Made by a program: the position numbers and the translations under genes. The notes below the pieces were generated by a model. That model worked only from the letters and a program-made list of their open reading frames with translations, was not told the DNA's origin and did not search any database. DNA of 61,645 nt, the filler included. It is 3 parts of 3 records of this genome, joined end to end, with 100 filler letters (N's around TTAATTAATTAA, not from the genome) between each part and the next. Parts side by side here need not be neighbours in the genome. Positions count along the whole stretch, not along the records: positions 1 to 27,945 come from SRR31156797_6720; 2 more parts are not named here. One strand, written 5' to 3'. Below, one piece after another: positions 1-61,645 of this stretch (position 1 is its first letter; each line of letters opens with the position of its first letter).

Positions 1-85
1 CTCGCTGAACAAGCATCTTGAAGTTACTTGGGTATATTTAAGTAAAACAAAGTATTGGCATCATTTCTATCTAAAGCCTAGAGGT

Positions 86-760
86 ATGACTATCCGCATG
101 AAGAAAATATTAATGGTCTTATTTTTAATACTCGGTATTGGAGGGGCTGGTGCGGGTTATTATTTGTTTTATTACAAACCGCAACAAGATTTACTTAATA
201 TGGAGTCAGAGCAACAAGAGGCGGCTCCACAAGAGACGAACAAGGATGATACCCCGATCGCTGAAGTAAAGCCGGAGGTAATGGATTACTACGTAGATGT
301 TGAAAAGCTAGGCATACGTGAAGCTGCGGACAAAAACGCGTTTGTCGATCGTTACTTATATAAAGGCGATCACGTTCGTTTATTGGAAAAGAAAAATGGC
401 TGGGGAAGAGTATCCGCCTATTTTGTTTACGAGCAAGGTGGCCCTGAAGTTGCGGAATGGATCCCATTGGATAGCTTGGTTGAAGAAGCACCATTGATCA
501 CTGAAGAAGAGCGCAGAAAAACAGTTCAGGGCTACATTGAAGGGTCTGATGATTATCTCGAGTTCGAAGATATGTTTTTAAATACCACCGATACTCTGCT
601 ACAAGAAAGGACTTGTTCCCCGGTTGACTTTGAAGAGTTAGGCGGCTGGGTAAGATCAACAAAATATACCGATAGGGACGTGTATTTCGTCTATTGTGGT
701 GGTTTAAAGCTTGCTGATAAAATCTATCTAGATGTTAGAACCGGCGAAGTATTCTACTAA
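86..760 (+). CDS. Membrane-anchored protein with SH3b-like domain and a Cys-containing C-terminal domain
   Basis: N-terminal TM (VLFLILGIGGAGAGYYLFYY); SH3b-like segment LYKGDHVRLLEKKNGWGRVS; GAGG RBS; hairpin downstream. Confidence 0.7.
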   Translation: MTIRMKKILMVLFLILGIGGAGAGYYLFYYKPQQDLLNMESEQQEAAPQETNKDDTPIAEVKPEVMDYYVDVEKLGIREAADKNAFVDRYLYKGDHVRLLEKKNGWGRVSAYFVYEQGGPEVAEWIPLDSLVEEAPLITEEERRKTVQGYIEGSDDYLEFEDMFLNTTDTLLQERTCSPVDFEELGGWVRSTKYTDRDVYFVYCGGLKLADKIYLDVRTGEVFY

Positions 761-773
761 TAAGATGAATATT

Positions 774-786
774 GTGACGTGGTAAC
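774..786. promoter_or_regulatory. matS-like site (MatP binding)
   Basis: GTGACGTGGTAAC fits GTKAC-N3-GTMAC. Confidence 0.5.
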
Positions 787-791
787 TAAAT

Positions 792-820
792 AGGCCTCTA
801 CGTATTCTAGAGGCCTTTTT
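792..820. terminator. Intrinsic terminator between convergent genes
   Basis: AGGCCTCTA-cgtattc-TAGAGGCCT followed by T-run. Confidence 0.75.
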
Positions 821-832
821 AGGGATTGGTGA

Positions 833-1306
833 TTATAACGCAGTCAGGATAGTTTCAGCTTTACTGACTTCAAACTCTTTTGGCGCCTCAATGTTAAGTG
901 TAGTGACGACGCCATCTTCCACAATCATTGCATATCGTTGCGAGCGTATCCCACCAAATCCGGCTGTATCCATTTCAAGCCCAAGTGCTTTGGTAAAACT
1001 TGCATCGCCATCGCCTAGCATTTTAATCTCATTCGCATTCTGCGCTTCGCCCCAAGCGTTCATCACAAACGCATCGTTGACTGAAATACATGCGATTAGG
1101 TCGACACCTTTAGCTTTAATTTGATCTGCCAAAACGACATAACCAGGGAGATGAGCTTCGGAGCAGGTCGGGGTAAATGCGCCTGGTACCGCAAACAGTA
1201 CGACTTTTTTGCCGCTAAATAGCTCGGTTGTTGTGTGATTAACCATACCTTCTGCAGTTAATTCACTCAGTGCAGCGTCAGGTAGTTTTTGTCCAACTGT
1301 AATCAT
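833..1306 (-). CDS. Peroxiredoxin, PRX5-like (Redoxin family)
   Basis: VPGAFTPTCSEAHLPGY peroxidatic motif; SVNDAFVM; RSQRYAM. Confidence 0.95.
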   Translation of the reverse strand: MITVGQKLPDAALSELTAEGMVNHTTTELFSGKKVVLFAVPGAFTPTCSEAHLPGYVVLADQIKAKGVDLIACISVNDAFVMNAWGEAQNANEIKMLGDGDASFTKALGLEMDTAGFGGIRSQRYAMIVEDGVVTTLNIEAPKEFEVSKAETILTAL

Positions 1307-1475
1307 GTTGTTTCCTTAATGGGTAGTGACTCTGTTTTCACTTCAGTCTAGTACTAAATGACAACGACAAATACCGAGAAACAATAGGGGTAATGTTAAA
1401 GAAGAGACTTGGACACGGTTTTGCTAAGCTTAGGATGTTCTGACGAGTATCGTTAAATGTAGATGGGGAGGTCTT

Positions 1476-1883
1476 GTGATTACAGTCATTGGGTTGGATC
1501 ATGTTGTATATAGAACAAGTAACCTAGAACAAATGCTTGAGTTTTATTGTAAAGTATTGGGGTGCCAGGTGGAAAGAGAGTTGCCTCCGGAAAAAGGCTT
1601 GGTTCAGCTTAGAGCTGGAAATGCCCTGATTGACATCGTACCGATAGACAGTGAATTGGGACGGTTAGGCGGCAAAGCGCCAAGTCAAGATGGTCGAAAT
1701 GTCGATCATGTTTGTTTGCAAGTATCCCCGTTTGTTGAAGCGGAGCTTATTGAATACTTAGAGTTAAACAATATTGACCATTCAGGGTTCGCCGAGCGTT
1801 ACGGTGCACAAGGGTTTGGTCGCTCAATATATATTAAGGATCCTGAAGGTAACGATGTTGAATTAAAACCCAGTCTCAAGTGA
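1476..1883 (+). CDS. VOC/glyoxalase family protein
   Basis: LDHVV, DHVCL and YIKDPEGNDVEL metal-binding motifs; GGGGAGG RBS before GTG. Confidence 0.9.
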   Translation: MITVIGLDHVVYRTSNLEQMLEFYCKVLGCQVERELPPEKGLVQLRAGNALIDIVPIDSELGRLGGKAPSQDGRNVDHVCLQVSPFVEAELIEYLELNNIDHSGFAERYGAQGFGRSIYIKDPEGNDVELKPSLK

Positions 1884-1903
1884 ATGATGAGACGTAATTA
1901 ACA

Positions 1904-2698
1904 TTAGCCATATGCGAGGCCGACGTTGGTCACCAAGCTTTCAGGAGTGCCAAGGTAATAGCCTTGATACATGTTTACGTCGAGTCGTCTCATTGCTTCA
2001 AATTGTTGCTCTGTTTCTATCCCTTCAATCACTGTTTTTGCCTTGGCGACTTTTGCCACTTCTATTGCTTTTAGCAGTGGAAGTTTGTCTCCAGACATGT
2101 ACTTTTGTAGCAAACTTCTATCGAACTTAATAATATCAGGGGAAAGCAGTTCAACCCGGTCAGAGTTTGAAGCGTGTGTACCGTAATCATCAATCGCAAT
2201 ATGAAAACCAATCTTAGAAAGGTGTTGAGCTGCGTTCTGCAGTGAGACCTCGTTGTGAGATTCTTGTTCAACCACTTCCATAACAATTTGCGGCGTTTTT
2301 AGATTCAACTGTTGAAGCCTGTCCGATAATCGTTGAGAGAGTGTGCCACTTTCGACGATAAACTGCCCAGCCTCGGGTAATAAGTTCAAAAATAAATGGT
2401 TGTCTCGGTAGGGTGAGATAGAAAAATTCCGAATGTGGATTGCTCTGCTTAACAGCTCGACATTAAGCTGATCGATAAAGTTATACTGTTTAGAATGGAA
2501 GAAGAGATCGGGCCGTATTTGGCCTTGTCCTCGAGTGTAGATCCTTACTAAAGCTTCAGCACCAATAACGGTTCCGGTTCTGCTAAATATGGGCTGAAAG
2601 ACACTACGTAACGTCAACGTTTTATAATGAGCAACGTATTCTCCACAATCATCATATTTGATGCATTGCTCAAATTGCTCTTTAGCGGTAAGAATCAT
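1904..2698 (-). CDS. Stand-alone EAL-domain c-di-GMP phosphodiesterase
   Basis: FQPI, EAL, LFLN, DDYGT, IKFDRS, EGIET, QGYY motifs; ATG at 2698 preferred over TTG at 2710. Confidence 0.92.
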   Translation of the reverse strand: MILTAKEQFEQCIKYDDCGEYVAHYKTLTLRSVFQPIFSRTGTVIGAEALVRIYTRGQGQIRPDLFFHSKQYNFIDQLNVELLSRAIHIRNFSISPYRDNHLFLNLLPEAGQFIVESGTLSQRLSDRLQQLNLKTPQIVMEVVEQESHNEVSLQNAAQHLSKIGFHIAIDDYGTHASNSDRVELLSPDIIKFDRSLLQKYMSGDKLPLLKAIEVAKVAKAKTVIEGIETEQQFEAMRRLDVNMYQGYYLGTPESLVTNVGLAYG

Positions 2699-3027
2699 AC
2701 GATTATTCAAATCCTAATTTTGGGTATTAGATATCACATCCATTCGATATCCTTATGAAAATTAAGTTTATTATTTACTAAATAGCTACTATGTCAATGA
2801 TTTATCTATGAAACTGCAAAAGGCGAATCTAATGTAAATATGACAGGTAGATACCAAGTTAGGTTAACGTAGTGATATGAAAATTAAGACTTTTTAATAA
2901 ATATTAAATGCCCACTAAGCGAGGTGTGTCGCTAAATTTCAAATATTAAGCACGATAAAACTACGTTTGTGTATGTTGTGTTGTATAAATAAAACATAAA
3001 ATAGAGATATTAATCAAGCTTTTGCTT

Positions 3028-3816
3028 TTACCGTTCGTCAAAGAAATCTTTATTTCTAATATACCGGCTCATCAAATGGTAGGAGAAAGGGCGTATCGCC
3101 CAAGAAATCACACTTTTCGCCAATCGAAGCACAGTGGGGGTATTTTCATAAACTTTTCCATTGTGAAGCCAAAGCATTTTGCCAACATGCCAATAATAGA
3201 AAGGGAGTGGAGGAAGAAAGGTGACGATATCGAGATCACAGCATACTCGATAGGTTTTGTGATTGAGCCGATACTCATTTCTAAACCGATAGCCCCCAAT
3301 CGCAGGTTGGCCGAACGTTACAACGCGCTTGACGGATCTTGGATATTCTTTCTCAACCAAATCGGCTAATACGGTGCTAATCGCACCTCCAGAAGAGTGT
3401 CCAGTAAAAGTGATTCTTTTGCCTTGTCGGATATGAGGCACTATATAACTTAATAGCCGTTCGTACACTGACAGCCCAAGTGAGTCATTGTTGTAACCAG
3501 GTTGGCTCTCTTGTTGGATTAAGTATGCATAGCCTGAATGGATTGGGTAGCCAGTATCAAGTGTTTGAGGGGGCAGCTGCCACATCTTTAAGTTGAGTAA
3601 CCAATCTGAAATAGAGTGAGACCCCTTGATAACCACAATGACTTCATCGTCTTTTTTCGCCCAAAGCACGCGCATGAGAATTTTGCCAAAACGGTTGTAG
3701 ACGATTCGTTGGCCGTTTGGGTCAAATCCGTAGTTGGTCTGTTTAAATACTCTGGGATAAGCGAGATTGCATAGCACGGCGTATCGTTCGTATTGGTAAC
3801 GCTTTAGGCTTTTCAC
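3028..3816 (-). CDS. Lipase class 3 family protein
   Basis: GHSSGG nucleophile elbow, IHSGY, TFGQP, DIVTFLP, C-terminal His; no signal peptide. Confidence 0.88.
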   Translation of the reverse strand: MKSLKRYQYERYAVLCNLAYPRVFKQTNYGFDPNGQRIVYNRFGKILMRVLWAKKDDEVIVVIKGSHSISDWLLNLKMWQLPPQTLDTGYPIHSGYAYLIQQESQPGYNNDSLGLSVYERLLSYIVPHIRQGKRITFTGHSSGGAISTVLADLVEKEYPRSVKRVVTFGQPAIGGYRFRNEYRLNHKTYRVCCDLDIVTFLPPLPFYYWHVGKMLWLHNGKVYENTPTVLRLAKSVISWAIRPFSYHLMSRYIRNKDFFDER

Positions 3817-3917
3817 ATTGAGTCTGATGGTTGTTTTTAGACTACTATGCTGGGAAAAAATGTCTTTTTGGTTACAGTGACAATAAATCCGTTAACGGTG
3901 AGTAATGCTATCGGGTT

Positions 3918-4553
3918 TTATTCCCACTGCAAGACGGCGTAAAGTTGAATGTACTTACGCACAAGTTGCTGATTTTTCGAGTGTTTTAGAGGGTGGCCAA
4001 ACTTTATGTAACAGGGACTAATCTGGTATTGTGCTTCAAGGGCTTGAGTCAACAATGAGTCACTTTCAAACAAAGTGATACCTTGCGCGCTGTATTCATC
4101 GATTTCGTCCGGTAGTTGTCCCGTCCACCAATGGAGTAATTCACGGCTTTTTTGACTTCGGCTTATCCAGTGATCGGTGAGCAATATTAATAAATCGTTA
4201 GGCTGGATGGCGAAGGCGTACTCATGTTTCCATTGCGAGATGTCGTGCATGAGTTTGTCACGGCAGGTTTTGCCTGCACTCACTAAATGGTGAGTAAGGA
4301 TCCATACAGTGCCCATTTCGCTCGACACGCGGAAGTGGTGTGGCATGTCACCATAATTTACCGACTCGATTGAAGCGTACTGACAGGCGTGTCCAAACTC
4401 AGTTAAGGTGCGAGATAATCGGCGAGCGAACGCTTGACCAAGGTGATGGCCACTCATTCCTTTATTATGGATTGTAGGGTAGTGCTTTTCGCACAACTTC
4501 AGGCAGTCGGTTTGAAACTCATTGACGCTCTGCGTGACAATATCCAATAACAA
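3918..4553 (-). CDS. Conserved hypothetical protein
   Basis: Long ORF; AAGGAG RBS favours TTG start at 4553 over 4610. Confidence 0.75.
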   Translation of the reverse strand: MLLDIVTQSVNEFQTDCLKLCEKHYPTIHNKGMSGHHLGQAFARRLSRTLTEFGHACQYASIESVNYGDMPHHFRVSSEMGTVWILTHHLVSAGKTCRDKLMHDISQWKHEYAFAIQPNDLLILLTDHWISRSQKSRELLHWWTGQLPDEIDEYSAQGITLFESDSLLTQALEAQYQISPCYIKFGHPLKHSKNQQLVRKYIQLYAVLQWE

Positions 4554-4730
4554 CTTGTTTGTTCTCCTTAACTTAAGCTTCGTTAGACTACCACAGTTCC
4601 ACATTCTCACTAGGGGAATTTGATGACTATTTGAAAGCTATCAAATCTTTCGCTCATAGGATGCCAATACGGTAACGGCAAGTTGATACAAGACTGATAT
4701 ACTGCGATTTGTATTGAAAACTGAGGATAA

Positions 4731-4982
4731 ATGATGAGTGATATTGAATTTACCCAACAGCAAAAAGAGGGACTTTGCCACGCATTGCAAAAGTATTGTG
4801 CTGATGAACTTGATGTCGAGCTTGAACAGTTCGATGCGTTGTTCTTGTTAGAATTTGTTACAAATAAGATCGGTCCGGTTTTTTACAATAAAGGGCTATC
4901 TGATGCGAAAAGCGTGTTTGAAAGAAAGGTTCTAGATGTCGCTGATGAACTCTATCAGATTGAAAAAGAAAGTGAATTTTAG
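4731..4982 (+). CDS. DUF2164 family protein
   Basis: EQFDALFLLEF...IGPVFYNKGLSDA pattern; GAGGA RBS. Confidence 0.85.
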   Translation: MMSDIEFTQQQKEGLCHALQKYCADELDVELEQFDALFLLEFVTNKIGPVFYNKGLSDAKSVFERKVLDVADELYQIEKESEF

Positions 4983-5012
4983 TTTTTGTTCATCGATGCT
5001 TACAAAATATGT

Positions 5013-5031
5013 TGTTCGAATTAATCGAACA
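5013..5031. promoter_or_regulatory. Palindromic operator upstream of yceJ-yceI (LysR-like)
   Basis: TGTTCGA-attaa-TCGAACA perfect 7-5-7 inverted repeat. Confidence 0.5.
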
Positions 5032-5153
5032 TCTTCATCAATTGGTCTAGCTAGCCACTGAGTAAATGTTGGTAAATACTCTGTTAATAATATGTATCGA
5101 TTGATACTTTATCGGTCTAAGTGACTAATATTTAGATTTTTAGAGAAGTGATT

Positions 5154-5690
5154 ATGGGCTCTACAGTAACACAATACAATTTAGTATCGCGTTTGATGCA
5201 CTGGGTTTCAGCAGTTGTTGTCATCGGTATGTTTTGGGTTGGTCTATGGATGGTTGATCTCTCCTACTACAGTAGTTGGTATCAAACTGCGCCTCATTGG
5301 CACAAATCTATTGGAATCCTGTTTGCTGTGCTGACTGTGGCCCGTATTGTATGGAAACTAGTTACGGTGTCACCCGATATTGAAGGTTCTAACTTTGAAC
5401 GAGTAATGGCAAAGATTGCTCACTTGTTTATCTATGCCGATATGTTGGTGTTATTCGTTTCTGGTTACCTCATCTCTACCGAAGACGGTAGAGGTATAGA
5501 TGTTTTCAACTGGTTTACAGTTCCAGGCGCAGGTGCACTATTTGAAGGGCAGTCAGACCTTGCTGGTCTCATTCACTTTTATGCCGCTTGGGCGTTAATT
5601 ATTACCGCTGCAGTCCATGCTTTGGCTGCATTAAAACATCACTTTATTAATAAAGATAATACGCTACGCAAAATGATAGGAGTATCGTAA
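5154..5690 (+). CDS. yceJ: Cytochrome b561 (YceJ-like)
   Basis: RLMHW, HKSIG, AHLFIY, IHFY, HALAALKHH heme ligands; four TMs; stop overlaps yceI start. Confidence 0.88.
   Translation: MGSTVTQYNLVSRLMHWVSAVVVIGMFWVGLWMVDLSYYSSWYQTAPHWHKSIGILFAVLTVARIVWKLVTVSPDIEGSNFERVMAKIAHLFIYADMLVLFVSGYLISTEDGRGIDVFNWFTVPGAGALFEGQSDLAGLIHFYAAWALIITAAVHALAALKHHFINKDNTLRKMIGVS
5361..5373. promoter_or_regulatory. matS-like site
   Basis: GTTACGGTGTCAC. Confidence 0.55.
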
Positions 5691-6259
5691 TGAAAAAAAC
5701 ATTATTGGCAGTTGGATTAGCATTCACCATGGCTGTGCCTTTTGGCGCAAGCGCAGCGGATTATGTCATTGATTCAAAAGGCGCTCATGCGTCGGTAAAC
5801 TTTAAAGTTAGCCATTTGGGTTACAGCTTTATTAAAGGTCGCTTTAATAATTTTGAAGGTACATTCTCTTTTGATGAAAGTGATGTTACTGCTTCGAAAA
5901 TTAATGTAGTTGTCGACACAACCAGTTTGGATTCTAACCACGCTGAGCGTGATAAGCATATTCGTAGTGGTGATTTCATCGATGCTGGCAAATACGGAAA
6001 GGCGACTTTTAACAGCACACAAGTGGTTGATAAAGGTGATGGCAAATACGATGTTATTGGTGAGATGACGTTACATGGTCAAACTAAACCAGTAACTATT
6101 GATGCTGAGTTTATCGGTGCAGGTAAAGACCCTTGGGGTGGCGAACGTGCAGGCTTTATGGGCTCGACAAGATTAGAATTGGCTGACTTCAATATTCCAG
6201 TCATGGGTGCGTCGAGCTATGTTGATATGGAGTTCCATATTGAAGGCGTACAAAAGTAA
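5690..6259 (+). CDS. yceI: YceI family periplasmic polyisoprenoid-binding protein
   Basis: Signal peptide; HASVNFKVSHLGYS, RDKHIRS, DPWGGERAGF. Confidence 0.95.
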   Translation: MKKTLLAVGLAFTMAVPFGASAADYVIDSKGAHASVNFKVSHLGYSFIKGRFNNFEGTFSFDESDVTASKINVVVDTTSLDSNHAERDKHIRSGDFIDAGKYGKATFNSTQVVDKGDGKYDVIGEMTLHGQTKPVTIDAEFIGAGKDPWGGERAGFMGSTRLELADFNIPVMGASSYVDMEFHIEGVQK

Positions 6260-6274
6260 GTTTACTTGCTAACT

Positions 6275-6310
6275 AAAACAATAAAGCCCCGATTGGGGCT
6301 TTATTGTTTT
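6275..6310. terminator. Bidirectional intrinsic terminator
   Basis: AAAACAATAAAGCCCC-gatt-GGGGCTTTATTGTTTT perfect stem. Confidence 0.9.
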
Positions 6311-6322
6311 TTACCGCTTGTG

Positions 6323-7774
6323 TTATGCACGTTCTAATTGTTTGTCTTCAACGATATTCAATCGCTCTCCGTAAACGGAACGTAACGCCTCCAATACGTT
6401 ATTACGGCTTACCATTCCGACAAAGTTTCCGTTATCGAGTACCGGTAATTGGTGAGGTTGAGTGATCTTCATAGATTTCGCACGCTCTTCGACTGATAGC
6501 GTATTGAATCGAGTTGCAATACCCATGCTTGTGGTTGGGAATAGCTGTTCTCTGTCAATACAAAGGAACTCGGCAACATCGACCAGTTTGTCGCTAACAT
6601 CAATGGCAATAACATCACGAGTCATCAAATCAACCACTTTTTGGTCTTTGGCAGGAATGTAATCCTGACACCACAAATCAACCATGACGTCATGAACAGA
6701 GAACATTCCTACTAGTCGACCTTCCAAATCAACAACCGGTGCCGAGCTGACGTTACCATCAATCAGTGAATCGATTGCCGCAGGTGTGGGCGTATTTGCA
6801 TTCAGGGTGATTGGATTAGTGTTCATGATGTCTTTCATAGTGATTGTGTTGTTCATAGTAATATCCTTTACTGACGTTATCGTTGTTGTTTGGGTGATTG
6901 ACGAAATATTGGCTGCTTTCAATTGAGGTCTGCGGTAAATCGACCAATTCGCAAGTCCTACAAGTACAGAACCTCCGACAATGTTTCCTAAAGTGACAGG
7001 GATTAAATTGGCGGTAATAAACTTGAGCACGTTTAAATCTGCGTAGTGAGCTGGTGTCGTACCAACTTGCTGCCAGAATGAATCTGGAGCAAAGTTTTGG
7101 ATAACAATACCGAGCGGCACCATAAACATATTGGCGACACAGTGTTCAAAGCCTGTTGAAACAAACATGGCGACGGGCATGATTGTCATTGCAGCTTTGG
7201 TCATGGCATTAGCAGAACTGAATGTTAACCAGATGGCCAAACATACCAGCAGGTTACAAAGCACCCCTAATGAGAACGCCTGCACTGTACTGTGATGTAG
7301 CTTATGCTGCGCAATGTTCAGCGCATTGAGTCCCCATTGTCCATTATCAAGCTGATAAAGACCCGCGGCTGTGACCATCAGAAGTAAGAACATTGCTCCG
7401 ATAAAATTACCGATATAAACTTTGCCCCACACTGAGATCATCTTGCCGAAGCTAATTTGCTTATTTGCCCAGGAGATGCTTGATAACACTGAGCTGGTAA
7501 ATAGCTCACCACCGCAAATCACAATAAAGATAAGCCCCATACTGAAAGCTAAACCGCCCGCCAGTCGACTAATCCCCCAGCCAGTTTGTGCGCTACCAGT
7601 GGTCACCGTTATGTAAAACAAAAATGCAAGTCCAATGAAGGCTCCAGCCATCACAGCCAGACTTAATGTCATCGAACTGGTCTTTTTGGCTTTACTTAGG
7701 GCAAATTTTTCAGCTTCAGCCATCATTTCAACGGGTGAAAAATAGTGCTGATTAGTCGAGTCGACTGAAGACAT
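6323..7774 (-). CDS. focA: Formate/nitrite transporter FocA fused to C-terminal CBS pair
   Basis: GGELFTS, LCNLLVCLA, GFEHCVANM, TLGNIVGG FNT motifs; CBS repeats after about aa 310; AAGGAG RBS before ATG 7774. Confidence 0.92.
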   Translation of the reverse strand: MSSVDSTNQHYFSPVEMMAEAEKFALSKAKKTSSMTLSLAVMAGAFIGLAFLFYITVTTGSAQTGWGISRLAGGLAFSMGLIFIVICGGELFTSSVLSSISWANKQISFGKMISVWGKVYIGNFIGAMFLLLMVTAAGLYQLDNGQWGLNALNIAQHKLHHSTVQAFSLGVLCNLLVCLAIWLTFSSANAMTKAAMTIMPVAMFVSTGFEHCVANMFMVPLGIVIQNFAPDSFWQQVGTTPAHYADLNVLKFITANLIPVTLGNIVGGSVLVGLANWSIYRRPQLKAANISSITQTTTITSVKDITMNNTITMKDIMNTNPITLNANTPTPAAIDSLIDGNVSSAPVVDLEGRLVGMFSVHDVMVDLWCQDYIPAKDQKVVDLMTRDVIAIDVSDKLVDVAEFLCIDREQLFPTTSMGIATRFNTLSVEERAKSMKITQPHQLPVLDNGNFVGMVSRNNVLEALRSVYGERLNIVEDKQLERA

Positions 7775-7899
7775 ATGCACTCCTTAAACTCTTATCCATA
7801 TCGAAACTCCTTTCGTAAAAACAACACATTATGTGCTGTCTGGTTATTAGATTAGCGTCCTACAAAACACCAAGTAAAATTGATAATTTTTAAAACCCG

Positions 7900-7916
7900 T
7901 ATCAATTATGTTGATA
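7900..7916. promoter_or_regulatory. LysR-type binding palindrome in the focA/LysR divergent promoter
   Basis: TATCAA-ttatg-TTGATA containing T-N11-A. Confidence 0.55.
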
Positions 7917-7992
7917 TCAGTTGGCTTGTAGGTAAAATGAAACTAAGTGCTTATTTGGCAACGATTAATGGATTAATTAAACAGGATGGTTC

Positions 7993-8898
7993 ATGAGGTA
8001 TTCACTAAAACAACTCGCAGTTTTTGATGCCATTGCAGACAGTGGCAGCGTCAGTGTTGCTGCGGAAAAGCTGGCGTTGACGCAGTCTGCAACCAGTATG
8101 TCTCTTGCCCAGTTAGAAAAGATGCTTGGCCGTCCTTTGTTTGAGCGGCAGGGAAAGCAAATGGCTCTAACACATTGGGGAATGTGGCTTCGACCCAAAG
8201 CAAAACGGCTACTGCAAGATGCTCAACAAATAGAAATGGGCTTTTATGATCAACAGCTGGTCAGTGGGGAAATCAGTATTGGAGCCAGTCAAACGCCTGC
8301 CGAGCATTTGATTCCTGATTTAATCAGTATTATTGATAACGATTTCCCTGAGATTCGAATTGATCTGCGAGTAAAGAGTACTCGAGCGGTCATTGAAGGA
8401 GTCTTGGACTATAAATATGACCTTGGAATTATCGAAGGGCGTAGCGACGACAACCGCATACATCAAGAAGAGTGGTGTCGAGATCACCTAACAGTGATTG
8501 CGTCGTCCCATCATCCGTTTGCAAAACGCTCGACGGTTAGCTTAGCGCAGCTAGAACAGGCGAAGTGGGTGTTACGTGAACTCGGTTCTGGTACTCGCAA
8601 AACGTTCGATAGTTCGATTCATCATCTGATCGAAGACCTTGATGTATGGCGTGAATATGAGCACGTGCCAGTATTGAGATCACTGGTGGCAAACGGTCCT
8701 TATTTGACGTGTTTACCGTATCTCGATGTGGAAAGATTTATTGCAAGTGGTCAGCTTGTTGCCTTGAATGTACCTGAACTGAATATGGAAAGAACGCTAT
8801 CGTTCATTTGGCGTGCTGATATGGCCGAAAATCCACTCGCGGAGTGTATTATGCGCGAAGGGTTTCGTATGATGAAAAGCCGACCATCTTTCTTATAA
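7993..8898 (+). CDS. LysR family regulator (YeiE/CysL-like)
   Basis: HTH LTQSATSMSLAQLE; IGASQT; LRELGSGTR. Confidence 0.93.
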   Translation: MRYSLKQLAVFDAIADSGSVSVAAEKLALTQSATSMSLAQLEKMLGRPLFERQGKQMALTHWGMWLRPKAKRLLQDAQQIEMGFYDQQLVSGEISIGASQTPAEHLIPDLISIIDNDFPEIRIDLRVKSTRAVIEGVLDYKYDLGIIEGRSDDNRIHQEEWCRDHLTVIASSHHPFAKRSTVSLAQLEQAKWVLRELGSGTRKTFDSSIHHLIEDLDVWREYEHVPVLRSLVANGPYLTCLPYLDVERFIASGQLVALNVPELNMERTLSFIWRADMAENPLAECIMREGFRMMKSRPSFL

Positions 8899-9022
8899 AT
8901 TTTTTATATTGGCTCCATCAATTAAATATTTGGTGTTTCATTGTTGATGTGATTGTTACTAAATATGTTTATTTATCGTTTGCGTCACTATTTTTATGTA
9001 AATAATATTTTCATTTCACTTA

Positions 9023-9044
9023 TAAGGTGATCTTTATCACATTA
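9023..9044. promoter_or_regulatory. CRP site
   Basis: GGTGA-tcttta-TCACA upstream of DUF1097 gene. Confidence 0.65.
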
Positions 9045-9126
9045 ACACCTGTGTCTGATCTCTATTATCATGGTTCGAAGCATGTATACCACTTACATAA
9101 GCTGAAACATAATTGAAGAGGTCACC

Positions 9127-9615
9127 ATGAGCACGCTGTTCGCTATCGCATTAACAACAGGTCTTTTATCTGGTATTTGGGGTTGGGTATCAATTTCACT
9201 TGGGTTGTTAACATGGGCTGGCTTTTTAGGGTGTACCAGTTATTTTGCTTCTCCTAATGATAGCTTGAAAGGATTGGGCGTGAGTATGGTGACTAATGTA
9301 ACAGGTGTGTTTTGGGCTATGGCCATTATCAATGGCTCACAATACGCATCGGTTGATTTGATTGGTTATATTGTCACTGGCGTAGTTTCATTTGCGATGT
9401 GTATTCAAGCGAAAAAGCAGTGGCTATCTTACATTCCTGGCACGTTTATCGGGTGTTGTGCGACTTTTGCTGCCAATGGTGATTGGCAAATTGTTATTCC
9501 TTCACTGCTCGTTGGTGGCTGTTTTGGCTACGCAATGAAGTCAACTGGGCTTTGGTTGCAAAAGCGAACTCAGCAGTCTCGCTTAACAATAGGAACCCCA
9601 GTTAAAGAGCAGTAA
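9127..9615 (+). CDS. DUF1097 (YcdZ-like) inner membrane protein
   Basis: WAGFLGCTSYFA, YIPGTFIGCCATFA; several TMs; GAGG RBS. Confidence 0.9.
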   Translation: MSTLFAIALTTGLLSGIWGWVSISLGLLTWAGFLGCTSYFASPNDSLKGLGVSMVTNVTGVFWAMAIINGSQYASVDLIGYIVTGVVSFAMCIQAKKQWLSYIPGTFIGCCATFAANGDWQIVIPSLLVGGCFGYAMKSTGLWLQKRTQQSRLTIGTPVKEQ

Positions 9616-9686
9616 CTTGTATAAACTTAGATAGGGGTTATCAATTTCACTGATGTGTTTTTGTGAAAACCATTTATATGAAGAAT

Positions 9687-9716
9687 TAAAAGGGGCGTGC
9701 CTTAGACACGCCCCTT
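9687..9716 (-). terminator. Intrinsic terminator
   Basis: AAGGGGCGTG...CACGCCCCTT stem; U-run on minus strand. Confidence 0.75.
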
Positions 9717-9720
9717 AACT

Positions 9721-11352
9721 TTATGTGTTGCCATTTGCCATCGTTATTACCCGTTTTAGTGTCCAACGTAATAATACGGGAATGGTTTCAACCCCACCTT
9801 CCTCACAATGCGACATTATTGCCAGTGCCAAATCAGGTTTAGCGTGTTTTTTAAGTACTCTGGTTACCACCTTTTTGGCTGGGATAGGCTGGTCATGTGG
9901 AATTTTTACCATGTCTTTAAAGAAGAATTCAAAACCATGTGAATAGAGGAAATGTTCGATATCTCTATCTGGCAGCTCAGTCAGTCTGTGCCTTTGTTGA
10001 TCTTGACCTAGCATGTTGATAACCGTCGCTGAATACTTTTTGCCAGCCGAATCACCATCCGTCACCACATGCCAGTCAATGCCGAAGGACTTGGCAATTT
10101 TGATGAGTGATTTCAAACCCGATTGGGCAAATTCTATAATTTGTACACCTTCAGCGGCCAGGTTGTAGCCACACTGCCGAGCAAGTTCACTGAACAGCCA
10201 TACTTCAGTTTCCCCTTCGACTAATAGCCAACACCTTGCAAATAGGGCACCGGTACGGTGAAAACGGATATGGAAGCCAATTCTTCTTAATTCATCTTGG
10301 CCAAAGCCTTTATCCGGCATTTGAGTGGCGATGGTCTTGTCTGACTTCCTCACCAGTCGCCTTATGGAATGTAAAGGAACAGAGCCCAGAAGTTCGCCAC
10401 TGTTGGTGGTAAGGATCTTCTGCATCGGGAGCAGTTCAAGCAGGCTCCAAGCGCGCGCTAAGTGTGTTGGATGTAAACGACCTTCAGGATCTTCTATGAT
10501 CAAAATAGGTCGTGCACAACGACGGAAATCCTGAGGCCCTTTTGCTTGCAAGTAGGCATTTAATAGACCTAAAAATAATAGCCTTGTTTGGCGGTCTTTT
10601 GTCTCGCCAACCATTTGCTTTAAGCTTTTTGCACTGGTAGGGCTAGTGTAAACCAAACTTTCTCGCTCACGGCGAGGATTCTTGCGATTCTGACTCTTAA
10701 AGGAAAAATAGTGGTCTACCAAGGCATTCATGGCATTCAGGCTACTGCGCATTTCTCCTTTATTAACATGGCCAGGAATCGCCATTAAACGTCGGCAGGT
10801 ATTATCAATGCGTTTTTCAATTCGGGAGTTTTCCTTATCCGCTTTGTTAAACGGGCGAATAAAACGTCTTGAATCCCTTAGGCGGATTACAGGATGCAAA
10901 CTCATTAACTCCTGGGCTAGCTTATCTGAGTGATGGACAGGGATAGTGTTGCCACTAAGATCAAGGAAAGAATAATGAGTGGTAATGTCGTATTGTGCCC
11001 TAGAGGCACTAACACGATAAATAATTCTGTGCTGACCATTCTCATCTTCACACCAAATGGGTTTGAGTTTTCTGTAACGACCGGCACGGTGTTCATTTTT
11101 ATCGGTAGAAACAAAGCTTAGAATAATCTGCAAGTTTTGAGTTTGGGGGTGAGAAATGGAGTAGTCGACATGAAAATCTTGCATTTCAAACTGATAAGGC
11201 TCTGAGCTTGACGGCAACATGACAGACAAGGCGTCGAGCAATGACGATTTACCCCAAGTGTTTTCGCCGATTAATGTGGTTAATTCATCAAATGATAAAG
11301 ACATACGGCGGATGCCGCGAAAGCCTGAAATTTCAATACGTTCTAATAGCAT
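9721..11352 (-). CDS. ybjD: OLD-family ATP-dependent endonuclease (YbjD/DUF2813-like)
   Basis: Walker A GENTWGKSS, Walker B IIEDPE, Toprim LLVEGETE and TDGD. Confidence 0.88.
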   Translation of the reverse strand: MLLERIEISGFRGIRRMSLSFDELTTLIGENTWGKSSLLDALSVMLPSSSEPYQFEMQDFHVDYSISHPQTQNLQIILSFVSTDKNEHRAGRYRKLKPIWCEDENGQHRIIYRVSASRAQYDITTHYSFLDLSGNTIPVHHSDKLAQELMSLHPVIRLRDSRRFIRPFNKADKENSRIEKRIDNTCRRLMAIPGHVNKGEMRSSLNAMNALVDHYFSFKSQNRKNPRRERESLVYTSPTSAKSLKQMVGETKDRQTRLLFLGLLNAYLQAKGPQDFRRCARPILIIEDPEGRLHPTHLARAWSLLELLPMQKILTTNSGELLGSVPLHSIRRLVRKSDKTIATQMPDKGFGQDELRRIGFHIRFHRTGALFARCWLLVEGETEVWLFSELARQCGYNLAAEGVQIIEFAQSGLKSLIKIAKSFGIDWHVVTDGDSAGKKYSATVINMLGQDQQRHRLTELPDRDIEHFLYSHGFEFFFKDMVKIPHDQPIPAKKVVTRVLKKHAKPDLALAIMSHCEEGGVETIPVLLRWTLKRVITMANGNT

Positions 11353-11667
11353 AGGCAGACTCCTTTTACCCCATAGACGACAGGGCGGGTACTTAATACC
11401 CAGGTAACGCTCTGATGAACATTGCGTACTTTGTGTTCGCTGTCACCGAGGTTACTTATTTATAAGCATAATGTAAAAATGCTAAATAAGTATATGACTC
11501 GTTTCACATCCTACTGATTATTAAAGAGAACCCAAATTTAGCCCTGTATTGATAAATGTTTGTTGCCGATAACACCTCAATGATGGGAATGGGTTATGCG
11601 TCGCTTAGTGCCTTCATATGACTCAGATTTCAACAATTTATCGTGCCGCTCTTTTGAGAATCTTGCC

Positions 11668-11683
11668 TGTGACATGGATTACA
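11668..11683. promoter_or_regulatory. CRP site upstream of nucleotidase
   Basis: TGTGA-catgga-TTACA; a second candidate TATGA-ctcgtt-TCACA at 11493-11508. Confidence 0.5.
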
Positions 11684-11813
11684 GTCAGTGTTGCATTTAA
11701 TAGATAGTAGGATGAATGATCGCCGGTTTACTTACCAGACGGTTTCATTACGATCACGAATCTGTCATCATCCATGCGCTAGGATTAGGGTGGAATATAC
11801 GAGAAGTAAAGAT

Positions 11814-13562
11814 ATGAAAAAAACAAAAGAAACACAGAATATAACGTCAATCACCCTTGCACACATCAACGATACTCACTCTTATTTTGAACCGACCTCT
11901 CAACAGCTAACGTTAAACATCAATGGTAAATCCTTGACGCCGTTTGTTAGCACCGGCGGTTTCGCGCGTATTGCAACTCGGATTCAGCAACTAAAGCAAG
12001 ACGCTGAACGAATGAATAGAGAGTTTATTTTCCTTCACGCCGGAGATTGCTTCCAAGGCACTTTGTATTTCTCTTTATTTAAAGGAAAAGCCAATGCCGA
12101 TATGTTGAATGCGATTGGTATCGACGCGATGGCTCTGGGTAACCATGAACTCGATATGGGGAATGAACCGGTAGCACTGTTTGCTCAACGTACGAACTTC
12201 CCACTACTGGCAGGCAACTGGGACCTGTCGCAAGAGCGAGCAGATAAGCAGCATCGGCTATCTAATAACAGCAGTGTGAAGTCATATGACGTTCATCGTC
12301 ATTGCGCCACTTGGATAACCAAAGGTACTGGTGATAAGCAAGTAGCTATTTTTGGACTCTCGCTCGATAAGATGGAAGACATCGCAAATCCTGACAGTGA
12401 TACTCCTTTTATCAATTCACTAGAGACAGCCCGAAACACAGTTAAAGCGATCCATCAATCCGGTATCAACAAGATTATTCTGCTTAGTCATTTAGGTTAT
12501 GACGCTGATAAAGAGCTAGCAGAAAAAGTCACCGGTATTGGCGTTATTGTGGGAGGGCATAGCCATGTCCTGCAAGGCGATTTCAGTGCGTTGGGTTTAC
12601 CATGTGAAGAAGCATACGGCCAATTTATTAATGGTACTTATGTCGTACAGTCAGGCCTTTATGCTCTGGCTGTTGGACACAGTCACATTGATTTTGACAA
12701 CGACGGCAATGTGGTTAAGTTTGAGGGACGAAACGAGTTATTACTGGGCAGACGTCTGTTTCTTGATGCGAGCATGAGTGAAGCGGGTAGCGATTCGGCT
12801 CATATTGAAGCGTGTGAGTTTGTCAACAATCACCCTAATGTGGTGGTTTGTAAAAAAGATCCCGATGTTCAAGGCATTCTACTTAACAAGTACATTCCTA
12901 AAGTTCGAGAGTTACAAAATCAGATGATTGCGGAAGCTTCACAGCCTTTAAGGCATGTACGTATTCCAGATGAGAGGGGGCCGAGTGAACTTGCTCCCTT
13001 AGTTGCTCAGTCATTTGTTCATGCGATGCAAGAGGACGGGCATGAGGTTCAGTTTGCGATACACAATGCTGGTGGTGTGAGAACGTCAATTCAGGCGGGC
13101 AAAGTTTCGGTTGCCGATATTGCGGGAAAATTATTGCCGTTTGCGGTGCCAATTGGCGTTTATACTGTGACAGGAGAAACAATCGCACTGACACTTGAAG
13201 GTGCGATTAATAATGCCACCAACAATGGTGTTGAAGGTACGGGGTCGGGCAGTTATCCGTACACACATAACTTACGCTATCGTTACGAAGCCACGAACCC
13301 AATTGGCAAACGTATCATTGAGTTATCTATCTTTATTGGTGGACGTTGGCAGAGTATCAATTCTCAGGCTTATTACTGCGGCTCTTCGTCTGCTTATACC
13401 ATGAAAGGTAAAGAGGGGTATGACGCGATAGTGGCAATGAGAGGGGAAGGGATTGTGAGTAACGTGTCGATGGCGGATGCATTTATCCGCTTGTTGACGT
13501 CGCAGCCGAATTTGCTCAACGACAACCAACACAAGGTCTTGAATTCGAATAGTATTTACTAA
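11814..13562 (+). CDS. Bifunctional metallophosphatase/5'-nucleotidase
   Basis: HINDTHS, AGDCFQG, GNHELD, LSHLG, GGHSH, NAGGVR; ATG 11814 preferred; no signal peptide. Confidence 0.92.
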   Translation: MKKTKETQNITSITLAHINDTHSYFEPTSQQLTLNINGKSLTPFVSTGGFARIATRIQQLKQDAERMNREFIFLHAGDCFQGTLYFSLFKGKANADMLNAIGIDAMALGNHELDMGNEPVALFAQRTNFPLLAGNWDLSQERADKQHRLSNNSSVKSYDVHRHCATWITKGTGDKQVAIFGLSLDKMEDIANPDSDTPFINSLETARNTVKAIHQSGINKIILLSHLGYDADKELAEKVTGIGVIVGGHSHVLQGDFSALGLPCEEAYGQFINGTYVVQSGLYALAVGHSHIDFDNDGNVVKFEGRNELLLGRRLFLDASMSEAGSDSAHIEACEFVNNHPNVVVCKKDPDVQGILLNKYIPKVRELQNQMIAEASQPLRHVRIPDERGPSELAPLVAQSFVHAMQEDGHEVQFAIHNAGGVRTSIQAGKVSVADIAGKLLPFAVPIGVYTVTGETIALTLEGAINNATNNGVEGTGSGSYPYTHNLRYRYEATNPIGKRIIELSIFIGGRWQSINSQAYYCGSSSAYTMKGKEGYDAIVAMRGEGIVSNVSMADAFIRLLTSQPNLLNDNQHKVLNSNSIY

Positions 13563-13626
13563 TGGCATACCCTTTGCTTATATCTCGAAGAGAGATTCTT
13601 TTCGGTGTAAAGGCGAGGGGAAAGCC

Positions 13627-13722
13627 ATGTGGATACGCGATTGGTTAGACACTGTAGCTGTCATAGGTTGGATTGGCATTTGGGCATTGCTCATTTACAT
13701 TTTGCCGCTTGCAGGTGTTTAA
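13627..13722 (+). CDS. Small membrane protein, 31 aa (absent from ORF track)
   Basis: GAGGGG RBS; MWIRDWLDTVAVIGWIGIWALLIYILPLAGV; terminator immediately after. Confidence 0.7.
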   Translation: MWIRDWLDTVAVIGWIGIWALLIYILPLAGV

Positions 13723-13738
13723 CAACATAAAGCAGTTT

Positions 13739-13766
13739 AAAAGGAGCTAATGATGGCTCCTTTTTT
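13739..13766 (+). terminator. Intrinsic terminator
   Basis: AAGGAGC...GCTCCTT plus T-run. Confidence 0.8.
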
Positions 13767-14078
13767 GTTTCCTTTTGCATCATCGCGAGCGGTATTGATG
13801 ATATGAGATGCAGCTAACAAATTGTTCATGAAGGACATTGTAAATATTTTGTAAACACATTTGCTGAGCAATATTTGAACTGAATAGATATTCGTAAAGT
13901 GGTACTTTTGGTGATTTTTTATCCGTATGTTGGGTATTTATATTGCAGCCTTTGTAAATGAATTGTTCCATTAGTTATATTTATCCGAAATTCCAAATTT
14001 TGTCATTTTTTAACTCGGGTTTCTTTGCCTATCATTAGCGCAAATACAACAAGTTACCGAGTTTTAAGAGAGGCTACT

Positions 14079-14270
14079 ATGGCACAAGCAATGTATGCAG
14101 GCAGTGTTGCAACTACCACCTCTATGGACAAAAAAACCTATGCGGTTAACTTCAAAGGATTGATAGCACATCTGTTAGATATTTTATTTGTAGATAGCAA
14201 GAAAACTGAATACTACTACAGCTCTGATATCTCAAGTCACCTGCAACGTGACATCGGTTTGAACCGATAA
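14079..14270 (+). CDS. Small protein (63 aa) with DUF1127-like C-terminus
   Basis: GAGAGG RBS before ATG 14079; ends ISSHLQRDIGLNR; own terminator. Confidence 0.7.
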   Translation: MAQAMYAGSVATTTSMDKKTYAVNFKGLIAHLLDILFVDSKKTEYYYSSDISSHLQRDIGLNR

Positions 14271-14288
14271 AACAGATGAGTATGAATT

Positions 14289-14326
14289 AAAAAAGCCGAA
14301 TACATTATTTTGTATTCGGCTTTTTT
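14289..14326. terminator. Bidirectional intrinsic terminator
   Basis: AAAAAAGCCGAATACA-ttattt-TGTATTCGGCTTTTTT. Confidence 0.9.
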
Positions 14327-14414
14327 GTATCTCAGAACAACCGCTAAGTAAAATGGTCAACATTTGAGGCTGTTTGGAGCATCTGATTAGTTATAAAAAC
14401 TAATCAGACTGGTA

Positions 14415-14981
14415 TTATTTCTTACGGCAGTACTCAGCAATAATGTACATCGACTGACCGTTTGCTTTGCCTGAAATAAGTTTTGGATCATCGCCTAAGC
14501 TAATGCCACGCACAACCGTACCTTGCTTAATTACTTGCGATGAGCCTTTGATAGGAAGGTCTTTAATAATTGTTACGTCGTCACCTTTCTTAAGCTCTAC
14601 GCCGTTAACATCACGCGGTTTTTCAGCATCATCGTCCATGCCGATTTCAGCCCACTTAGCCACATCTTCTTCCATGTACATCATGTCTAACAGATCTTGT
14701 GCCCAGCCTTCATCAGAAGAGAGACGCTTAAGCTGACGCCATGCAAGAACCTGAACAGGAGCAACTTGGCTCCACATGCTGTCGTTTAAACAACGCCAGT
14801 GGTTTGTATCTACTGTGTCTGGATCGTCGATTTGCCCTTTACAGGTGTCACATAGCATTGCTGCGTGATCAACAGTGATCTGAGTGTGTGGTGCAACCAC
14901 AAATGGAGTTAGAGATGTTTCTGCAGAGCAAAGCTCACATTTTGAGCCACAGCGTTCTAGCAAAGTTGCTTCAGTAGACAT
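14415..14981 (-). CDS. phnA: PhnA domain-containing protein (long form)
   Basis: CELC and LCDTC Zn motifs; RDVNGVELKKGDDVTIIKDL...IKQGT PhnA domain. Confidence 0.88.
   Translation of the reverse strand: MSTEATLLERCGSKCELCSAETSLTPFVVAPHTQITVDHAAMLCDTCKGQIDDPDTVDTNHWRCLNDSMWSQVAPVQVLAWRQLKRLSSDEGWAQDLLDMMYMEEDVAKWAEIGMDDDAEKPRDVNGVELKKGDDVTIIKDLPIKGSSQVIKQGTVVRGISLGDDPKLISGKANGQSMYIIAEYCRKK
14572..14584. promoter_or_regulatory. matS-like site
   Basis: GTTACGTCGTCAC. Confidence 0.55.
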
Positions 14982-15156
14982 ATACCCACCTTTGTAAAAA
15001 TTTGTAAGCGCGTATTATCCACGTTATGCACAAGATTTAAAGGGTTATTCAAAGATTAATAATATATTACAGCTGGTTTTACCTTTATCTGACAAATGGC
15101 ATAATCGTCGCTTAACTAAGGTCAACAGACCCTAATATCTAGAGTAGAATAAATCT

Positions 15157-16239
15157 GTGGAACTATTAAATACCACCTTGTTAGGAAAACCGTTAAGGCT
15201 TGAAGGTTCAATGGCTGGGTGGCAACAACTCTATTGGGACAATACGCTGGTTTCGCAGCATGATGCCCAGTCTGAACAACACTCTGCGTTTGTTCATCAC
15301 TTTCAATTGGCAAACGGAGAGCAAGTGATTGACTGCTGTTTAGAAGCAGAACTCACCTGGCAGCCTTTTTCTTTTCAATATCGAGTACTTGTCGATCAAC
15401 AAGTTGTTTCCGATGGTTCTCGATCTGAGAAGGATATAGAAAAACAAGTGCCTGTTACGCCACCACCCGCGGAGCGACGTTTTAGTTTAATCGGTATCGT
15501 TTCTTTAGGAATGAAAGCACTTAAGAGTGCGAAAATCATTAAGGTGTTGCTGGCCTCTGCAAGTTTAGCGGCTTACACTTGGCTGTTCAGTTATCAGTTT
15601 GCATTGGTGCTCATTGCTTGTCTTGTCTTCCATGAATATGGTCACGTAAGAGCAATGAAGTATTTTGGAATGAAAACCAAAGGGATTTACCTGGTTCCAT
15701 TTTTGGGTGGCTTAGCATTGAGCGACGAGAAAATTAATACTCGTTGGCAGGATGTGGTGATATCGATAATGGGGCCTTGTTTCGGCTTTCTGTTATCACT
15801 GATGCTACTTGTGGTTTATTGGCTCACGGACAGCCAGTTTTGGGCTGCTATTGCGGTATTTAACGCATTCTTAAACCTGTTTAATTTACTGCCAATCTTG
15901 CCATTAGATGGAGGCCATGTATTAAAGAGTATTAGCTTCTCGATGAACAGTCGGGTGGGGATGTTGCTTTGTATCGGTACGATCGTCGGTGGTATTGCTT
16001 TAAGCTATACATTAGGCCTGACGCTACTGGGATTTTTGCTCATTATGGGCTCGCTCGATTTAATTTTTGAATGGAAGCATCGCCATCACAGTCACCTGTT
16101 GCCTTTGGACAGATATGGTCAGATCGTTTCTTCTGTATGGTATGTTGGGTTATTGGTTGGTTTAATCAGCATTATCGTGGGCTTTGCTGCAACGGGCGAT
16201 ACACTATTAAGTATCCCGCTGATCATTCTGGGTACTTAG
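15157..16239 (+). CDS. Site-2 protease family (M50) membrane metalloprotease with N-terminal soluble beta domain
   Basis: HEYGH and NLLPILPLDGG motifs; multiple TMs. Confidence 0.92.
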   Translation: MELLNTTLLGKPLRLEGSMAGWQQLYWDNTLVSQHDAQSEQHSAFVHHFQLANGEQVIDCCLEAELTWQPFSFQYRVLVDQQVVSDGSRSEKDIEKQVPVTPPPAERRFSLIGIVSLGMKALKSAKIIKVLLASASLAAYTWLFSYQFALVLIACLVFHEYGHVRAMKYFGMKTKGIYLVPFLGGLALSDEKINTRWQDVVISIMGPCFGFLLSLMLLVVYWLTDSQFWAAIAVFNAFLNLFNLLPILPLDGGHVLKSISFSMNSRVGMLLCIGTIVGGIALSYTLGLTLLGFLLIMGSLDLIFEWKHRHHSHLLPLDRYGQIVSSVWYVGLLVGLISIIVGFAATGDTLLSIPLIILGT

Positions 16240-16248
16240 TTCTATTAG

Positions 16249-16276
16249 TAACAAGGGAGCGGTTGCTCCCTTGTTA
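16249..16276. terminator. Hairpin terminator between convergent genes
   Basis: TAACAAGGGAGC-ggtt-GCTCCCTTGTTA. Confidence 0.75.
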
Positions 16277-16294
16277 AATATAATAAGCCGAAAA

Positions 16295-17086
16295 TTAAAT
16301 GGTGCAGTTAGGTCTGTTAGCTGGCCTGTTTGGTAGCTGTTTTATTTTCGAGCTTAGATCTTGAATTCGGGTGCTGTGCGAAGGGTGAGTAGAAAGTAAC
16401 TCGGGTGGAGCACTGCCACCAGAAGCTTTGGCCATGTTCTTCCACAGATCAATACTCTGGTTAGGATCAAAGCCTGCTTTTGCCATCAACTCTAATCCAA
16501 CAATATCCGCTTCCGATTCTTGAGTCCTGCCATAGGGAAGTAATACCCCGTATTGAACACCCACACCTAACGCCGCCATCGTCATGTTTCGATATTGAGC
16601 GTATTCAGAAGCGCCAAGTGCAATATCGGTTAATTGTAAACCCGCATTAGCAAGTTGAGATTGCGACAGTCGCTCATTGCTGTGGTTCGCCAGCACATGA
16701 GCAATTTCATGTCCAATAACGGTCGCCAATTGATCTTGATTGACCGCCACGTTCAACAATCCGGTGTAGACGCCGATTTTTCCTCCAGGTAATGCAAAGG
16801 CATTAACCTGGTCACTGTCAAAAACCACCACTTCCCAATTCGTGAAACTGCCTTGTTTAGGGACATAGGCGGTTATAGCGTTGGCGACACATTGGACGTA
16901 AGCATTGGTTTTAGGATCGGTATTAATCGGAGTGTCGGTTTTCATCTGACCGAAAGATTGGGCTCCTAATGAAGACATGTCTTGATCTGAAAATAGCAGT
17001 AGTTGATTACGCCCAGTGGGTGAAGCACTACATGCTATGAGACCTGCAGAAGCTAATAATAAAGAGGTTTTTATTATTTTGTTCAT
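16295..17086 (-). CDS. M48 family metallopeptidase lipoprotein
   Basis: Lipobox LIAC; NAFALPGG, HEIAH, ESEAD, STHP. Confidence 0.93.
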   Translation of the reverse strand: MNKIIKTSLLLASAGLIACSASPTGRNQLLLFSDQDMSSLGAQSFGQMKTDTPINTDPKTNAYVQCVANAITAYVPKQGSFTNWEVVVFDSDQVNAFALPGGKIGVYTGLLNVAVNQDQLATVIGHEIAHVLANHSNERLSQSQLANAGLQLTDIALGASEYAQYRNMTMAALGVGVQYGVLLPYGRTQESEADIVGLELMAKAGFDPNQSIDLWKNMAKASGGSAPPELLSTHPSHSTRIQDLSSKIKQLPNRPANRPNCTI

Positions 17087-17202
17087 GGTTACTTCCATGT
17101 GGATGAATTAACCAAACTATAATATCACGTGAAATGAAAAATGGTGATCCAAAACTGACATCGCTACAATGGTGATTCTTCAAATCTATTCAGGACGTTA
17201 CG

Positions 17203-17655
17203 ATGGAAATATGGAAAAAGCCTATCAGTTTAGACATTTTAAATGCAACCAACAAAAATACCCTGATGGAGCATCTAAACATCGTTTATACACAGTTGGG
17301 TGACGATACCATATCGGCAACAATGCCAGTGTGTCATTTTACTCATCAACCTTTAGGGATGTTGCACGGGGGAGCATCCGTTGTGCTCGCCGAAACCTTA
17401 GGTTCAGTAGCAGCGAATTTTGCCGTTGATGACGACAGTTACTGTGTTGGTCTCGATATTAATGCAAACCACATCCGTTCTATGCGCTCTGGACATGTTA
17501 TTGGTACAACGAATCCTATCCACATTGGTGTATCTACCCAAGTTTGGCAAATCAACATTACCGATGAACGTGATCGTCTAGTGTGTACCAGCCGCCTGAC
17601 CATTGCAGTTAAGAAGAAACGTAATGATCGTCAACAATTGAGAGCTGAGGGTTAA
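17203..17655 (+). CDS. Hotdog-fold thioesterase (MenI/YdiI-like)
   Basis: QPLGMLHGGASVVLAET; GLDINANH. Confidence 0.92.
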   Translation: MEIWKKPISLDILNATNKNTLMEHLNIVYTQLGDDTISATMPVCHFTHQPLGMLHGGASVVLAETLGSVAANFAVDDDSYCVGLDINANHIRSMRSGHVIGTTNPIHIGVSTQVWQINITDERDRLVCTSRLTIAVKKKRNDRQQLRAEG

Positions 17656-17886
17656 ATGGTCATTGAGTTTCTATATGGGAAGATCATTGTCACTCCTCAT
17701 GAGCTCGTTGTTCGCCTAGATGGAGAACATAAAGTTACCATGCAAGCGGCATCAGATGCGGTACAGCTCATTGGTGGAGCTAATGTTGTTGTGGTTAATG
17801 GAAGTGAGTCTAAATGGTCAATTAAGCTGGATAATGACCAACAACTAAAACAGATTGCTGGACAATTGGGATGTGCTGTCAGTTAA
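17656..17886 (+). CDS. DUF3389 family protein
   Basis: MVIEF..GKII...KWSIKLDN pattern; abuts thioesterase stop. Confidence 0.75.
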   Translation: MVIEFLYGKIIVTPHELVVRLDGEHKVTMQAASDAVQLIGGANVVVVNGSESKWSIKLDNDQQLKQIAGQLGCAVS

Positions 17887-17965
17887 AAACGATAAACTGA
17901 CTTGCATGGCAATGGAAAAATGAGGAAACTCTACTTTAGTTCTGTTGATATGAGATTTCCTCTTT

Positions 17966-19660
17966 ATGAGTAGCCCTCGCTTGCGTGTTCAATTTGAAAC
18001 CCTTTTTGAACACTTTAATGGTCAAAACGCTGATACCCAACTGGAAGATGTTACTGACATTTTGTTTTGTACTCGTCGAAATGCGCGCATTGTACTGAAC
18101 AAGATGGAAGAAGAAGGGTGGATAGAGTGGCACCCAGCAGCAGGACGAGGCAAGCTTTCCAAACTTATCTTTAAGCGAAGCCGAGCGGATGTGAGTGAAA
18201 ATTTGGCTCGACGCTATCTTGATGAAGGAAAAATTAGTCAGGCACTGGCGGTACTGGATGATGATGCGAACAAATTAGCTCAAGTTATCCAAAGCTATCT
18301 CGGTGTACAACATCAAGAAGGCCTACAGGTGATACGTCTGCCGTATTATCGACCGCTATCCATGCTTAACCCTCATAAGCCGATGCGCCGTTCAGAGCAA
18401 CACATCGCGCGTCAAATATACAGTGGGTTAACGCGCTTTGATGAAAATGAGAATCTCCAGCCCGATCTCGCTCATGCATGGGAATGTATCGACAAAAACC
18501 ATTGGCGCTTTTATTTACGCCCTGGCGTACGTTTTCACAACGGTGACCTTCTTACGACCGATATTGTCGTTGATAGCTTATTCAATCTTAAATCTTTCAA
18601 TATTTTTTCTCATATTGAAAAGGTAGTGTCGCCCGCCGATTGCATTGTTGATATCTATCTAAATAAACCCGATGTTCGATTACCACTGTTATTGGCAGAA
18701 TGCTGTGCGAAAGTGCTGTTACCTCAAGCCTCGCGGAATGACGATTTTGATTTACTCCCGGTGGGAACTGGGCCTTACAAAGTATTTCTTAACGACGATA
18801 AGCGCTTAATCTTACAAGCATTCGATGGCTATTTTGGTTATCGACCTCTATTAGATCGCGTAGAAGTGTGGGTTATCGATGAAAGCCATTCTTCAATGGT
18901 TTTTCCAAGCTTATCGAATCCAATTAAGACTCAACGCGGTTCATCTACAGAAGATGTTGATTTGGACCCAGGGTGTACTTATTTTCTACTTAATCGTCGT
19001 AACGGCATCGCATCTGATGATGCATGGGCAGAGTATTTTTTCAGTAAATTTAACACCCTGAACTTATACCGACAGATTCCTGAAGAAAAAATTGTGGAAC
19101 TTGGCGTGTTACCTGCTTATGGTTTGAAGCCAGGGTGGTATCATCAATTACCTGTTGGTGACAATGTCACGCCACCTGAAAAAATTAACGTCACGATTGC
19201 GTATCATGCGCAACATCCTATGTTTTCCATGATGGCAAAAATTGTCGAACGCCTTTTAAAACAAGATCAGATTGGTGTTGATTTCATAAAGTATGAAACG
19301 ACGGTTGAAGACGCCGATAAAGTAGATATTTGGATTAAACCGATGGGAATCGCGAACCATCGAGATGACGCTCTGGCAAGTTGGCTACTCAATGACTCTG
19401 ATATTGAGCACTTAAGCCGAGATGAAGATTTTCTATCTTGGACAGCATTAATCGATGATTGGCGTGCAGATGATAAGGTCGCATTTCCTGGTAAAGAGAT
19501 TGGACGTGCTTTAGTTGAGTCTCACCAAGTCATACCTATGGTTCACTGTTGGTTAGGGGTTAGTAAAGATCAATGTGGTTCGTTACAAAACGCCAAATGC
19601 AATGCTTTGGGCTGGTTTGATTTCAGTCAGGTTTGGGTTAAGCCTGAGTTTAAGATTTAG
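17966..19660 (+). CDS. SgrR family transcriptional regulator (HTH plus SBP_bac_5 domain)
   Basis: LFCTRRNAR...GWIEWHPAAGRGKLS N-domain; PDLAHAW, GTGPY. Confidence 0.93.
   Translation: MSSPRLRVQFETLFEHFNGQNADTQLEDVTDILFCTRRNARIVLNKMEEEGWIEWHPAAGRGKLSKLIFKRSRADVSENLARRYLDEGKISQALAVLDDDANKLAQVIQSYLGVQHQEGLQVIRLPYYRPLSMLNPHKPMRRSEQHIARQIYSGLTRFDENENLQPDLAHAWECIDKNHWRFYLRPGVRFHNGDLLTTDIVVDSLFNLKSFNIFSHIEKVVSPADCIVDIYLNKPDVRLPLLLAECCAKVLLPQASRNDDFDLLPVGTGPYKVFLNDDKRLILQAFDGYFGYRPLLDRVEVWVIDESHSSMVFPSLSNPIKTQRGSSTEDVDLDPGCTYFLLNRRNGIASDDAWAEYFFSKFNTLNLYRQIPEEKIVELGVLPAYGLKPGWYHQLPVGDNVTPPEKINVTIAYHAQHPMFSMMAKIVERLLKQDQIGVDFIKYETTVEDADKVDIWIKPMGIANHRDDALASWLLNDSDIEHLSRDEDFLSWTALIDDWRADDKVAFPGKEIGRALVESHQVIPMVHCWLGVSKDQCGSLQNAKCNALGWFDFSQVWVKPEFKI
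19158..19170. promoter_or_regulatory. matS site (perfect consensus)
   Basis: GTGACAATGTCAC matches GTGACRNYGTCAC. Confidence 0.7.
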
Positions 19661-19662
19661 TG

Positions 19663-19914
19663 ATGTCAAAACCGAACAAGAAACAACCGACGAAAACAGT
19701 CGATATCTACTGCAGTAAGTGCAAAACCCAGTTATTGAAGTATCGAAAAGCCGGTAAAGGTTCGTTGGTTAAGTGCTTTAAAGAGCGAGTTGTCGAGTCT
19801 TATGTCGTAGAGCACGGTAAGTGTCCGAAATGTGGTAGTGAATTCGCCCGAGAAGCATTAATCAGGGGAACACCAGCCTACAAAATGATTGGTGGGAAAA
19901 CGGTTGTAAAATAG
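19663..19914 (+). CDS. Small basic zinc-ribbon protein
   Basis: CSKC and CPKC pairs; Lys-rich; starts 2 nt after the SgrR-family stop. Confidence 0.78.
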   Translation: MSKPNKKQPTKTVDIYCSKCKTQLLKYRKAGKGSLVKCFKERVVESYVVEHGKCPKCGSEFAREALIRGTPAYKMIGGKTVVK

Positions 19915-20116
19915 ACAGCGGTTCATTTATTTCTGGCTATTAATGACTAAAAACTCAACAATAACGTGTATTTATTAACAATTAAATGCCAAATTTGATC
20001 AAGCTCGATAAAATAGTTAATTATTGTGTTAATAAGTTTCTTAATTTATTAAAAGTGTTAGAATTAGCCCGACTTAGTTTGATACGTAAAATTACTAATT
20101 ATCCATTGGAGTTGTT

Positions 20117-20194
20117 ATGGAATTAGCACTTATCATCACTTTTATCATCGCGGCTGCTGTCATGGTGAAAAAAGAGATGACAGAAAACCAATAA
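20117..20194 (+). CDS. Small membrane peptide, 25 aa (absent from ORF track)
   Basis: GGAG RBS; MELALIITFIIAAAVMVKKEMTENQ; own AT-rich upstream region and terminator. Confidence 0.68.
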   Translation: MELALIITFIIAAAVMVKKEMTENQ

Positions 20195-20248
20195 TTTATC
20201 GCATTCTACATTTTTTTATTCCTTTTTTGGATGCAATAAAGCCCAAGT

Positions 20249-20276
20249 AAAAAGCCAGCTACTGCTGGCTTTTTTT
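20249..20276 (+). terminator. Intrinsic terminator
   Basis: AAAAAGCCAGC-tact-GCTGGCTTTTTTT. Confidence 0.88.
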
Positions 20277-20419
20277 GTATGGTTAAAAAATTTCTAAAGT
20301 TTTAAACAGTACAAAATCAGGTTACTATCGCTTTATCAGTGAGTTATTTCTAACTAAAAATACTGTAACGACGGTTAGTTTGACAGTAGGTTACAGCATT
20401 ACCCAAAAGGATATTTGTC

Positions 20420-21307
20420 TTGCATAGTCCGATTACTCTCGAAGCACTACATATACTGGATGCGATTGACCGACGTGGGAGCTTTGCTTCAGCGGCAAAT
20501 GAGCTGAACCGAGCGCCGAGCTCATTGAGTTATCAAATTCAAAAGTTAGAGCAAGATTTAGATATCATGATCTTTGATCGCTCTGGCCATAAAGCGAATT
20601 TTACGGAAGCCGGAAAGCTTATCTTGGAACGTGGCAGAGCAATATTGTCAGCTACCGACAAGTTGGTTAATGATGCGACTCTACTCGCGAATGGTTGGGA
20701 GCTAGACATTACCTTAGCATTTGATGGCATTGTTCCAGTTGCTTGCTTTTTTCCATTAGTGGAAGCTTTGGGTAATGTGAGTAAAACACGCATTCGATTA
20801 CAAGAAGAGATCTTGGCCGGGTGCTGGGAATCCTTAGCCAGCGACCGTGCGGATTTGTTGATTTGTCCAAAAGTCGATACGTTACCGCAAGACGTGAAAT
20901 CTGAAGTGCTCGGCAATATGACTATGATTTGGGTTGCAGCATCAGACCATTATGTACATAAACGCAGTGGTGAGTTTAACGATGAGTCTCGTCAAAAATA
21001 CCGCATTATTGCGATTGCGGATACCGCGCGTGATCAACCGGCAATGAGTGTCAATATTCTGGAGAAGCAGCCTAGATTAACGGTGACCAACTTCAATGCT
21101 AAATGTCAGGCGCTGGTGGACGGCTTAGGTATAGGATCATTGCCTAAGCATGTTGCTGAGCCTTTAATTGAGCAAGGTAAACTGAAAATGATCAGTGGAA
21201 CGGAAGCGTGGGATATGGAGATCATAATGGCCTGGCGACGTAATAAAATAGGCGAAGCCAAATCATGGTGTATTCAATACCTTAAGAAAAACTGGCAATT
21301 GGTATAA
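20420..21307 (+). CDS. LysR family regulator (YhaJ-like)
   Basis: LDAIDRRGSFASAA...PSSLSYQIQKLE; GWE; AIADTAR; TTG start after AAGG. Confidence 0.93.
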   Translation: MHSPITLEALHILDAIDRRGSFASAANELNRAPSSLSYQIQKLEQDLDIMIFDRSGHKANFTEAGKLILERGRAILSATDKLVNDATLLANGWELDITLAFDGIVPVACFFPLVEALGNVSKTRIRLQEEILAGCWESLASDRADLLICPKVDTLPQDVKSEVLGNMTMIWVAASDHYVHKRSGEFNDESRQKYRIIAIADTARDQPAMSVNILEKQPRLTVTNFNAKCQALVDGLGIGSLPKHVAEPLIEQGKLKMISGTEAWDMEIIMAWRRNKIGEAKSWCIQYLKKNWQLV

Positions 21308-21316
21308 CAGTCAGCA

Positions 21317-21344
21317 AAGGCGGTTAATTTTCAGTAACCGCCTT
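21317..21344. terminator. Hairpin terminator between convergent genes
   Basis: AAGGCGGTTA...TAACCGCCTT. Confidence 0.7.
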
Positions 21345-21354
21345 AAGTTACCCT

Positions 21355-24039
21355 CTAACGGTTGAGCACGAGAACCATGTCTGCCGTACCATCTTCAAAA
21401 TGAACATCGATTTCAAACCCGAGTTTTTGTGCTAACGTCAACATTCCCCGGTTGGTCGGCATGGTCATTCCTGATATTTGAGCTGTTCCCTTCGAGCGGC
21501 AATAGTCGATGATTTTACTCATTAAAATTTTACCCAATCCTTTGCCTTTAATGTCGGTTCGAATCAGTATCGCGAATTCCGCGTCAGTATTCTCCGGGTT
21601 AATCAGTGCTCGGGAGACACCAATTATCTGTTCATCACCCTCAGATTTACTGACCGCAACGAAGGCCATTTCACGGTCATAATCGATTTGGGTCAAATTA
21701 GCTAATGCTTCGTGGTTGAACTCTCCAACATCTGAAAAGAAGCGTTTGTAGAGATCTTCTTTACTTACTTTCTTGATGAATTCAGCATGGCTTGGTTCAT
21801 CTTCTGGCAGGATAGGGCGTACAACAATTTGTTCACCGTCTTTAGTTAAACACTCTTCGACCATTTCGGTTGGGTATGGCCGAACGGCAAGGCGACTTTG
21901 CGCATCACCGTTAAATGGTTTAAGAGTTAAATCAGCATCCAGAATGGTAAATTGATCGCCATTGACTAACACTGGGTGAAGATCCAGTTCGTGCACCTGA
22001 GGGCATTCGACGATCATTTGCGATATTCTCACTAAAAATTCAGATAACCCATTGATATCAATTGGAACAGGTAATTTCTGCAAGCGAATGTTGCCCCGTT
22101 TAATTGCCCGAACAATAAGATAACGTGCCAGAGTCATATTCAGCGGTGGGAGTGCCGCTGTCGCATCTATGGCTTCATTCCATTCTGATCCGCCTTGACC
22201 TAACAAGATCACTGGGCCAAATGTATTATCGTGTTTTACCTTTATTCTTAACTCTTCCCCCCCAGCCAGCCTTGCCATTCCTTGCACTACTAAACCATGA
22301 ATGTTGGCAGATGGAAAACGCAACATAGTGCGATCTAAAATGGCATGGGCAGCACTGGATACCTCTTGACTGTTTCTCAGGTTAAGCATGACACCCTGAA
22401 CATCAGATTTATGTGCAATGTCAGGGGAGCGAAGTTTTACCGCGACTGGGTAACCAATGGTTTCCGCAATATGTACCGCTTCACTGGAGTCAGATGCAAT
22501 CCATGTAGGTAAGATGTTAAAGTTGAAGCACTTTAAGAAATTACCTATTTGATGGGTATCAAGATGTAAGCTCTTTGCTTCGGCTAAATGTTCTTCAATC
22601 CAGCTATGCGCCGTATTAATTTCTGATACGTGAACCGATTCTGAGGTTGTCGGTGTCTCCATCAGTTGCTTTTGGTTTCGTCTATATTCCACAAGGTGCA
22701 TGAAGGCTACAACGGCGCTTTCTGGTGTGCGATAAGTGGGGATACCAGCTTGATTAAATAGCTGTCTTGCCGGTTTCGCGGTGAGTTCGCCAGACCAATT
22801 GGTGAGAATATTAAATCTTCTTGAGCGAGGGTGAGCTTTTATTGTATCAATCACTGCTTTTGCCGTTTCTTCTGAATGAGCTATCGCCGAAGGGCTATGC
22901 ATAATCAGTATTGCGTCAATGTTATCACTGTCTAAAACGGCTTCTAACGCACTCACATAACGATTTTGACCAGCATCACCGACGATATCGATGGGATTAC
23001 TGTGTGACCAACTTTGAGGAAGTGCTTTGTTGAGCTTTTCTATCACTAAATCGTCGAGTTCGGCAAGGCGACCACCATGGTCGAGTAGTGTATCTGTGGC
23101 CATAATGGCTGGCCCGCCACCGTTAGTAATGATGGCTAAACGTTCACCACGCAGAGGGACAGAGTGTGTAAGAGTTTCTACGGCTGCAAACAGTTCATGC
23201 GTATTATTAACACGTAACATACCGGTACGTCTGATTGCCGAATCATAAATAATGTCTAATGTGTCGTCACCACCCGTATGCATTTGGGCTGCTTTTTTCC
23301 CCGCATTGGTACGTCCACCTTTTAGAACCAATATGCGACGGTTACGAGAGGCTGCCCGTGCCGCCGACATAAAGCGTCTAGCGTCGCGAATGGTATCGAC
23401 GTAGAGCAAAATGGCATCGGTATGTTTATCTGTACTTAGACAGTCGAGTAAATCTGCGAAATCGATATCACTGGCATTGCCCAAAGAAACAAATGCAGAA
23501 AAGCCGATTTGCTTGTCATTCGCCCAATCTAAAATGGTTGTGCATACTGCAGCAGATTGTGAAATAAACGCGATGTTTCCACGATAAGCGGTAACTGGAG
23601 AGAATGAACCATTAAAGTTTACCCAGGGCAAAATTAATCCTAGGCTATTTGGTCCGAGGATTCTTATGCCTGCCTGTTTGGCTATTTGGTTACATTGTGC
23701 TTGGATCTCATTGCCTTGAGCATCGGCTGTGTACATATCGGAAGAGAGCACAATGACATTCGCAACACCTAATTCTGCCAATTGATTAAATATTTGAACG
23801 TTGCGACTGGCATGAGTACAAAGAATCGCGATATCTGGCGTTAAGGGAAGGTCACTGATTGTTTTATAGGCGAGCACGCCACATACCGACGGATAATAGG
23901 GTGTTACTGGCATGATCGCACCGTCAAATCCGCCTTGAAGTAAGTTCTTCATGACAACATTACCGGCTCGAAATGGACGAATTGATGCGCCAATAACAGC
24001 GACGGATTTAGGGTTAAGTAATTGATTCAAATTATTCAT
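21355..24039 (-). CDS. yfiQ: Protein lysine acetyltransferase (acyl-CoA synthetase-like domains plus GNAT; Pat/PatZ/YfiQ)
   Basis: PKSVAVIGAS, GPNSLG, HKSDVQGV; C-terminal GNAT with QIDYDREMA and GKGLG. Confidence 0.93.
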   Translation of the reverse strand: MNNLNQLLNPKSVAVIGASIRPFRAGNVVMKNLLQGGFDGAIMPVTPYYPSVCGVLAYKTISDLPLTPDIAILCTHASRNVQIFNQLAELGVANVIVLSSDMYTADAQGNEIQAQCNQIAKQAGIRILGPNSLGLILPWVNFNGSFSPVTAYRGNIAFISQSAAVCTTILDWANDKQIGFSAFVSLGNASDIDFADLLDCLSTDKHTDAILLYVDTIRDARRFMSAARAASRNRRILVLKGGRTNAGKKAAQMHTGGDDTLDIIYDSAIRRTGMLRVNNTHELFAAVETLTHSVPLRGERLAIITNGGGPAIMATDTLLDHGGRLAELDDLVIEKLNKALPQSWSHSNPIDIVGDAGQNRYVSALEAVLDSDNIDAILIMHSPSAIAHSEETAKAVIDTIKAHPRSRRFNILTNWSGELTAKPARQLFNQAGIPTYRTPESAVVAFMHLVEYRRNQKQLMETPTTSESVHVSEINTAHSWIEEHLAEAKSLHLDTHQIGNFLKCFNFNILPTWIASDSSEAVHIAETIGYPVAVKLRSPDIAHKSDVQGVMLNLRNSQEVSSAAHAILDRTMLRFPSANIHGLVVQGMARLAGGEELRIKVKHDNTFGPVILLGQGGSEWNEAIDATAALPPLNMTLARYLIVRAIKRGNIRLQKLPVPIDINGLSEFLVRISQMIVECPQVHELDLHPVLVNGDQFTILDADLTLKPFNGDAQSRLAVRPYPTEMVEECLTKDGEQIVVRPILPEDEPSHAEFIKKVSKEDLYKRFFSDVGEFNHEALANLTQIDYDREMAFVAVSKSEGDEQIIGVSRALINPENTDAEFAILIRTDIKGKGLGKILMSKIIDYCRSKGTAQISGMTMPTNRGMLTLAQKLGFEIDVHFEDGTADMVLVLNR

Positions 24040-24115
24040 AGTTATCCCGCCACATGTTGACTATGTTTATATCGTAACCAATAAAGCGAAATCCTGTACG
24101 CGAATTTAGTATCGC

Positions 24116-24164
24116 TGTGATCATGACTACATCAATCAAATTTGACTTTGTGTGCTAAATCACA
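24116..24164. promoter_or_regulatory. Two CRP-like sites in the pat/SPOR divergent region
   Basis: TGTGA-tcatga-CTACA (24116-24131) and TGTGT-gctaaa-TCACA (24149-24164). Confidence 0.55.
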
Positions 24165-24258
24165 TGAAAGTGTTATATATTAATAACGTATGCTTGATTC
24201 TCATCGCGGCTATCGGCATGATTTAACTTAACTACTATTAGAGCGTTAAAAAGAATCC

Positions 24259-24837
24259 ATGAAAAAAATTGTATTAATTGGTTTGTCAGCACTTCTTGCG
24301 GCATGTTCTTCAGGAACGTACATGACAGATGTTACTTCAGAAACTCACCGTGAAGAATACAATGTAGCCACTGTTCAGCAACCTGTGGTTTCTGATACAG
24401 GTATGGCAGCGGGTATTACTGAGCAAAATGTTCAACCAGCTATCGTTCAAACGTCTCCTCAGCCGATAGCGACAAAAACAGTGATTAAAACCTCTCCTAA
24501 GGCAGAAAGTGTTGCAATTACACCGCCAACCGCTAAGCAAGTTGCAATGAACCCTCGCTATGGCTTTACTGTTCAAGTTGTTGCCGTAGGTAGCCAAAAC
24601 AAAGTAGATCAATTTGCGACTAAATTACCTAAGAATGGTCAGCCTATTTGGGAAAACTACAAAGTCGTAAATGGTACAAAATGGTACACAATTCTGTTTG
24701 GCGATTACGCAACGCGCCAAGAAGCTACCCAAGCCATCTCTGAACTTCCAGCTGATTTCCAACAGCTAAAGCCATTCGTGAAAAGTATTGACGCAATTAA
24801 GAATTCTGAGTTCCCAACGCTCAATAAGCTAAATTAG
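24259..24837 (+). CDS. SPOR domain lipoprotein
   Basis: Lipobox LAAC; FTVQVVA...WYTILFGDYATRQEA...KPFVKS. Confidence 0.88.
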   Translation: MKKIVLIGLSALLAACSSGTYMTDVTSETHREEYNVATVQQPVVSDTGMAAGITEQNVQPAIVQTSPQPIATKTVIKTSPKAESVAITPPTAKQVAMNPRYGFTVQVVAVGSQNKVDQFATKLPKNGQPIWENYKVVNGTKWYTILFGDYATRQEATQAISELPADFQQLKPFVKSIDAIKNSEFPTLNKLN

Positions 24838-24854
24838 TTCATTCATAAAGACAC

Positions 24855-24879
24855 AAAGGGGCCGATTAGCCCCTTTTTT
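24855..24879 (+). terminator. Intrinsic terminator
   Basis: AAAGGGGC-cgatta-GCCCCTTT plus T-run. Confidence 0.8.
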
Positions 24880-24988
24880 GTCTGTTCTCTGACCATTCAA
24901 TCACCAGAAACTAAGTCTAACGGTGTAAGTTAGTAAAGAATTGACTATGATGGTCAGGATTTAAAATTAGTGTCTCGGAAACATTAAA

Positions 24989-25993
24989 ATGACAAACACA
25001 ACCATTCTTCTTTTGTGTGGCGGTGGCTCTTCAGAACATGAAGTGTCACTGGTTTCAGCCAACTATCTACAACAACAACTTGGTTTAACCCCTGAGTTTG
25101 ACGTCATCCGTGTTGAGATGAACAAGGATGGTTGGTTTACGGAAAACAATGAACTTGTCTACTTAGATACTAATTCTGCCTGCTTAAATGGCGAGTCACT
25201 CAATAAAAAAATCGATTTTGTTGTGCCATGTATTCATGGTTACCCAGGTGAAACGGGTGATATCCAATCTATGTTGGAGTTAACCGGTATTCCATATTTA
25301 GGTTGTGGACCTGAAGCAAGTACCAATAGCTTCAACAAGATCACTTCAAAGCTTTGGTATGACGCGTTAGGTATTCCCAATACTCCTTATCTGTTTTTAA
25401 CAGAGAACACATCAACCTCACATCAACAAGCACTGCATGCCTTTGATAAGTGGGGAAAAATCTTTGTTAAAGCTGCACGTCAGGGCTCTTCAGTTGGTTG
25501 TTACAAGGTCACTAAACGCGATGAGGTTGTTTCGTCGGTTGAAGCTGCGTTTGGATTCTCTGAGCAAGTTCTGATTGAAAAAGCGGTGAAACCGCGAGAG
25601 CTTGAAGTCGCCGCTTATGAATTTAATGGTGAACTTCACATCTCAAAACCTGGTGAGATTATCGCGCCCGAAGATGCGTTCTATAGCTACGAAGAAAAGT
25701 ATAGCTCTGATAGTCACTCAACCACTCACGTGGAAGCGGGCAACCTGAGCGATGAGCAACAGACAGTTATTCTTAACGCAGCTCAAAAAGTGTTTACCCA
25801 TATGAAGCTGAGACACCTGTCTCGCATCGACTTCTTTTTAACTACTGAAGGCGACGTTTATCTTAACGAAGTCAATACCTTCCCGGGGATGACCCCGATC
25901 TCGATGTTCCCTAAAATGCTAGAAAATAATGGTCACAAGTTTTATCAGTTCTTGGCAAATTGTGTTCGCACTTCGGTTACTCCAAAGGTTTAA
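24989..25993 (+). CDS. ddl: D-alanine--D-alanine ligase
   Basis: GGGSSEHEVSL, IHGYPGE, GSSVG, RIDFF, NEVNTFPGMT. Confidence 0.96.
   Translation: MTNTTILLLCGGGSSEHEVSLVSANYLQQQLGLTPEFDVIRVEMNKDGWFTENNELVYLDTNSACLNGESLNKKIDFVVPCIHGYPGETGDIQSMLELTGIPYLGCGPEASTNSFNKITSKLWYDALGIPNTPYLFLTENTSTSHQQALHAFDKWGKIFVKAARQGSSVGCYKVTKRDEVVSSVEAAFGFSEQVLIEKAVKPRELEVAAYEFNGELHISKPGEIIAPEDAFYSYEEKYSSDSHSTTHVEAGNLSDEQQTVILNAAQKVFTHMKLRHLSRIDFFLTTEGDVYLNEVNTFPGMTPISMFPKMLENNGHKFYQFLANCVRTSVTPKV
25500..25512. promoter_or_regulatory. matS-like site
   Basis: GTTACAAGGTCAC. Confidence 0.5.
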
Positions 25994-26936
25994 ACGCAAA
26001 GAACTTTAGTTTTTCCTGCTCAGCTGAGTTTACGTCGCCCAGATATTGATAGGGCATGGCTGGACTCAGCCAGCGACCAAAATCTTGTATATGCTTCGCT
26101 TTATAACCTTGAGCGGAGAGCTCTTTCACCGCGCCGATACGTGCTGATTGACCAGAAAATTTAAGTTCTGTGTTATCGAGTAACTTGCCTGCATTCCTCA
26201 AAATTCGAAAAATAGAAGAGTCGTCGAGCTTTTTATCCGAAATATTGCCGTGCCTATCTATGGAGCGAAATACGATTTCGTGACCATCACACAATAAAGT
26301 TAACCACTTTGATAGGCAAACATGTGCATTCTCTGACAAACTATAAGCCGATTGACCAAATGTTAGGGTGCTATTGGAAGGCGTTGATTGGATTTGAGAC
26401 AACGTAAATTGTTTCAAATCTGAGCGCTTTAAAGCGCATTCAAACATCACGTGATAAATAGCAAGATCTCGGATCATCTTAGTTGAAGGGTCATTATGAA
26501 ACTTTTCATAAAGAGAAAATAAATGAGTGCTGGTAAAGCTGGCTGCTTGTTGCTGATCCCCCTTTTTGTCAATGCGTAATAAAGAAAGCGATTGGCGCAC
26601 TTTAGCGTTCGCAGTGGGGTCTTTTTGATTTAACAGTTTGTGCATCATACTTATAGTGACATTGTAACGCCTTATCGTGTTGAACTTACGTGTTTTCGCC
26701 TCGTGTTCCAAGAATAAACGGACTGCAGTTACAGAAGCGGGAAGGGCTGTTACCGAACGAGAATGACAAAATTCTACAAACAAGTTCCAATCTTTTGTCA
26801 TAGCTAACAGAGAATTACGAGCATAAGCATGCTGAGTCAGCTCATTCATCTGTTCTAGATTTACCAATTGATTAAATTGAACTAAAGTTTGCTGCGAAAT
26901 ATTTTGAACTGTGACGCAAGTTAACTTTTTCTTCAT
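25977..26936 (-). CDS. Cre-like tyrosine recombinase/integrase family protein with altered catalytic residues
   Basis: SAM-like N-domain; ALKRSDL, FSGQSARIGA, GRWLSPAMPYQY; overlaps ddl 3' end by 17 nt. Confidence 0.88.
   Translation of the reverse strand: MKKKLTCVTVQNISQQTLVQFNQLVNLEQMNELTQHAYARNSLLAMTKDWNLFVEFCHSRSVTALPASVTAVRLFLEHEAKTRKFNTIRRYNVTISMMHKLLNQKDPTANAKVRQSLSLLRIDKKGDQQQAASFTSTHLFSLYEKFHNDPSTKMIRDLAIYHVMFECALKRSDLKQFTLSQIQSTPSNSTLTFGQSAYSLSENAHVCLSKWLTLLCDGHEIVFRSIDRHGNISDKKLDDSSIFRILRNAGKLLDNTELKFSGQSARIGAVKELSAQGYKAKHIQDFGRWLSPAMPYQYLGDVNSAEQEKLKFFAFKPLE
26656..26668. promoter_or_regulatory. matS-like site
   Basis: GTGACATTGTAAC. Confidence 0.55.
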
Positions 26937-27035
26937 CTTAGCGCACTATAACTTAAAGAATTTGTAAAGAATATACTTGATAACCATGCATTTACAATTA
27001 TTATTTACGTAATACTTAAATAAAGCGAGTTAACT

Positions 27036-27410
27036 ATGGCGAACGCATCTTATCGAGGCTTCACATTACAAACAGCTAAAAGTTCAGCGGATGTTTGGCA
27101 AGTTAGAGTTAAAAACCATGTGCTTAGTGGAAATCTAGCTGCTGTTAAAAAAAGTATAGATTGGTGGTGTGATACTGCACAACTGATTGATCCAAGTGAA
27201 TTTGAGTCTGTTGGTAAAAAACGCGCCGCAAGCGCAACAGTTGAAGAAAATTTCAACGGATTCACTTTAAAAAATGACACTGGTGAAGCGAATGCTTGGT
27301 ATTGTTTCTTCAATGGACGCTTGATTAAAGGTTCTAAGGTTGCATTGCAGAAACATATTGAGGCACACTTGATTGCAAAGCAACGAGCAGCTGCTCAACA
27401 GAGAAAATAA
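27036..27410 (+). CDS. DUF3319-like protein with two internal repeats
   Basis: YRGFTL...W...G...K.I motif occurs twice; KKSIDWWCD; directly upstream of yciH. Confidence 0.8.
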   Translation: MANASYRGFTLQTAKSSADVWQVRVKNHVLSGNLAAVKKSIDWWCDTAQLIDPSEFESVGKKRAASATVEENFNGFTLKNDTGEANAWYCFFNGRLIKGSKVALQKHIEAHLIAKQRAAAQQRK

Positions 27411-27420
27411 GTAGTATCCA

Positions 27421-27732
27421 ATGACTTTAGTATATTCAACCGAAACTGGCCGTATTAAGCAAGAACCTGAGAAAGTTGAGAGACCCAAAGGTGATGGCAT
27501 TGTACGAATTCACCGTGAAACAAAGGGGCGAAAAGGCAAAGGTGTAAGTATTGTTAAAGGACTTGACCTTGACGATGCTCCTTTGAAGCTTCTGGCGGCA
27601 GAATTAAAAAAAGTTTGTGGTTGTGGCGGAGCCATTAAAGACGGTGCAATTGAAATTCAGGGTGATATGCGAGATAAGATCAAAGCACATCTTGAAAAGA
27701 AAGGTATGAAAGTGAAACTCGCCGGCAGTTAA
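27421..27732 (+). CDS. yciH: Translation initiation factor SUI1 family YciH
   Basis: LVYSTETGRI, RETKGRKGKGV, KKVCGCGG, IEIQGD. Confidence 0.95.
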   Translation: MTLVYSTETGRIKQEPEKVERPKGDGIVRIHRETKGRKGKGVSIVKGLDLDDAPLKLLAAELKKVCGCGGAIKDGAIEIQGDMRDKIKAHLEKKGMKVKLAGS

Positions 27733-27764
27733 GCAAGTAGATTCTTGTATCTCATACTATTAGT

Positions 27765-27795
27765 AAGGCAACTCTATTAACGATGAGTTGCCTTT
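27765..27795 (+). terminator. Intrinsic terminator
   Basis: AAGGCAACTC...GAGTTGCCTT. Confidence 0.7.
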
Positions 27796-27945
27796 GTTAT
27801 ATCTGGCATGTTTGAAGAACAATAGATAGCTCTAGTGTATAACAAGCGCACATAAATACCGTTTAGCGACTCTCCATGAACTGTACGTATATATGTTTAC
27901 TAATGACTGCATTTGTAATCGAAGATGATAAATGTAGTTATTAGG

Positions 27946-28045
27946 NNNNNNNNNNNNNNNNNNNNNNNNNNNNNNNNNNNNNNNNNNNNTTAATTAATTA
28001 ANNNNNNNNNNNNNNNNNNNNNNNNNNNNNNNNNNNNNNNNNNNN
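27946..28045. other. Artificial contig spacer
   Basis: 44 N, TTAATTAATTAA (stops in all frames), 44 N; taxon changes across it. Confidence 0.99.
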
Positions 28046-28559
28046 ACTTAACAATAATACGTATAAAGAGTAGATGAGTTAGGAGATAGGGAGGATGTTT
28101 TAACATCAATCGCGATAGGTGAAATTACTGGAAACACTGTTTCTGTCAGTTCGTTAAAATCTTCACGAAATAGTAACTTTAAAAAGTTCCGCGAAAGTTA
28201 TAAGAAACAAAATCCACTGAAATATGAAATGTATATTGATAAAGGATATTAAGAAATGTAATCTGATATTACTAAAATCATAGTGAATATTTATAATAAA
28301 ATATATAACTGAGTGAATTGACAATTAAACTTGGGTTATTAATGTATGTCATGTTAAATTATAATAACTTTAATTTAATTACTCAGAATTTTGGAATTAA
28401 CCAATCATTTTTTCTATATTTAACCAGTAATAATTACAATTAAGGTAATTTTAATTGAATGTATGTTAGTAAATCCAAATTTTATTATAATTTTTATTAA
28501 CCTTTAAATTTAGAGCTATGCCTGACAAAGATGTAAAACCACCAACTAAGTAAGGAAAA

Positions 28560-30503
28560 ATGGGACTCAGTTTGAGTCCCTTTTGTATTTTAAAGCTTAT
28601 CCCCTTGAAAAATTACTATAAATATTGGACTATTCTACTTGTATTTTTTCTATTCGTTTTTAATACTCATATTCAAGCAGAGAATAAATTGGATAGTTTA
28701 AAACAAGTATTATCAACTTCTGCATCGATAAACGATACGGTTTTACACTCGCTATACGTAGATCTATCTTATTATGAGAACAATCCTGAGTTAAAAATTG
28801 AATATTCAAACAAAGCACATGATCTAGCTTTAAAAAACAAAAACAACGCCTGGGTTGCAGCAGCTTTATCAACCCGATCGAGAGGATATATGGCTGTTGG
28901 TAATTTGGATAAAGCTATTGTCGATTTATTGAAGTGTAAAGAAATATATGATCAGATAAATAACCAGATTGGTATCGCTTTGGTGATGACAAATCTTGGG
29001 AATATATATAAAAGAAATGGAGAGTATTTTTTATCAGAGGAGTGTTATTTAGCCGCAATAGAAGGTTTTAAGAATTTAAATGATAAAAGCAGATTTGCTG
29101 TTGCCAATTTAAATCTGGGAGAATTGTATCGTATTTGTGGTTATACACTAAAAGCTATAAAGTATTTTAATATTTCCAGAAGTGCCTATTCGAAGCTTAA
29201 TGATGATTCAGGCGTAGCTTATAGTTTGGGTAATATCGGTTTAGGATTCTCAAAAACAGACAATTTAGATAGTGCTCAGGCTTATCTTAATAAATCAATT
29301 TCCATACTTGAACCATTGAATGACAATTATGCTATTTCATCATATATGGATGGTTTAGCCGAAGTTTATTTCAAGCAAAAGAAATATAACAAGGCATTAG
29401 ATACTGCAATCGAAAGTTTATTATTAGCGCAGGAATATGGCTTGAAAGAACAAATTAGGGATGCCAGCCTACGAATGTCAGATATTTATAATCAGTTGGG
29501 AGATTATAAAAAAGCGTACGATTTCCATAAACAATATGTTGCTTACAGAGATAGTATCAATAATGAAGAAACAATACGTAAAATTGCAAATCTTCGAACA
29601 AAATACGAAGTTGCTCAGAAACAGAAAGAAATAGATGAGCAAAAGGCGAAAACAGAGTATTATTTCACGATTGTTGTTGCCGCTGTAGTATTGATTGGTC
29701 TCTTTATTATTTTGGTGGTAATCATGCTAAATAATAGTAGAAGTAGAAGGCGTATTAATAAAGTGCTTGTTGAACAGCGAAAGGAACTTGTGCGTGCCAA
29801 TGCTACAAAAAACAAGTATTTCTCGGTTTTATCACATGATTTAAGAGGATCTCTTGCTACATTTAATAGTTATGCAGAAATCATTGAATTGTGCATTATG
29901 TCCAAAGAAACAGATAAGCTGGATGAATTATCTGATGATTTAAGTTCTTCCTCTGCTAATTTGTTAAACTTATTGGATAACCTGTTGCAATGGGGTGTCA
30001 GTCAAATGGGTACTGCAGATTTAGTCCCTGCAAATGTAAGTATGAAGGATGTTGTGTTAATGGAGATATCGCATTTAAAGGATGTGGCTCATAAGAAGGA
30101 GATAGAAGTATTGGCGAATGTTCCTGCAAATATTACCTTATACGTAGATAGGGTAGTGATGGCAATGGCTATTCGTAATTTAATTAACAATGCACTTAAA
30201 TTTACGCCGTCGGGTGGAAAAGTTTGGATTGAAGCAGGAAATTATAATGGCACAACTTTCTTAAAGATTTCAGATTCAGGAGTTGGAATGACTGAAGAAC
30301 AACAAGAAAATCTATTTGATTTTAATAAGATAAACAGCACCTACGGAACCCAGAATGAAAAAGGGGTAGGACTTGGATTGCAGTTGGTTTTGGATTTTGT
30401 AAAGCATAGCAAAGCCGAGGTGAAAGTTGATTCAGAGGTTGGAGAGGGTACATCGTTTACCTTTACTTTCGTAAAAGAAAATCCGATTGTTCATCTTAAT
30501 TAG
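28560..30503 (+). CDS. TPR-repeat sensor histidine kinase
   Basis: Periplasmic TPRs (NLGNIY, NLGELY, NIG); TM; H-box SHDLRG; N-box NLINNALKF; DSGVG, GVGLGL, GEGTSF. Confidence 0.93.
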   Translation: MGLSLSPFCILKLIPLKNYYKYWTILLVFFLFVFNTHIQAENKLDSLKQVLSTSASINDTVLHSLYVDLSYYENNPELKIEYSNKAHDLALKNKNNAWVAAALSTRSRGYMAVGNLDKAIVDLLKCKEIYDQINNQIGIALVMTNLGNIYKRNGEYFLSEECYLAAIEGFKNLNDKSRFAVANLNLGELYRICGYTLKAIKYFNISRSAYSKLNDDSGVAYSLGNIGLGFSKTDNLDSAQAYLNKSISILEPLNDNYAISSYMDGLAEVYFKQKKYNKALDTAIESLLLAQEYGLKEQIRDASLRMSDIYNQLGDYKKAYDFHKQYVAYRDSINNEETIRKIANLRTKYEVAQKQKEIDEQKAKTEYYFTIVVAAVVLIGLFIILVVIMLNNSRSRRRINKVLVEQRKELVRANATKNKYFSVLSHDLRGSLATFNSYAEIIELCIMSKETDKLDELSDDLSSSSANLLNLLDNLLQWGVSQMGTADLVPANVSMKDVVLMEISHLKDVAHKKEIEVLANVPANITLYVDRVVMAMAIRNLINNALKFTPSGGKVWIEAGNYNGTTFLKISDSGVGMTEEQQENLFDFNKINSTYGTQNEKGVGLGLQLVLDFVKHSKAEVKVDSEVGEGTSFTFTFVKENPIVHLN

Positions 30504-30632
30504 ATTCCTTTTTATTCTAAATATTTAGATATAATCCATTGTTTTGTGTATTTAGTATAATGTATTGAATGTGAAGTATGCGTATAAATACTATATTTAG
30601 GCCATTCTAAAAAGACACAAAACACATTGTTC

Positions 30633-31121
30633 ATGAAAAAAATTATGATTCCCCTTGTGTTGGGATGGTTACTGGTTAATTCTTGTTCTAGTAGCACGGA
30701 TCAGCTTAGTCCCAATTATCAGGATGCAGAAAGTTTAAAATCCACCAAGATTACGCTTCGTTATGAAGAAGATGCCGAAACCTTATTTTTAAGTGATAAT
30801 AGTGGTTTAAAGTCTGGAGCATTAGACTTTGTAAGTGAATTAAGTACTGGAGATACCATTAGTTGGCATTTGAATGAAAATAGTAAAATTAAGAGTATTG
30901 AAGAGATTATTATTGTGAGTTCAACTTGTGGCGAAGCATCATTATTTGAGGATGGTATTCAATATAATCAGGAAGGTACTTTTTGTTATGGCGTTATTTC
31001 ACAAGCTGCCTATGGAGTAACCAAGTATGATATTAAGTTTATGCTTGAGAATGGTATCATAGTGATTATTGATCCTACAATTAGAGTTAAGGAAATAAAT
31101 CCTCCACCAAGAGAACAGTAA
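30633..31121 (+). CDS. Hypothetical lipoprotein
   Basis: MKK plus hydrophobic stretch and VNSC lipobox; beta-rich; terminator after. Confidence 0.75.
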   Translation: MKKIMIPLVLGWLLVNSCSSSTDQLSPNYQDAESLKSTKITLRYEEDAETLFLSDNSGLKSGALDFVSELSTGDTISWHLNENSKIKSIEEIIIVSSTCGEASLFEDGIQYNQEGTFCYGVISQAAYGVTKYDIKFMLENGIIVIIDPTIRVKEINPPPREQ

Positions 31122-31133
31122 AAAGCATTATTG

Positions 31134-31164
31134 AGCCTTATTCCTACAGGAATAGGGCTTTTTT
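31134..31164 (+). terminator. Intrinsic terminator
   Basis: AGCCTTATTCC...GGAATAGGGCT plus T-run. Confidence 0.75.
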
Positions 31165-31250
31165 AATGGGAGCTGCTTTTATAGTAAAAACTTGAAGCAA
31201 AAAAAAATCCCCATTCAATATTGAACAGGGATTCTTTTATGAAGAGTTTC

Positions 31251-31601
31251 TTACATTCTTCTTTCTTTAATTCTGGCTTTTTTACCAGTAAGACCGCGTA
31301 AATAGTAAATACGCTTTCTACGAACTTTACCAGCACGGTTAAGTTCAATTTTTTCAATAAAAGGTGAGTTTAATGGGAAAATCCTTTCCACACCTTGGTT
31401 ACCAGACATTTTTCTTACTGTAACCATTTTAGCTTCACCAGCACCTTTAATTTGAATAACTACACCTCTAAAAATCTGGATACGCTCCTTATTTCCCTCT
31501 TTAATCTTGTAAGATATAGAGATGGTGTCACCTGGTCCAAAAGAAGGAAATTCTTTTGCCTCAGTTTTAAATGCTTCTTCAGCAACTTTAATTAAATCCA
31601 T
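31251..31601 (-). CDS. rplS: 50S ribosomal protein L19
   Basis: [37 protein letters not shown]. Confidence 0.98.
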
Positions 31602-31690
31602 TTTAAAAAAATCTTAGCATTTAACAAATACATGCAATATTACGTGAACCACCTGTTCAATAAGAGATTACATGTAGATTGTAAACAATC
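31602..31690 (-). ncRNA. Candidate structured rplS 5' leader (ribosomal protein leader)
   Basis: Minus-strand stems GAUUGU/ACAAUC, UACAUGUAAU/AUUGCAUGUA and inner UGAAC/GUUCA. Confidence 0.5.
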
Positions 31691-31695
31691 GGCCG

Positions 31696-31703
31696 CAAAG
31701 ATA
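31696..31703 (-). promoter_or_regulatory. Bacteroidetes -7 promoter element for rplS
   Basis: TATCTTTG on minus strand fits TAnnTTTG. Confidence 0.7.
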
Positions 31704-31789
31704 GTGTTTTTGAATTGAAATAAAAAGACTATTAAGGCTTTAAATACAGTTAAAAGTAATTTTTCGGTTGGCCTAATTGCTGGTGATAA

Positions 31790-31829
31790 ACAATAAACGG
31801 GTGCTACCTTTATTAGATAACACCCGCTT
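31790..31829 (-). terminator. Intrinsic terminator of the RND operon
   Basis: Minus strand CGGGTGTTATCT-aataa-AGGTAGCACCCG with G-U pairs, then U-rich tail. Confidence 0.75.
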
Positions 31830-31866
31830 GACTACGATTGATTGGATAAGTATAATATTTTACAAT

Positions 31867-32052
31867 TTACTTAGGTACTCCTAATTTAGTAAGAATATCA
31901 TTCATTAAACACCATTTGGTGAATGAAGATTGCAATAAATTTAATCCTACAAAAGCTGTTAAAAACAACCAGTTGATATTAACCCAGAAGGCTAATGAAA
32001 TACTGGCTAATACTAAAATGCCGGCAATGGCTCTTACTATTCTTTCTTGCAT
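31867..32052 (-). CDS. DUF2892 (YgaP-like) membrane protein
   Basis: ERIVRAIAG...FVGLNLLQSSFTKWCLM; ATG at 32052 after an A-rich leader. Confidence 0.9.
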   Translation of the reverse strand: MQERIVRAIAGILVLASISLAFWVNINWLFLTAFVGLNLLQSSFTKWCLMNDILTKLGVPK

Positions 32053-32115
32053 GGTTTTTATTTTTTTATTTTTAAGTATAAAGTATTTAGCCAAAACAAC
32101 AGATTGTGTTTTTAC

Positions 32116-32150
32116 CAATGACGATTGACTAATGTCTAATGACTAACACC
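32116..32150. repeat. Degenerate heptamer tandem repeat
   Basis: caatgac gattgac taatgtc taatgac taacacc. Confidence 0.5.
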
Positions 32151-32184
32151 TTCCTATGTCTTTATACTGATATCTTATTTTTAA

Positions 32185-32490
32185 TTACATTCCTTTTTCA
32201 ATATTAAGTACATAAGCCTGAATATTACAATTAGGCATATCCTTTTTACATTGATTGAGGTCGATTAATAAATTATCTGCCTGATCATCATCAATCATTG
32301 TAAAAAATACAATATTGTCTGTAGTCAGGGCGTTGGATCCAAACCAATTACCAACTCTGTGGGGCGCTCTTTCCGGCTTGTTTACACCGGTAACATCAAA
32401 TTCATTAAAAAATTTGACCTGGTGCTGGCTAAAAAACTCCTCGAGCTTTTCGCGATATTCAGCAACTGTAATGGCTACTAGTAATTTCAT
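32185..32490 (-). CDS. PII-like (GlnB-fold) protein
   Basis: 101 aa; MKLL start, V.G followed by T-loop-like segment, alternating beta/alpha pattern, final AYVLNIE strand. Confidence 0.65.
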   Translation of the reverse strand: MKLLVAITVAEYREKLEEFFSQHQVKFFNEFDVTGVNKPERAPHRVGNWFGSNALTTDNIVFFTMIDDDQADNLLIDLNQCKKDMPNCNIQAYVLNIEKGM

Positions 32491-32625
32491 TTTTAAAGTA
32501 TAAGCAGGCAGGTATTCATCATAAGACTTAGGTAAATTGAATACCGGCTCTGTTAGTTCTGTAATTTTAATGATATCCTTTCTTAAAGCATTTATACTTT
32601 AAGAAAGGATATGCATCTAACTCAA

Positions 32626-35600
32626 TTAAACCGTATCACTATGTGAAGCTTCTACAGCTTCATTTTTATGCTCAGTTTCTTTTTTATCATCCTCATTTCT
32701 GCTTTCAACCATATAATAAATTAGTGGCACAATAAGCAGTGTTAAGAAGGTTGAAGCAATGGTTCCACCCATTAACGAAATAGCTAATCCCTGGAAAATT
32801 GGATCGAAAAGGATTACAACAGCTCCAATCACAACAGTACCGGCTGTTAACAAGATAGGTGTTGTACGTACCGCTCCGGCTTCAATAACCGCTTCCTTTA
32901 ATGGGGCACCTTCTTTGAGTCGGATGTTTACAAAGTCAATGAGCAGTATGGAGTTCCGAACCATAATACCCGCCAGCGCAATCATACCAATCATTGAAGT
33001 GGCTGTAAAGAAAGCATTCAGCATCCAGTGCCCTAGTACAATTCCCACTAATGATAAAGGAATAGCAATCATCATTACAAATGGAACTTTTAAGTTTTGG
33101 AACCATCCTACAATTAGCATATAAATGATGATAAGTACTACGGCAAAGGCAGTTCCCAGGTCGCGGAAAACCTCGTAGGTAATTTGCCACTCACCATCCC
33201 ATTTTAAACCAAACTCGTTTTCTGCAAATGGTTGTCCATTGTAAAATTCAGTAATGTTATAACCCTTTGGTAATTCTATTTCATCAATACGATCAGATAT
33301 ATCCAGGATGGCATAAACCGGGCTTTCTAAAGTTCCCGCAACATCGGCTGTTACATAAACGACGCGTTTTTGATTTTTACGGAATATACTTTTCTCCTTG
33401 ACTGTTTGATGAATATTAACCAAGTCGCCAACCGCTACCATATTTCCATTGGCTGACATTAGGTTAATCTTTTTTAAATCATCAATACCTGTGCGGTTCT
33501 CTTCAGCCATTCTTAAAGTAATGCCAACCTGATCGTGATCGTTTTCTGCATATAAATTAGTAACAATAGCACCTCTTAGGTTCATGTTAATGGCATGCAC
33601 AATCTGCTGAGCCGAAATACCGGATAACATGGCTTTTTCTTTATCCACGTCAAACTGATATTCCAATTGATCATCTTCCATCATCCAATCGATGTCCACC
33701 ACACTTTCGGTTTGGGCAAATAGCTTTTTAACCTGAAGAGCAACATCTTTTTGCGCTTCATAATCGGGGCCGTATATTTCAGCAACCATTGTTGACATAA
33801 CCGGAGGGCCAGGAGGCACTTCAACCACTTTTACATTGGCATTGAACTTCTTACCGATTTCCTGCAAACGTGAACGTAAAGCTTTGGCAATATCATGACT
33901 TTGTAAATCACGTTCTTTTTTATTTACCAGGTTAACCTGAATGTCAGCCACATTTGATCCTCTTCGTAAATCGTAATGACGAACCAAACCGTTGAAGTTA
34001 ATCGGTGCAGAAGCCCCTACGTACGTTTGGTAATTAGTAACTAATTCATGATTTCGCAGGTATGCAGCTAACTCTTTGGTGACATTTGCAGTTTGCTCCA
34101 AGGTGGTACCTTCCGGCATATCTACAACAACCTGGAATTCGTTTTTATTATCAAATGGCAGAATTTTTACAGTAACCACCTTTAATAAGAATAAACTGGC
34201 AGATCCAAACAACAGTACGGTTACACTAATAATAAAGGCCCATCTTTTGGTCTTATTATCAATCATTGGACGCATTGTTTTGTCGTAGATTTTATAAATC
34301 AACGTTTTCTCTAAAGAGTAATCCTTATTTTCATCATCCTTTTCCTCATGACGTAATAAACGATATGCCAACCACGGAGTTATCATTAAGGCTACTAATA
34401 ATGAGAATATCATGGCTATAGAAGCTCCAATTGGCATTGGACTCATATATGGCCCCATCATTCCTGATACAAATACCATTGGAATTACAGCTGCAATAAC
34501 TGTAAAAGTTGCCAAAATAGTTGGGTTACCTACTTCATCAATAGAGCGAAGTGCTGCCTGAAAAAATGGTAACTGTCTCATTTTAAAGTGACGGTGCATG
34601 TTTTCAGCAATAATAATGGAGTCATCTACTACAATACCCGTTACAAATACTAAAGCAAAAAGTGTAATACGGTTTAGCGTATAATCTAAAAAGTAATAAC
34701 TAAACATGGTTAAAGCAAAGGTGATAGGTACAGAAATAAATACTACCAATCCACCGCGCCAACCCATGGCCAACATAACCACTATAGTAACTGCTATAAT
34801 AGCACCTAGCAAGTGCATTAACAGTTCTGAAACTTTTTCAGAAGCCGTTTCACCGTAGTTTCGGGTAACTTCAACGTTGATATCAGAAGGAATTAATTCT
34901 CCTTGTAGAATTTCAATTTTGTGCTCAATCTGTTCAGCTAAACGCATGGCGTCAGCTCCGCGTCTTTTAGCAATAGAAATAGTTACGGCATCATATTCGC
35001 CTGGATTTTGATCTTTTAATTCACTGGCATTTCCATAACCGAAACTCACATATGAACTTGGTAAAGAAGGACCATCTTCAACGGTTGCCACCTGGTGTAA
35101 ATACACAGGACTATTTTGGTTTACACCAATTACTAAATTACTTACTTCTTCAGCTGTTTGTAGAAAACCACCAGTTGATACTAGGTATTCATCATTTTGC
35201 TGGTTGAAAGAACCTGATGAAAATTTAGCATTGGAAGCTTGTAGCTGTTGCGCAATCATTAATGGGTCAACATGAAATGCTGTCATTTTATCACGATCCA
35301 GAATTACCTGAATCTCTCTGTTTCTACCACCAATTATTCTGGTTTCAGATATGTCTGTAATTTTCTCAATTTCAGAATTTAACTCCTGGGCAACTCTTTT
35401 AAGTTGATAATCCGAGTAGTTTTCGCTCCATAAAGTTAAACCCATAACCGGCACGTCATCAATAGATCTTGTTTTTACCAAAGGTAGGGTAGTACCTTGT
35501 GGCATCTGATCCATATTCTTCATGATTTCGTTATACAGTTTAACCAGGCTTCGTTCAATATCTTCGCCAACATAAAACTGTACAATTAGCATTGCTTGCT

Positions 35601-35874
35601 CTGGTAGGGATTGAGAATATACATACTCAACACCTTTTACATTAGAAATTACTTTCTCTATAGGTTTAACGATTCTAGATTCTACCTCCTTTGGACTAGC
35701 TCCGGGGTAGCCTAAAAATATATCGGCAATAGGTACATCAATTTGTGGTTCCTCCTCGCGAGGAGTAAGGTATGAACTATACATACCTATGATCATAAAC
35801 GCCACCATCAAAAGAGGTGTAAGTTTTGATTTTATAAACATTCGGGCCAATGACCCTGCGAATCCTGTTTTCAT
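32626..35874 (-). CDS. RND efflux transporter permease subunit
   Basis: PREEEPQI, YPGASP, GIVVDDSII, GIMVRNSILL, RTTPILLT; 1082 aa. Confidence 0.96.
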   Translation of the reverse strand: MKTGFAGSLARMFIKSKLTPLLMVAFMIIGMYSSYLTPREEEPQIDVPIADIFLGYPGASPKEVESRIVKPIEKVISNVKGVEYVYSQSLPEQAMLIVQFYVGEDIERSLVKLYNEIMKNMDQMPQGTTLPLVKTRSIDDVPVMGLTLWSENYSDYQLKRVAQELNSEIEKITDISETRIIGGRNREIQVILDRDKMTAFHVDPLMIAQQLQASNAKFSSGSFNQQNDEYLVSTGGFLQTAEEVSNLVIGVNQNSPVYLHQVATVEDGPSLPSSYVSFGYGNASELKDQNPGEYDAVTISIAKRRGADAMRLAEQIEHKIEILQGELIPSDINVEVTRNYGETASEKVSELLMHLLGAIIAVTIVVMLAMGWRGGLVVFISVPITFALTMFSYYFLDYTLNRITLFALVFVTGIVVDDSIIIAENMHRHFKMRQLPFFQAALRSIDEVGNPTILATFTVIAAVIPMVFVSGMMGPYMSPMPIGASIAMIFSLLVALMITPWLAYRLLRHEEKDDENKDYSLEKTLIYKIYDKTMRPMIDNKTKRWAFIISVTVLLFGSASLFLLKVVTVKILPFDNKNEFQVVVDMPEGTTLEQTANVTKELAAYLRNHELVTNYQTYVGASAPINFNGLVRHYDLRRGSNVADIQVNLVNKKERDLQSHDIAKALRSRLQEIGKKFNANVKVVEVPPGPPVMSTMVAEIYGPDYEAQKDVALQVKKLFAQTESVVDIDWMMEDDQLEYQFDVDKEKAMLSGISAQQIVHAINMNLRGAIVTNLYAENDHDQVGITLRMAEENRTGIDDLKKINLMSANGNMVAVGDLVNIHQTVKEKSIFRKNQKRVVYVTADVAGTLESPVYAILDISDRIDEIELPKGYNITEFYNGQPFAENEFGLKWDGEWQITYEVFRDLGTAFAVVLIIIYMLIVGWFQNLKVPFVMMIAIPLSLVGIVLGHWMLNAFFTATSMIGMIALAGIMVRNSILLIDFVNIRLKEGAPLKEAVIEAGAVRTTPILLTAGTVVIGAVVILFDPIFQGLAISLMGGTIASTFLTLLIVPLIYYMVESRNEDDKKETEHKNEAVEASHSDTV

Positions 35875-35917
35875 ATTCGAACTTTTGTAGGTTTAAAACT
35901 TTAAATGCTAAATTGGT

Positions 35918-36988
35918 TTATAACTCAATAAGCATCCCGTCATACAATCGCTCATTGCTGTTTACAATAAGCTTGTCACCTGCTGATAATCCGGACAGGA
36001 CTTCAGTGTGACCATCATAAGACTTACCTAATCTAACCCATCTTAAAAGTGCTGCCTGAGATTCTCCAACGGTCCAAACACCTGTAAGCTGTCCACGTGT
36101 TATGATTAAATCCTCTGGTACAAGAATTTTGTTCTCAGTACCTTTTTGTAACTTGACTTGTGCAAACATGCCGCTTCTAAGCCTACTTTTTTGTTCTTGT
36201 GTTGGATGAAGTAAAACACGCGTTTCGAATTGAGCACCAGATAAACGACTTGAAGGACTCACTCTGGAAATAACGCCCATAACCTCACTCTGGCAATTCT
36301 TAATATCAACCAATACGGTATCGCCCTTTTCAACTAAATGTATTTCTGACTCAGGAACACGACTAATTACTTCAAATAATTCTGGTGCTTCAATAGCCAG
36401 TAAAGGCATGCCTGGATTTGCCATATCACCGGCATCCACACTTCTGTCTGTAATAACACCTGAATAAGGTGCACATATGTTGGCGTACGTCATCATTTCT
36501 TCCACTTCAGCTTTGGCTTTTTTAATTGCATCCAACTTCGCTTTCATCATTGTATAATGCGCCGTAATATCATCCAATTCTTTTTGTGTAGCACTTTTTA
36601 CTTCAAATAATTGACTAATTCTGTTATAGTCACGTTCTGCATTGGTATAAGCCGCTGTTACTTCTGTAATATTTGCTTCAACCTGACTTTTCTTAGCAAG
36701 AATATCGTTACTTCTGATTGAAAGTAATAACTGTCCTTTTTCCACTTTATCACCTTCATGTACCAATACCTGATCAATTTGCCCCATTAATCGGGTACTT
36801 AAAGATGATTTTTTAACAGAGGCCACATTTCCTGAGTATTCGTAAGTTCTAGGAACCTGAACTAATGATACTTCTTTAGCATTAACAGGAGTTCCTGTTT
36901 TAGATTCCTTTGTTGATTCTTGACTACCACAACTTTGTAGCATCCATCCGGCTGCAATAAGCAGCATAAATAATTTTATACGGTTCAT
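35918..36988 (-). CDS. RND periplasmic adaptor (MFP) lipoprotein
   Basis: Lipobox LQSC; EGDKVEKGQLL, APYSGVI, LRSGMFA, GLSAGD. Confidence 0.95.
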   Translation of the reverse strand: MNRIKLFMLLIAAGWMLQSCGSQESTKESKTGTPVNAKEVSLVQVPRTYEYSGNVASVKKSSLSTRLMGQIDQVLVHEGDKVEKGQLLLSIRSNDILAKKSQVEANITEVTAAYTNAERDYNRISQLFEVKSATQKELDDITAHYTMMKAKLDAIKKAKAEVEEMMTYANICAPYSGVITDRSVDAGDMANPGMPLLAIEAPELFEVISRVPESEIHLVEKGDTVLVDIKNCQSEVMGVISRVSPSSRLSGAQFETRVLLHPTQEQKSRLRSGMFAQVKLQKGTENKILVPEDLIITRGQLTGVWTVGESQAALLRWVRLGKSYDGHTEVLSGLSAGDKLIVNSNERLYDGMLIEL

Positions 36989-37022
36989 CGTTATTTTATT
37001 TTTTATTATTTACTTGAGTTGA

Positions 37023-38357
37023 TTATTGAGCAGCTTCTGAAGTTAATAGCTGATATTTAAAAACGGCTATATTGTAATTGTATATAGCATGAAGGTATTT
37101 TAACTCGCTTTCTGCAGACTTAGCCTCAGCAGCAAGCAGATCCGAAGTTCTTTCTAAGCCTTCTTTGTAACGATTGGTGCGAATTCTTAAAGTTTCTTTC
37201 GACTGTTCTGATGCAGTCTGATAGGAATTAACCAGACTACTGTTGATATCGATATTTCTAACAGCTTGTCTTAATTCCATATTATTTTTATCTAAGTAAT
37301 CGTTGTACTCAATCTCAGCCTGAACGTAATCCGCTTTTGCTTTATTCAATTTACCCCAGTTTTTACCACCGTTAAATAGTTTCCACTGCAGGTTGATACC
37401 TACTAACCAGCTATCTGCATCAAATCCGCCAAAATCATCATCGTACATATTGTACATTCCAAATGCATTGATACGCGGAGCAAGACTAAATGCACTGCTT
37501 TTTTTCATTTGTTTTCTGGCATCTAAACCATATTTCATAGCCAAAACATCAGCTCTGCCTGAAATAGATTGGTTATTGTTAGGTAGATAATCAACTTTGT
37601 GAATACTGTCTGCAATAGTTAAAGGAAGTCCTATTTCACGACCCATTAAAAAATTCAGATTTTCTTTAATGTTTCTTTCTTGATTCTCCGCTTCTTTTAA
37701 TTGCGCTTCTAATTCAAGCTTACGTACTTTTACCGATAAAACATCTGCTTCTTTTAAATAACCTTGTTCCTGGTTATCAATGGCCATTTTTAAATAAGCC
37801 TCTGTAGCTACATATGCTTTTTCAATCACATCTTTTTTACTTTGTGCCAATTGTAAAGCATAATAGGTTTGTTTAATAATAAAGTGAATATGAGATTTAG
37901 TATACTCACTTTTAAACTCCATGGCTTTTACTTTTTTGTTAGCAGCACTTTTACCCATCCATGCATCCACGTTAATTATAGGTTGTTCTACTTTAATTTG
38001 GGTATTAAAATGATCAACAGTTCCCGGATCATTTAATAATGCAGGGTTAAAATCGGCTTGGGTTACAATTCCTTGTTGTAATTTGAAACCGAATGCATTT
38101 AAGGGATCATTTGTAGAATACAAAGTATTGGAAAGTTCAACACTAGGTAAAAAAGAAGCGCTAGCTTGAAGTTGCTCTGATTTTGCCCCTTTAACCTGCG
38201 CTAAGCTCTTTAAAATTTCGCTGTTGTTTTTGTTGGCCAGATCAATTACCTGGCTTAAGCTAAAAACATTTGATGTATCTTTGGTTTGTGCCTTCGTCGG
38301 TAAGAGCAACCCCAAACTCATCAGTAATGTAATGATTGATAATTTGATTTTATACAT
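37023..38357 (-). CDS. TolC family outer membrane efflux protein
   Basis: Signal peptide; FLPSV, APRINAFG, RYKEG...DLL OEP repeats. Confidence 0.93.
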   Translation of the reverse strand: MYKIKLSIITLLMSLGLLLPTKAQTKDTSNVFSLSQVIDLANKNNSEILKSLAQVKGAKSEQLQASASFLPSVELSNTLYSTNDPLNAFGFKLQQGIVTQADFNPALLNDPGTVDHFNTQIKVEQPIINVDAWMGKSAANKKVKAMEFKSEYTKSHIHFIIKQTYYALQLAQSKKDVIEKAYVATEAYLKMAIDNQEQGYLKEADVLSVKVRKLELEAQLKEAENQERNIKENLNFLMGREIGLPLTIADSIHKVDYLPNNNQSISGRADVLAMKYGLDARKQMKKSSAFSLAPRINAFGMYNMYDDDFGGFDADSWLVGINLQWKLFNGGKNWGKLNKAKADYVQAEIEYNDYLDKNNMELRQAVRNIDINSSLVNSYQTASEQSKETLRIRTNRYKEGLERTSDLLAAEAKSAESELKYLHAIYNYNIAVFKYQLLTSEAAQ

Positions 38358-38393
38358 GGTTCTAATTTTTTACATATTATGCTTTTGATGGGT

Positions 38394-38440
38394 CAAATAT
38401 AAATCCACAAATACATATATGCAAATACGTAGATATGTAT
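38394..38440 (-). promoter_or_regulatory. Bacteroidetes promoter (-33/-7) overlapped by an inverted-repeat operator
   Basis: TTTG (38425-38422), 20 nt, TATATTTG (38401-38394); ATACATAT-N14-ATATGTAT at 38411-38440. Confidence 0.7.
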
Positions 38441-38815
38441 ATTTTGTGATGATCAGCTTCAAAGTTGGCTATAATGCTTGATATTGTGGACTTTATGGGT
38501 GTTGTAAATAGGTATTGATTGAGTAAATAATTAACATTTGTTTAATATTTTCACCTGACAATCTAGCATAATTACTATGTCATAATAGGAAAATGGGCTG
38601 TCATTTAATCATGAACGAGGGGGTAGTTTGATATTTGTCTCAATATTTAAGAATAGAATAACGAATTGGATGTTCCTGCACTTATAGATTTCCTGAAATA
38701 GAATTTTAATAGTTAAACCCTTTTTTAATAGTTTTAATATATCATACTTTCAATTACTTTTACAGTTGAATATTCCGATATATAGGGTATCATTAGAAAT
38801 CATATCACATATTAA

Positions 38816-39685
38816 ATGCAACCAATTTTAAGCGAGACATATAATTCCAAACCTATTACCATTAATTGTAGAGGTAAATTAGTGGACCTTTCAAAGCCTT
38901 TGGTGATGGGTATTTTAAATATAACACCAGATTCTTTTTTTGATGGCGGTCGGTATAATGATACTGACAAGATTTTAAAACACACGCAATCAATGATTGC
39001 ACAAGGTGCAGATATCATTGATATAGGGGCCTACTCATCAAGGCCAGGGGCAAAAGATATTAATGAAAAAGAGGAACTATCCAGATTATTTGATGCATTG
39101 CAAATAGTTCGTAAAGCTAATCCTGATATTATTATTTCGGTAGATACTTTTAGGGCAAATGTTGCAAAAGCTGTTGTTGAAGAATATGACGTTGATATCA
39201 TAAACGATATTTCGGCAGGAGATATGGATGCAGATATGTTTGAGGCTATAGCCGATCTGAATGTTCCTTATATTATTATGCATATGAAGGGAACACCTCA
39301 AAATATGCAGAAAAATCCCAGCTATCAAAAAGATGTTATTTTTGAAGTGATAGATTATTTGGCAGCTAAGAAACGAAAACTGGCTCAGCTTGGTGTACAT
39401 GATGTTATTATTGATCCTGGTTTTGGTTTTGGAAAGACCATCGAGCATAATTATCAATTGTTACATCGCATGCAGGATTTAAATGTATTGGAATTACCAG
39501 TTTTAGTTGGAGTATCCAGAAAATCTATGATATATAAATTACTGGAATCAACTCCTGAGGAAGCATTAAATGGAACCACAGCTTTGAATATGGTGGCTTT
39601 ACAGAATGGAGCTAATATTTTAAGGGTACATGATGTAAAGGAAGCAAAAGAATGCGTTCAATTGTATAATAAGTTATATCAATAA
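38816..39685 (+). CDS. folP: Dihydropteroate synthase
   Basis: MGILNITPDSF, DIGAYSSRPG, DPGFGFGK, GVSRKS, RVHDV. Confidence 0.97.
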   Translation: MQPILSETYNSKPITINCRGKLVDLSKPLVMGILNITPDSFFDGGRYNDTDKILKHTQSMIAQGADIIDIGAYSSRPGAKDINEKEELSRLFDALQIVRKANPDIIISVDTFRANVAKAVVEEYDVDIINDISAGDMDADMFEAIADLNVPYIIMHMKGTPQNMQKNPSYQKDVIFEVIDYLAAKKRKLAQLGVHDVIIDPGFGFGKTIEHNYQLLHRMQDLNVLELPVLVGVSRKSMIYKLLESTPEEALNGTTALNMVALQNGANILRVHDVKEAKECVQLYNKLYQ

Positions 39686-39689
39686 GTAT

Positions 39690-40457
39690 ATGACATTTTT
39701 AGATATTCGATTTATTGATTTAATAGATATTGCACTGGTTGCTTATTTAATGTACAGACTGTACAAATTAATGAGAGGAACAGTAGCGCAAAATATCTTT
39801 TTTGGCTTGTTTGCTTTTATTGCATTTTGGCTTTTTATCAAGTCATTAAATATGGAGCTTTCTGCTACAATACTTGATAACATTGTCAATGTTGGTGTAA
39901 TAGCTCTTATTGTAGTATTTCAGCAGGAAATCAGAAGGTTCTTTCTTCTATTAGGGACTAAGTATAATATTGCCAACAAATTAACATTTGAAAAGATATT
40001 TTCTACACCTAGCACTGGGGTAATGAAAATATATATCAAACCCATCGTTAGAACCTGCCAGAATTTATCAAAAACAAAAACCGGAGCGATTATCGTTATC
40101 TCTAAAAAGTCTGAAATGTTGGATTATGTGCAAACAGGGGAATTGGTAAATGCAGTTATTTCAAGTCGCTTATTAGAAAATATTTTCTTTAAAAATAGTC
40201 CCTTACACGATGGAGCTGTTATTGTTGCTCAAAACAAAATAAAGGCTGCCGGATGTATATTACCCGTTTCGCAAAGTTTTGATTTACCCAAAAAATTAGG
40301 CTTAAGGCATAGGGCTGCCTTGGGAGTAACGGAAGCTACAGATGCTTCTGCCATTGTGGTTTCAGAAGAAACCGGGAAAATATCGTATTTTCATGCTGGA
40401 GAAATCAATCATGGTGTAACTCCGGAAGAATTAGAGAAATTATTAGAAAAGGAATAG
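39690..40457 (+). CDS. dacA: Diadenylate cyclase CdaA/DacA
   Basis: Three N-terminal TMs, FQQEIRR, PLHDGA, GLRHRAA, VSEETG. Confidence 0.95.
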   Translation: MTFLDIRFIDLIDIALVAYLMYRLYKLMRGTVAQNIFFGLFAFIAFWLFIKSLNMELSATILDNIVNVGVIALIVVFQQEIRRFFLLLGTKYNIANKLTFEKIFSTPSTGVMKIYIKPIVRTCQNLSKTKTGAIIVISKKSEMLDYVQTGELVNAVISSRLLENIFFKNSPLHDGAVIVAQNKIKAAGCILPVSQSFDLPKKLGLRHRAALGVTEATDASAIVVSEETGKISYFHAGEINHGVTPEELEKLLEKE

Positions 40458-40460
40458 TTT

Positions 40461-41744
40461 ATGGATGCATTATCTGTTTTATACTTAGTTTTAATTGGCC
40501 TTTTTAATTTTGGGGTAATTGCAGGTTATAACATTTTGCGAAAAAAATATAATACAGGTATAAAGCAGCAATTGGTACATTCTCTTTCTTACCTTATTTT
40601 TTTTATAGTTGGCTTAGGCTCAGTAATTTTAATATTACGAATCTTCAATTTCAATTTGATTGAAATACTAGGCATAGAGCTATTTAAAATAGGAGATAAA
40701 GTGCCAATTGATGGATTCTTGCTTTTCTTTTTATTTTCCACGTTTGCTATTCTTATTTTTTCTAATCGTTTTTTGAATAGACTGATTGGTAGTACAAGAG
40801 ATTACCATGCGATACCCAAAAAAGTAACGATTGTTTTACGAAGATGGCTCAGCTTTATCGTTTTTTTAATACTAATGAAAGGTGTTGTTAGTTTAACTAA
40901 TCATTCCTTTTCATTTTTTACCATCGGTCTTTTTAAAATACAAAAGATTGAAATTACTATAGGCCTAATATTGCAGTCCTTATTTATGGCATACACAGTT
41001 CATGCTGTTATGCTGATATCAGAACATTTTTATAATCGCAGAATTAAAAGAACGGGTATTGATACAGGTAAAGGTCATACTGTTTTTCAGATAGTAAAAT
41101 ATTTCGCCTGGGTTATTACAATTGTGGTTATTGTTGGGAGTACAGGAATTAGTGTAACTGTGTTACTAGCAGGTTCTGCTGCACTATTTGTAGGTTTAGG
41201 ATTTGGTATTCAATCTTTATTTAATGATTTTGTATCCGGTTTAATAATCTTATTTGAAGGGACTTTACGAGTCAATGATATTGTTGAGTTGGAGAATGGT
41301 ATTATTGGTAGAGTTCAGGAAATTGGCTTAAGAACCTCTAAAATGATCACCAGAGATAATATTGTAACCATTATACCCAATAATAATTTTGTTGGTAAAA
41401 ATGTAATTAACTGGAGTTATAATGAGCATAAAACAAGGTTTAATGTGCAAGTAGGTGTTGCTTATGGATCAGATGTAAGGTTAGTTGAAAAGGTTCTGAT
41501 TGAATGCGCTTTAGAGCATGAAAAAATACATCGTTATCCGGAACCATTTGTGTTTTTTAAAGATTTTGGAGATTCATCACTGGACTTTAGTTTATATTTT
41601 TGGATAGATGAATCGTTTTTAGTAGAAAAAGTAAGAAGCGATTTAAGGTTTTCAATAAACGATAAGTTTAAGGAAAATAATATCGAAATCCCTTTCCCAC
41701 AAAGAGACTTACACATACGGTCTGGTTTAAACAAAGGCATATAG
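40461..41744 (+). CDS. Mechanosensitive channel MscS family with extended N-terminal membrane region
   Basis: GLGFGIQ...SGLIILFE, IGLRTS, IPNN, VGVAYGSD, FGDSSL, IPFPQRDLH. Confidence 0.93.
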   Translation: MDALSVLYLVLIGLFNFGVIAGYNILRKKYNTGIKQQLVHSLSYLIFFIVGLGSVILILRIFNFNLIEILGIELFKIGDKVPIDGFLLFFLFSTFAILIFSNRFLNRLIGSTRDYHAIPKKVTIVLRRWLSFIVFLILMKGVVSLTNHSFSFFTIGLFKIQKIEITIGLILQSLFMAYTVHAVMLISEHFYNRRIKRTGIDTGKGHTVFQIVKYFAWVITIVVIVGSTGISVTVLLAGSAALFVGLGFGIQSLFNDFVSGLIILFEGTLRVNDIVELENGIIGRVQEIGLRTSKMITRDNIVTIIPNNNFVGKNVINWSYNEHKTRFNVQVGVAYGSDVRLVEKVLIECALEHEKIHRYPEPFVFFKDFGDSSLDFSLYFWIDESFLVEKVRSDLRFSINDKFKENNIEIPFPQRDLHIRSGLNKGI

Positions 41745-41830
41745 TAATATATCAATACAAGAATTGTAAAAAGGTCATATAAATTATTATTTTTACATGT
41801 CTATATAATTAAACGCTTGTATTTTACTCT

Positions 41831-42691
41831 ATGAAGATCTGCTTAACTGGGGGAACCGGTTTTTTAGGTTCCAGAATTACAGAATTTTTTATATCAAATG
41901 GTTTTGAAGTCATCAACCTTTCGAGGCAAGATTTCAGTAAATCAGTGGAATTTATAGCAGAAAAAATTGAAGGAGCAGAAATGTTGGTTAATTTAGCAGG
42001 GGCTCCTATTTTAAAACGCTGGTCGTCGAGCTATAAAAAAACAATTTTAGATTCGCGAGTAAAAACTACCCAAAAGCTTGTTGATGCAATTAAGCTTACT
42101 ACTCAAAAACCATCCATTGTTTTGTCTTCCTCTGCTGTAGGTATTTATGATCAGGTGTACGAACATGATGAATTTTCAGATCGTTTGGCTGATGATTTTT
42201 TAGCCGAAGTTTGCAAGAAATGGGAAGGGGCCATTGCTCCTTTAGCTTCAGAAGATATCAAACTGGCAGTAATGCGTATTGGTGTGGTATTAGATGCTAA
42301 AAAAGGTGCTTTTGCTAAAATGCTACCTTCTTTTAAAATGGGTTTGGGTGCAGTGATAGGAGATGGGATGCAAGCTTTTCCTTGTATTCATATTAATGAT
42401 TTTTTATCTGCTATTTGGTATATTTTAAAAAATCCGGATTCCAAAGGAGTGTATAATCTGGTTGCTCCTGATATGGTTTCAAATAAATATTTTTCAAAAA
42501 AACTTGGTGAGAAATTGAAACGACCAGTACTGTTCAAAGCCAATAGTTTTGCCATGAAATTAATCTTTGGCGAAGGAGCCGATGTTTTATTAAAAGGTCA
42601 AAAGGTTCGACCTCAAAGATTAATAGATTTAGATTTTCCTTTTCAATTTCCAACTGTAGACTCCATGTTGGATGATTTACTGAAAAAGTAG
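41831..42691 (+). CDS. TIGR01777 family NAD(P)-dependent oxidoreductase
   Basis: TGGTGFLG, NLAG, SRV, SAVG, WE, RIGVVL, GDG, GQKVRP. Confidence 0.92.
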   Translation: MKICLTGGTGFLGSRITEFFISNGFEVINLSRQDFSKSVEFIAEKIEGAEMLVNLAGAPILKRWSSSYKKTILDSRVKTTQKLVDAIKLTTQKPSIVLSSSAVGIYDQVYEHDEFSDRLADDFLAEVCKKWEGAIAPLASEDIKLAVMRIGVVLDAKKGAFAKMLPSFKMGLGAVIGDGMQAFPCIHINDFLSAIWYILKNPDSKGVYNLVAPDMVSNKYFSKKLGEKLKRPVLFKANSFAMKLIFGEGADVLLKGQKVRPQRLIDLDFPFQFPTVDSMLDDLLKK

Positions 42692-42721
42692 ATACTTCTT
42701 TAAAGCCATTCAAATTATTGC

Positions 42722-42766
42722 TAATTTTGCATTCCGATTTTCAATAACAGTTCAATATAATTGAAC
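42722..42766 (+). promoter_or_regulatory. hemN promoter -7 element followed by a palindrome
   Basis: TAATTTTG at 42722-42729; GTTCAAT-ata-ATTGAAC at 42750-42766. Confidence 0.5.
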
Positions 42767-42839
42767 ATTCACTATGATATTTCCTTTCCTTGCATAGGAG
42801 ATATAATGGACATCATTTTATCTGACAAAACCGCAATCA

Positions 42840-44219
42840 ATGAAAGTTAGCAAACAATTATTAGAGAAATATAATGTACCTGTTCCCAGGTATACCAGTT
42901 ACCCTCCAGCTAATCACTTTGAAGATCAATTTTCGCCTGATTCTTTCTTAGAATTACTAGAACAATCTAATCAGGAAGATCCGCAAAATATTGCATTTTA
43001 TATCCACATTCCTTTTTGTGCACAAATATGTCATTACTGCGGATGTAATGCTATAAAAATGAAACGTGCCGATGAAGTAAAAAACTATATAGAAGCACTC
43101 AAAAAGGAAATAGCACTGGTAATTAATCGTATTGATAAGAAACGAAAAATATCTCAGATTCATTATGGTGGTGGTACGCCTAATGCGATTAAAGCAAGCT
43201 ATTTAAAAGAAATAAATAAAATTCTGTTGGACCATTTTGATACCATTGATCAGGCCGAAATTGCCATTGAATGTAATCCTGCACATTTGTCTTATACTTA
43301 TTTGGATGAATTGTTTGAAGCCGGATTTAATCGTTTTAGCTTAGGTATTCAGGATTTTGACGAAGAAGTTTTATGTGATGTAAATCGACGTCCCTCGGCA
43401 TTACCGGTAAATGATTTGGTAAAATATATTAAGGCAAAAGATAAAAGCTTTGCTGTTAACCTGGATTTCATTTACGGTCTTCCTGGTCAAAATGTAAATA
43501 GTTTCTGCGATTCAATTAAAAAAGCCATTGAAATCAGACCAGATCGATTGGTAACTTTCTCTTATGCACATGTGCCTTGGTTTAAGGAGCATCAAAAAAT
43601 ACTAGATGAAAAAGGACTTCCTTCCGCTGATGAAAAACTGGATATGTTTATGGCAGCTAATGATTTGTTGGGGAAGGCCGGTTATGTGTCAATAGGTTTG
43701 GATCATTATGCATTACCAAAAGATGAATTGTATCAGGCGTTGGAAAAACATCAGTTGCATAGGAATTTTCAAGGCTATTGTACCAAACGTACAACAGGAC
43801 AGGTGTATGCGTTTGGTGTTTCTTCCATAAGCCAACTGGCAGGAGGATATGTACAGAATACAAAAGACCTTAAAAGTTATATTGAATCAGTTGAACATGG
43901 TAAATTACCCGTTAAAAAAGGAATGGTGGTAACACCAAATCAAAAAGTGATTAGAACTGTCATCAATGAATTAATGTGTAACAAGTTCGTAAACTGGGAA
44001 TCCCTTGCCACAAGTATGAAGTTGTCAATTACTGAGCTTAAGCAAGTTGTAAATTATGATTCTAATGCACTAGAGGAATTTAAAAATGATGGTCTGATTG
44101 AATTTGATGATAATTACTGTAAAATTACCGAAGAAGGAACTATGTTTATTCGAAATATAGTGGCTGCATTTGATCCTGCATTATCAGGAAGTAAAAAACG
44201 TTATTCAAACTCCCTGTAA
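42840..44219 (+). CDS. hemN: Oxygen-independent coproporphyrinogen III oxidase
   Basis: PRYTSYP, HIPFCAQICHYCGC radical SAM motif, GGGTP, LHRNFQGY. Confidence 0.96.
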   Translation: MKVSKQLLEKYNVPVPRYTSYPPANHFEDQFSPDSFLELLEQSNQEDPQNIAFYIHIPFCAQICHYCGCNAIKMKRADEVKNYIEALKKEIALVINRIDKKRKISQIHYGGGTPNAIKASYLKEINKILLDHFDTIDQAEIAIECNPAHLSYTYLDELFEAGFNRFSLGIQDFDEEVLCDVNRRPSALPVNDLVKYIKAKDKSFAVNLDFIYGLPGQNVNSFCDSIKKAIEIRPDRLVTFSYAHVPWFKEHQKILDEKGLPSADEKLDMFMAANDLLGKAGYVSIGLDHYALPKDELYQALEKHQLHRNFQGYCTKRTTGQVYAFGVSSISQLAGGYVQNTKDLKSYIESVEHGKLPVKKGMVVTPNQKVIRTVINELMCNKFVNWESLATSMKLSITELKQVVNYDSNALEEFKNDGLIEFDDNYCKITEEGTMFIRNIVAAFDPALSGSKKRYSNSL

Positions 44220-44221
44220 AG

Positions 44222-45598
44222 ATGGCTAAGGAAAAAGTAGATATAGTTATTGTTGGAGCGGGATTAACTGGATTAACCCTTGCTTACTATCTCAAAAAAG
44301 CAGGTAAAAAGGTTATTCTGTTAGAAAAGGATGAAAAAGCTGGGGGAGTTATTCAAAGTGTTTCAGAAGAAGGATTTGTGTATGAAAAAGGTCCCAATAC
44401 AGGCGTGTTATCAACAGAAGGTATTGTTGATTTATTTGATGAACTGAATGATGTTTGTAAACCCGAAATACCTACTGAAAAGGCTAATGAAAGATGGATT
44501 TTAAAAAGTGGAAAATGGCAGGCATTACCCAATGGATTGATAAAGGCTATTTGTACACCATTGTTTTCGTTAAAAGATAAATTTAGAATATTAGGCGAAC
44601 CTTGGCGTAAAAAAGGCACTAATCCTGATGAATCTTTGGCTGATATGGTAAAAAGGAGGTTAGGAGATAGTTATTTAGATTATGCTGTGGATCCTTTTAT
44701 ATCAGGTATATATGCAGGTGATCCTGAGGTGCTGATTACTCGGTTTGCCATGCCTAAATTATATAATTTAGAACAAGACTATGGCAGCTTTATTAAAGGA
44801 GCTATTAAAAAGAAAAAAGAGCCTAAAACAGAATTACAAAAGCGTATAACAAGAGAGGTGTTTTCAACAGAAGGTGGGTTGAGTAATTTAATAGCTGCTT
44901 TGCAATCAAAAATAGGAGAGAGTTCAATAATTTGTAATTGTCAGAGTATAAGGGTTCAACCAACAGAATTAAATGAGTACCTTATCAATTATGAGTTGAA
45001 TGGTGAGCAGAAAGAATTGATTGCAGAAAAAGTGGTAACAACCTTTGGTGGTTATGAGCTAAAAAACTTGCTATCTTTTATTTCAGAAAAATTATTGTTG
45101 CCTATTCTAGATTTAAGGTATGCTAAAGTGGTGCAAGTGGTTCTTGGCTATAAAAAATGGCAAGGTAAAAAACTGGAAGCTTTTGGAGGTTTAGTTCCTA
45201 CAGTTGAGAATAGAGATATATTAGGTATTTTATTCCCGAGTGCTTTATTTAAAGGAAGAAGCCCTGAAGGTGGTGCAGTTCTTTCTGTTTTTATAGGAGG
45301 AACTAAAAAGTCTGAAATGATACATAAATCAGATGATGAGATCAAGAACATTGTATTAAAAGAGGTGAAAGAAACTTTATATTCCGATGAAGCTCCGGAT
45401 TTAATACGCATTTTTAAATACGAGAAGGCTATACCGCAATATGATATTACCTCCAAAGAAAGGCTAGCTTCAATTGATAAAATAGAAGAAGAATTTTCAG
45501 GATTATATTTAGCAGGTAATATTAGAGATGGAATTGGAATGGCAGATCGGGTTCAGCAAGCTCGTAATTTGTCTAAATTGATATTAAAAACTGATTAG
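44222..45598 (+). CDS. hemG: Protoporphyrinogen oxidase (FAD-dependent HemY/HemG type)
   Basis: GAGLTGL, EKGPNT, PFISGIYAGDP, AIPQY, AGN..GIG. Confidence 0.93.
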   Translation: MAKEKVDIVIVGAGLTGLTLAYYLKKAGKKVILLEKDEKAGGVIQSVSEEGFVYEKGPNTGVLSTEGIVDLFDELNDVCKPEIPTEKANERWILKSGKWQALPNGLIKAICTPLFSLKDKFRILGEPWRKKGTNPDESLADMVKRRLGDSYLDYAVDPFISGIYAGDPEVLITRFAMPKLYNLEQDYGSFIKGAIKKKKEPKTELQKRITREVFSTEGGLSNLIAALQSKIGESSIICNCQSIRVQPTELNEYLINYELNGEQKELIAEKVVTTFGGYELKNLLSFISEKLLLPILDLRYAKVVQVVLGYKKWQGKKLEAFGGLVPTVENRDILGILFPSALFKGRSPEGGAVLSVFIGGTKKSEMIHKSDDEIKNIVLKEVKETLYSDEAPDLIRIFKYEKAIPQYDITSKERLASIDKIEEEFSGLYLAGNIRDGIGMADRVQQARNLSKLILKTD

Positions 45599-45604
45599 GC
45601 TAAA

Positions 45605-45961
45605 CTAGAAAATATAGTTTAGCCTACTGCTTTGTTGATTTGAATAGATATTCACTAATACTTGCATACCACTTGGTAAAACTTTATATGTTGGTATTTC
45701 AAGTGTGATGGCATAAATCGGATGTTGACCGTCAATCTTTTTTGTGGTCTTAATTGTGGCTTCGATATCATATATATTAGCCTCGGCGATATCGCATTCT
45801 ATGCCTAGAAGATCATTAATTTCATCAAACTCAATTTGTGGAATTGTAAATAAAACTTCTTGTTTTGATCGATTATCTTTTGTTTTGTGAGTGTCTTCTC
45901 TTGTCTCCCCTTCATTCATATTACTTTTCGTAATACCAATGTATACCTGCCTAAACTTCAT
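45605..45961 (-). CDS. Hypothetical protein resembling an isolated MFP/HlyD beta-barrel
   Basis: 118-aa ORF; LFTIP...ATI...YAITLEI...LPSGMQVLVNI; TATTTTTG upstream on minus strand. Confidence 0.55.
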   Translation of the reverse strand: MKFRQVYIGITKSNMNEGETREDTHKTKDNRSKQEVLFTIPQIEFDEINDLLGIECDIAEANIYDIEATIKTTKKIDGQHPIYAITLEIPTYKVLPSGMQVLVNIYSNQQSSRLNYIF

Positions 45962-46266
45962 TACTTTTAATTTTATAAAGTCAAAAATAGGTAATTCGGT
46001 GCCTTAAAGCGTGTAGATCTATATCAAACAGCAAAATATTCGACTGAAACAGTTAAAATGTACGATGAGTATAATGCTTCTACAAAATAAGATTATGGTT
46101 CTAGATAAAAGCTGTAGAGTGTAAAATAATCTGGTAAAAAGTAGAAATTGTTATTGATTAGGCAAGGAAACAGGAAAAGGTATTTTTAAGTAAAGAAATG
46201 TTGGTTACGCATTTATTTCTAATAGACGTCTGAATAAACAAAGCTCTAATTGTATTGAGAAATAGG

Positions 46267-46309
46267 TCTTTAATGAAGGATGGAATTTATACCGCCCCTT
46301 CATTAAAGA
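46267..46309 (-). terminator. Hairpin downstream of the outer membrane protein gene
   Basis: TCTTTAATGAAGG...CCTTCATTAAAGA. Confidence 0.6.
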
Positions 46310-46319
46310 ATATTTATGC

Positions 46320-47930
46320 TTAAAAATCAGTATATATACTCTTGATGGATGTTCTCACAGCAAACCAAAAATGTTGTGTTTGTAAAGAACCTAAACTATT
46401 GCTTTCTTTTCTGATTTTTCCACCTAAAGCAATATTAAAATTATTTCTTGGGTTGATTAGGTAGCTAACACTTCCTTGTAAATGAAAAAGTTCCGTTTTA
46501 ACTCCTTGCGTTATGAAATGACCATATTCTTCAGTTCGTAAATCATTGCTTTTAAAAATATCTTTACCATAACTCACATCTTCGGAAGGATCCAGACCAT
46601 AATTTGCACTAACTAGTTTTCCATTAAAAATAAAACGTTTGTACTGGTATTTAATCTTGCTTACAACTTCTTTAAAATTAGCACCTAATGGATGAGCTAA
46701 CTCCTGGTTGTAGTGACCATAATTAGAAATTGCATTACTATGAGAATAAGTGAATGGTCTTACCTGGTTATATTCTGTTAAGAAGTCTAATTTCTTAATA
46801 CCTAAAAAATTAAAACTCTTAAATCCCAATTGAAAACCTTGTTTATTAGCCCACCATTTTTCACCAGAAAATACTTCGTCGAATTTAAACTCACCTAATA
46901 CAAATTGTCCATATATGGCACTGTTGTTTCCTACAATATATTTTGAATTTAATCCCATGGTTACGTTATCCGGAGAACCTAATGAATATTCCACTGGTCT
47001 GAAAAAGATAATTGGATTAAGATATGACAGTTCAAAATTCCGTTGTCCCATGGTGTCCTGAGCAGCCCAAACTACGCTTTCAAATGCCCCAACTGATAAA
47101 CGATTACCAATATTAAAGGTTAAATAATGAGATGCTGAATACTTTTCATGATAACGTTCATCGTTTGCTTCGAGGAAAGGATCAATATTTAAATCACGGT
47201 GCTGTGCCCACATTACCATGTAATGAACTTTATTAAAGTCTGCAGAAAATTTTAAGTATGGATAACTAAATGCATTGTCTGACAATAACAAAGAACGATA
47301 ACCATCTCCAATAAAGTTTTTACCATTACCCAATTGAATATTAAACCATTTTATAGGATTAAATGAAATAAAACCGGTTGATTGTGCATAATCATGCGCA
47401 TTACTACCAAAGGTTTTACTTTTTCCCTGACCCGGTACAACTTTTCTGGCGTTAATAAAATCTTCCAGATAATTCGGGAATACGGTTTGATTTTCAACAA
47501 AATCAGTATAGAAATAAAAATGTTTACCAAAAGTACCCTCAATAAACAAACCTCTGGAGTTGTTCCATGTATTTTTACTCTCTTCAAGTTCTTGTCCAAC
47601 TCCAAAATCAAAAAGTGGATTTATTTTAATGCAAACTTCACCATTGTCCCATTTTAACAGATCGTCGTGAAAAATACGTTTCCAGAAATTTAAATCTCCT
47701 TCAGGCTTTTTAATACCATCATAAAGAATAGAATCCAAGTTATATTGTTTTTCTATTTTGGATAAATCGTAAGGTTTTACCGATGAATGAAAATTATTAC
47801 CAGGCTTATATAATTCCTTTTCATAAGGATTGAATTTATCATTTTGATAATAACTAACCTTTTGGGCAGATAAATGATAAATGAATGAGAATAAAAGTAG
47901 AATAAAACTAAAGGAAAGCTTCTTTAACAT
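46320..47930 (-). CDS. Outer membrane beta-barrel protein (Wzi/RemB-like)
   Basis: Signal peptide; GKNFIGDGYRSLLLSD, YLNPIIF, SPDN, LAHPLGANF; C-terminal Phe. Confidence 0.75.
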   Translation of the reverse strand: MLKKLSFSFILLLFSFIYHLSAQKVSYYQNDKFNPYEKELYKPGNNFHSSVKPYDLSKIEKQYNLDSILYDGIKKPEGDLNFWKRIFHDDLLKWDNGEVCIKINPLFDFGVGQELEESKNTWNNSRGLFIEGTFGKHFYFYTDFVENQTVFPNYLEDFINARKVVPGQGKSKTFGSNAHDYAQSTGFISFNPIKWFNIQLGNGKNFIGDGYRSLLLSDNAFSYPYLKFSADFNKVHYMVMWAQHRDLNIDPFLEANDERYHEKYSASHYLTFNIGNRLSVGAFESVVWAAQDTMGQRNFELSYLNPIIFFRPVEYSLGSPDNVTMGLNSKYIVGNNSAIYGQFVLGEFKFDEVFSGEKWWANKQGFQLGFKSFNFLGIKKLDFLTEYNQVRPFTYSHSNAISNYGHYNQELAHPLGANFKEVVSKIKYQYKRFIFNGKLVSANYGLDPSEDVSYGKDIFKSNDLRTEEYGHFITQGVKTELFHLQGSVSYLINPRNNFNIALGGKIRKESNSLGSLQTQHFWFAVRTSIKSIYTDF

Positions 47931-47937
47931 GATCACA

Positions 47938-48684
47938 TTATCGTTTTATGAATTGAGGTAATTTAGAAATATTTTTGAAAAACAGGCTTATTATTCCACC
48001 TACTTTATTAGATCTTAAGGCATTCAAATCTTCTTTTGATTTTAATATTATATTATTGATGCTTTTATTACTTGCACCACCTAATCGCATTTTTGTAATT
48101 ACAATGGGTAAGTATTCAAAACTGTATTTTGTATTGGAGAATAGCCTTAAAATAAAATCGTAGTCTGCCGATATTTTATATTGTAAGTTAAAAGCTCCAA
48201 TCTTTTTGAAAACTTCGTTTTTTACATATAATGTTGGGTGAGGAGGCATCCAACCTAACTTTAATAAATGCTTTTTAAATGGTTTGCTTTGCCAAAATCT
48301 AACAATTTTTGAAACATCATTAGATTGCACATATTCCAAATCTCCATATACAGCATCAACATCATTTTTGTGAAAAGCCTTGGCAATTGTTTCAATGCTA
48401 TAATCATCATAAAAGATATCATCAGCATGCAACACTCCAATAATATCACCTTTAGCTAAATCAATACCTTTATTTAAGGCATCGTATATACCATTATCTT
48501 TTTCAGAAATTAAATGACTTATAAAAGGTTTGTATTTTTCAATAATTTGAAGTGTATCGTCGGTAGAACCACCATCTATAATAATATATTCAATGTGAGG
48601 ATATGTTTGGTTTATAACAGATTGAATTGCTGTTTCTAAAGTTTTTTCAGCATTATAAGTGGCTGTAATTATAGAAATGGTCAT
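47938..48684 (-). CDS. Glycosyltransferase family 2 (WcaE-like)
   Basis: SIITATYN, IDGGSTD, DNGIYDALNKG, HADD, HP, ADYD. Confidence 0.95.
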   Translation of the reverse strand: MTISIITATYNAEKTLETAIQSVINQTYPHIEYIIIDGGSTDDTLQIIEKYKPFISHLISEKDNGIYDALNKGIDLAKGDIIGVLHADDIFYDDYSIETIAKAFHKNDVDAVYGDLEYVQSNDVSKIVRFWQSKPFKKHLLKLGWMPPHPTLYVKNEVFKKIGAFNLQYKISADYDFILRLFSNTKYSFEYLPIVITKMRLGGASNKSINNIILKSKEDLNALRSNKVGGIISLFFKNISKLPQFIKR

Positions 48685-48766
48685 TATTTTAATTTAAAAA
48701 CAGCAACAAAAATGGTGGCTTTTATTATAAATACCAAATATTGGATAAATTGAGCTACTTGTTTTA

Positions 48767-50098
48767 TTACTCCAGAAAGTTTTTAAACCATTTTCCTGAG
48801 TATTTTACTTTTCTGATTTGGGTTTTAAAATCATTGTATACTATTCCGAAACGAGGTTCAAATCCTTCTTTCCATTCAAAATTGTCAATTAATGTCCAGA
48901 TAAAATAACCTTTAACATTAATATCGCTTTTAATTGCTTTCAATACCTGTTTTAAAACCTTGCGATGATATCTGACTCTTTTTATATCGTAGATTTCTCC
49001 ATTAGTGATATGATCTGGATAACATACGCCACTCTCGCTAATAATAATTTCATTTATGCCTTTATATTGATGATAGAATTTTAAAATCTTATACATGCCT
49101 TTAGGGTATACTTCTAGTCCCATGCTATTGGTATTTTGAGTTCTTTGGTATGGAGGAATTTCCGTAGCAAAAAGAATGAGTGGAAATAAGCTAAACTTAG
49201 TCACTACTCTGAAATAATACTGAATTCCATGAAAATCGAAATCAAATTTTAATTTTTCTTCATCTCCATCTTCAAAATATTGTTTGATTATATTCAAACC
49301 AGGCATAACATCGGTAGGGTAACCTAATCCTAGCGCAGGTTCTACAAACAATCTGTTTAATATGGTTTCCATACGTTTAGCAGCTCTTCGATTATAAAAA
49401 AACTTGTTTTTGGGCTTAATTACAGAGCAACTTAGAGCTGTACCAATCCTAGCATTAGGAACATTCTTTCTAATAATTCGACCTCCCTCAGCATTGCACA
49501 AACAAGCATGGTGCGTAGCTTTTAAAAAATTGTTCAGTCCGGTTTTTTCGGGAGCATGGTATCCCATAAAGTAGCCTAAGCCAATAAAACTCATGGGTTC
49601 GTTAAGAACAATCCATTTTTTTACTTTTTCGCCATACTCTTTACTACAAAAGTCTGCATAGCCACTAAACCAATCCAGTATTAATCTGGATGTCCAACCT
49701 CCTAAATCTTCAAGTTTTTGAGGTAAATCCCAATGATATAAAGTAATCCAGGGCTCAAGGTTATTTTTAATGCAACAATCTATAACTCTATGATAAAAAC
49801 TAACGCCTTCCGAGTTAATTTTGCCAAAACCATCTGGCAATATGCGCGTCCAGGAGATTGAAAATCTAAATACTTTTAAATTAAGACTTGCAGCTAATTC
49901 TATGTCTTTTTCAAAGTTTTGATAAAAATTACATGCATCACCAATTTCATCCTTGTTTTTGATGTTATCTGCGTTTGCGGTAAATGTATCCCAAATAGAA
50001 ATCCCTTTTCCATCTTTATCAGAGTATCCTTCGTTTTGAAACGCACTAATTGTTGTTCCCCATAAGAAGTCTTCGCCAAACTGCTTTCTTTTTATCAT
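48767..50098 (-). CDS. Glycoside hydrolase family 1 beta-glucosidase
   Basis: FLWG..SAFQ.EG, RFSISW, TLYHWDLP, NEP acid/base, ISESG nucleophile, DNFEW. Confidence 0.93.
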   Translation of the reverse strand: MIKRKQFGEDFLWGTTISAFQNEGYSDKDGKGISIWDTFTANADNIKNKDEIGDACNFYQNFEKDIELAASLNLKVFRFSISWTRILPDGFGKINSEGVSFYHRVIDCCIKNNLEPWITLYHWDLPQKLEDLGGWTSRLILDWFSGYADFCSKEYGEKVKKWIVLNEPMSFIGLGYFMGYHAPEKTGLNNFLKATHHACLCNAEGGRIIRKNVPNARIGTALSCSVIKPKNKFFYNRRAAKRMETILNRLFVEPALGLGYPTDVMPGLNIIKQYFEDGDEEKLKFDFDFHGIQYYFRVVTKFSLFPLILFATEIPPYQRTQNTNSMGLEVYPKGMYKILKFYHQYKGINEIIISESGVCYPDHITNGEIYDIKRVRYHRKVLKQVLKAIKSDINVKGYFIWTLIDNFEWKEGFEPRFGIVYNDFKTQIRKVKYSGKWFKNFLE

Positions 50099-50188
50099 AA
50101 TCACTAATGGTAGAATCAGACAACATTAGACATTATTCTTTAGCCGTTTGTTAATTTATGGTTATTTATCGATTAAAAATAATTGAGA

Positions 50189-51388
50189 TTAGCTGTTTTT
50201 AATTTCCATCCATGCACCAAATAAAGCACTTTGGTGAAGTGAGGTTAGGGGAATAAAACCACTCTCTATTTTTTGATTCTTGAGGCACAATGGATTGGAT
50301 TGAGATTGTGTTTTAACAAATTCCTTCCAATGTCCAGCTTTGAAATTTTTAACATACCATTTACCTTGGGAGCTATCATGTACATATTTGGGTAAGATAA
50401 TATTCACATTACCCATATTATATCGCCAATTGATATCCACACAAGGATGTATTTTAAATTGCTTGTCGCTGTCCATATAAATGATTGCATCTACACCAAT
50501 TGGTCCTATGTGATGCAAATGAGGCCGAACAGATTGAATAGCTTCAATCAGAATTTTAACAATAGTATTCATTTGTTCTTCACTAAACAAATAAGCAAAT
50601 GCACTGTTTATTGGTTGTTTAATATTTCCGCCAATAAAGTGTCCTTTATTATCATTTATAAAATGAGATATTCCTTTAAATTCAACACTTCCATCAGTTT
50701 TAATTTCCAGTTGAAATGAAAAATCATACACCTTATTTAATAAAGGCTCGGCAGTAAGGTAGCCTTGCTGCTTAAGAGCTCCATTTATCCATTCCTTATT
50801 AAGCGGTTTATTTATAAAATCAGCAACGTGAATTCCTCTTCCTGATGAACTCCATGGCATTTTTAAAATAATTGGAGTTCGTTTGTTCATCCATTTATCT
50901 AAATCAGAGATGGCATGTATATTAATAGCTGGAGATGGAATATTTACATATGAGTGTTGGTTGTTGTTTTCATGAATAAAACGCTGAATAATGTTGGTGG
51001 TGTTTCTACTAAAGAAGTCTTTTCGATTTTCTTCCCACTGAAAAGTTGGGAGCTTTTTAAATTCAGATGAACAAAATTGTTTTATATCTTTTAATTTATT
51101 GTGTATTGCAGGATTCCAACTCCAGGGCTTTATTTGGTTTAACTCTTTAATACTATTAAATGATGAAATAAAATTCAGTGATGGAATTCCTAACTCTTGC
51201 CATATTTTAATAAAAGAATCACCTGGAGAAACAGGTGTGTAAATAAAATCACCTTTGGAGGCAAAAAAAGAAGGCAAAAACGAAAGGTCTTCTTCAAACT
51301 TACGTAAACGAGCCGGAGGCATATAGCTTACCATGCCATTGGCGATGGCCATTTCTCCGGTTGGGTTGAAAATATATAAATTATGCAT
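50189..51388 (-). CDS. Conserved hypothetical ATP-grasp-like protein
   Basis: KMPWSSSGRG, EPLL, GPIGVD, HPCVDINWR. Confidence 0.7.
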   Translation of the reverse strand: MHNLYIFNPTGEMAIANGMVSYMPPARLRKFEEDLSFLPSFFASKGDFIYTPVSPGDSFIKIWQELGIPSLNFISSFNSIKELNQIKPWSWNPAIHNKLKDIKQFCSSEFKKLPTFQWEENRKDFFSRNTTNIIQRFIHENNNQHSYVNIPSPAINIHAISDLDKWMNKRTPIILKMPWSSSGRGIHVADFINKPLNKEWINGALKQQGYLTAEPLLNKVYDFSFQLEIKTDGSVEFKGISHFINDNKGHFIGGNIKQPINSAFAYLFSEEQMNTIVKILIEAIQSVRPHLHHIGPIGVDAIIYMDSDKQFKIHPCVDINWRYNMGNVNIILPKYVHDSSQGKWYVKNFKAGHWKEFVKTQSQSNPLCLKNQKIESGFIPLTSLHQSALFGAWMEIKNS

Positions 51389-51583
51389 TAACTTTTTTTA
51401 TGAGAATATTTTTCAAAACAAAACTACTACACAACAGTGTTAATAAGCAGACCATAGTGTTTAAAGTATGATTTTATGCAGCTTTTTTGCGTGATAATAT
51501 TCATGGACTTTATGAATTCTTATTTTTTATTTTGAATCTACAAAGTTGATAAAAAAAATATAACATTTATAAAATAGATAATC

Positions 51584-52696
51584 ATGATTATTGGAGTTCC
51601 TAAAGAGATTAAACCCGCAGAAAACAGGGTTGGTATGACTCCTTCCGGAGTTATGGAGTGTGTTAAAGCAGGTCATACTGTTTATGTTCAATCATCAGCT
51701 GGCTTAGGTACAGATTTTTATGATGAAGATTATGAAAAAGCCGGAGCAAAGATTTTAAAAACAATTGAAGAAGTTTATGAAATCGCAGAAATGATTGTTA
51801 AAGTTAAAGAACCAATTGAGCCGGAGTATAAGTTAATTAAAGAAAATCAGCTTTTATTTACTTATTTCCATTTTGCTTCATGCGAACCTTTAACCAAGGC
51901 TATGATTGAGCAAAAAGCAATTTGTTTAAGCTATGAAACAGTAGAAACACCAGACAGAAAGCTTCCATTATTAATTCCAATGTCTGAAGTAGCGGGAAGA
52001 ATGGCAACACAAGAAGGTGCTAAATATCTCGAAAGAACCTATAGAGGACGCGGTCTTTTGATGGGAGGTGTACCAGGAGTACCTCCTGCTAAGGTATTAG
52101 TTATTGGCGGTGGAGTTGTTGGAACACAAGCTGCCAAAATAGCAGCAGGAATGGGTGCAGACGTTACTATTATGGATTTAAATTTAGATCGTTTGCGTTA
52201 TTTAGATGATATTATGCCAGCTAATGTAAAAACGATGGTTCCTAACGAAATGCGCATGCGAGAGGCCGTTACTGATGTTGATGTTATAATTGGAGCTGTA
52301 TTAATTCCTGGAGCTAAAGCACCTAAATTAATTACTCGCGACATGTTGCCAACCATGAAGCAAGGAACTGTGTTAGTAGATGTAGCTATTGATCAGGGTG
52401 GATGTTTTGAAACTTCCAAACCAACTACACACGAAGATCCTACTTATATTATTGATGATGTAATTCACTATACAGTAGCTAATATGCCAGGAGCTGTGCC
52501 TTTTACATCAACTTTAGCTTTAACTAATGCAACATTCCCTTATGCTATGGAATTAGCTAATAAGGGATGGCAAAAAGCATGTCAGGATAACTCTGCATTG
52601 AAATTAGGTTTAAATATTGTTAGAGGAGACGTGGTTTATAAAGGTGTTTCGGACGCATTTAACTTACCATATAAGCCAGTAGAAGAAGTATTATAA
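51584..52696 (+). CDS. ald: Alanine dehydrogenase
   Basis: GVPKEIK..ENRV, KVKEP, PMSEVAGR, GGGVVG, DVAIDQGG, VANMPGAV. Confidence 0.97.
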   Translation: MIIGVPKEIKPAENRVGMTPSGVMECVKAGHTVYVQSSAGLGTDFYDEDYEKAGAKILKTIEEVYEIAEMIVKVKEPIEPEYKLIKENQLLFTYFHFASCEPLTKAMIEQKAICLSYETVETPDRKLPLLIPMSEVAGRMATQEGAKYLERTYRGRGLLMGGVPGVPPAKVLVIGGGVVGTQAAKIAAGMGADVTIMDLNLDRLRYLDDIMPANVKTMVPNEMRMREAVTDVDVIIGAVLIPGAKAPKLITRDMLPTMKQGTVLVDVAIDQGGCFETSKPTTHEDPTYIIDDVIHYTVANMPGAVPFTSTLALTNATFPYAMELANKGWQKACQDNSALKLGLNIVRGDVVYKGVSDAFNLPYKPVEEVL

Positions 52697-52707
52697 ACTA
52701 TAATAGG

Positions 52708-52744
52708 TAGGGGCAATTTCATTTGAGATTGCCCCTATTATTTT
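52708..52744 (+). terminator. Intrinsic terminator
   Basis: TAGGGGCAATTTC...GAGATTGCCCCTA plus T-rich tail. Confidence 0.8.
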
Positions 52745-52789
52745 GATTTATTCAGATATCAATACTTCGTTAAACTTTTAAACGGCAAT

Positions 52790-52889
52790 NNNNNNNNNNN
52801 NNNNNNNNNNNNNNNNNNNNNNNNNNNNNNNNNTTAATTAATTAANNNNNNNNNNNNNNNNNNNNNNNNNNNNNNNNNNNNNNNNNNNN
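52790..52889. other. Artificial contig spacer
   Basis: 44 N, TTAATTAATTAA, 44 N. Confidence 0.99.
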
Positions 52890-53136
52890 TTCTCTAAAAC
52901 TTTCGGAGGCTAGTGATCTCCAGTAATTATTTATTCGTAAGGATTAACTAAATATAAAGCACATTACTATTCCTAAATGTTAAATTCCTAAACTAGTAGG
53001 GACTGGTAGGTATCTTTTTACATTTTTTTTCTTATCATTGCAAATAAGTAAACAAAAGTTAATTAGTAGTAACTTTATTCTTATTGCTTTAGTGATCAGT
53101 AAATAAACAATTACATATTAAATTTTTATAGAAATT

Positions 53137-54414
53137 ATGGCACAAATAAGTTCATTAATTGAAAAAATAAACGGAGGTGATAACCCATTTTTTAAAGAGT
53201 TATACGGAACAGATTCAGCTGTATTAAAAGAGCAAGCTGATCGTTACGTAAAATATATCAATGAATTTAAAAGTATATATGGACAGGATGACATTACATT
53301 ATTGAGTTCTCCTGGTCGTACAGAAGTTGGAGGTAACCATACAGATCACCAATTAGGTCGTGTATTAGCCGGTGCTGTTAATTTAGATAATATTGCAGTG
53401 GCTGCTCCTAATGGAACTAACACTGTTAAAATTACATCTGTAGGCTTTGATCCTTTCGAAGTGGACTTATCAGATCTTTCAATTACTGAATATAAAGTAA
53501 CTCCAGGAAACCTCGTAAAAGCGATTGCAGCTGGAATTAAAGATTTAGGATTAGAAATTGGTGGTTTCGATGCAGTGATTCACGGTTGTGTACCAGAAGG
53601 TTCAGGTCTTAGCTCTTCTGCTTCTTTCGAAGTTTTGATTGGTGCTATTTTCAGTAACTTGTTTAACGATGGAAAACTTGATCCTGTAGATAATGCTAAA
53701 ATCGGACAAAAAGCAGAACACGCATGTAAGAAATTCTGTGGTTTAATGGATCAAACAGCTTGTGCTGTGGGTGGATTTATTACTATTGACTTCGAAGATC
53801 CAGCAAACCCAATTGTTAAAGCTTTAGACTTTGACTTTGCAAAAACAGGTTATTCATTAGTAATTACAAATACAGGTGGTAGCCACGGCGGTCTTGATGA
53901 AGAGTATAATGCTTTACCTGGTGAGATGAAATCTGTTGCAAAAGAATTAGGTCAAGAAGTTTTACGTCCACTTTCTATGGAAGATGTAGTAAAAGGTATT
54001 CCATCTGTAAGAGAAAAAGTTGGTGACCGTGCTTTATTGCGTTCAATTCACTTCCAGGCTGATAATGCTCGTGTTGTTGAACAAGTTTCTGCATTAGAAG
54101 GCAACAAATTTGATAAATTCTTAGAACTTGTTATTGAGTCTGGTTTTAGCTCATATATGTACAACCAGAACATTTTTGTTGGTGGAGAAACTAAACACCA
54201 AAATGTAGCACTTGGTTTAGCATTAAGTGACCTTGTTCTTAAAGGAAAAGGTGCATGGCGTGTACACGGAGGTGGATTTGCCGGAACTATTCAGGCTTTT
54301 GTTCCTAATGATTTATTAGATACTTACATCTCAACCTTAGAATCTGTGTTTGGAGAAGGTAATTGTCACAAATTATTTATTAGAGCTAAAGGTTCTGTAA
54401 AAGTAGATTTATAA
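53137..54414 (+). CDS. galK: Galactokinase (GHMP kinase)
   Basis: PGRTEVGGNHTDH, PEGSGLSSSAS, CGLMDQ, RVHGGGFAG; next to galM. Confidence 0.85.
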   Translation: MAQISSLIEKINGGDNPFFKELYGTDSAVLKEQADRYVKYINEFKSIYGQDDITLLSSPGRTEVGGNHTDHQLGRVLAGAVNLDNIAVAAPNGTNTVKITSVGFDPFEVDLSDLSITEYKVTPGNLVKAIAAGIKDLGLEIGGFDAVIHGCVPEGSGLSSSASFEVLIGAIFSNLFNDGKLDPVDNAKIGQKAEHACKKFCGLMDQTACAVGGFITIDFEDPANPIVKALDFDFAKTGYSLVITNTGGSHGGLDEEYNALPGEMKSVAKELGQEVLRPLSMEDVVKGIPSVREKVGDRALLRSIHFQADNARVVEQVSALEGNKFDKFLELVIESGFSSYMYNQNIFVGGETKHQNVALGLALSDLVLKGKGAWRVHGGGFAGTIQAFVPNDLLDTYISTLESVFGEGNCHKLFIRAKGSVKVDL

Positions 54415-54566
54415 TATTTCAAATATATGGTTGGGTATAGATTTGTTTTATACCCAACTTCATAATTTGTAACACAGGAATACATTCTTTGCTTTCTCAC
54501 ACAATCGTCTTTTTAGTCAAGAAGACAAAAGTCAAAAAAAGTAGCTTAAAATAATATAGTAACACC

Positions 54567-54574
54567 TACCTTTG
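54567..54574 (+). promoter_or_regulatory. Bacteroidetes -7 promoter element for galM
   Basis: TACCTTTG about 30 nt upstream of the ATG. Confidence 0.55.
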
Positions 54575-54602
54575 AGGTCGTGTTAAATAAATAAAACTAG
54601 AT

Positions 54603-55628
54603 ATGACAAAAGCTTCAGATGTTTTTACTTTAAAAAACAATAATAATGTTGAGGTTACCTTTATTGGAAGAGGTGGACAAATTACAGGAATTAAAGTACC
54701 TGATGCAAAAGGTAAAATTGCCGATGTAGTAATTGGTTACGATACAATTGATGCCACTTTAGCCGGAGATGGATACCTTGGCGCTCTATGCGGGCGTTTT
54801 GCAAATCGTATTGTAAAAGGAGAATTTGAGCTGGAAGGATCAAAATATCAACTAGAAATTAACAATGAGCCAAACCACTTACATGGTGGATTTGATGGTT
54901 TTAACAATAGAGTATGGGATGTAGAATCATATGCTGATGCAAAATACACCCAAGCCTACAAACTTTCTTTAGTAAGTGCCGATGGTGATCAAGGATATCC
55001 AGGAGAACTATCAGTGAGCGTCATTTATGGCCTAACTGAAGATAACGAATTTGTTATCGACTATACTGCAGAAACAAATAAAACAACGATTATTAATTTA
55101 ACCAGCCATGCATATTTCAATCTAAAAGGTGCAGGAACCGGAAGCATTGAAAATCATACTTTGGAATTAAATGCTGATAAATACACGCCAATTTCAGGAG
55201 AAATAGGTACTGTAACCGGAGAAATTGCAGAAGTGAAAGGTACTGCAATGGATTTTATCGATCCAAAGAAAATTGGAGAAGCATGTAGTAGTGATGATGC
55301 TCAAGTGAAATTAGTAGATGGAATCGATCATAATTTTGTGATTAACAGTTACGATGGTTCATTGAAATTAGCAGCTAGATTATCAGATCCTGATAGTGGA
55401 CGTGAAATGGAGGTTTATACTGACCAACCAGGTGTTCAAATTTATACAGGAAGTCACTTTGACAGTTCTGAAACTGGTAAATTAGGAGCTCCAATCGTAA
55501 AGTGGGCAGGAGTTGCTTTAGAAACTCAAATATTCCCGGATTCACCAAATAAGGAAAACTTTCCTAATGCGGTATTAAAACCTGGAGAAACATACAAGCA
55601 CACTTGCGTATATAAGTTCGGATATTAA
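54603..55628 (+). CDS. galM: Aldose 1-epimerase (mutarotase)
   Basis: GRFANRI, NHLHGG, NLTSHAYFNL, DHNF, QIYTG, LETQ. Confidence 0.96.
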   Translation: MTKASDVFTLKNNNNVEVTFIGRGGQITGIKVPDAKGKIADVVIGYDTIDATLAGDGYLGALCGRFANRIVKGEFELEGSKYQLEINNEPNHLHGGFDGFNNRVWDVESYADAKYTQAYKLSLVSADGDQGYPGELSVSVIYGLTEDNEFVIDYTAETNKTTIINLTSHAYFNLKGAGTGSIENHTLELNADKYTPISGEIGTVTGEIAEVKGTAMDFIDPKKIGEACSSDDAQVKLVDGIDHNFVINSYDGSLKLAARLSDPDSGREMEVYTDQPGVQIYTGSHFDSSETGKLGAPIVKWAGVALETQIFPDSPNKENFPNAVLKPGETYKHTCVYKFGY

Positions 55629-55648
55629 GATTTTAGTTTTCAATATAT

Positions 55649-55680
55649 AAAGCCATTCTGTATTTCAGAGTGGCTTTTTT
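55649..55680 (+). terminator. Intrinsic terminator
   Basis: AAAGCCATTCTG-tattt-CAGAGTGGCTTT plus T-run. Confidence 0.8.
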
Positions 55681-55796
55681 GTTTATTTAGCTTTTAAATA
55701 AACAAGCCATTGCCATATTTCAAGAATTTTTGACTTTTTTTGTCTATACAGTTTTTTTTGACTAGCTGTATTTTATTATATACTTAAAACTAAAAA

Positions 55797-57086
55797 ATGA
55801 AATCTACAAAAACTAAGAACTATGCTTTACCAATAGTAATGATGATATTATTATTTGGTATGATCTCTTTTGTAACCAATCTGGCCGCCCCAATGGGTGT
55901 AGTTGTTAAGTCGCAATTTGAGGCATCTAACTTTTTAGGTATGTTAGGAAATTTTGCCAATTTTCTTGCCTATCTTTTTATGGGTATACCTGCGGGTAAG
56001 CTACTGGAAAAAATAGGATATAAAAAAACTGCACTAATTGGAATTGCTGTAGGATTTGCTGGTGTTGGGGTACAGTATTTCTCCGGAATTGCTGAAAGTT
56101 TTACTGTTTATCTTTTAGGAGCATTTATAGCCGGATTTTCAATGTGTATATTAAATGTAGTGGTTAATCCAATGCTAAATACACTAGGAGGAGCTGGAAA
56201 AAAAGGAAATCAATTAATTCAAGTTGGAGCTACTTTTAATTCCTTAATGGGAACTATTGTTCCCTTATTAGTTGGTATGTTAGTTGGTATTGTCTCTAAA
56301 GATACAGCCATAAAAGATGTTAATCCTGTTCTTTTTATTGCATTGGGCATATTTGCTTTAGTAGGAATCGTACTTTATTTTGTCAACATACCAGAACCTC
56401 ATTTAAATCAGGGAGAGAATAATGTTAATAACTCAAATTATAGCGCATGGTCATTCCGTCATTTTATTTTGGGTGCAATAGGAATTGGTGTTTATGTTGG
56501 TGTTGAAGTTGGTGTTCCGGGAACTATGTTTTTCTTTTTATCTGATGCTGAAGCCGGAGCTTTAGATGCTGCAACCGCAGGAACGGTTACTGCAACATAC
56601 TGGATTTTAATGCTTGTGGGTCGATTTACCGGAGCTTCTATTGGAGGAAAAGTATCCAGCAAAACGATGCTTATTGTGGCATCCGGAACAGGCATGATAT
56701 TAGCATTTATGGCTATTGTATCGCCAGTTACCACAACAGTTTCTATTCCAGTATTTCAAAGTACTGCCAGTGGACTTTCTTTTGGTTTGGCTAATGTTCC
56801 AATTAGTGCTATGTACCTTGTATTAATAGGCCTTTGCACCTCGGTTATGTGGGGTGGCATATTTAATTTAGCTGTCGAAGGTCTTGGTAAATTTACAGCT
56901 TCTGCTTCCGGAATATTTATGACGATGGTAGTTGGAGGTGGAATCTTACCTTTAATTCAAAACGGAATAGCCGACAAATTAGGTTACATGGTTTCATACT
57001 GGGTTCCTTTTATTGGCTTAGCTTATCTTCTTTATTATTCTTTAATTGGAAGTAAAAATGTAAATACAGATATTCCTGTAAATTAA
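55797..57086 (+). CDS. MFS glucose/galactose transporter (FucP/GluP family)
   Basis: About 12 TMs; GYKKT, NP, YVGVEV, GRF, SVMWGGIFNLA. Confidence 0.92.
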   Translation: MKSTKTKNYALPIVMMILLFGMISFVTNLAAPMGVVVKSQFEASNFLGMLGNFANFLAYLFMGIPAGKLLEKIGYKKTALIGIAVGFAGVGVQYFSGIAESFTVYLLGAFIAGFSMCILNVVVNPMLNTLGGAGKKGNQLIQVGATFNSLMGTIVPLLVGMLVGIVSKDTAIKDVNPVLFIALGIFALVGIVLYFVNIPEPHLNQGENNVNNSNYSAWSFRHFILGAIGIGVYVGVEVGVPGTMFFFLSDAEAGALDAATAGTVTATYWILMLVGRFTGASIGGKVSSKTMLIVASGTGMILAFMAIVSPVTTTVSIPVFQSTASGLSFGLANVPISAMYLVLIGLCTSVMWGGIFNLAVEGLGKFTASASGIFMTMVVGGGILPLIQNGIADKLGYMVSYWVPFIGLAYLLYYSLIGSKNVNTDIPVN

Positions 57087-57107
57087 ATATGTTGGATATA
57101 TAAAATC

Positions 57108-57137
57108 AGGAGGTTAGTTGATCTGACCTCCTTTTTT
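57108..57137 (+). terminator. Intrinsic terminator
   Basis: AGGAGGTTAG-ttgat-CTGACCTCCT plus T-run. Confidence 0.82.
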
Positions 57138-57380
57138 ATTTCCTCTCTCCTATCTCGCTCTTTCATATTATCTTTCTGTTAAATCAGTGCATGGTCAATA
57201 TTTTGACGTTATAATTACTACTTTTGCGAAGTCTATTTCAATCAATGTTTTGTTAAGTTGCATTAAGCCATGTCAATTTTGTCTCAGGAATGACAAAACA
57301 ATTATGATTGAAAACAAAGACTAGTACAACCTAAAAATTTAAAATTAGGCTGATTACAATGGCTCCTTATAGGCTCTTGT

Positions 57381-57959
57381 ATGAATGCAAAGGATATTAA
57401 CATGAAGAAGAAAGAAGTAATTATAAATGGTGCTATTGAGTTATTTGTAGCCAAGGGATTTTCTGCATCTACCAACGAGCTAATCAGTAGAATAGGAATT
57501 GCAAAAGGCACACTTTATCATCACTTTAAAAGTAAAGATCAACTTATTGTTGAAATTTATAAAACCTTAATGTTTGAAATAGAATCCGAATGTGTTTCGG
57601 AAATGTCTGAAGAAGAAGATCCACAGGCCTACACCAAAGATGTATTTGGAAAAATAGTTCGCTGGTTTATAAAAAACCCCAATAAATTCCACTATATCAA
57701 CAGCTTCGAAGCTAGTCCTTACATAAAAATACACGCCCTTTCTGTTCGTGAAACCCTGAGCGGACCGCAAAAGAACATTATGCAAAAAGTAAACATGGGT
57801 GTAATGAAAAACTACAATACAGAGCTGATAACCTTCTTTGATTTTGCATTTACCAGATCTACTGCAAATTACTTTTTAACCCAAACAAACCCTATTTCTT
57901 CATTCAAAAAAGAGTTTGACGAAGCTTTTGACCTATATTGGAGCGGCGCATCCAGATAA
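57381..57959 (+). CDS. TetR/AcrR family transcriptional regulator
   Basis: LFVAKGF..ST..L...GIAKGTLYHHFKSKDQL HTH. Confidence 0.93.
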   Translation: MNAKDINMKKKEVIINGAIELFVAKGFSASTNELISRIGIAKGTLYHHFKSKDQLIVEIYKTLMFEIESECVSEMSEEEDPQAYTKDVFGKIVRWFIKNPNKFHYINSFEASPYIKIHALSVRETLSGPQKNIMQKVNMGVMKNYNTELITFFDFAFTRSTANYFLTQTNPISSFKKEFDEAFDLYWSGASR

Positions 57960-58163
57960 TTTTTATATTTTTTTTCAACAACACCCCTATTTTTACCAAC
58001 ACCCTAAACTATTTACTATCTTCCCTGTTTACTTTCTATAATCTATAGATGTAAGTATCTGTAGATGTATCATATATATATACAATACACATCGATTATT
58101 TTAAAATTAAAACAATTAATGTGTTCATCTAACATTACATTAACACATATTTAATAATTATTA

Positions 58164-58183
58164 AACCGACTTGTCGGTCGGTT
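58164..58183. promoter_or_regulatory. TetR-type operator upstream of the TonB-dependent receptor
   Basis: ACCGAC-tt-GTCGGT perfect palindrome, GC-rich within AT-rich DNA. Confidence 0.65.
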
Positions 58184-58256
58184 ATCTTCATATTTGCAGC
58201 AAAATATTTATACATTTGTTACAAAAATATTACAACCTAAATTCAATAATTTAAAC

Positions 58257-60851
58257 ATGAAACATTTATTCACGAAGCTTTATGTGGTTGGTTTATTACT
58301 AACCCTTCCTTTGGTAGCTTTTGCCCAAGGTAAAGTATCCGGAAAATTGGTTGATTCGAGCTCCAAGGAACCATTAATTGGAGCAGCAATCTACCTTGAA
58401 TCGGACAAAGGTGTTGGAACCGTAACTTCCCTCGACGGTACTTTTGAACTAAACCTGGAAAGTGGAAAGCAAAACCTAGTATTTACTTACCTAGGTTATG
58501 TAGAGCAAACCCAAACTGTAGATGTTAGTGGAGATTTAGATCTTGGAACTATTAAGATGAAATCTTCAACTGTAGGTTTAACTGAAGTATCTATTGTTGC
58601 TTCATTTGCTACAGACAGAAAAACACCGGTGGCTATCTCTAATATTCCTGCGGCTGTTATTTCCGAAAAACTTGGAAACCAGGAATTCCCCGAAATTTTA
58701 AAGTCTACTCCTTCTGTTTATGCCACCAAACAAGGTGGAGGATTTGGTGATTCTCGTATTGCTATTCGTGGTTTTAACACTAGTAATATTGGTGTTTTGA
58801 TTAATGGCGTTCCTGTAAATGATATGGAAAACGGGAGAGTTTACTTTTCCAACTGGGCTGGATTGAGTGATGTAACTTCTGTTATGCAGGTTCAACGTGG
58901 TTTAGGTGCATCTAAATTAGCTATTTCTTCTGTTGGAGGTACAATTAATATTTTAACTAAAAGTGCTGATGCAGAACAAGGTGGTTCTTTTTATGCCGGA
59001 ACTGGTAATGATGGTTATAAAAAATTAAGCTTTAATGTTTCTACTGGTTTAATGGAAAATGGTTGGGCTTTAACCTTGTTAGGAGGAACAGTTAAAGGTG
59101 ATGGTTATGTTGATGGAACAGATTTTCAAGGATATAACTATTTCTTTAATGTAACTAAGGTTATTAATGATAACCACCGTTTATCTTTACAAGGGTTTGG
59201 AGCACCTCAATGGCACAACCAAAGAGGTAGTAAAATGACAATAGCTCAATTTGAAAACAAAGACGAAAACTTATTCTTTAGCAATAGCCGTAAGCAAAAG
59301 TTTAATTCCGATTACGGAATCCGAGATGGTAAAAACTACGGAGGTAGCTATGCCTATAATTTCTATCATAAACCACAATTTTCTTTAAACCATTTTTGGG
59401 ACATTAATGATTATACTAGTTTAAGCACCTCTGTTTATGCTTCATTAGCCAGTGGTGGAGGTAGAAGGTTACGTGGACATGAAGATAAAGATGATGAAGT
59501 AACTTATAGTTATGAAGACCAAACGTACAGCGCCAGTGCTAAACAATGGAGAACCGGAGATGGACTAATAGACTGGGACGCTATTATTGCACACAATCAG
59601 CAACTTGAAGGTGTTTCTGATTTTGTAATTACCAATTCTATGAATGAGCACCAGTGGTTTGGTTTACTATCAACCTTAAACACTAGAGTAAATAATATTA
59701 ATATTACAGCTGGTGTAGATTCTCGTTATTATTTAGGATCTCATTATGAAAAAATTGATGACTTATTAGGCGGTCAGTTTTTCATAGATGATTCAAATAT
59801 CAACAGGGATGTACATACTCCTCTAAGAGAAGGTGATAAATATAGTTATCACAATGATATGCAAGTGGTTCGAAATGGCGTATTCTTGCAAGCTGAAGGT
59901 GAATGGAATAATATAACTGCATTTATCTCAGGTGCATCTTCTTATCAAAACGTACGCCGTATTGATTTCTTTCAATACAAAAAAGGAAATGAAAAATCAG
60001 ATTGGGCCCATTTTTTAGATTGGAGTGTAAAAGGTGGTGCTAATTATAACTTTAGTGCAAATCACAATGCTTTTATTAATGCGGGTTATTTTATTCGTTC
60101 TCCATTTGTAAGGTTTGTTTTTGATGGATATACCAATGACATTATAGACGATGCTCAATACGAAAAGGTAATAACTTTTGAAGCTGGCTACGGATACAGA
60201 ACGAAAACTACCAATATCAAATTGGGTTACTATAGAACTGAGTGGAGAGATCAAGGATTATCTACTACAATTGGTGATGCTGTTTATAGTTTACTTGGAT
60301 TAAACTCTTTACACCAAGGAATTGAGTTAGAAGCTAAATACCGCCCTACTCGTAACCTAACCATTAAAGCCATGGCATCTGTTGGTCTTTGGAAATATAT
60401 TGATGATGTACGTTTTCAACAATTTGATGACCAGGGTAACTTCTTAGGAGAATTTAATGCATACCTTAAAGATGTTAGTGTTGGTAACTCAGCCCAAACA
60501 ACGGCAGCATTAAGCATAAACTACAAATTCCTGAAGGATTGGAATATTGCTATTGATGGTAACTATTCGGGTAGAAACTATGCAGATTTCGATCCTTCGG
60601 AACGCACGGGCTCAAAATCTGCAGGCATAGATTCCTGGCAAATGCCGGATGCCTATTTATTTGACATGAATGCAGGATACAATTTTAAAGTTGCTGGTTT
60701 AAAAACTCGCATTACTGGTAAAATATCAAATTTATTTGATACAGTCTATATTACAGATGCCACTGATGGTACTAATCATGATTGGAAAACATCTCCTGTT
60801 TACTATGGCTTAGGGCGTACTTACTCAGTAGGTTTAAAAGTTAACTTTTAA
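58257..60851 (+). CDS. TonB-dependent receptor with N-terminal CarboxypepD_reg-like domain
   Basis: Signal peptide; EPLIGA, YLGY; plug IRGF...INGVPVN...GGTINI; NLFD..Y; C-terminal VNF; ATG 58257. Confidence 0.94.
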   Translation: MKHLFTKLYVVGLLLTLPLVAFAQGKVSGKLVDSSSKEPLIGAAIYLESDKGVGTVTSLDGTFELNLESGKQNLVFTYLGYVEQTQTVDVSGDLDLGTIKMKSSTVGLTEVSIVASFATDRKTPVAISNIPAAVISEKLGNQEFPEILKSTPSVYATKQGGGFGDSRIAIRGFNTSNIGVLINGVPVNDMENGRVYFSNWAGLSDVTSVMQVQRGLGASKLAISSVGGTINILTKSADAEQGGSFYAGTGNDGYKKLSFNVSTGLMENGWALTLLGGTVKGDGYVDGTDFQGYNYFFNVTKVINDNHRLSLQGFGAPQWHNQRGSKMTIAQFENKDENLFFSNSRKQKFNSDYGIRDGKNYGGSYAYNFYHKPQFSLNHFWDINDYTSLSTSVYASLASGGGRRLRGHEDKDDEVTYSYEDQTYSASAKQWRTGDGLIDWDAIIAHNQQLEGVSDFVITNSMNEHQWFGLLSTLNTRVNNINITAGVDSRYYLGSHYEKIDDLLGGQFFIDDSNINRDVHTPLREGDKYSYHNDMQVVRNGVFLQAEGEWNNITAFISGASSYQNVRRIDFFQYKKGNEKSDWAHFLDWSVKGGANYNFSANHNAFINAGYFIRSPFVRFVFDGYTNDIIDDAQYEKVITFEAGYGYRTKTTNIKLGYYRTEWRDQGLSTTIGDAVYSLLGLNSLHQGIELEAKYRPTRNLTIKAMASVGLWKYIDDVRFQQFDDQGNFLGEFNAYLKDVSVGNSAQTTAALSINYKFLKDWNIAIDGNYSGRNYADFDPSERTGSKSAGIDSWQMPDAYLFDMNAGYNFKVAGLKTRITGKISNLFDTVYITDATDGTNHDWKTSPVYYGLGRTYSVGLKVNF

Positions 60852-60886
60852 TGATAATGTTAGGTAATAAAATAAATTGTAGACAA

Positions 60887-61645
60887 ATGAAATTTAATTA
60901 TATATTAATAATTGCTGCTTCATTATTCTTGACCATAGCCTGTGAGCCTATGGAAGATATTAATAAAGAGCTGGATGATTCCTATCACGGCCCCTTAAAT
61001 CAAGATCTTACATACGAACTAACCAGTTCCGATTATAAATCAATTAGTGAATCAGCGTTACAAGATGCAACTTCTGCAACTGAATACGATATAGCATCTT
61101 CAATTCTACAAGGAGATACTGCATTAACAGGAGATTTAGCAATTAAATATATTCCAGAAATATTAGCGAGTATGGAAGATATGTTTGGGTACGCACCCAA
61201 ATCTGTTAATGCGGTTACATTTAAATACAGAGAATCAATTGATGATAATTTAACTGATTCAACTGTTACATTTTATAAATACTCTTTGTATTCATGGATG
61301 CTATTACCAGATCCTGGATATGAATACGACTTCGAAGATGGAACAGCTTATGAAGATATTGATATGAATGGCTGGACACAATATAATCTAGGAACTGCAA
61401 CTGATATGAACTATACGTATAGAACATTTAGTGGCAATACATACGCTTATGTTACAGCCTACAATGGAGAAAGTGAAAATGGCGGTTATGATATTTGGTT
61501 GGTATCACCAGGTTTAGACCTGAACAATATAATTGTAGCTCCTAATTTATCGTTTGACAATGCTAATGCATATCCAAATGGAGCCACCTTTAAAGTATTT
61601 ATCATGGATAATGCTGATCCTTCTTTAGCTACTTTTAAAGATGAA
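60887..61645 (+). CDS. Surface lipoprotein, truncated by the window end (DUF5017/choice-of-anchor-J-like domain)
   Basis: Open to the end of the window, so absent from ORF track; MKFNYILIIAASLFLTIAC lipobox then acidic EPMED; TYELTSSDY; WLVSPGLDL. Confidence 0.8.
   Translation, partial: MKFNYILIIAASLFLTIACEPMEDINKELDDSYHGPLNQDLTYELTSSDYKSISESALQDATSATEYDIASSILQGDTALTGDLAIKYIPEILASMEDMFGYAPKSVNAVTFKYRESIDDNLTDSTVTFYKYSLYSWMLLPDPGYEYDFEDGTAYEDIDMNGWTQYNLGTATDMNYTYRTFSGNTYAYVTAYNGESENGGYDIWLVSPGLDLNNIIVAPNLSFDNANAYPNGATFKVFIMDNADPSLATFKDE

Follow-up and report, generated by a model that had tools for sequence, protein, structure and literature searches.

A conserved Cre-type protein of Vibrionaceae with three altered catalytic positions, encoded near the dif site of chromosome 2

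According to a study of phage P1 Cre (PMC2943603), the essential residues of this tyrosine recombinase are Lys201 and Tyr324; only very weak substitutions for Lys201 exist, and its loss is nearly lethal to catalysis. The same source describes Arg173 as hydrogen-bonding O5', an R173K variant that recombines in vivo, is inactive in vitro and is defective in synapsis, and an active H289Q variant that accumulates the covalent intermediate. As reported in PMC10516654, MrpR has a recombinase fold with three of seven catalytic residues kept, including the tyrosine, and is a non-recombining repressor. Single-recombinase Xer genes typically adjoin their own dif, and in the XerS/difSL and XerH/difH modules the recombinase gene sits beside the dimer-resolution site of the chromosome, as described in PMC5357621. 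Here we compare these systems with a Cre-like protein, REC, encoded in a stretch of 61,645 nucleotides (the window). REC and its neighbours are arranged as follows:

24989..25993, plus strand: ddl (D-alanine--D-alanine ligase), convergent with REC (ORF call, annotation)
25977..26936, minus strand: REC ORF (319 aa; AF2 model; best solved match Cre)
27036..27410, plus strand: DUF3319 gene, divergent neighbour of REC (Pfam PF11782, E 1.7e-40)
27421..27732, plus strand: yciH (SUI1 family), in relatives the last gene before dif2 (annotation; 80/80 loci)

The REC ORF is uninterrupted from its ATG start to the stop, with the motifs ALKRSDL at residues 168-174, FSGQSARIGA at 260-269, GRW at 287-289 and YQY at 296-298, and it shares 17 bp (25977-25993) with the convergent ddl. 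A preliminary description had reported a full-length ORF, these motifs and the ddl overlap, and was right on all three. The AF2 model (mean pLDDT 92.3) has the two-domain fold, core-binding plus catalytic. By sequence and by predicted fold the best solved match is Cre, at 17-20% identity and far ahead of other solved recombinases; MrpR structures also occur among the structural matches, much more distantly. When PDB chains were searched with HMMER, all matches below E 0.01 were Cre-type recombinases, namely Cre and Tre, an engineered Cre variant, with values of 3e-7 to 2.5e-6. XerC and XerD belong to the same superfamily, and the corresponding NCBIfam models gave weak partial matches over residues 34-189. 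Pfam PF00589 scored 24.9 bits (E 1.9e-5), below its gathering cut-off of 27.1; a precomputed match to this family was present in 120/120 REC homologues, the best 120 of 254 matches. REC is a Cre-type member of the tyrosine recombinase superfamily with three altered catalytic positions. Its homologues carry the database name 'tyrosine-type recombinase/integrase', and our literature search found no paper on REC.

Three of the seven catalytic residues are changed or lost in REC. The HMMER alignment pairs K170, Q263, R266, W289 and Y298 with R173, H289, R292, W315 and Y324 of Cre, and the same correspondences emerged when P1 Cre and canonical relatives were aligned with REC. Conservation was counted in 140 full-length cluster representatives at ≥33% identity (the clade) and in a comparison set of 114 more distant relatives. 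The positions concerned, with clade counts, are:

26427..26429, minus strand: K170 codon, Arg-I position (Cre R173; HMMER and alignment; K 137, R 2, N 1)
26424-26426, minus strand: R171 codon, invariant in the clade (140/140)
26340..26381, minus strand: shortened beta2-beta3 hairpin, residues 186-199, without the catalytic Lys (alignment)
26148..26150, minus strand: Q263 codon, His-II position (Cre H289; HMMER and alignment; Q 132, H 5, L 2, N 1)
26139..26141, minus strand: R266 codon, Arg-II (Cre R292), invariant (HMMER; 140/140)
26070..26072, minus strand: W289 codon, His/Trp-III (Cre W315; HMMER; 137/140)
26043..26045, minus strand: Y298 codon, nucleophile position (Cre Y324; HMMER and alignment; 139/140, the remaining one a gap)

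At the five aligned positions the distant relatives have, in order, R in 112, H in 110, R in 114, W in 101 with H in 11, and Y in 114 of 114 sequences. The beta2-beta3 hairpin, which holds the catalytic Lys ('TKT' in Cre), lacks 8-11 residues in REC. The segment q180-200 measures 19-25 aa in the clade (mode 21) versus a mode of 31 in the canonical relatives, an [STN]K[TS] motif occurs in 2/140 versus 80/114, and the alignment of the 140 clade members contains no conserved hairpin Lys. REC retains Glu/Asp-I (137/140 in the clade) together with Arg-II, Trp and Tyr. The replacement of Arg-I by Lys and of His-II by Gln, the missing Lys hairpin and the survival of Arg-II, Trp and Tyr had been proposed from an alignment by eye; each is borne out by alignment and is nearly fixed across the clade. 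In REC, evolution has in effect tested which catalytic residues can be replaced in a tyrosine recombinase.

Two of the three changes need not be disabling alone, since Cre R173K recombines in vivo and Cre H289Q is active. Comparison with Cre leads us to infer that REC is poorly catalytic, and on balance we favour the reading that it is a domesticated Cre-type plasmid resolvase, now a DNA-binding protein with little or no strand exchange. A recombinase fold with an incomplete catalytic set is also found in the repressors MrpR/YopR of SPbeta and SroF of phi3T. Unlike REC, these belong to Bacillus prophages; REC is not closely related to them, and a repressor role would be assigned to it by analogy. 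MrpR and REC also show opposite patterns, the Lys being present and the arginines missing in MrpR. REC may be a new case in which a recombinase fold has been turned to DNA binding.

Counting against this reading, the retention of Tyr, Arg-II, Trp and Glu/Asp would seem to exceed the needs of simple DNA binding. REC could instead be a rewired, still active recombinase or nicking-closing enzyme whose site has escaped recognition; it might, for instance, back up the resolution or decatenation of chromosome 2 independently of FtsK. We consider this unlikely. Lys170 would then stand in for the deleted hairpin Lys as general acid, and Arg171 or Arg266 would supply the charge. The (near-)invariance of the four retained residues, the fixation of R171 (present in only 68/114 canonical relatives), the strong selection described below, and the activity of Cre R173K in vivo and of H289Q, together with the O5' contact of Arg173 (PMC2943603), are consistent with such an enzyme. 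Lys at Arg-I combined with loss of the hairpin Lys also occurs in P0179, the sister of canonical P0193 (support 0.968) and so an independent lineage, and in P0171. Counted with the REC clade, this pairing appears in as many as three lineages, of which one or more arose independently, and hints at compensation over decay. However, P0179 and P0171 are single sequences each, REC has been cleanly lost in some lineages, the substitutions reported for Cre Lys201 are very weak, and MrpR retains its Tyr yet does not recombine.

The search for a lox-like repeat counts against both the active-enzyme and the DNA-binding reading: no positionally conserved one was found from -1300 to +1100 of the REC start in 81 loci (12-bp arms, up to 2 mismatches, 5-10 bp spacer, settings that would miss weaker sites). 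The sole positionally conserved inverted repeat near REC is a hairpin that follows yciH. Another inverted repeat, within the REC ORF (26391-26420), was rejected as a target, being peculiar to the window; any repeat at that place occurs in 2/81 loci.

The REC clade comprises 143 tips (support 1.0, stem 0.57 substitutions per site) and nests among canonical R-H-R-W-Y proteins. Relatives below 33% identity lie on plasmids and phage-plasmids and have a canonical active site. Those at 24-27% identity are found on plasmids of Pantoea, Vibrio, Aeromonas, Shewanella and others, one of them next to a RelE/ParE module, another on a plasmid that carries a terminase; Cre of P1 and of P7 are also among the matches. 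In contrast to these plasmid-borne recombinases, REC is a chromosomal core gene, present in 343/400 Vibrionaceae genomes. Its orthologues occupy chromosome-2-sized replicons of Vibrio, Photobacterium and Salinivibrio, and the neighbours are the same in 75-80/80 species loci, in the order ddl, REC, DUF3319, yciH; DUF3319 was found in 77/80 loci and in 0/14 control genomes. The reading frame is intact, with no stops, in all 150 listed REC matches among Vibrionaceae genomes. The median dN/dS is 0.070 (range 0.05-0.13) for the 13 usable pairs of 19, those outside the dS filter being five saturated pairs and L048-L056 (dN 4.3, dS 2.3), an apparent misalignment. REC is under strong purifying selection, with no relaxation. 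A first family search (0/133 genomes) is uninformative for Vibrio because G001, the genome ranked nearest, appears to match the second, non-Vibrio contig of the window.

These data bear on whether REC is a mobile-element or genomic-island integrase, or a decaying pseudogene, as might be suggested by the database name of its homologues and by the fall in window GC to 0.31-0.35 from about 28 kb on. The low-GC part is a separate, non-Vibrio contig lying behind a spacer:

27947..28046, no strand: artificial spacer, N runs around TTAATTAATTAA, joining two unrelated contigs (sequence)

No tRNA gene was found in the window, and searches of PHROGs and PADLOC with the REC protein gave 0 matches. As the preliminary description had stated, REC has no phage or cargo neighbours and is fixed among core genes; it has no att sites either. 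An integrase or pseudogene is extremely improbable, being ruled out by synteny and selection.

Vibrio chromosome 2 is the textbook example of a plasmid domesticated into a chromosome, and REC is probably a relic of that plasmid past, now serving something besides ordinary recombination. Its ancestor would have been a Cre-type multimer-resolution recombinase like those of plasmids and P1-like phage-plasmids, passed on by vertical descent and residing on the plasmid-derived chromosome 2 since the common ancestor of Vibrionaceae, in an invariant block abutting dif2. The active site would have been remodelled once, on the clade stem, by the change of Arg-I to Lys, the change of His-II to Gln and the deletion of the general-acid Lys hairpin, with the Cre fold, basic character, Glu/Asp-I, Arg-II, Trp and Tyr kept throughout. 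REC may bind and bend specific DNA like Cre, with little or no strand exchange, and could serve as a regulatory or architectural DNA-binding protein by analogy with the repressor MrpR, while chromosome dimers would be resolved by XerCD at dif2. REC beside dif2 would then be a concrete, testable trace of the switch from plasmid-style multimer resolution to XerCD-FtsK.

One form of this DNA-binding reading, possible though somewhat doubtful, is that REC is a local regulator of its own gene and of the divergent DUF3319-yciH operon. The REC/DUF3319 intergenic region spans 99 bp, contains three blocks conserved across Vibrio species and carries two overlapping, face-to-face promoter-like sites:

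26970..26997, minus strand: promoter-like site for REC, TTGTAA-16-TATATT (consensus match only; hexamers in cross-species conserved blocks)
26977..27004, plus strand: promoter-like site for DUF3319-yciH, TTGATA-16-TATTAT, overlapping and divergent (consensus match only)

This arrangement, the conservation of the blocks, the decay of the block nearest the REC start in genomes without REC and the MrpR precedent (PMC10516654) argue for a local regulator. However, blocks 1 and 2 persist in those genomes, no operator-type repeats or palindromes were found in the intergenic region, the block-2 motif has no other copy in five complete genomes, and the five genomes that have lost REC and retain its neighbours keep DUF3319-yciH. 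To judge by their sequence, the conserved blocks look like promoter elements that partly outlast REC, which counts against the DNA-binding reading more generally. An Rfam search of 24000-27946 gave 0 matches. Two RNA libraries from a single study yielded contigs, 90-95% alike, that span parts of the REC ORF and the intergenic region; these are no evidence on REC expression, as contigs cannot show transcription and DNA may be present.

A dif-like site with 0-2 mismatches to the XerCD dif consensus lies about 0.9-1.0 kb from the REC gene, on the same replicon, in 5/5 complete genomes, and within 10 kb, on the same side and in the same orientation, in 71/80 loci. The chromosome-2 dif is 814-1109 bp from the REC start codon in 54/80 species loci; in Photobacterium and Salinivibrio the dif-like site is 2.3-2.6 kb away, in the same orientation. 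In relatives, KOPS reverse direction at the dif-like sites (41:0 towards the site on one side, 28:2 on the other). This placement recalls the XerS and XerH modules, from which REC differs in its incomplete catalytic set and in adjoining a XerCD-type dif rather than an atypical dif of its own.

A second, less probable form of the DNA-binding reading makes REC a non-catalytic dif2/Ter2 factor, which might bring sister termini together through synapsis of the Cre kind, or influence either XerCD-FtsK recombination or the insertion of Xer-exploiting elements at dif2. The close linkage to dif2, the habit of single-recombinase Xer genes noted above and the density of matS-like sites in REC loci (53 perfect matS sites in 1.54 Mb) would suit such a factor. 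Yet the position of REC alone is weak evidence, because conservation next to dif2 extends equally to the whole 10-kb LysR-yciH block. Four of the five genomes that lack REC and keep its neighbours still have a dif-like site, so REC is not needed for dif2. A conserved block between yciH and dif (ATTTACCATAAAATA plus a second XerD-arm-like repeat) was rejected as a REC site: it travels with dif, the ATTTACCATAAAATA block being found in 3/5 genomes without REC, and is not REC-specific, because it also flanks dif1 in 4/5 genomes (three at ≤1 mismatch, the fourth by eye).

Also against such a factor, Val et al. (PMC2533119) report that chromosome II of V. cholerae is resolved by XerCD-FtsK, and their account of that chromosome, the superintegron integrase aside, names no other candidate system. 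The REC gene appears to be missing from V. cholerae, given that statement, the identity of vca0571 as the DUF3319 gene and the lack of any V. cholerae name among the best 120 of 254 matches; no mention of 'VCA0572' was found in the literature searched. REC has possibly been overlooked because this main chromosome-2 model appears to lack it. The Xer or dif2 role put forward in the preliminary description is weakened by these findings. More improbable still is a catalytic variant of it, in which REC would survive from the module that resolved dimers of the chromosome-2 megaplasmid before Xer took over, rewired so that Lys170 replaces both Arg-I and the general-acid Lys, and acting in the chromosome 2 terminus alongside XerCD. 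If true, this would be a new catalytic version of the active site of tyrosine recombinases, which might serve, for example, to resolve or unlink chromosomes slowly without FtsK, or to hold sister dif2 regions together covalently or by synapsis.

The proximity of REC to dif and the terminus, as first proposed, stands as linkage to dif2 in relatives; the window itself contains no dif, a pattern search giving 0 matches at ≤3 mismatches. Any terminus read from the apparent turn in skew across the window is an artefact of the spacer, which joins the Vibrio contig to the low-GC contig of another organism. The terminus-related motifs and the end of the Vibrio contig are:

26656..26668, plus strand: matS-like GTGACATTGTAAC, 1 mismatch, inside the REC ORF (codons R90-T94; pattern match)
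26739..26746, plus strand: KOPS-like GGGAAGGG, pointing towards the predicted dif2 (pattern match)
27891..27946, no strand: contig end within a dif-flanking repeat (identity to L001/L002, loose ends, depth, second contig)

Both motifs had been placed inside the ORF before and are present there. KOPS in the window are not above chance (3 found versus 2.2 expected), and a matS-like site occurs in the same part of the ORF (nt 240-270) in 19/81 orthologues. At 27891..27946 read depth doubles, and 27891-27945 is shared with a second contig. The final 22-23 nt of the Vibrio contig match the segment beside the dif-flank block in L001 and L002, and in runs X1 and X2 loose ends extend into the block itself, with dif2 predicted about 95-120 bp past the contig end.

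The Cre-like protein (REC) is a domesticated homologue of the Cre-type tyrosine recombinases with a remodelled active site, and its gene is kept beside dif2, the dimer-resolution site of chromosome 2, across Vibrionaceae. The open reading frame is present as the preliminary description had it, and it overlaps the convergent ddl gene by 17 bp. The features concerned are as follows.

21355-24039, minus strand: large acetate–CoA ligase (ADP-forming) fused to a GNAT acetyltransferase (PatZ-like)
25977-26936, minus strand: REC open reading frame, 319 aa
27036-27410, plus strand: DUF3319 protein
27947-28046, no strand: contig joiner, N runs around TTAATTAATTAA

The left contig (1-27946; GC about 0.42) carries genes of Vibrio type. 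Genes on the right contig (28047-61645; GC 0.31-0.37) include rplS, standing alone, CdaA, a CarboxypepD_reg/Plug TonB receptor and a TPR histidine kinase that matches a Porphyromonas FimS model best; this contig comes from another, Bacteroidota-like organism (mixed assembly or contamination). Because two contigs are joined, a terminus inferred from composition across the window is an artefact. No tRNA genes were found in the window.

REC is a Cre-like protein. Its Pfam Phage_integrase score falls just below the gathering cut-off (24.9 versus 27.1 bits), and a PDB sequence search returned only Cre and Cre-derived (Tre) chains below E 0.01 (3e-7 to 2.5e-6). An AlphaFold2 model made with 47 homologues as input had a mean pLDDT of 92.3. 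Foldseek ranked Cre/Tre chains first for this model (E 5e-15 to 1e-11, TM 0.70-0.76), followed by XerA, XerH, Tn1549 Int and IntI (E 7e-8 to 4e-6). We found no published description of the gene in open-access papers and preprints.

Active-site equivalences were taken from a HMMER alignment to Cre and from a second alignment that included P1 Cre, a plasmid protein of V. coralliilyticus and canonical relatives. These alignments confirm the earlier by-eye reading: Lys at Arg-I, Gln at His-II and a missing Lys hairpin, with Arg-II, Trp and Tyr kept. In Cre, K201 lies on the beta2-beta3 hairpin in 'TKT', where relatives have 'SKTDQ' or 'TKTN'; the REC hairpin is 8-11 residues shorter and has no conserved Lys. 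For the residue counts, 254 full-length proteins (query included) were grouped according to their identity to the query and without regard to active-site features.

Active-site equivalences and residue counts among homologues. Columns: position; REC; Cre; group at >=33% identity (n = 140); more distant group (n = 114)
Arg-I; K170; R173; K 137, R 2, N 1; R 112
Position 171; R171; –; R 140/140; R 68/114
Glu/Asp; D173; E176; –; –
Hairpin segment length; –; –; mode 21 residues; mode 31 residues
Hairpin [STN]K[TS] motif; –; –; 2/140; 80/114
His-II; Q263; H289; Q 132, H 5, L 2, N 1; H 110/114
Arg-II; R266; R292; R 140/140; R 114/114
His/Trp-III; W289; W315; W 137, Y 2; W 101, H 11
Tyr; Y298; Y324; Y 139, 1 gap; Y 114/114

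The proposed survey of orthologues for fixed Lys and Gln thus gave 137/140 and 132/140, respectively, at >=33% identity. When 258 sequences were placed in a FastTree phylogeny with Cre as the root, the remodelled proteins formed one clade (143 tips, support 1.0) on a stem of 0.57 substitutions per site, and the few H or R forms nested within it. Remodelling of the active site is a nearly fixed, clade-wide feature.

Some Vibrionaceae genomes gave 2-4 matches to the gene in the profile search. Divergent copies P0137, P0138, P0139 and P0145 come from V. mediterranei, V. breoganii, V. owensii and Vibrio sp.; P0137 (V. mediterranei) and P0138 (V. breoganii) are second copies of the remodelled protein beside the main orthologue. 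Tyr replaces Trp at His/Trp-III in P0137, P0139 and P0145, Arg is back at Arg-I in P0145, and P0138 has Asn at both Arg-I and His-II.

What these changes might mean for catalysis can be gauged from Cre mutants. Gibb et al. (PMC2943603) identify two residues, Tyr324 and Lys201, as essential; R173K has no activity in vitro and a synapsis defect, but in vivo it still recombines; H289Q retains activity, with a build-up of the covalent intermediate; and family-wide, Lys occupies Arg-I in 1.1% of sequences and Gln occupies His-II in ~1%. By analogy with these partly tolerated substitutions and the essential Lys201, loss of the hairpin Lys would be the decisive change in REC, and efficient strand exchange is unlikely. 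Lys170 might instead assume the general-acid role, which would fit an enzyme that is rewired rather than dead. Such an enzyme agrees with the near-invariance of Tyr, Arg-II, Trp and Glu/Asp, with the invariant R171 of the >=33% group, and with the recurrence of Lys at Arg-I together with hairpin-Lys loss in homologues P0171 and, independently, P0179 (its sister P0193 is canonical), although this coincidence rests on two single sequences. We lean modestly toward a DNA-binding protein without efficient recombination. A precedent for such reuse of the fold is MrpR of SPbeta, which is described (PMC10516654) as a repressor that retains 3/7 catalytic residues, including the Tyr, and does not recombine. 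A lox-like inverted repeat lies within the open reading frame just past the box I codons (26391-26420; 12-bp arms, 1 mismatch, 6-bp spacer); it is not conserved, any repeat being found there in just 2/81 loci, and is probably due to chance.

The gene has a fixed place among core genes, as had been proposed. A scan of one genome per species gave 122 loci, and the best 80 were retained (78 with Vibrio in the title, plus a 'Vibrionales bacterium' and a 'Pseudomonadota bacterium' MAG). The common order is yciH, DUF3319, REC, ddl, a SPOR-domain gene, the acetate-CoA ligase/GNAT gene and LysR, with SUI1 in 80 of these best 80 loci, Ddl in 79, SPOR in 79, DUF3319 in 77, PatZ-like in 75 and LysR in 65. 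A profile search detected the gene in 343/400 Vibrionaceae genomes; some of the 57 genomes giving no match are assemblies of just 1-2.6 Mb. Vibrio, Photobacterium and Salinivibrio have orthologues with 34-51% identity on 0.56-2.1 Mb replicons entered as plasmids in a plasmid database, and the same neighbours surround the orthologue in the one Salinivibrio and one Photobacterium record inspected. Selection on the gene is not relaxed: every one of the 150 listed matches is close to full length and free of internal stops, and with a single exception they reach position 317 or beyond. Nei-Gojobori dN/dS, usable for 13 of 19 pairs, ranges from 0.05 to 0.13 around a median of 0.070, compared with 0.018-0.056 for neighbouring genes. 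The gene evolves faster than its neighbours yet is clearly constrained.

In all five complete genomes a dif-like site lies ~0.9-1.0 kb from the gene, just past yciH on the gene-bearing replicon, which four records label chromosome 2 and one labels 'chromosome 1'; the second chromosome has a separate dif-like site. The site was found in 71/80 loci, always past yciH and in the same orientation, 814-1109 bp from the start codon in 54 loci and 1.4-9.7 kb in 17 with extra DNA between yciH and dif; none was found in nine loci, some with short flanks. KOPS motifs point at the site (41:0 on one side, 28:2 on the other, across 71 related rather than independent genomes). The dif-like sites of these 71 loci are genuine termini. 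Perfect matS sites number 53 in 1.54 Mb of related loci (chance expectation ~3 by our own arithmetic), and 27/29 matS-like sites in the window (<=2 mismatches; 11 expected for the entire window) fall in the Vibrio contig. The 28-kb Vibrio contig itself has one perfect matS (19158-19170) and five one-mismatch sites, at 774, 5361, 14572, 25500 and 26656. The matS sites of this contig and of the related loci are a signature of a Ter macrodomain around dif2.

The suggested position near dif holds in relatives; dif itself is absent from the window, where a pattern search allowing up to 3 mismatches gave no match. The contig's last 22-23 bases are identical to the segment following a dif-flanking block in the closest relatives, contigs from two runs extend past 27945 into this block, and the run that is probably the source has another contig containing 27891-27945, where depth doubles. 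The dif2 of this genome therefore most likely lies ~95-120 bp past the contig end, ~1.1 kb from the start codon. The window contig broke in a repeat.

The interruption (27891-27946) falls in a conserved element that spans about 60-150 bp and is separated from dif, towards the XerD arm, by 85-125 bp (e.g. L001 6040-6140, and loci L086-L090 and L081-L085). It consists of a direct pair of XerD-arm-like repeats (first ATTnAACATAA, next ATTTACCATAA) in inverse orientation to dif, with an AT-rich hairpin after them. The element accompanies dif2 in 71/80 Vibrio loci, in Photobacterium and Salinivibrio, and in 3/5 genomes without REC, and it accompanies dif1, the chromosome 1 site, in 4/5 complete genomes (three at <=1 mismatch; the fourth, with one further difference, by eye). 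We rejected it as the REC binding site, given its presence without REC and at dif1. The element is dif-associated and may represent additional XerD sites or a scar left by an element that integrated long ago.

In 17/71 loci, 0.6-9 kb of extra DNA parts yciH from dif2 (L001, L002, L003, L007, L013, L018, L033, L045, L048, L053, L056 and L059 among others). Across dif from yciH, the DNA is variable for the nearest 1-2.5 kb, with genes recurring in 1-11/80 loci; genes further out recur in 22-40. The inserts and variable far-side DNA are candidate Xer-exploiting integrated elements.

Five Vibrionaceae genomes without REC keep LysR, PatZ-like, SPOR, ddl, a 200-270 bp gap, DUF3319 and yciH, with a dif-like site after yciH in four (none at <=3 mismatches in the fifth, L103) and remnants of the intergenic blocks in four. 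REC was therefore cleanly lost in these lineages, and dif2 is independent of it. V. cholerae probably lacks REC as well, because Val et al. state that its chromosome II codes for no candidate site-specific recombination system except the superintegron integrase (PMC2533119), because vca0571 appears as its DUF3319 gene in PMC10631443, and because the 120 matches listed, of 254, include none from V. cholerae. These losses also bear on REC as a local regulator of the 99-bp REC-DUF3319 region: overlapping divergent promoter-like sites, with hexamers inside conserved blocks, would suit such a role, but the region has no conserved operator-like repeat, and blocks 1 and 2 persist in genomes without REC.

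The DUF3319 gene is always paired with yciH and is retained where the Cre-like gene has been lost. Its product aligns along its whole length with PHROG phrog_20701 (E 5.6e-57), and no NCBIfam model was found for it. The PatZ-like fusion gene adjoins a SPOR-domain lipoprotein gene and a second ddl, all within the block conserved beside dif2.

Multimer-resolving recombinases usually adjoin their site, and in P1 loxP is close to cre. XerS and XerH likewise are encoded next to their sites, according to a Xer review (PMC5357621). The megaplasmid ancestor of chromosome 2 may have had, at its terminus, a resolution module of Cre type; resolution would then have passed to XerCD-FtsK at dif2, and the recombinase gene would have stayed, with an altered active site and some function, retained or new. 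True plasmids carry canonical R-H-R-W-Y relatives (24-27% identity) in Pantoea (76 records), Vibrio, Aeromonas, Shewanella, Xanthomonas and other taxa, and the matches in P1 and P7 are Cre. One canonical relative adjoins a RelE/ParE module on a V. rumoiensis plasmid, and another is found on an Aeromonas plasmid that also has a terminase gene.
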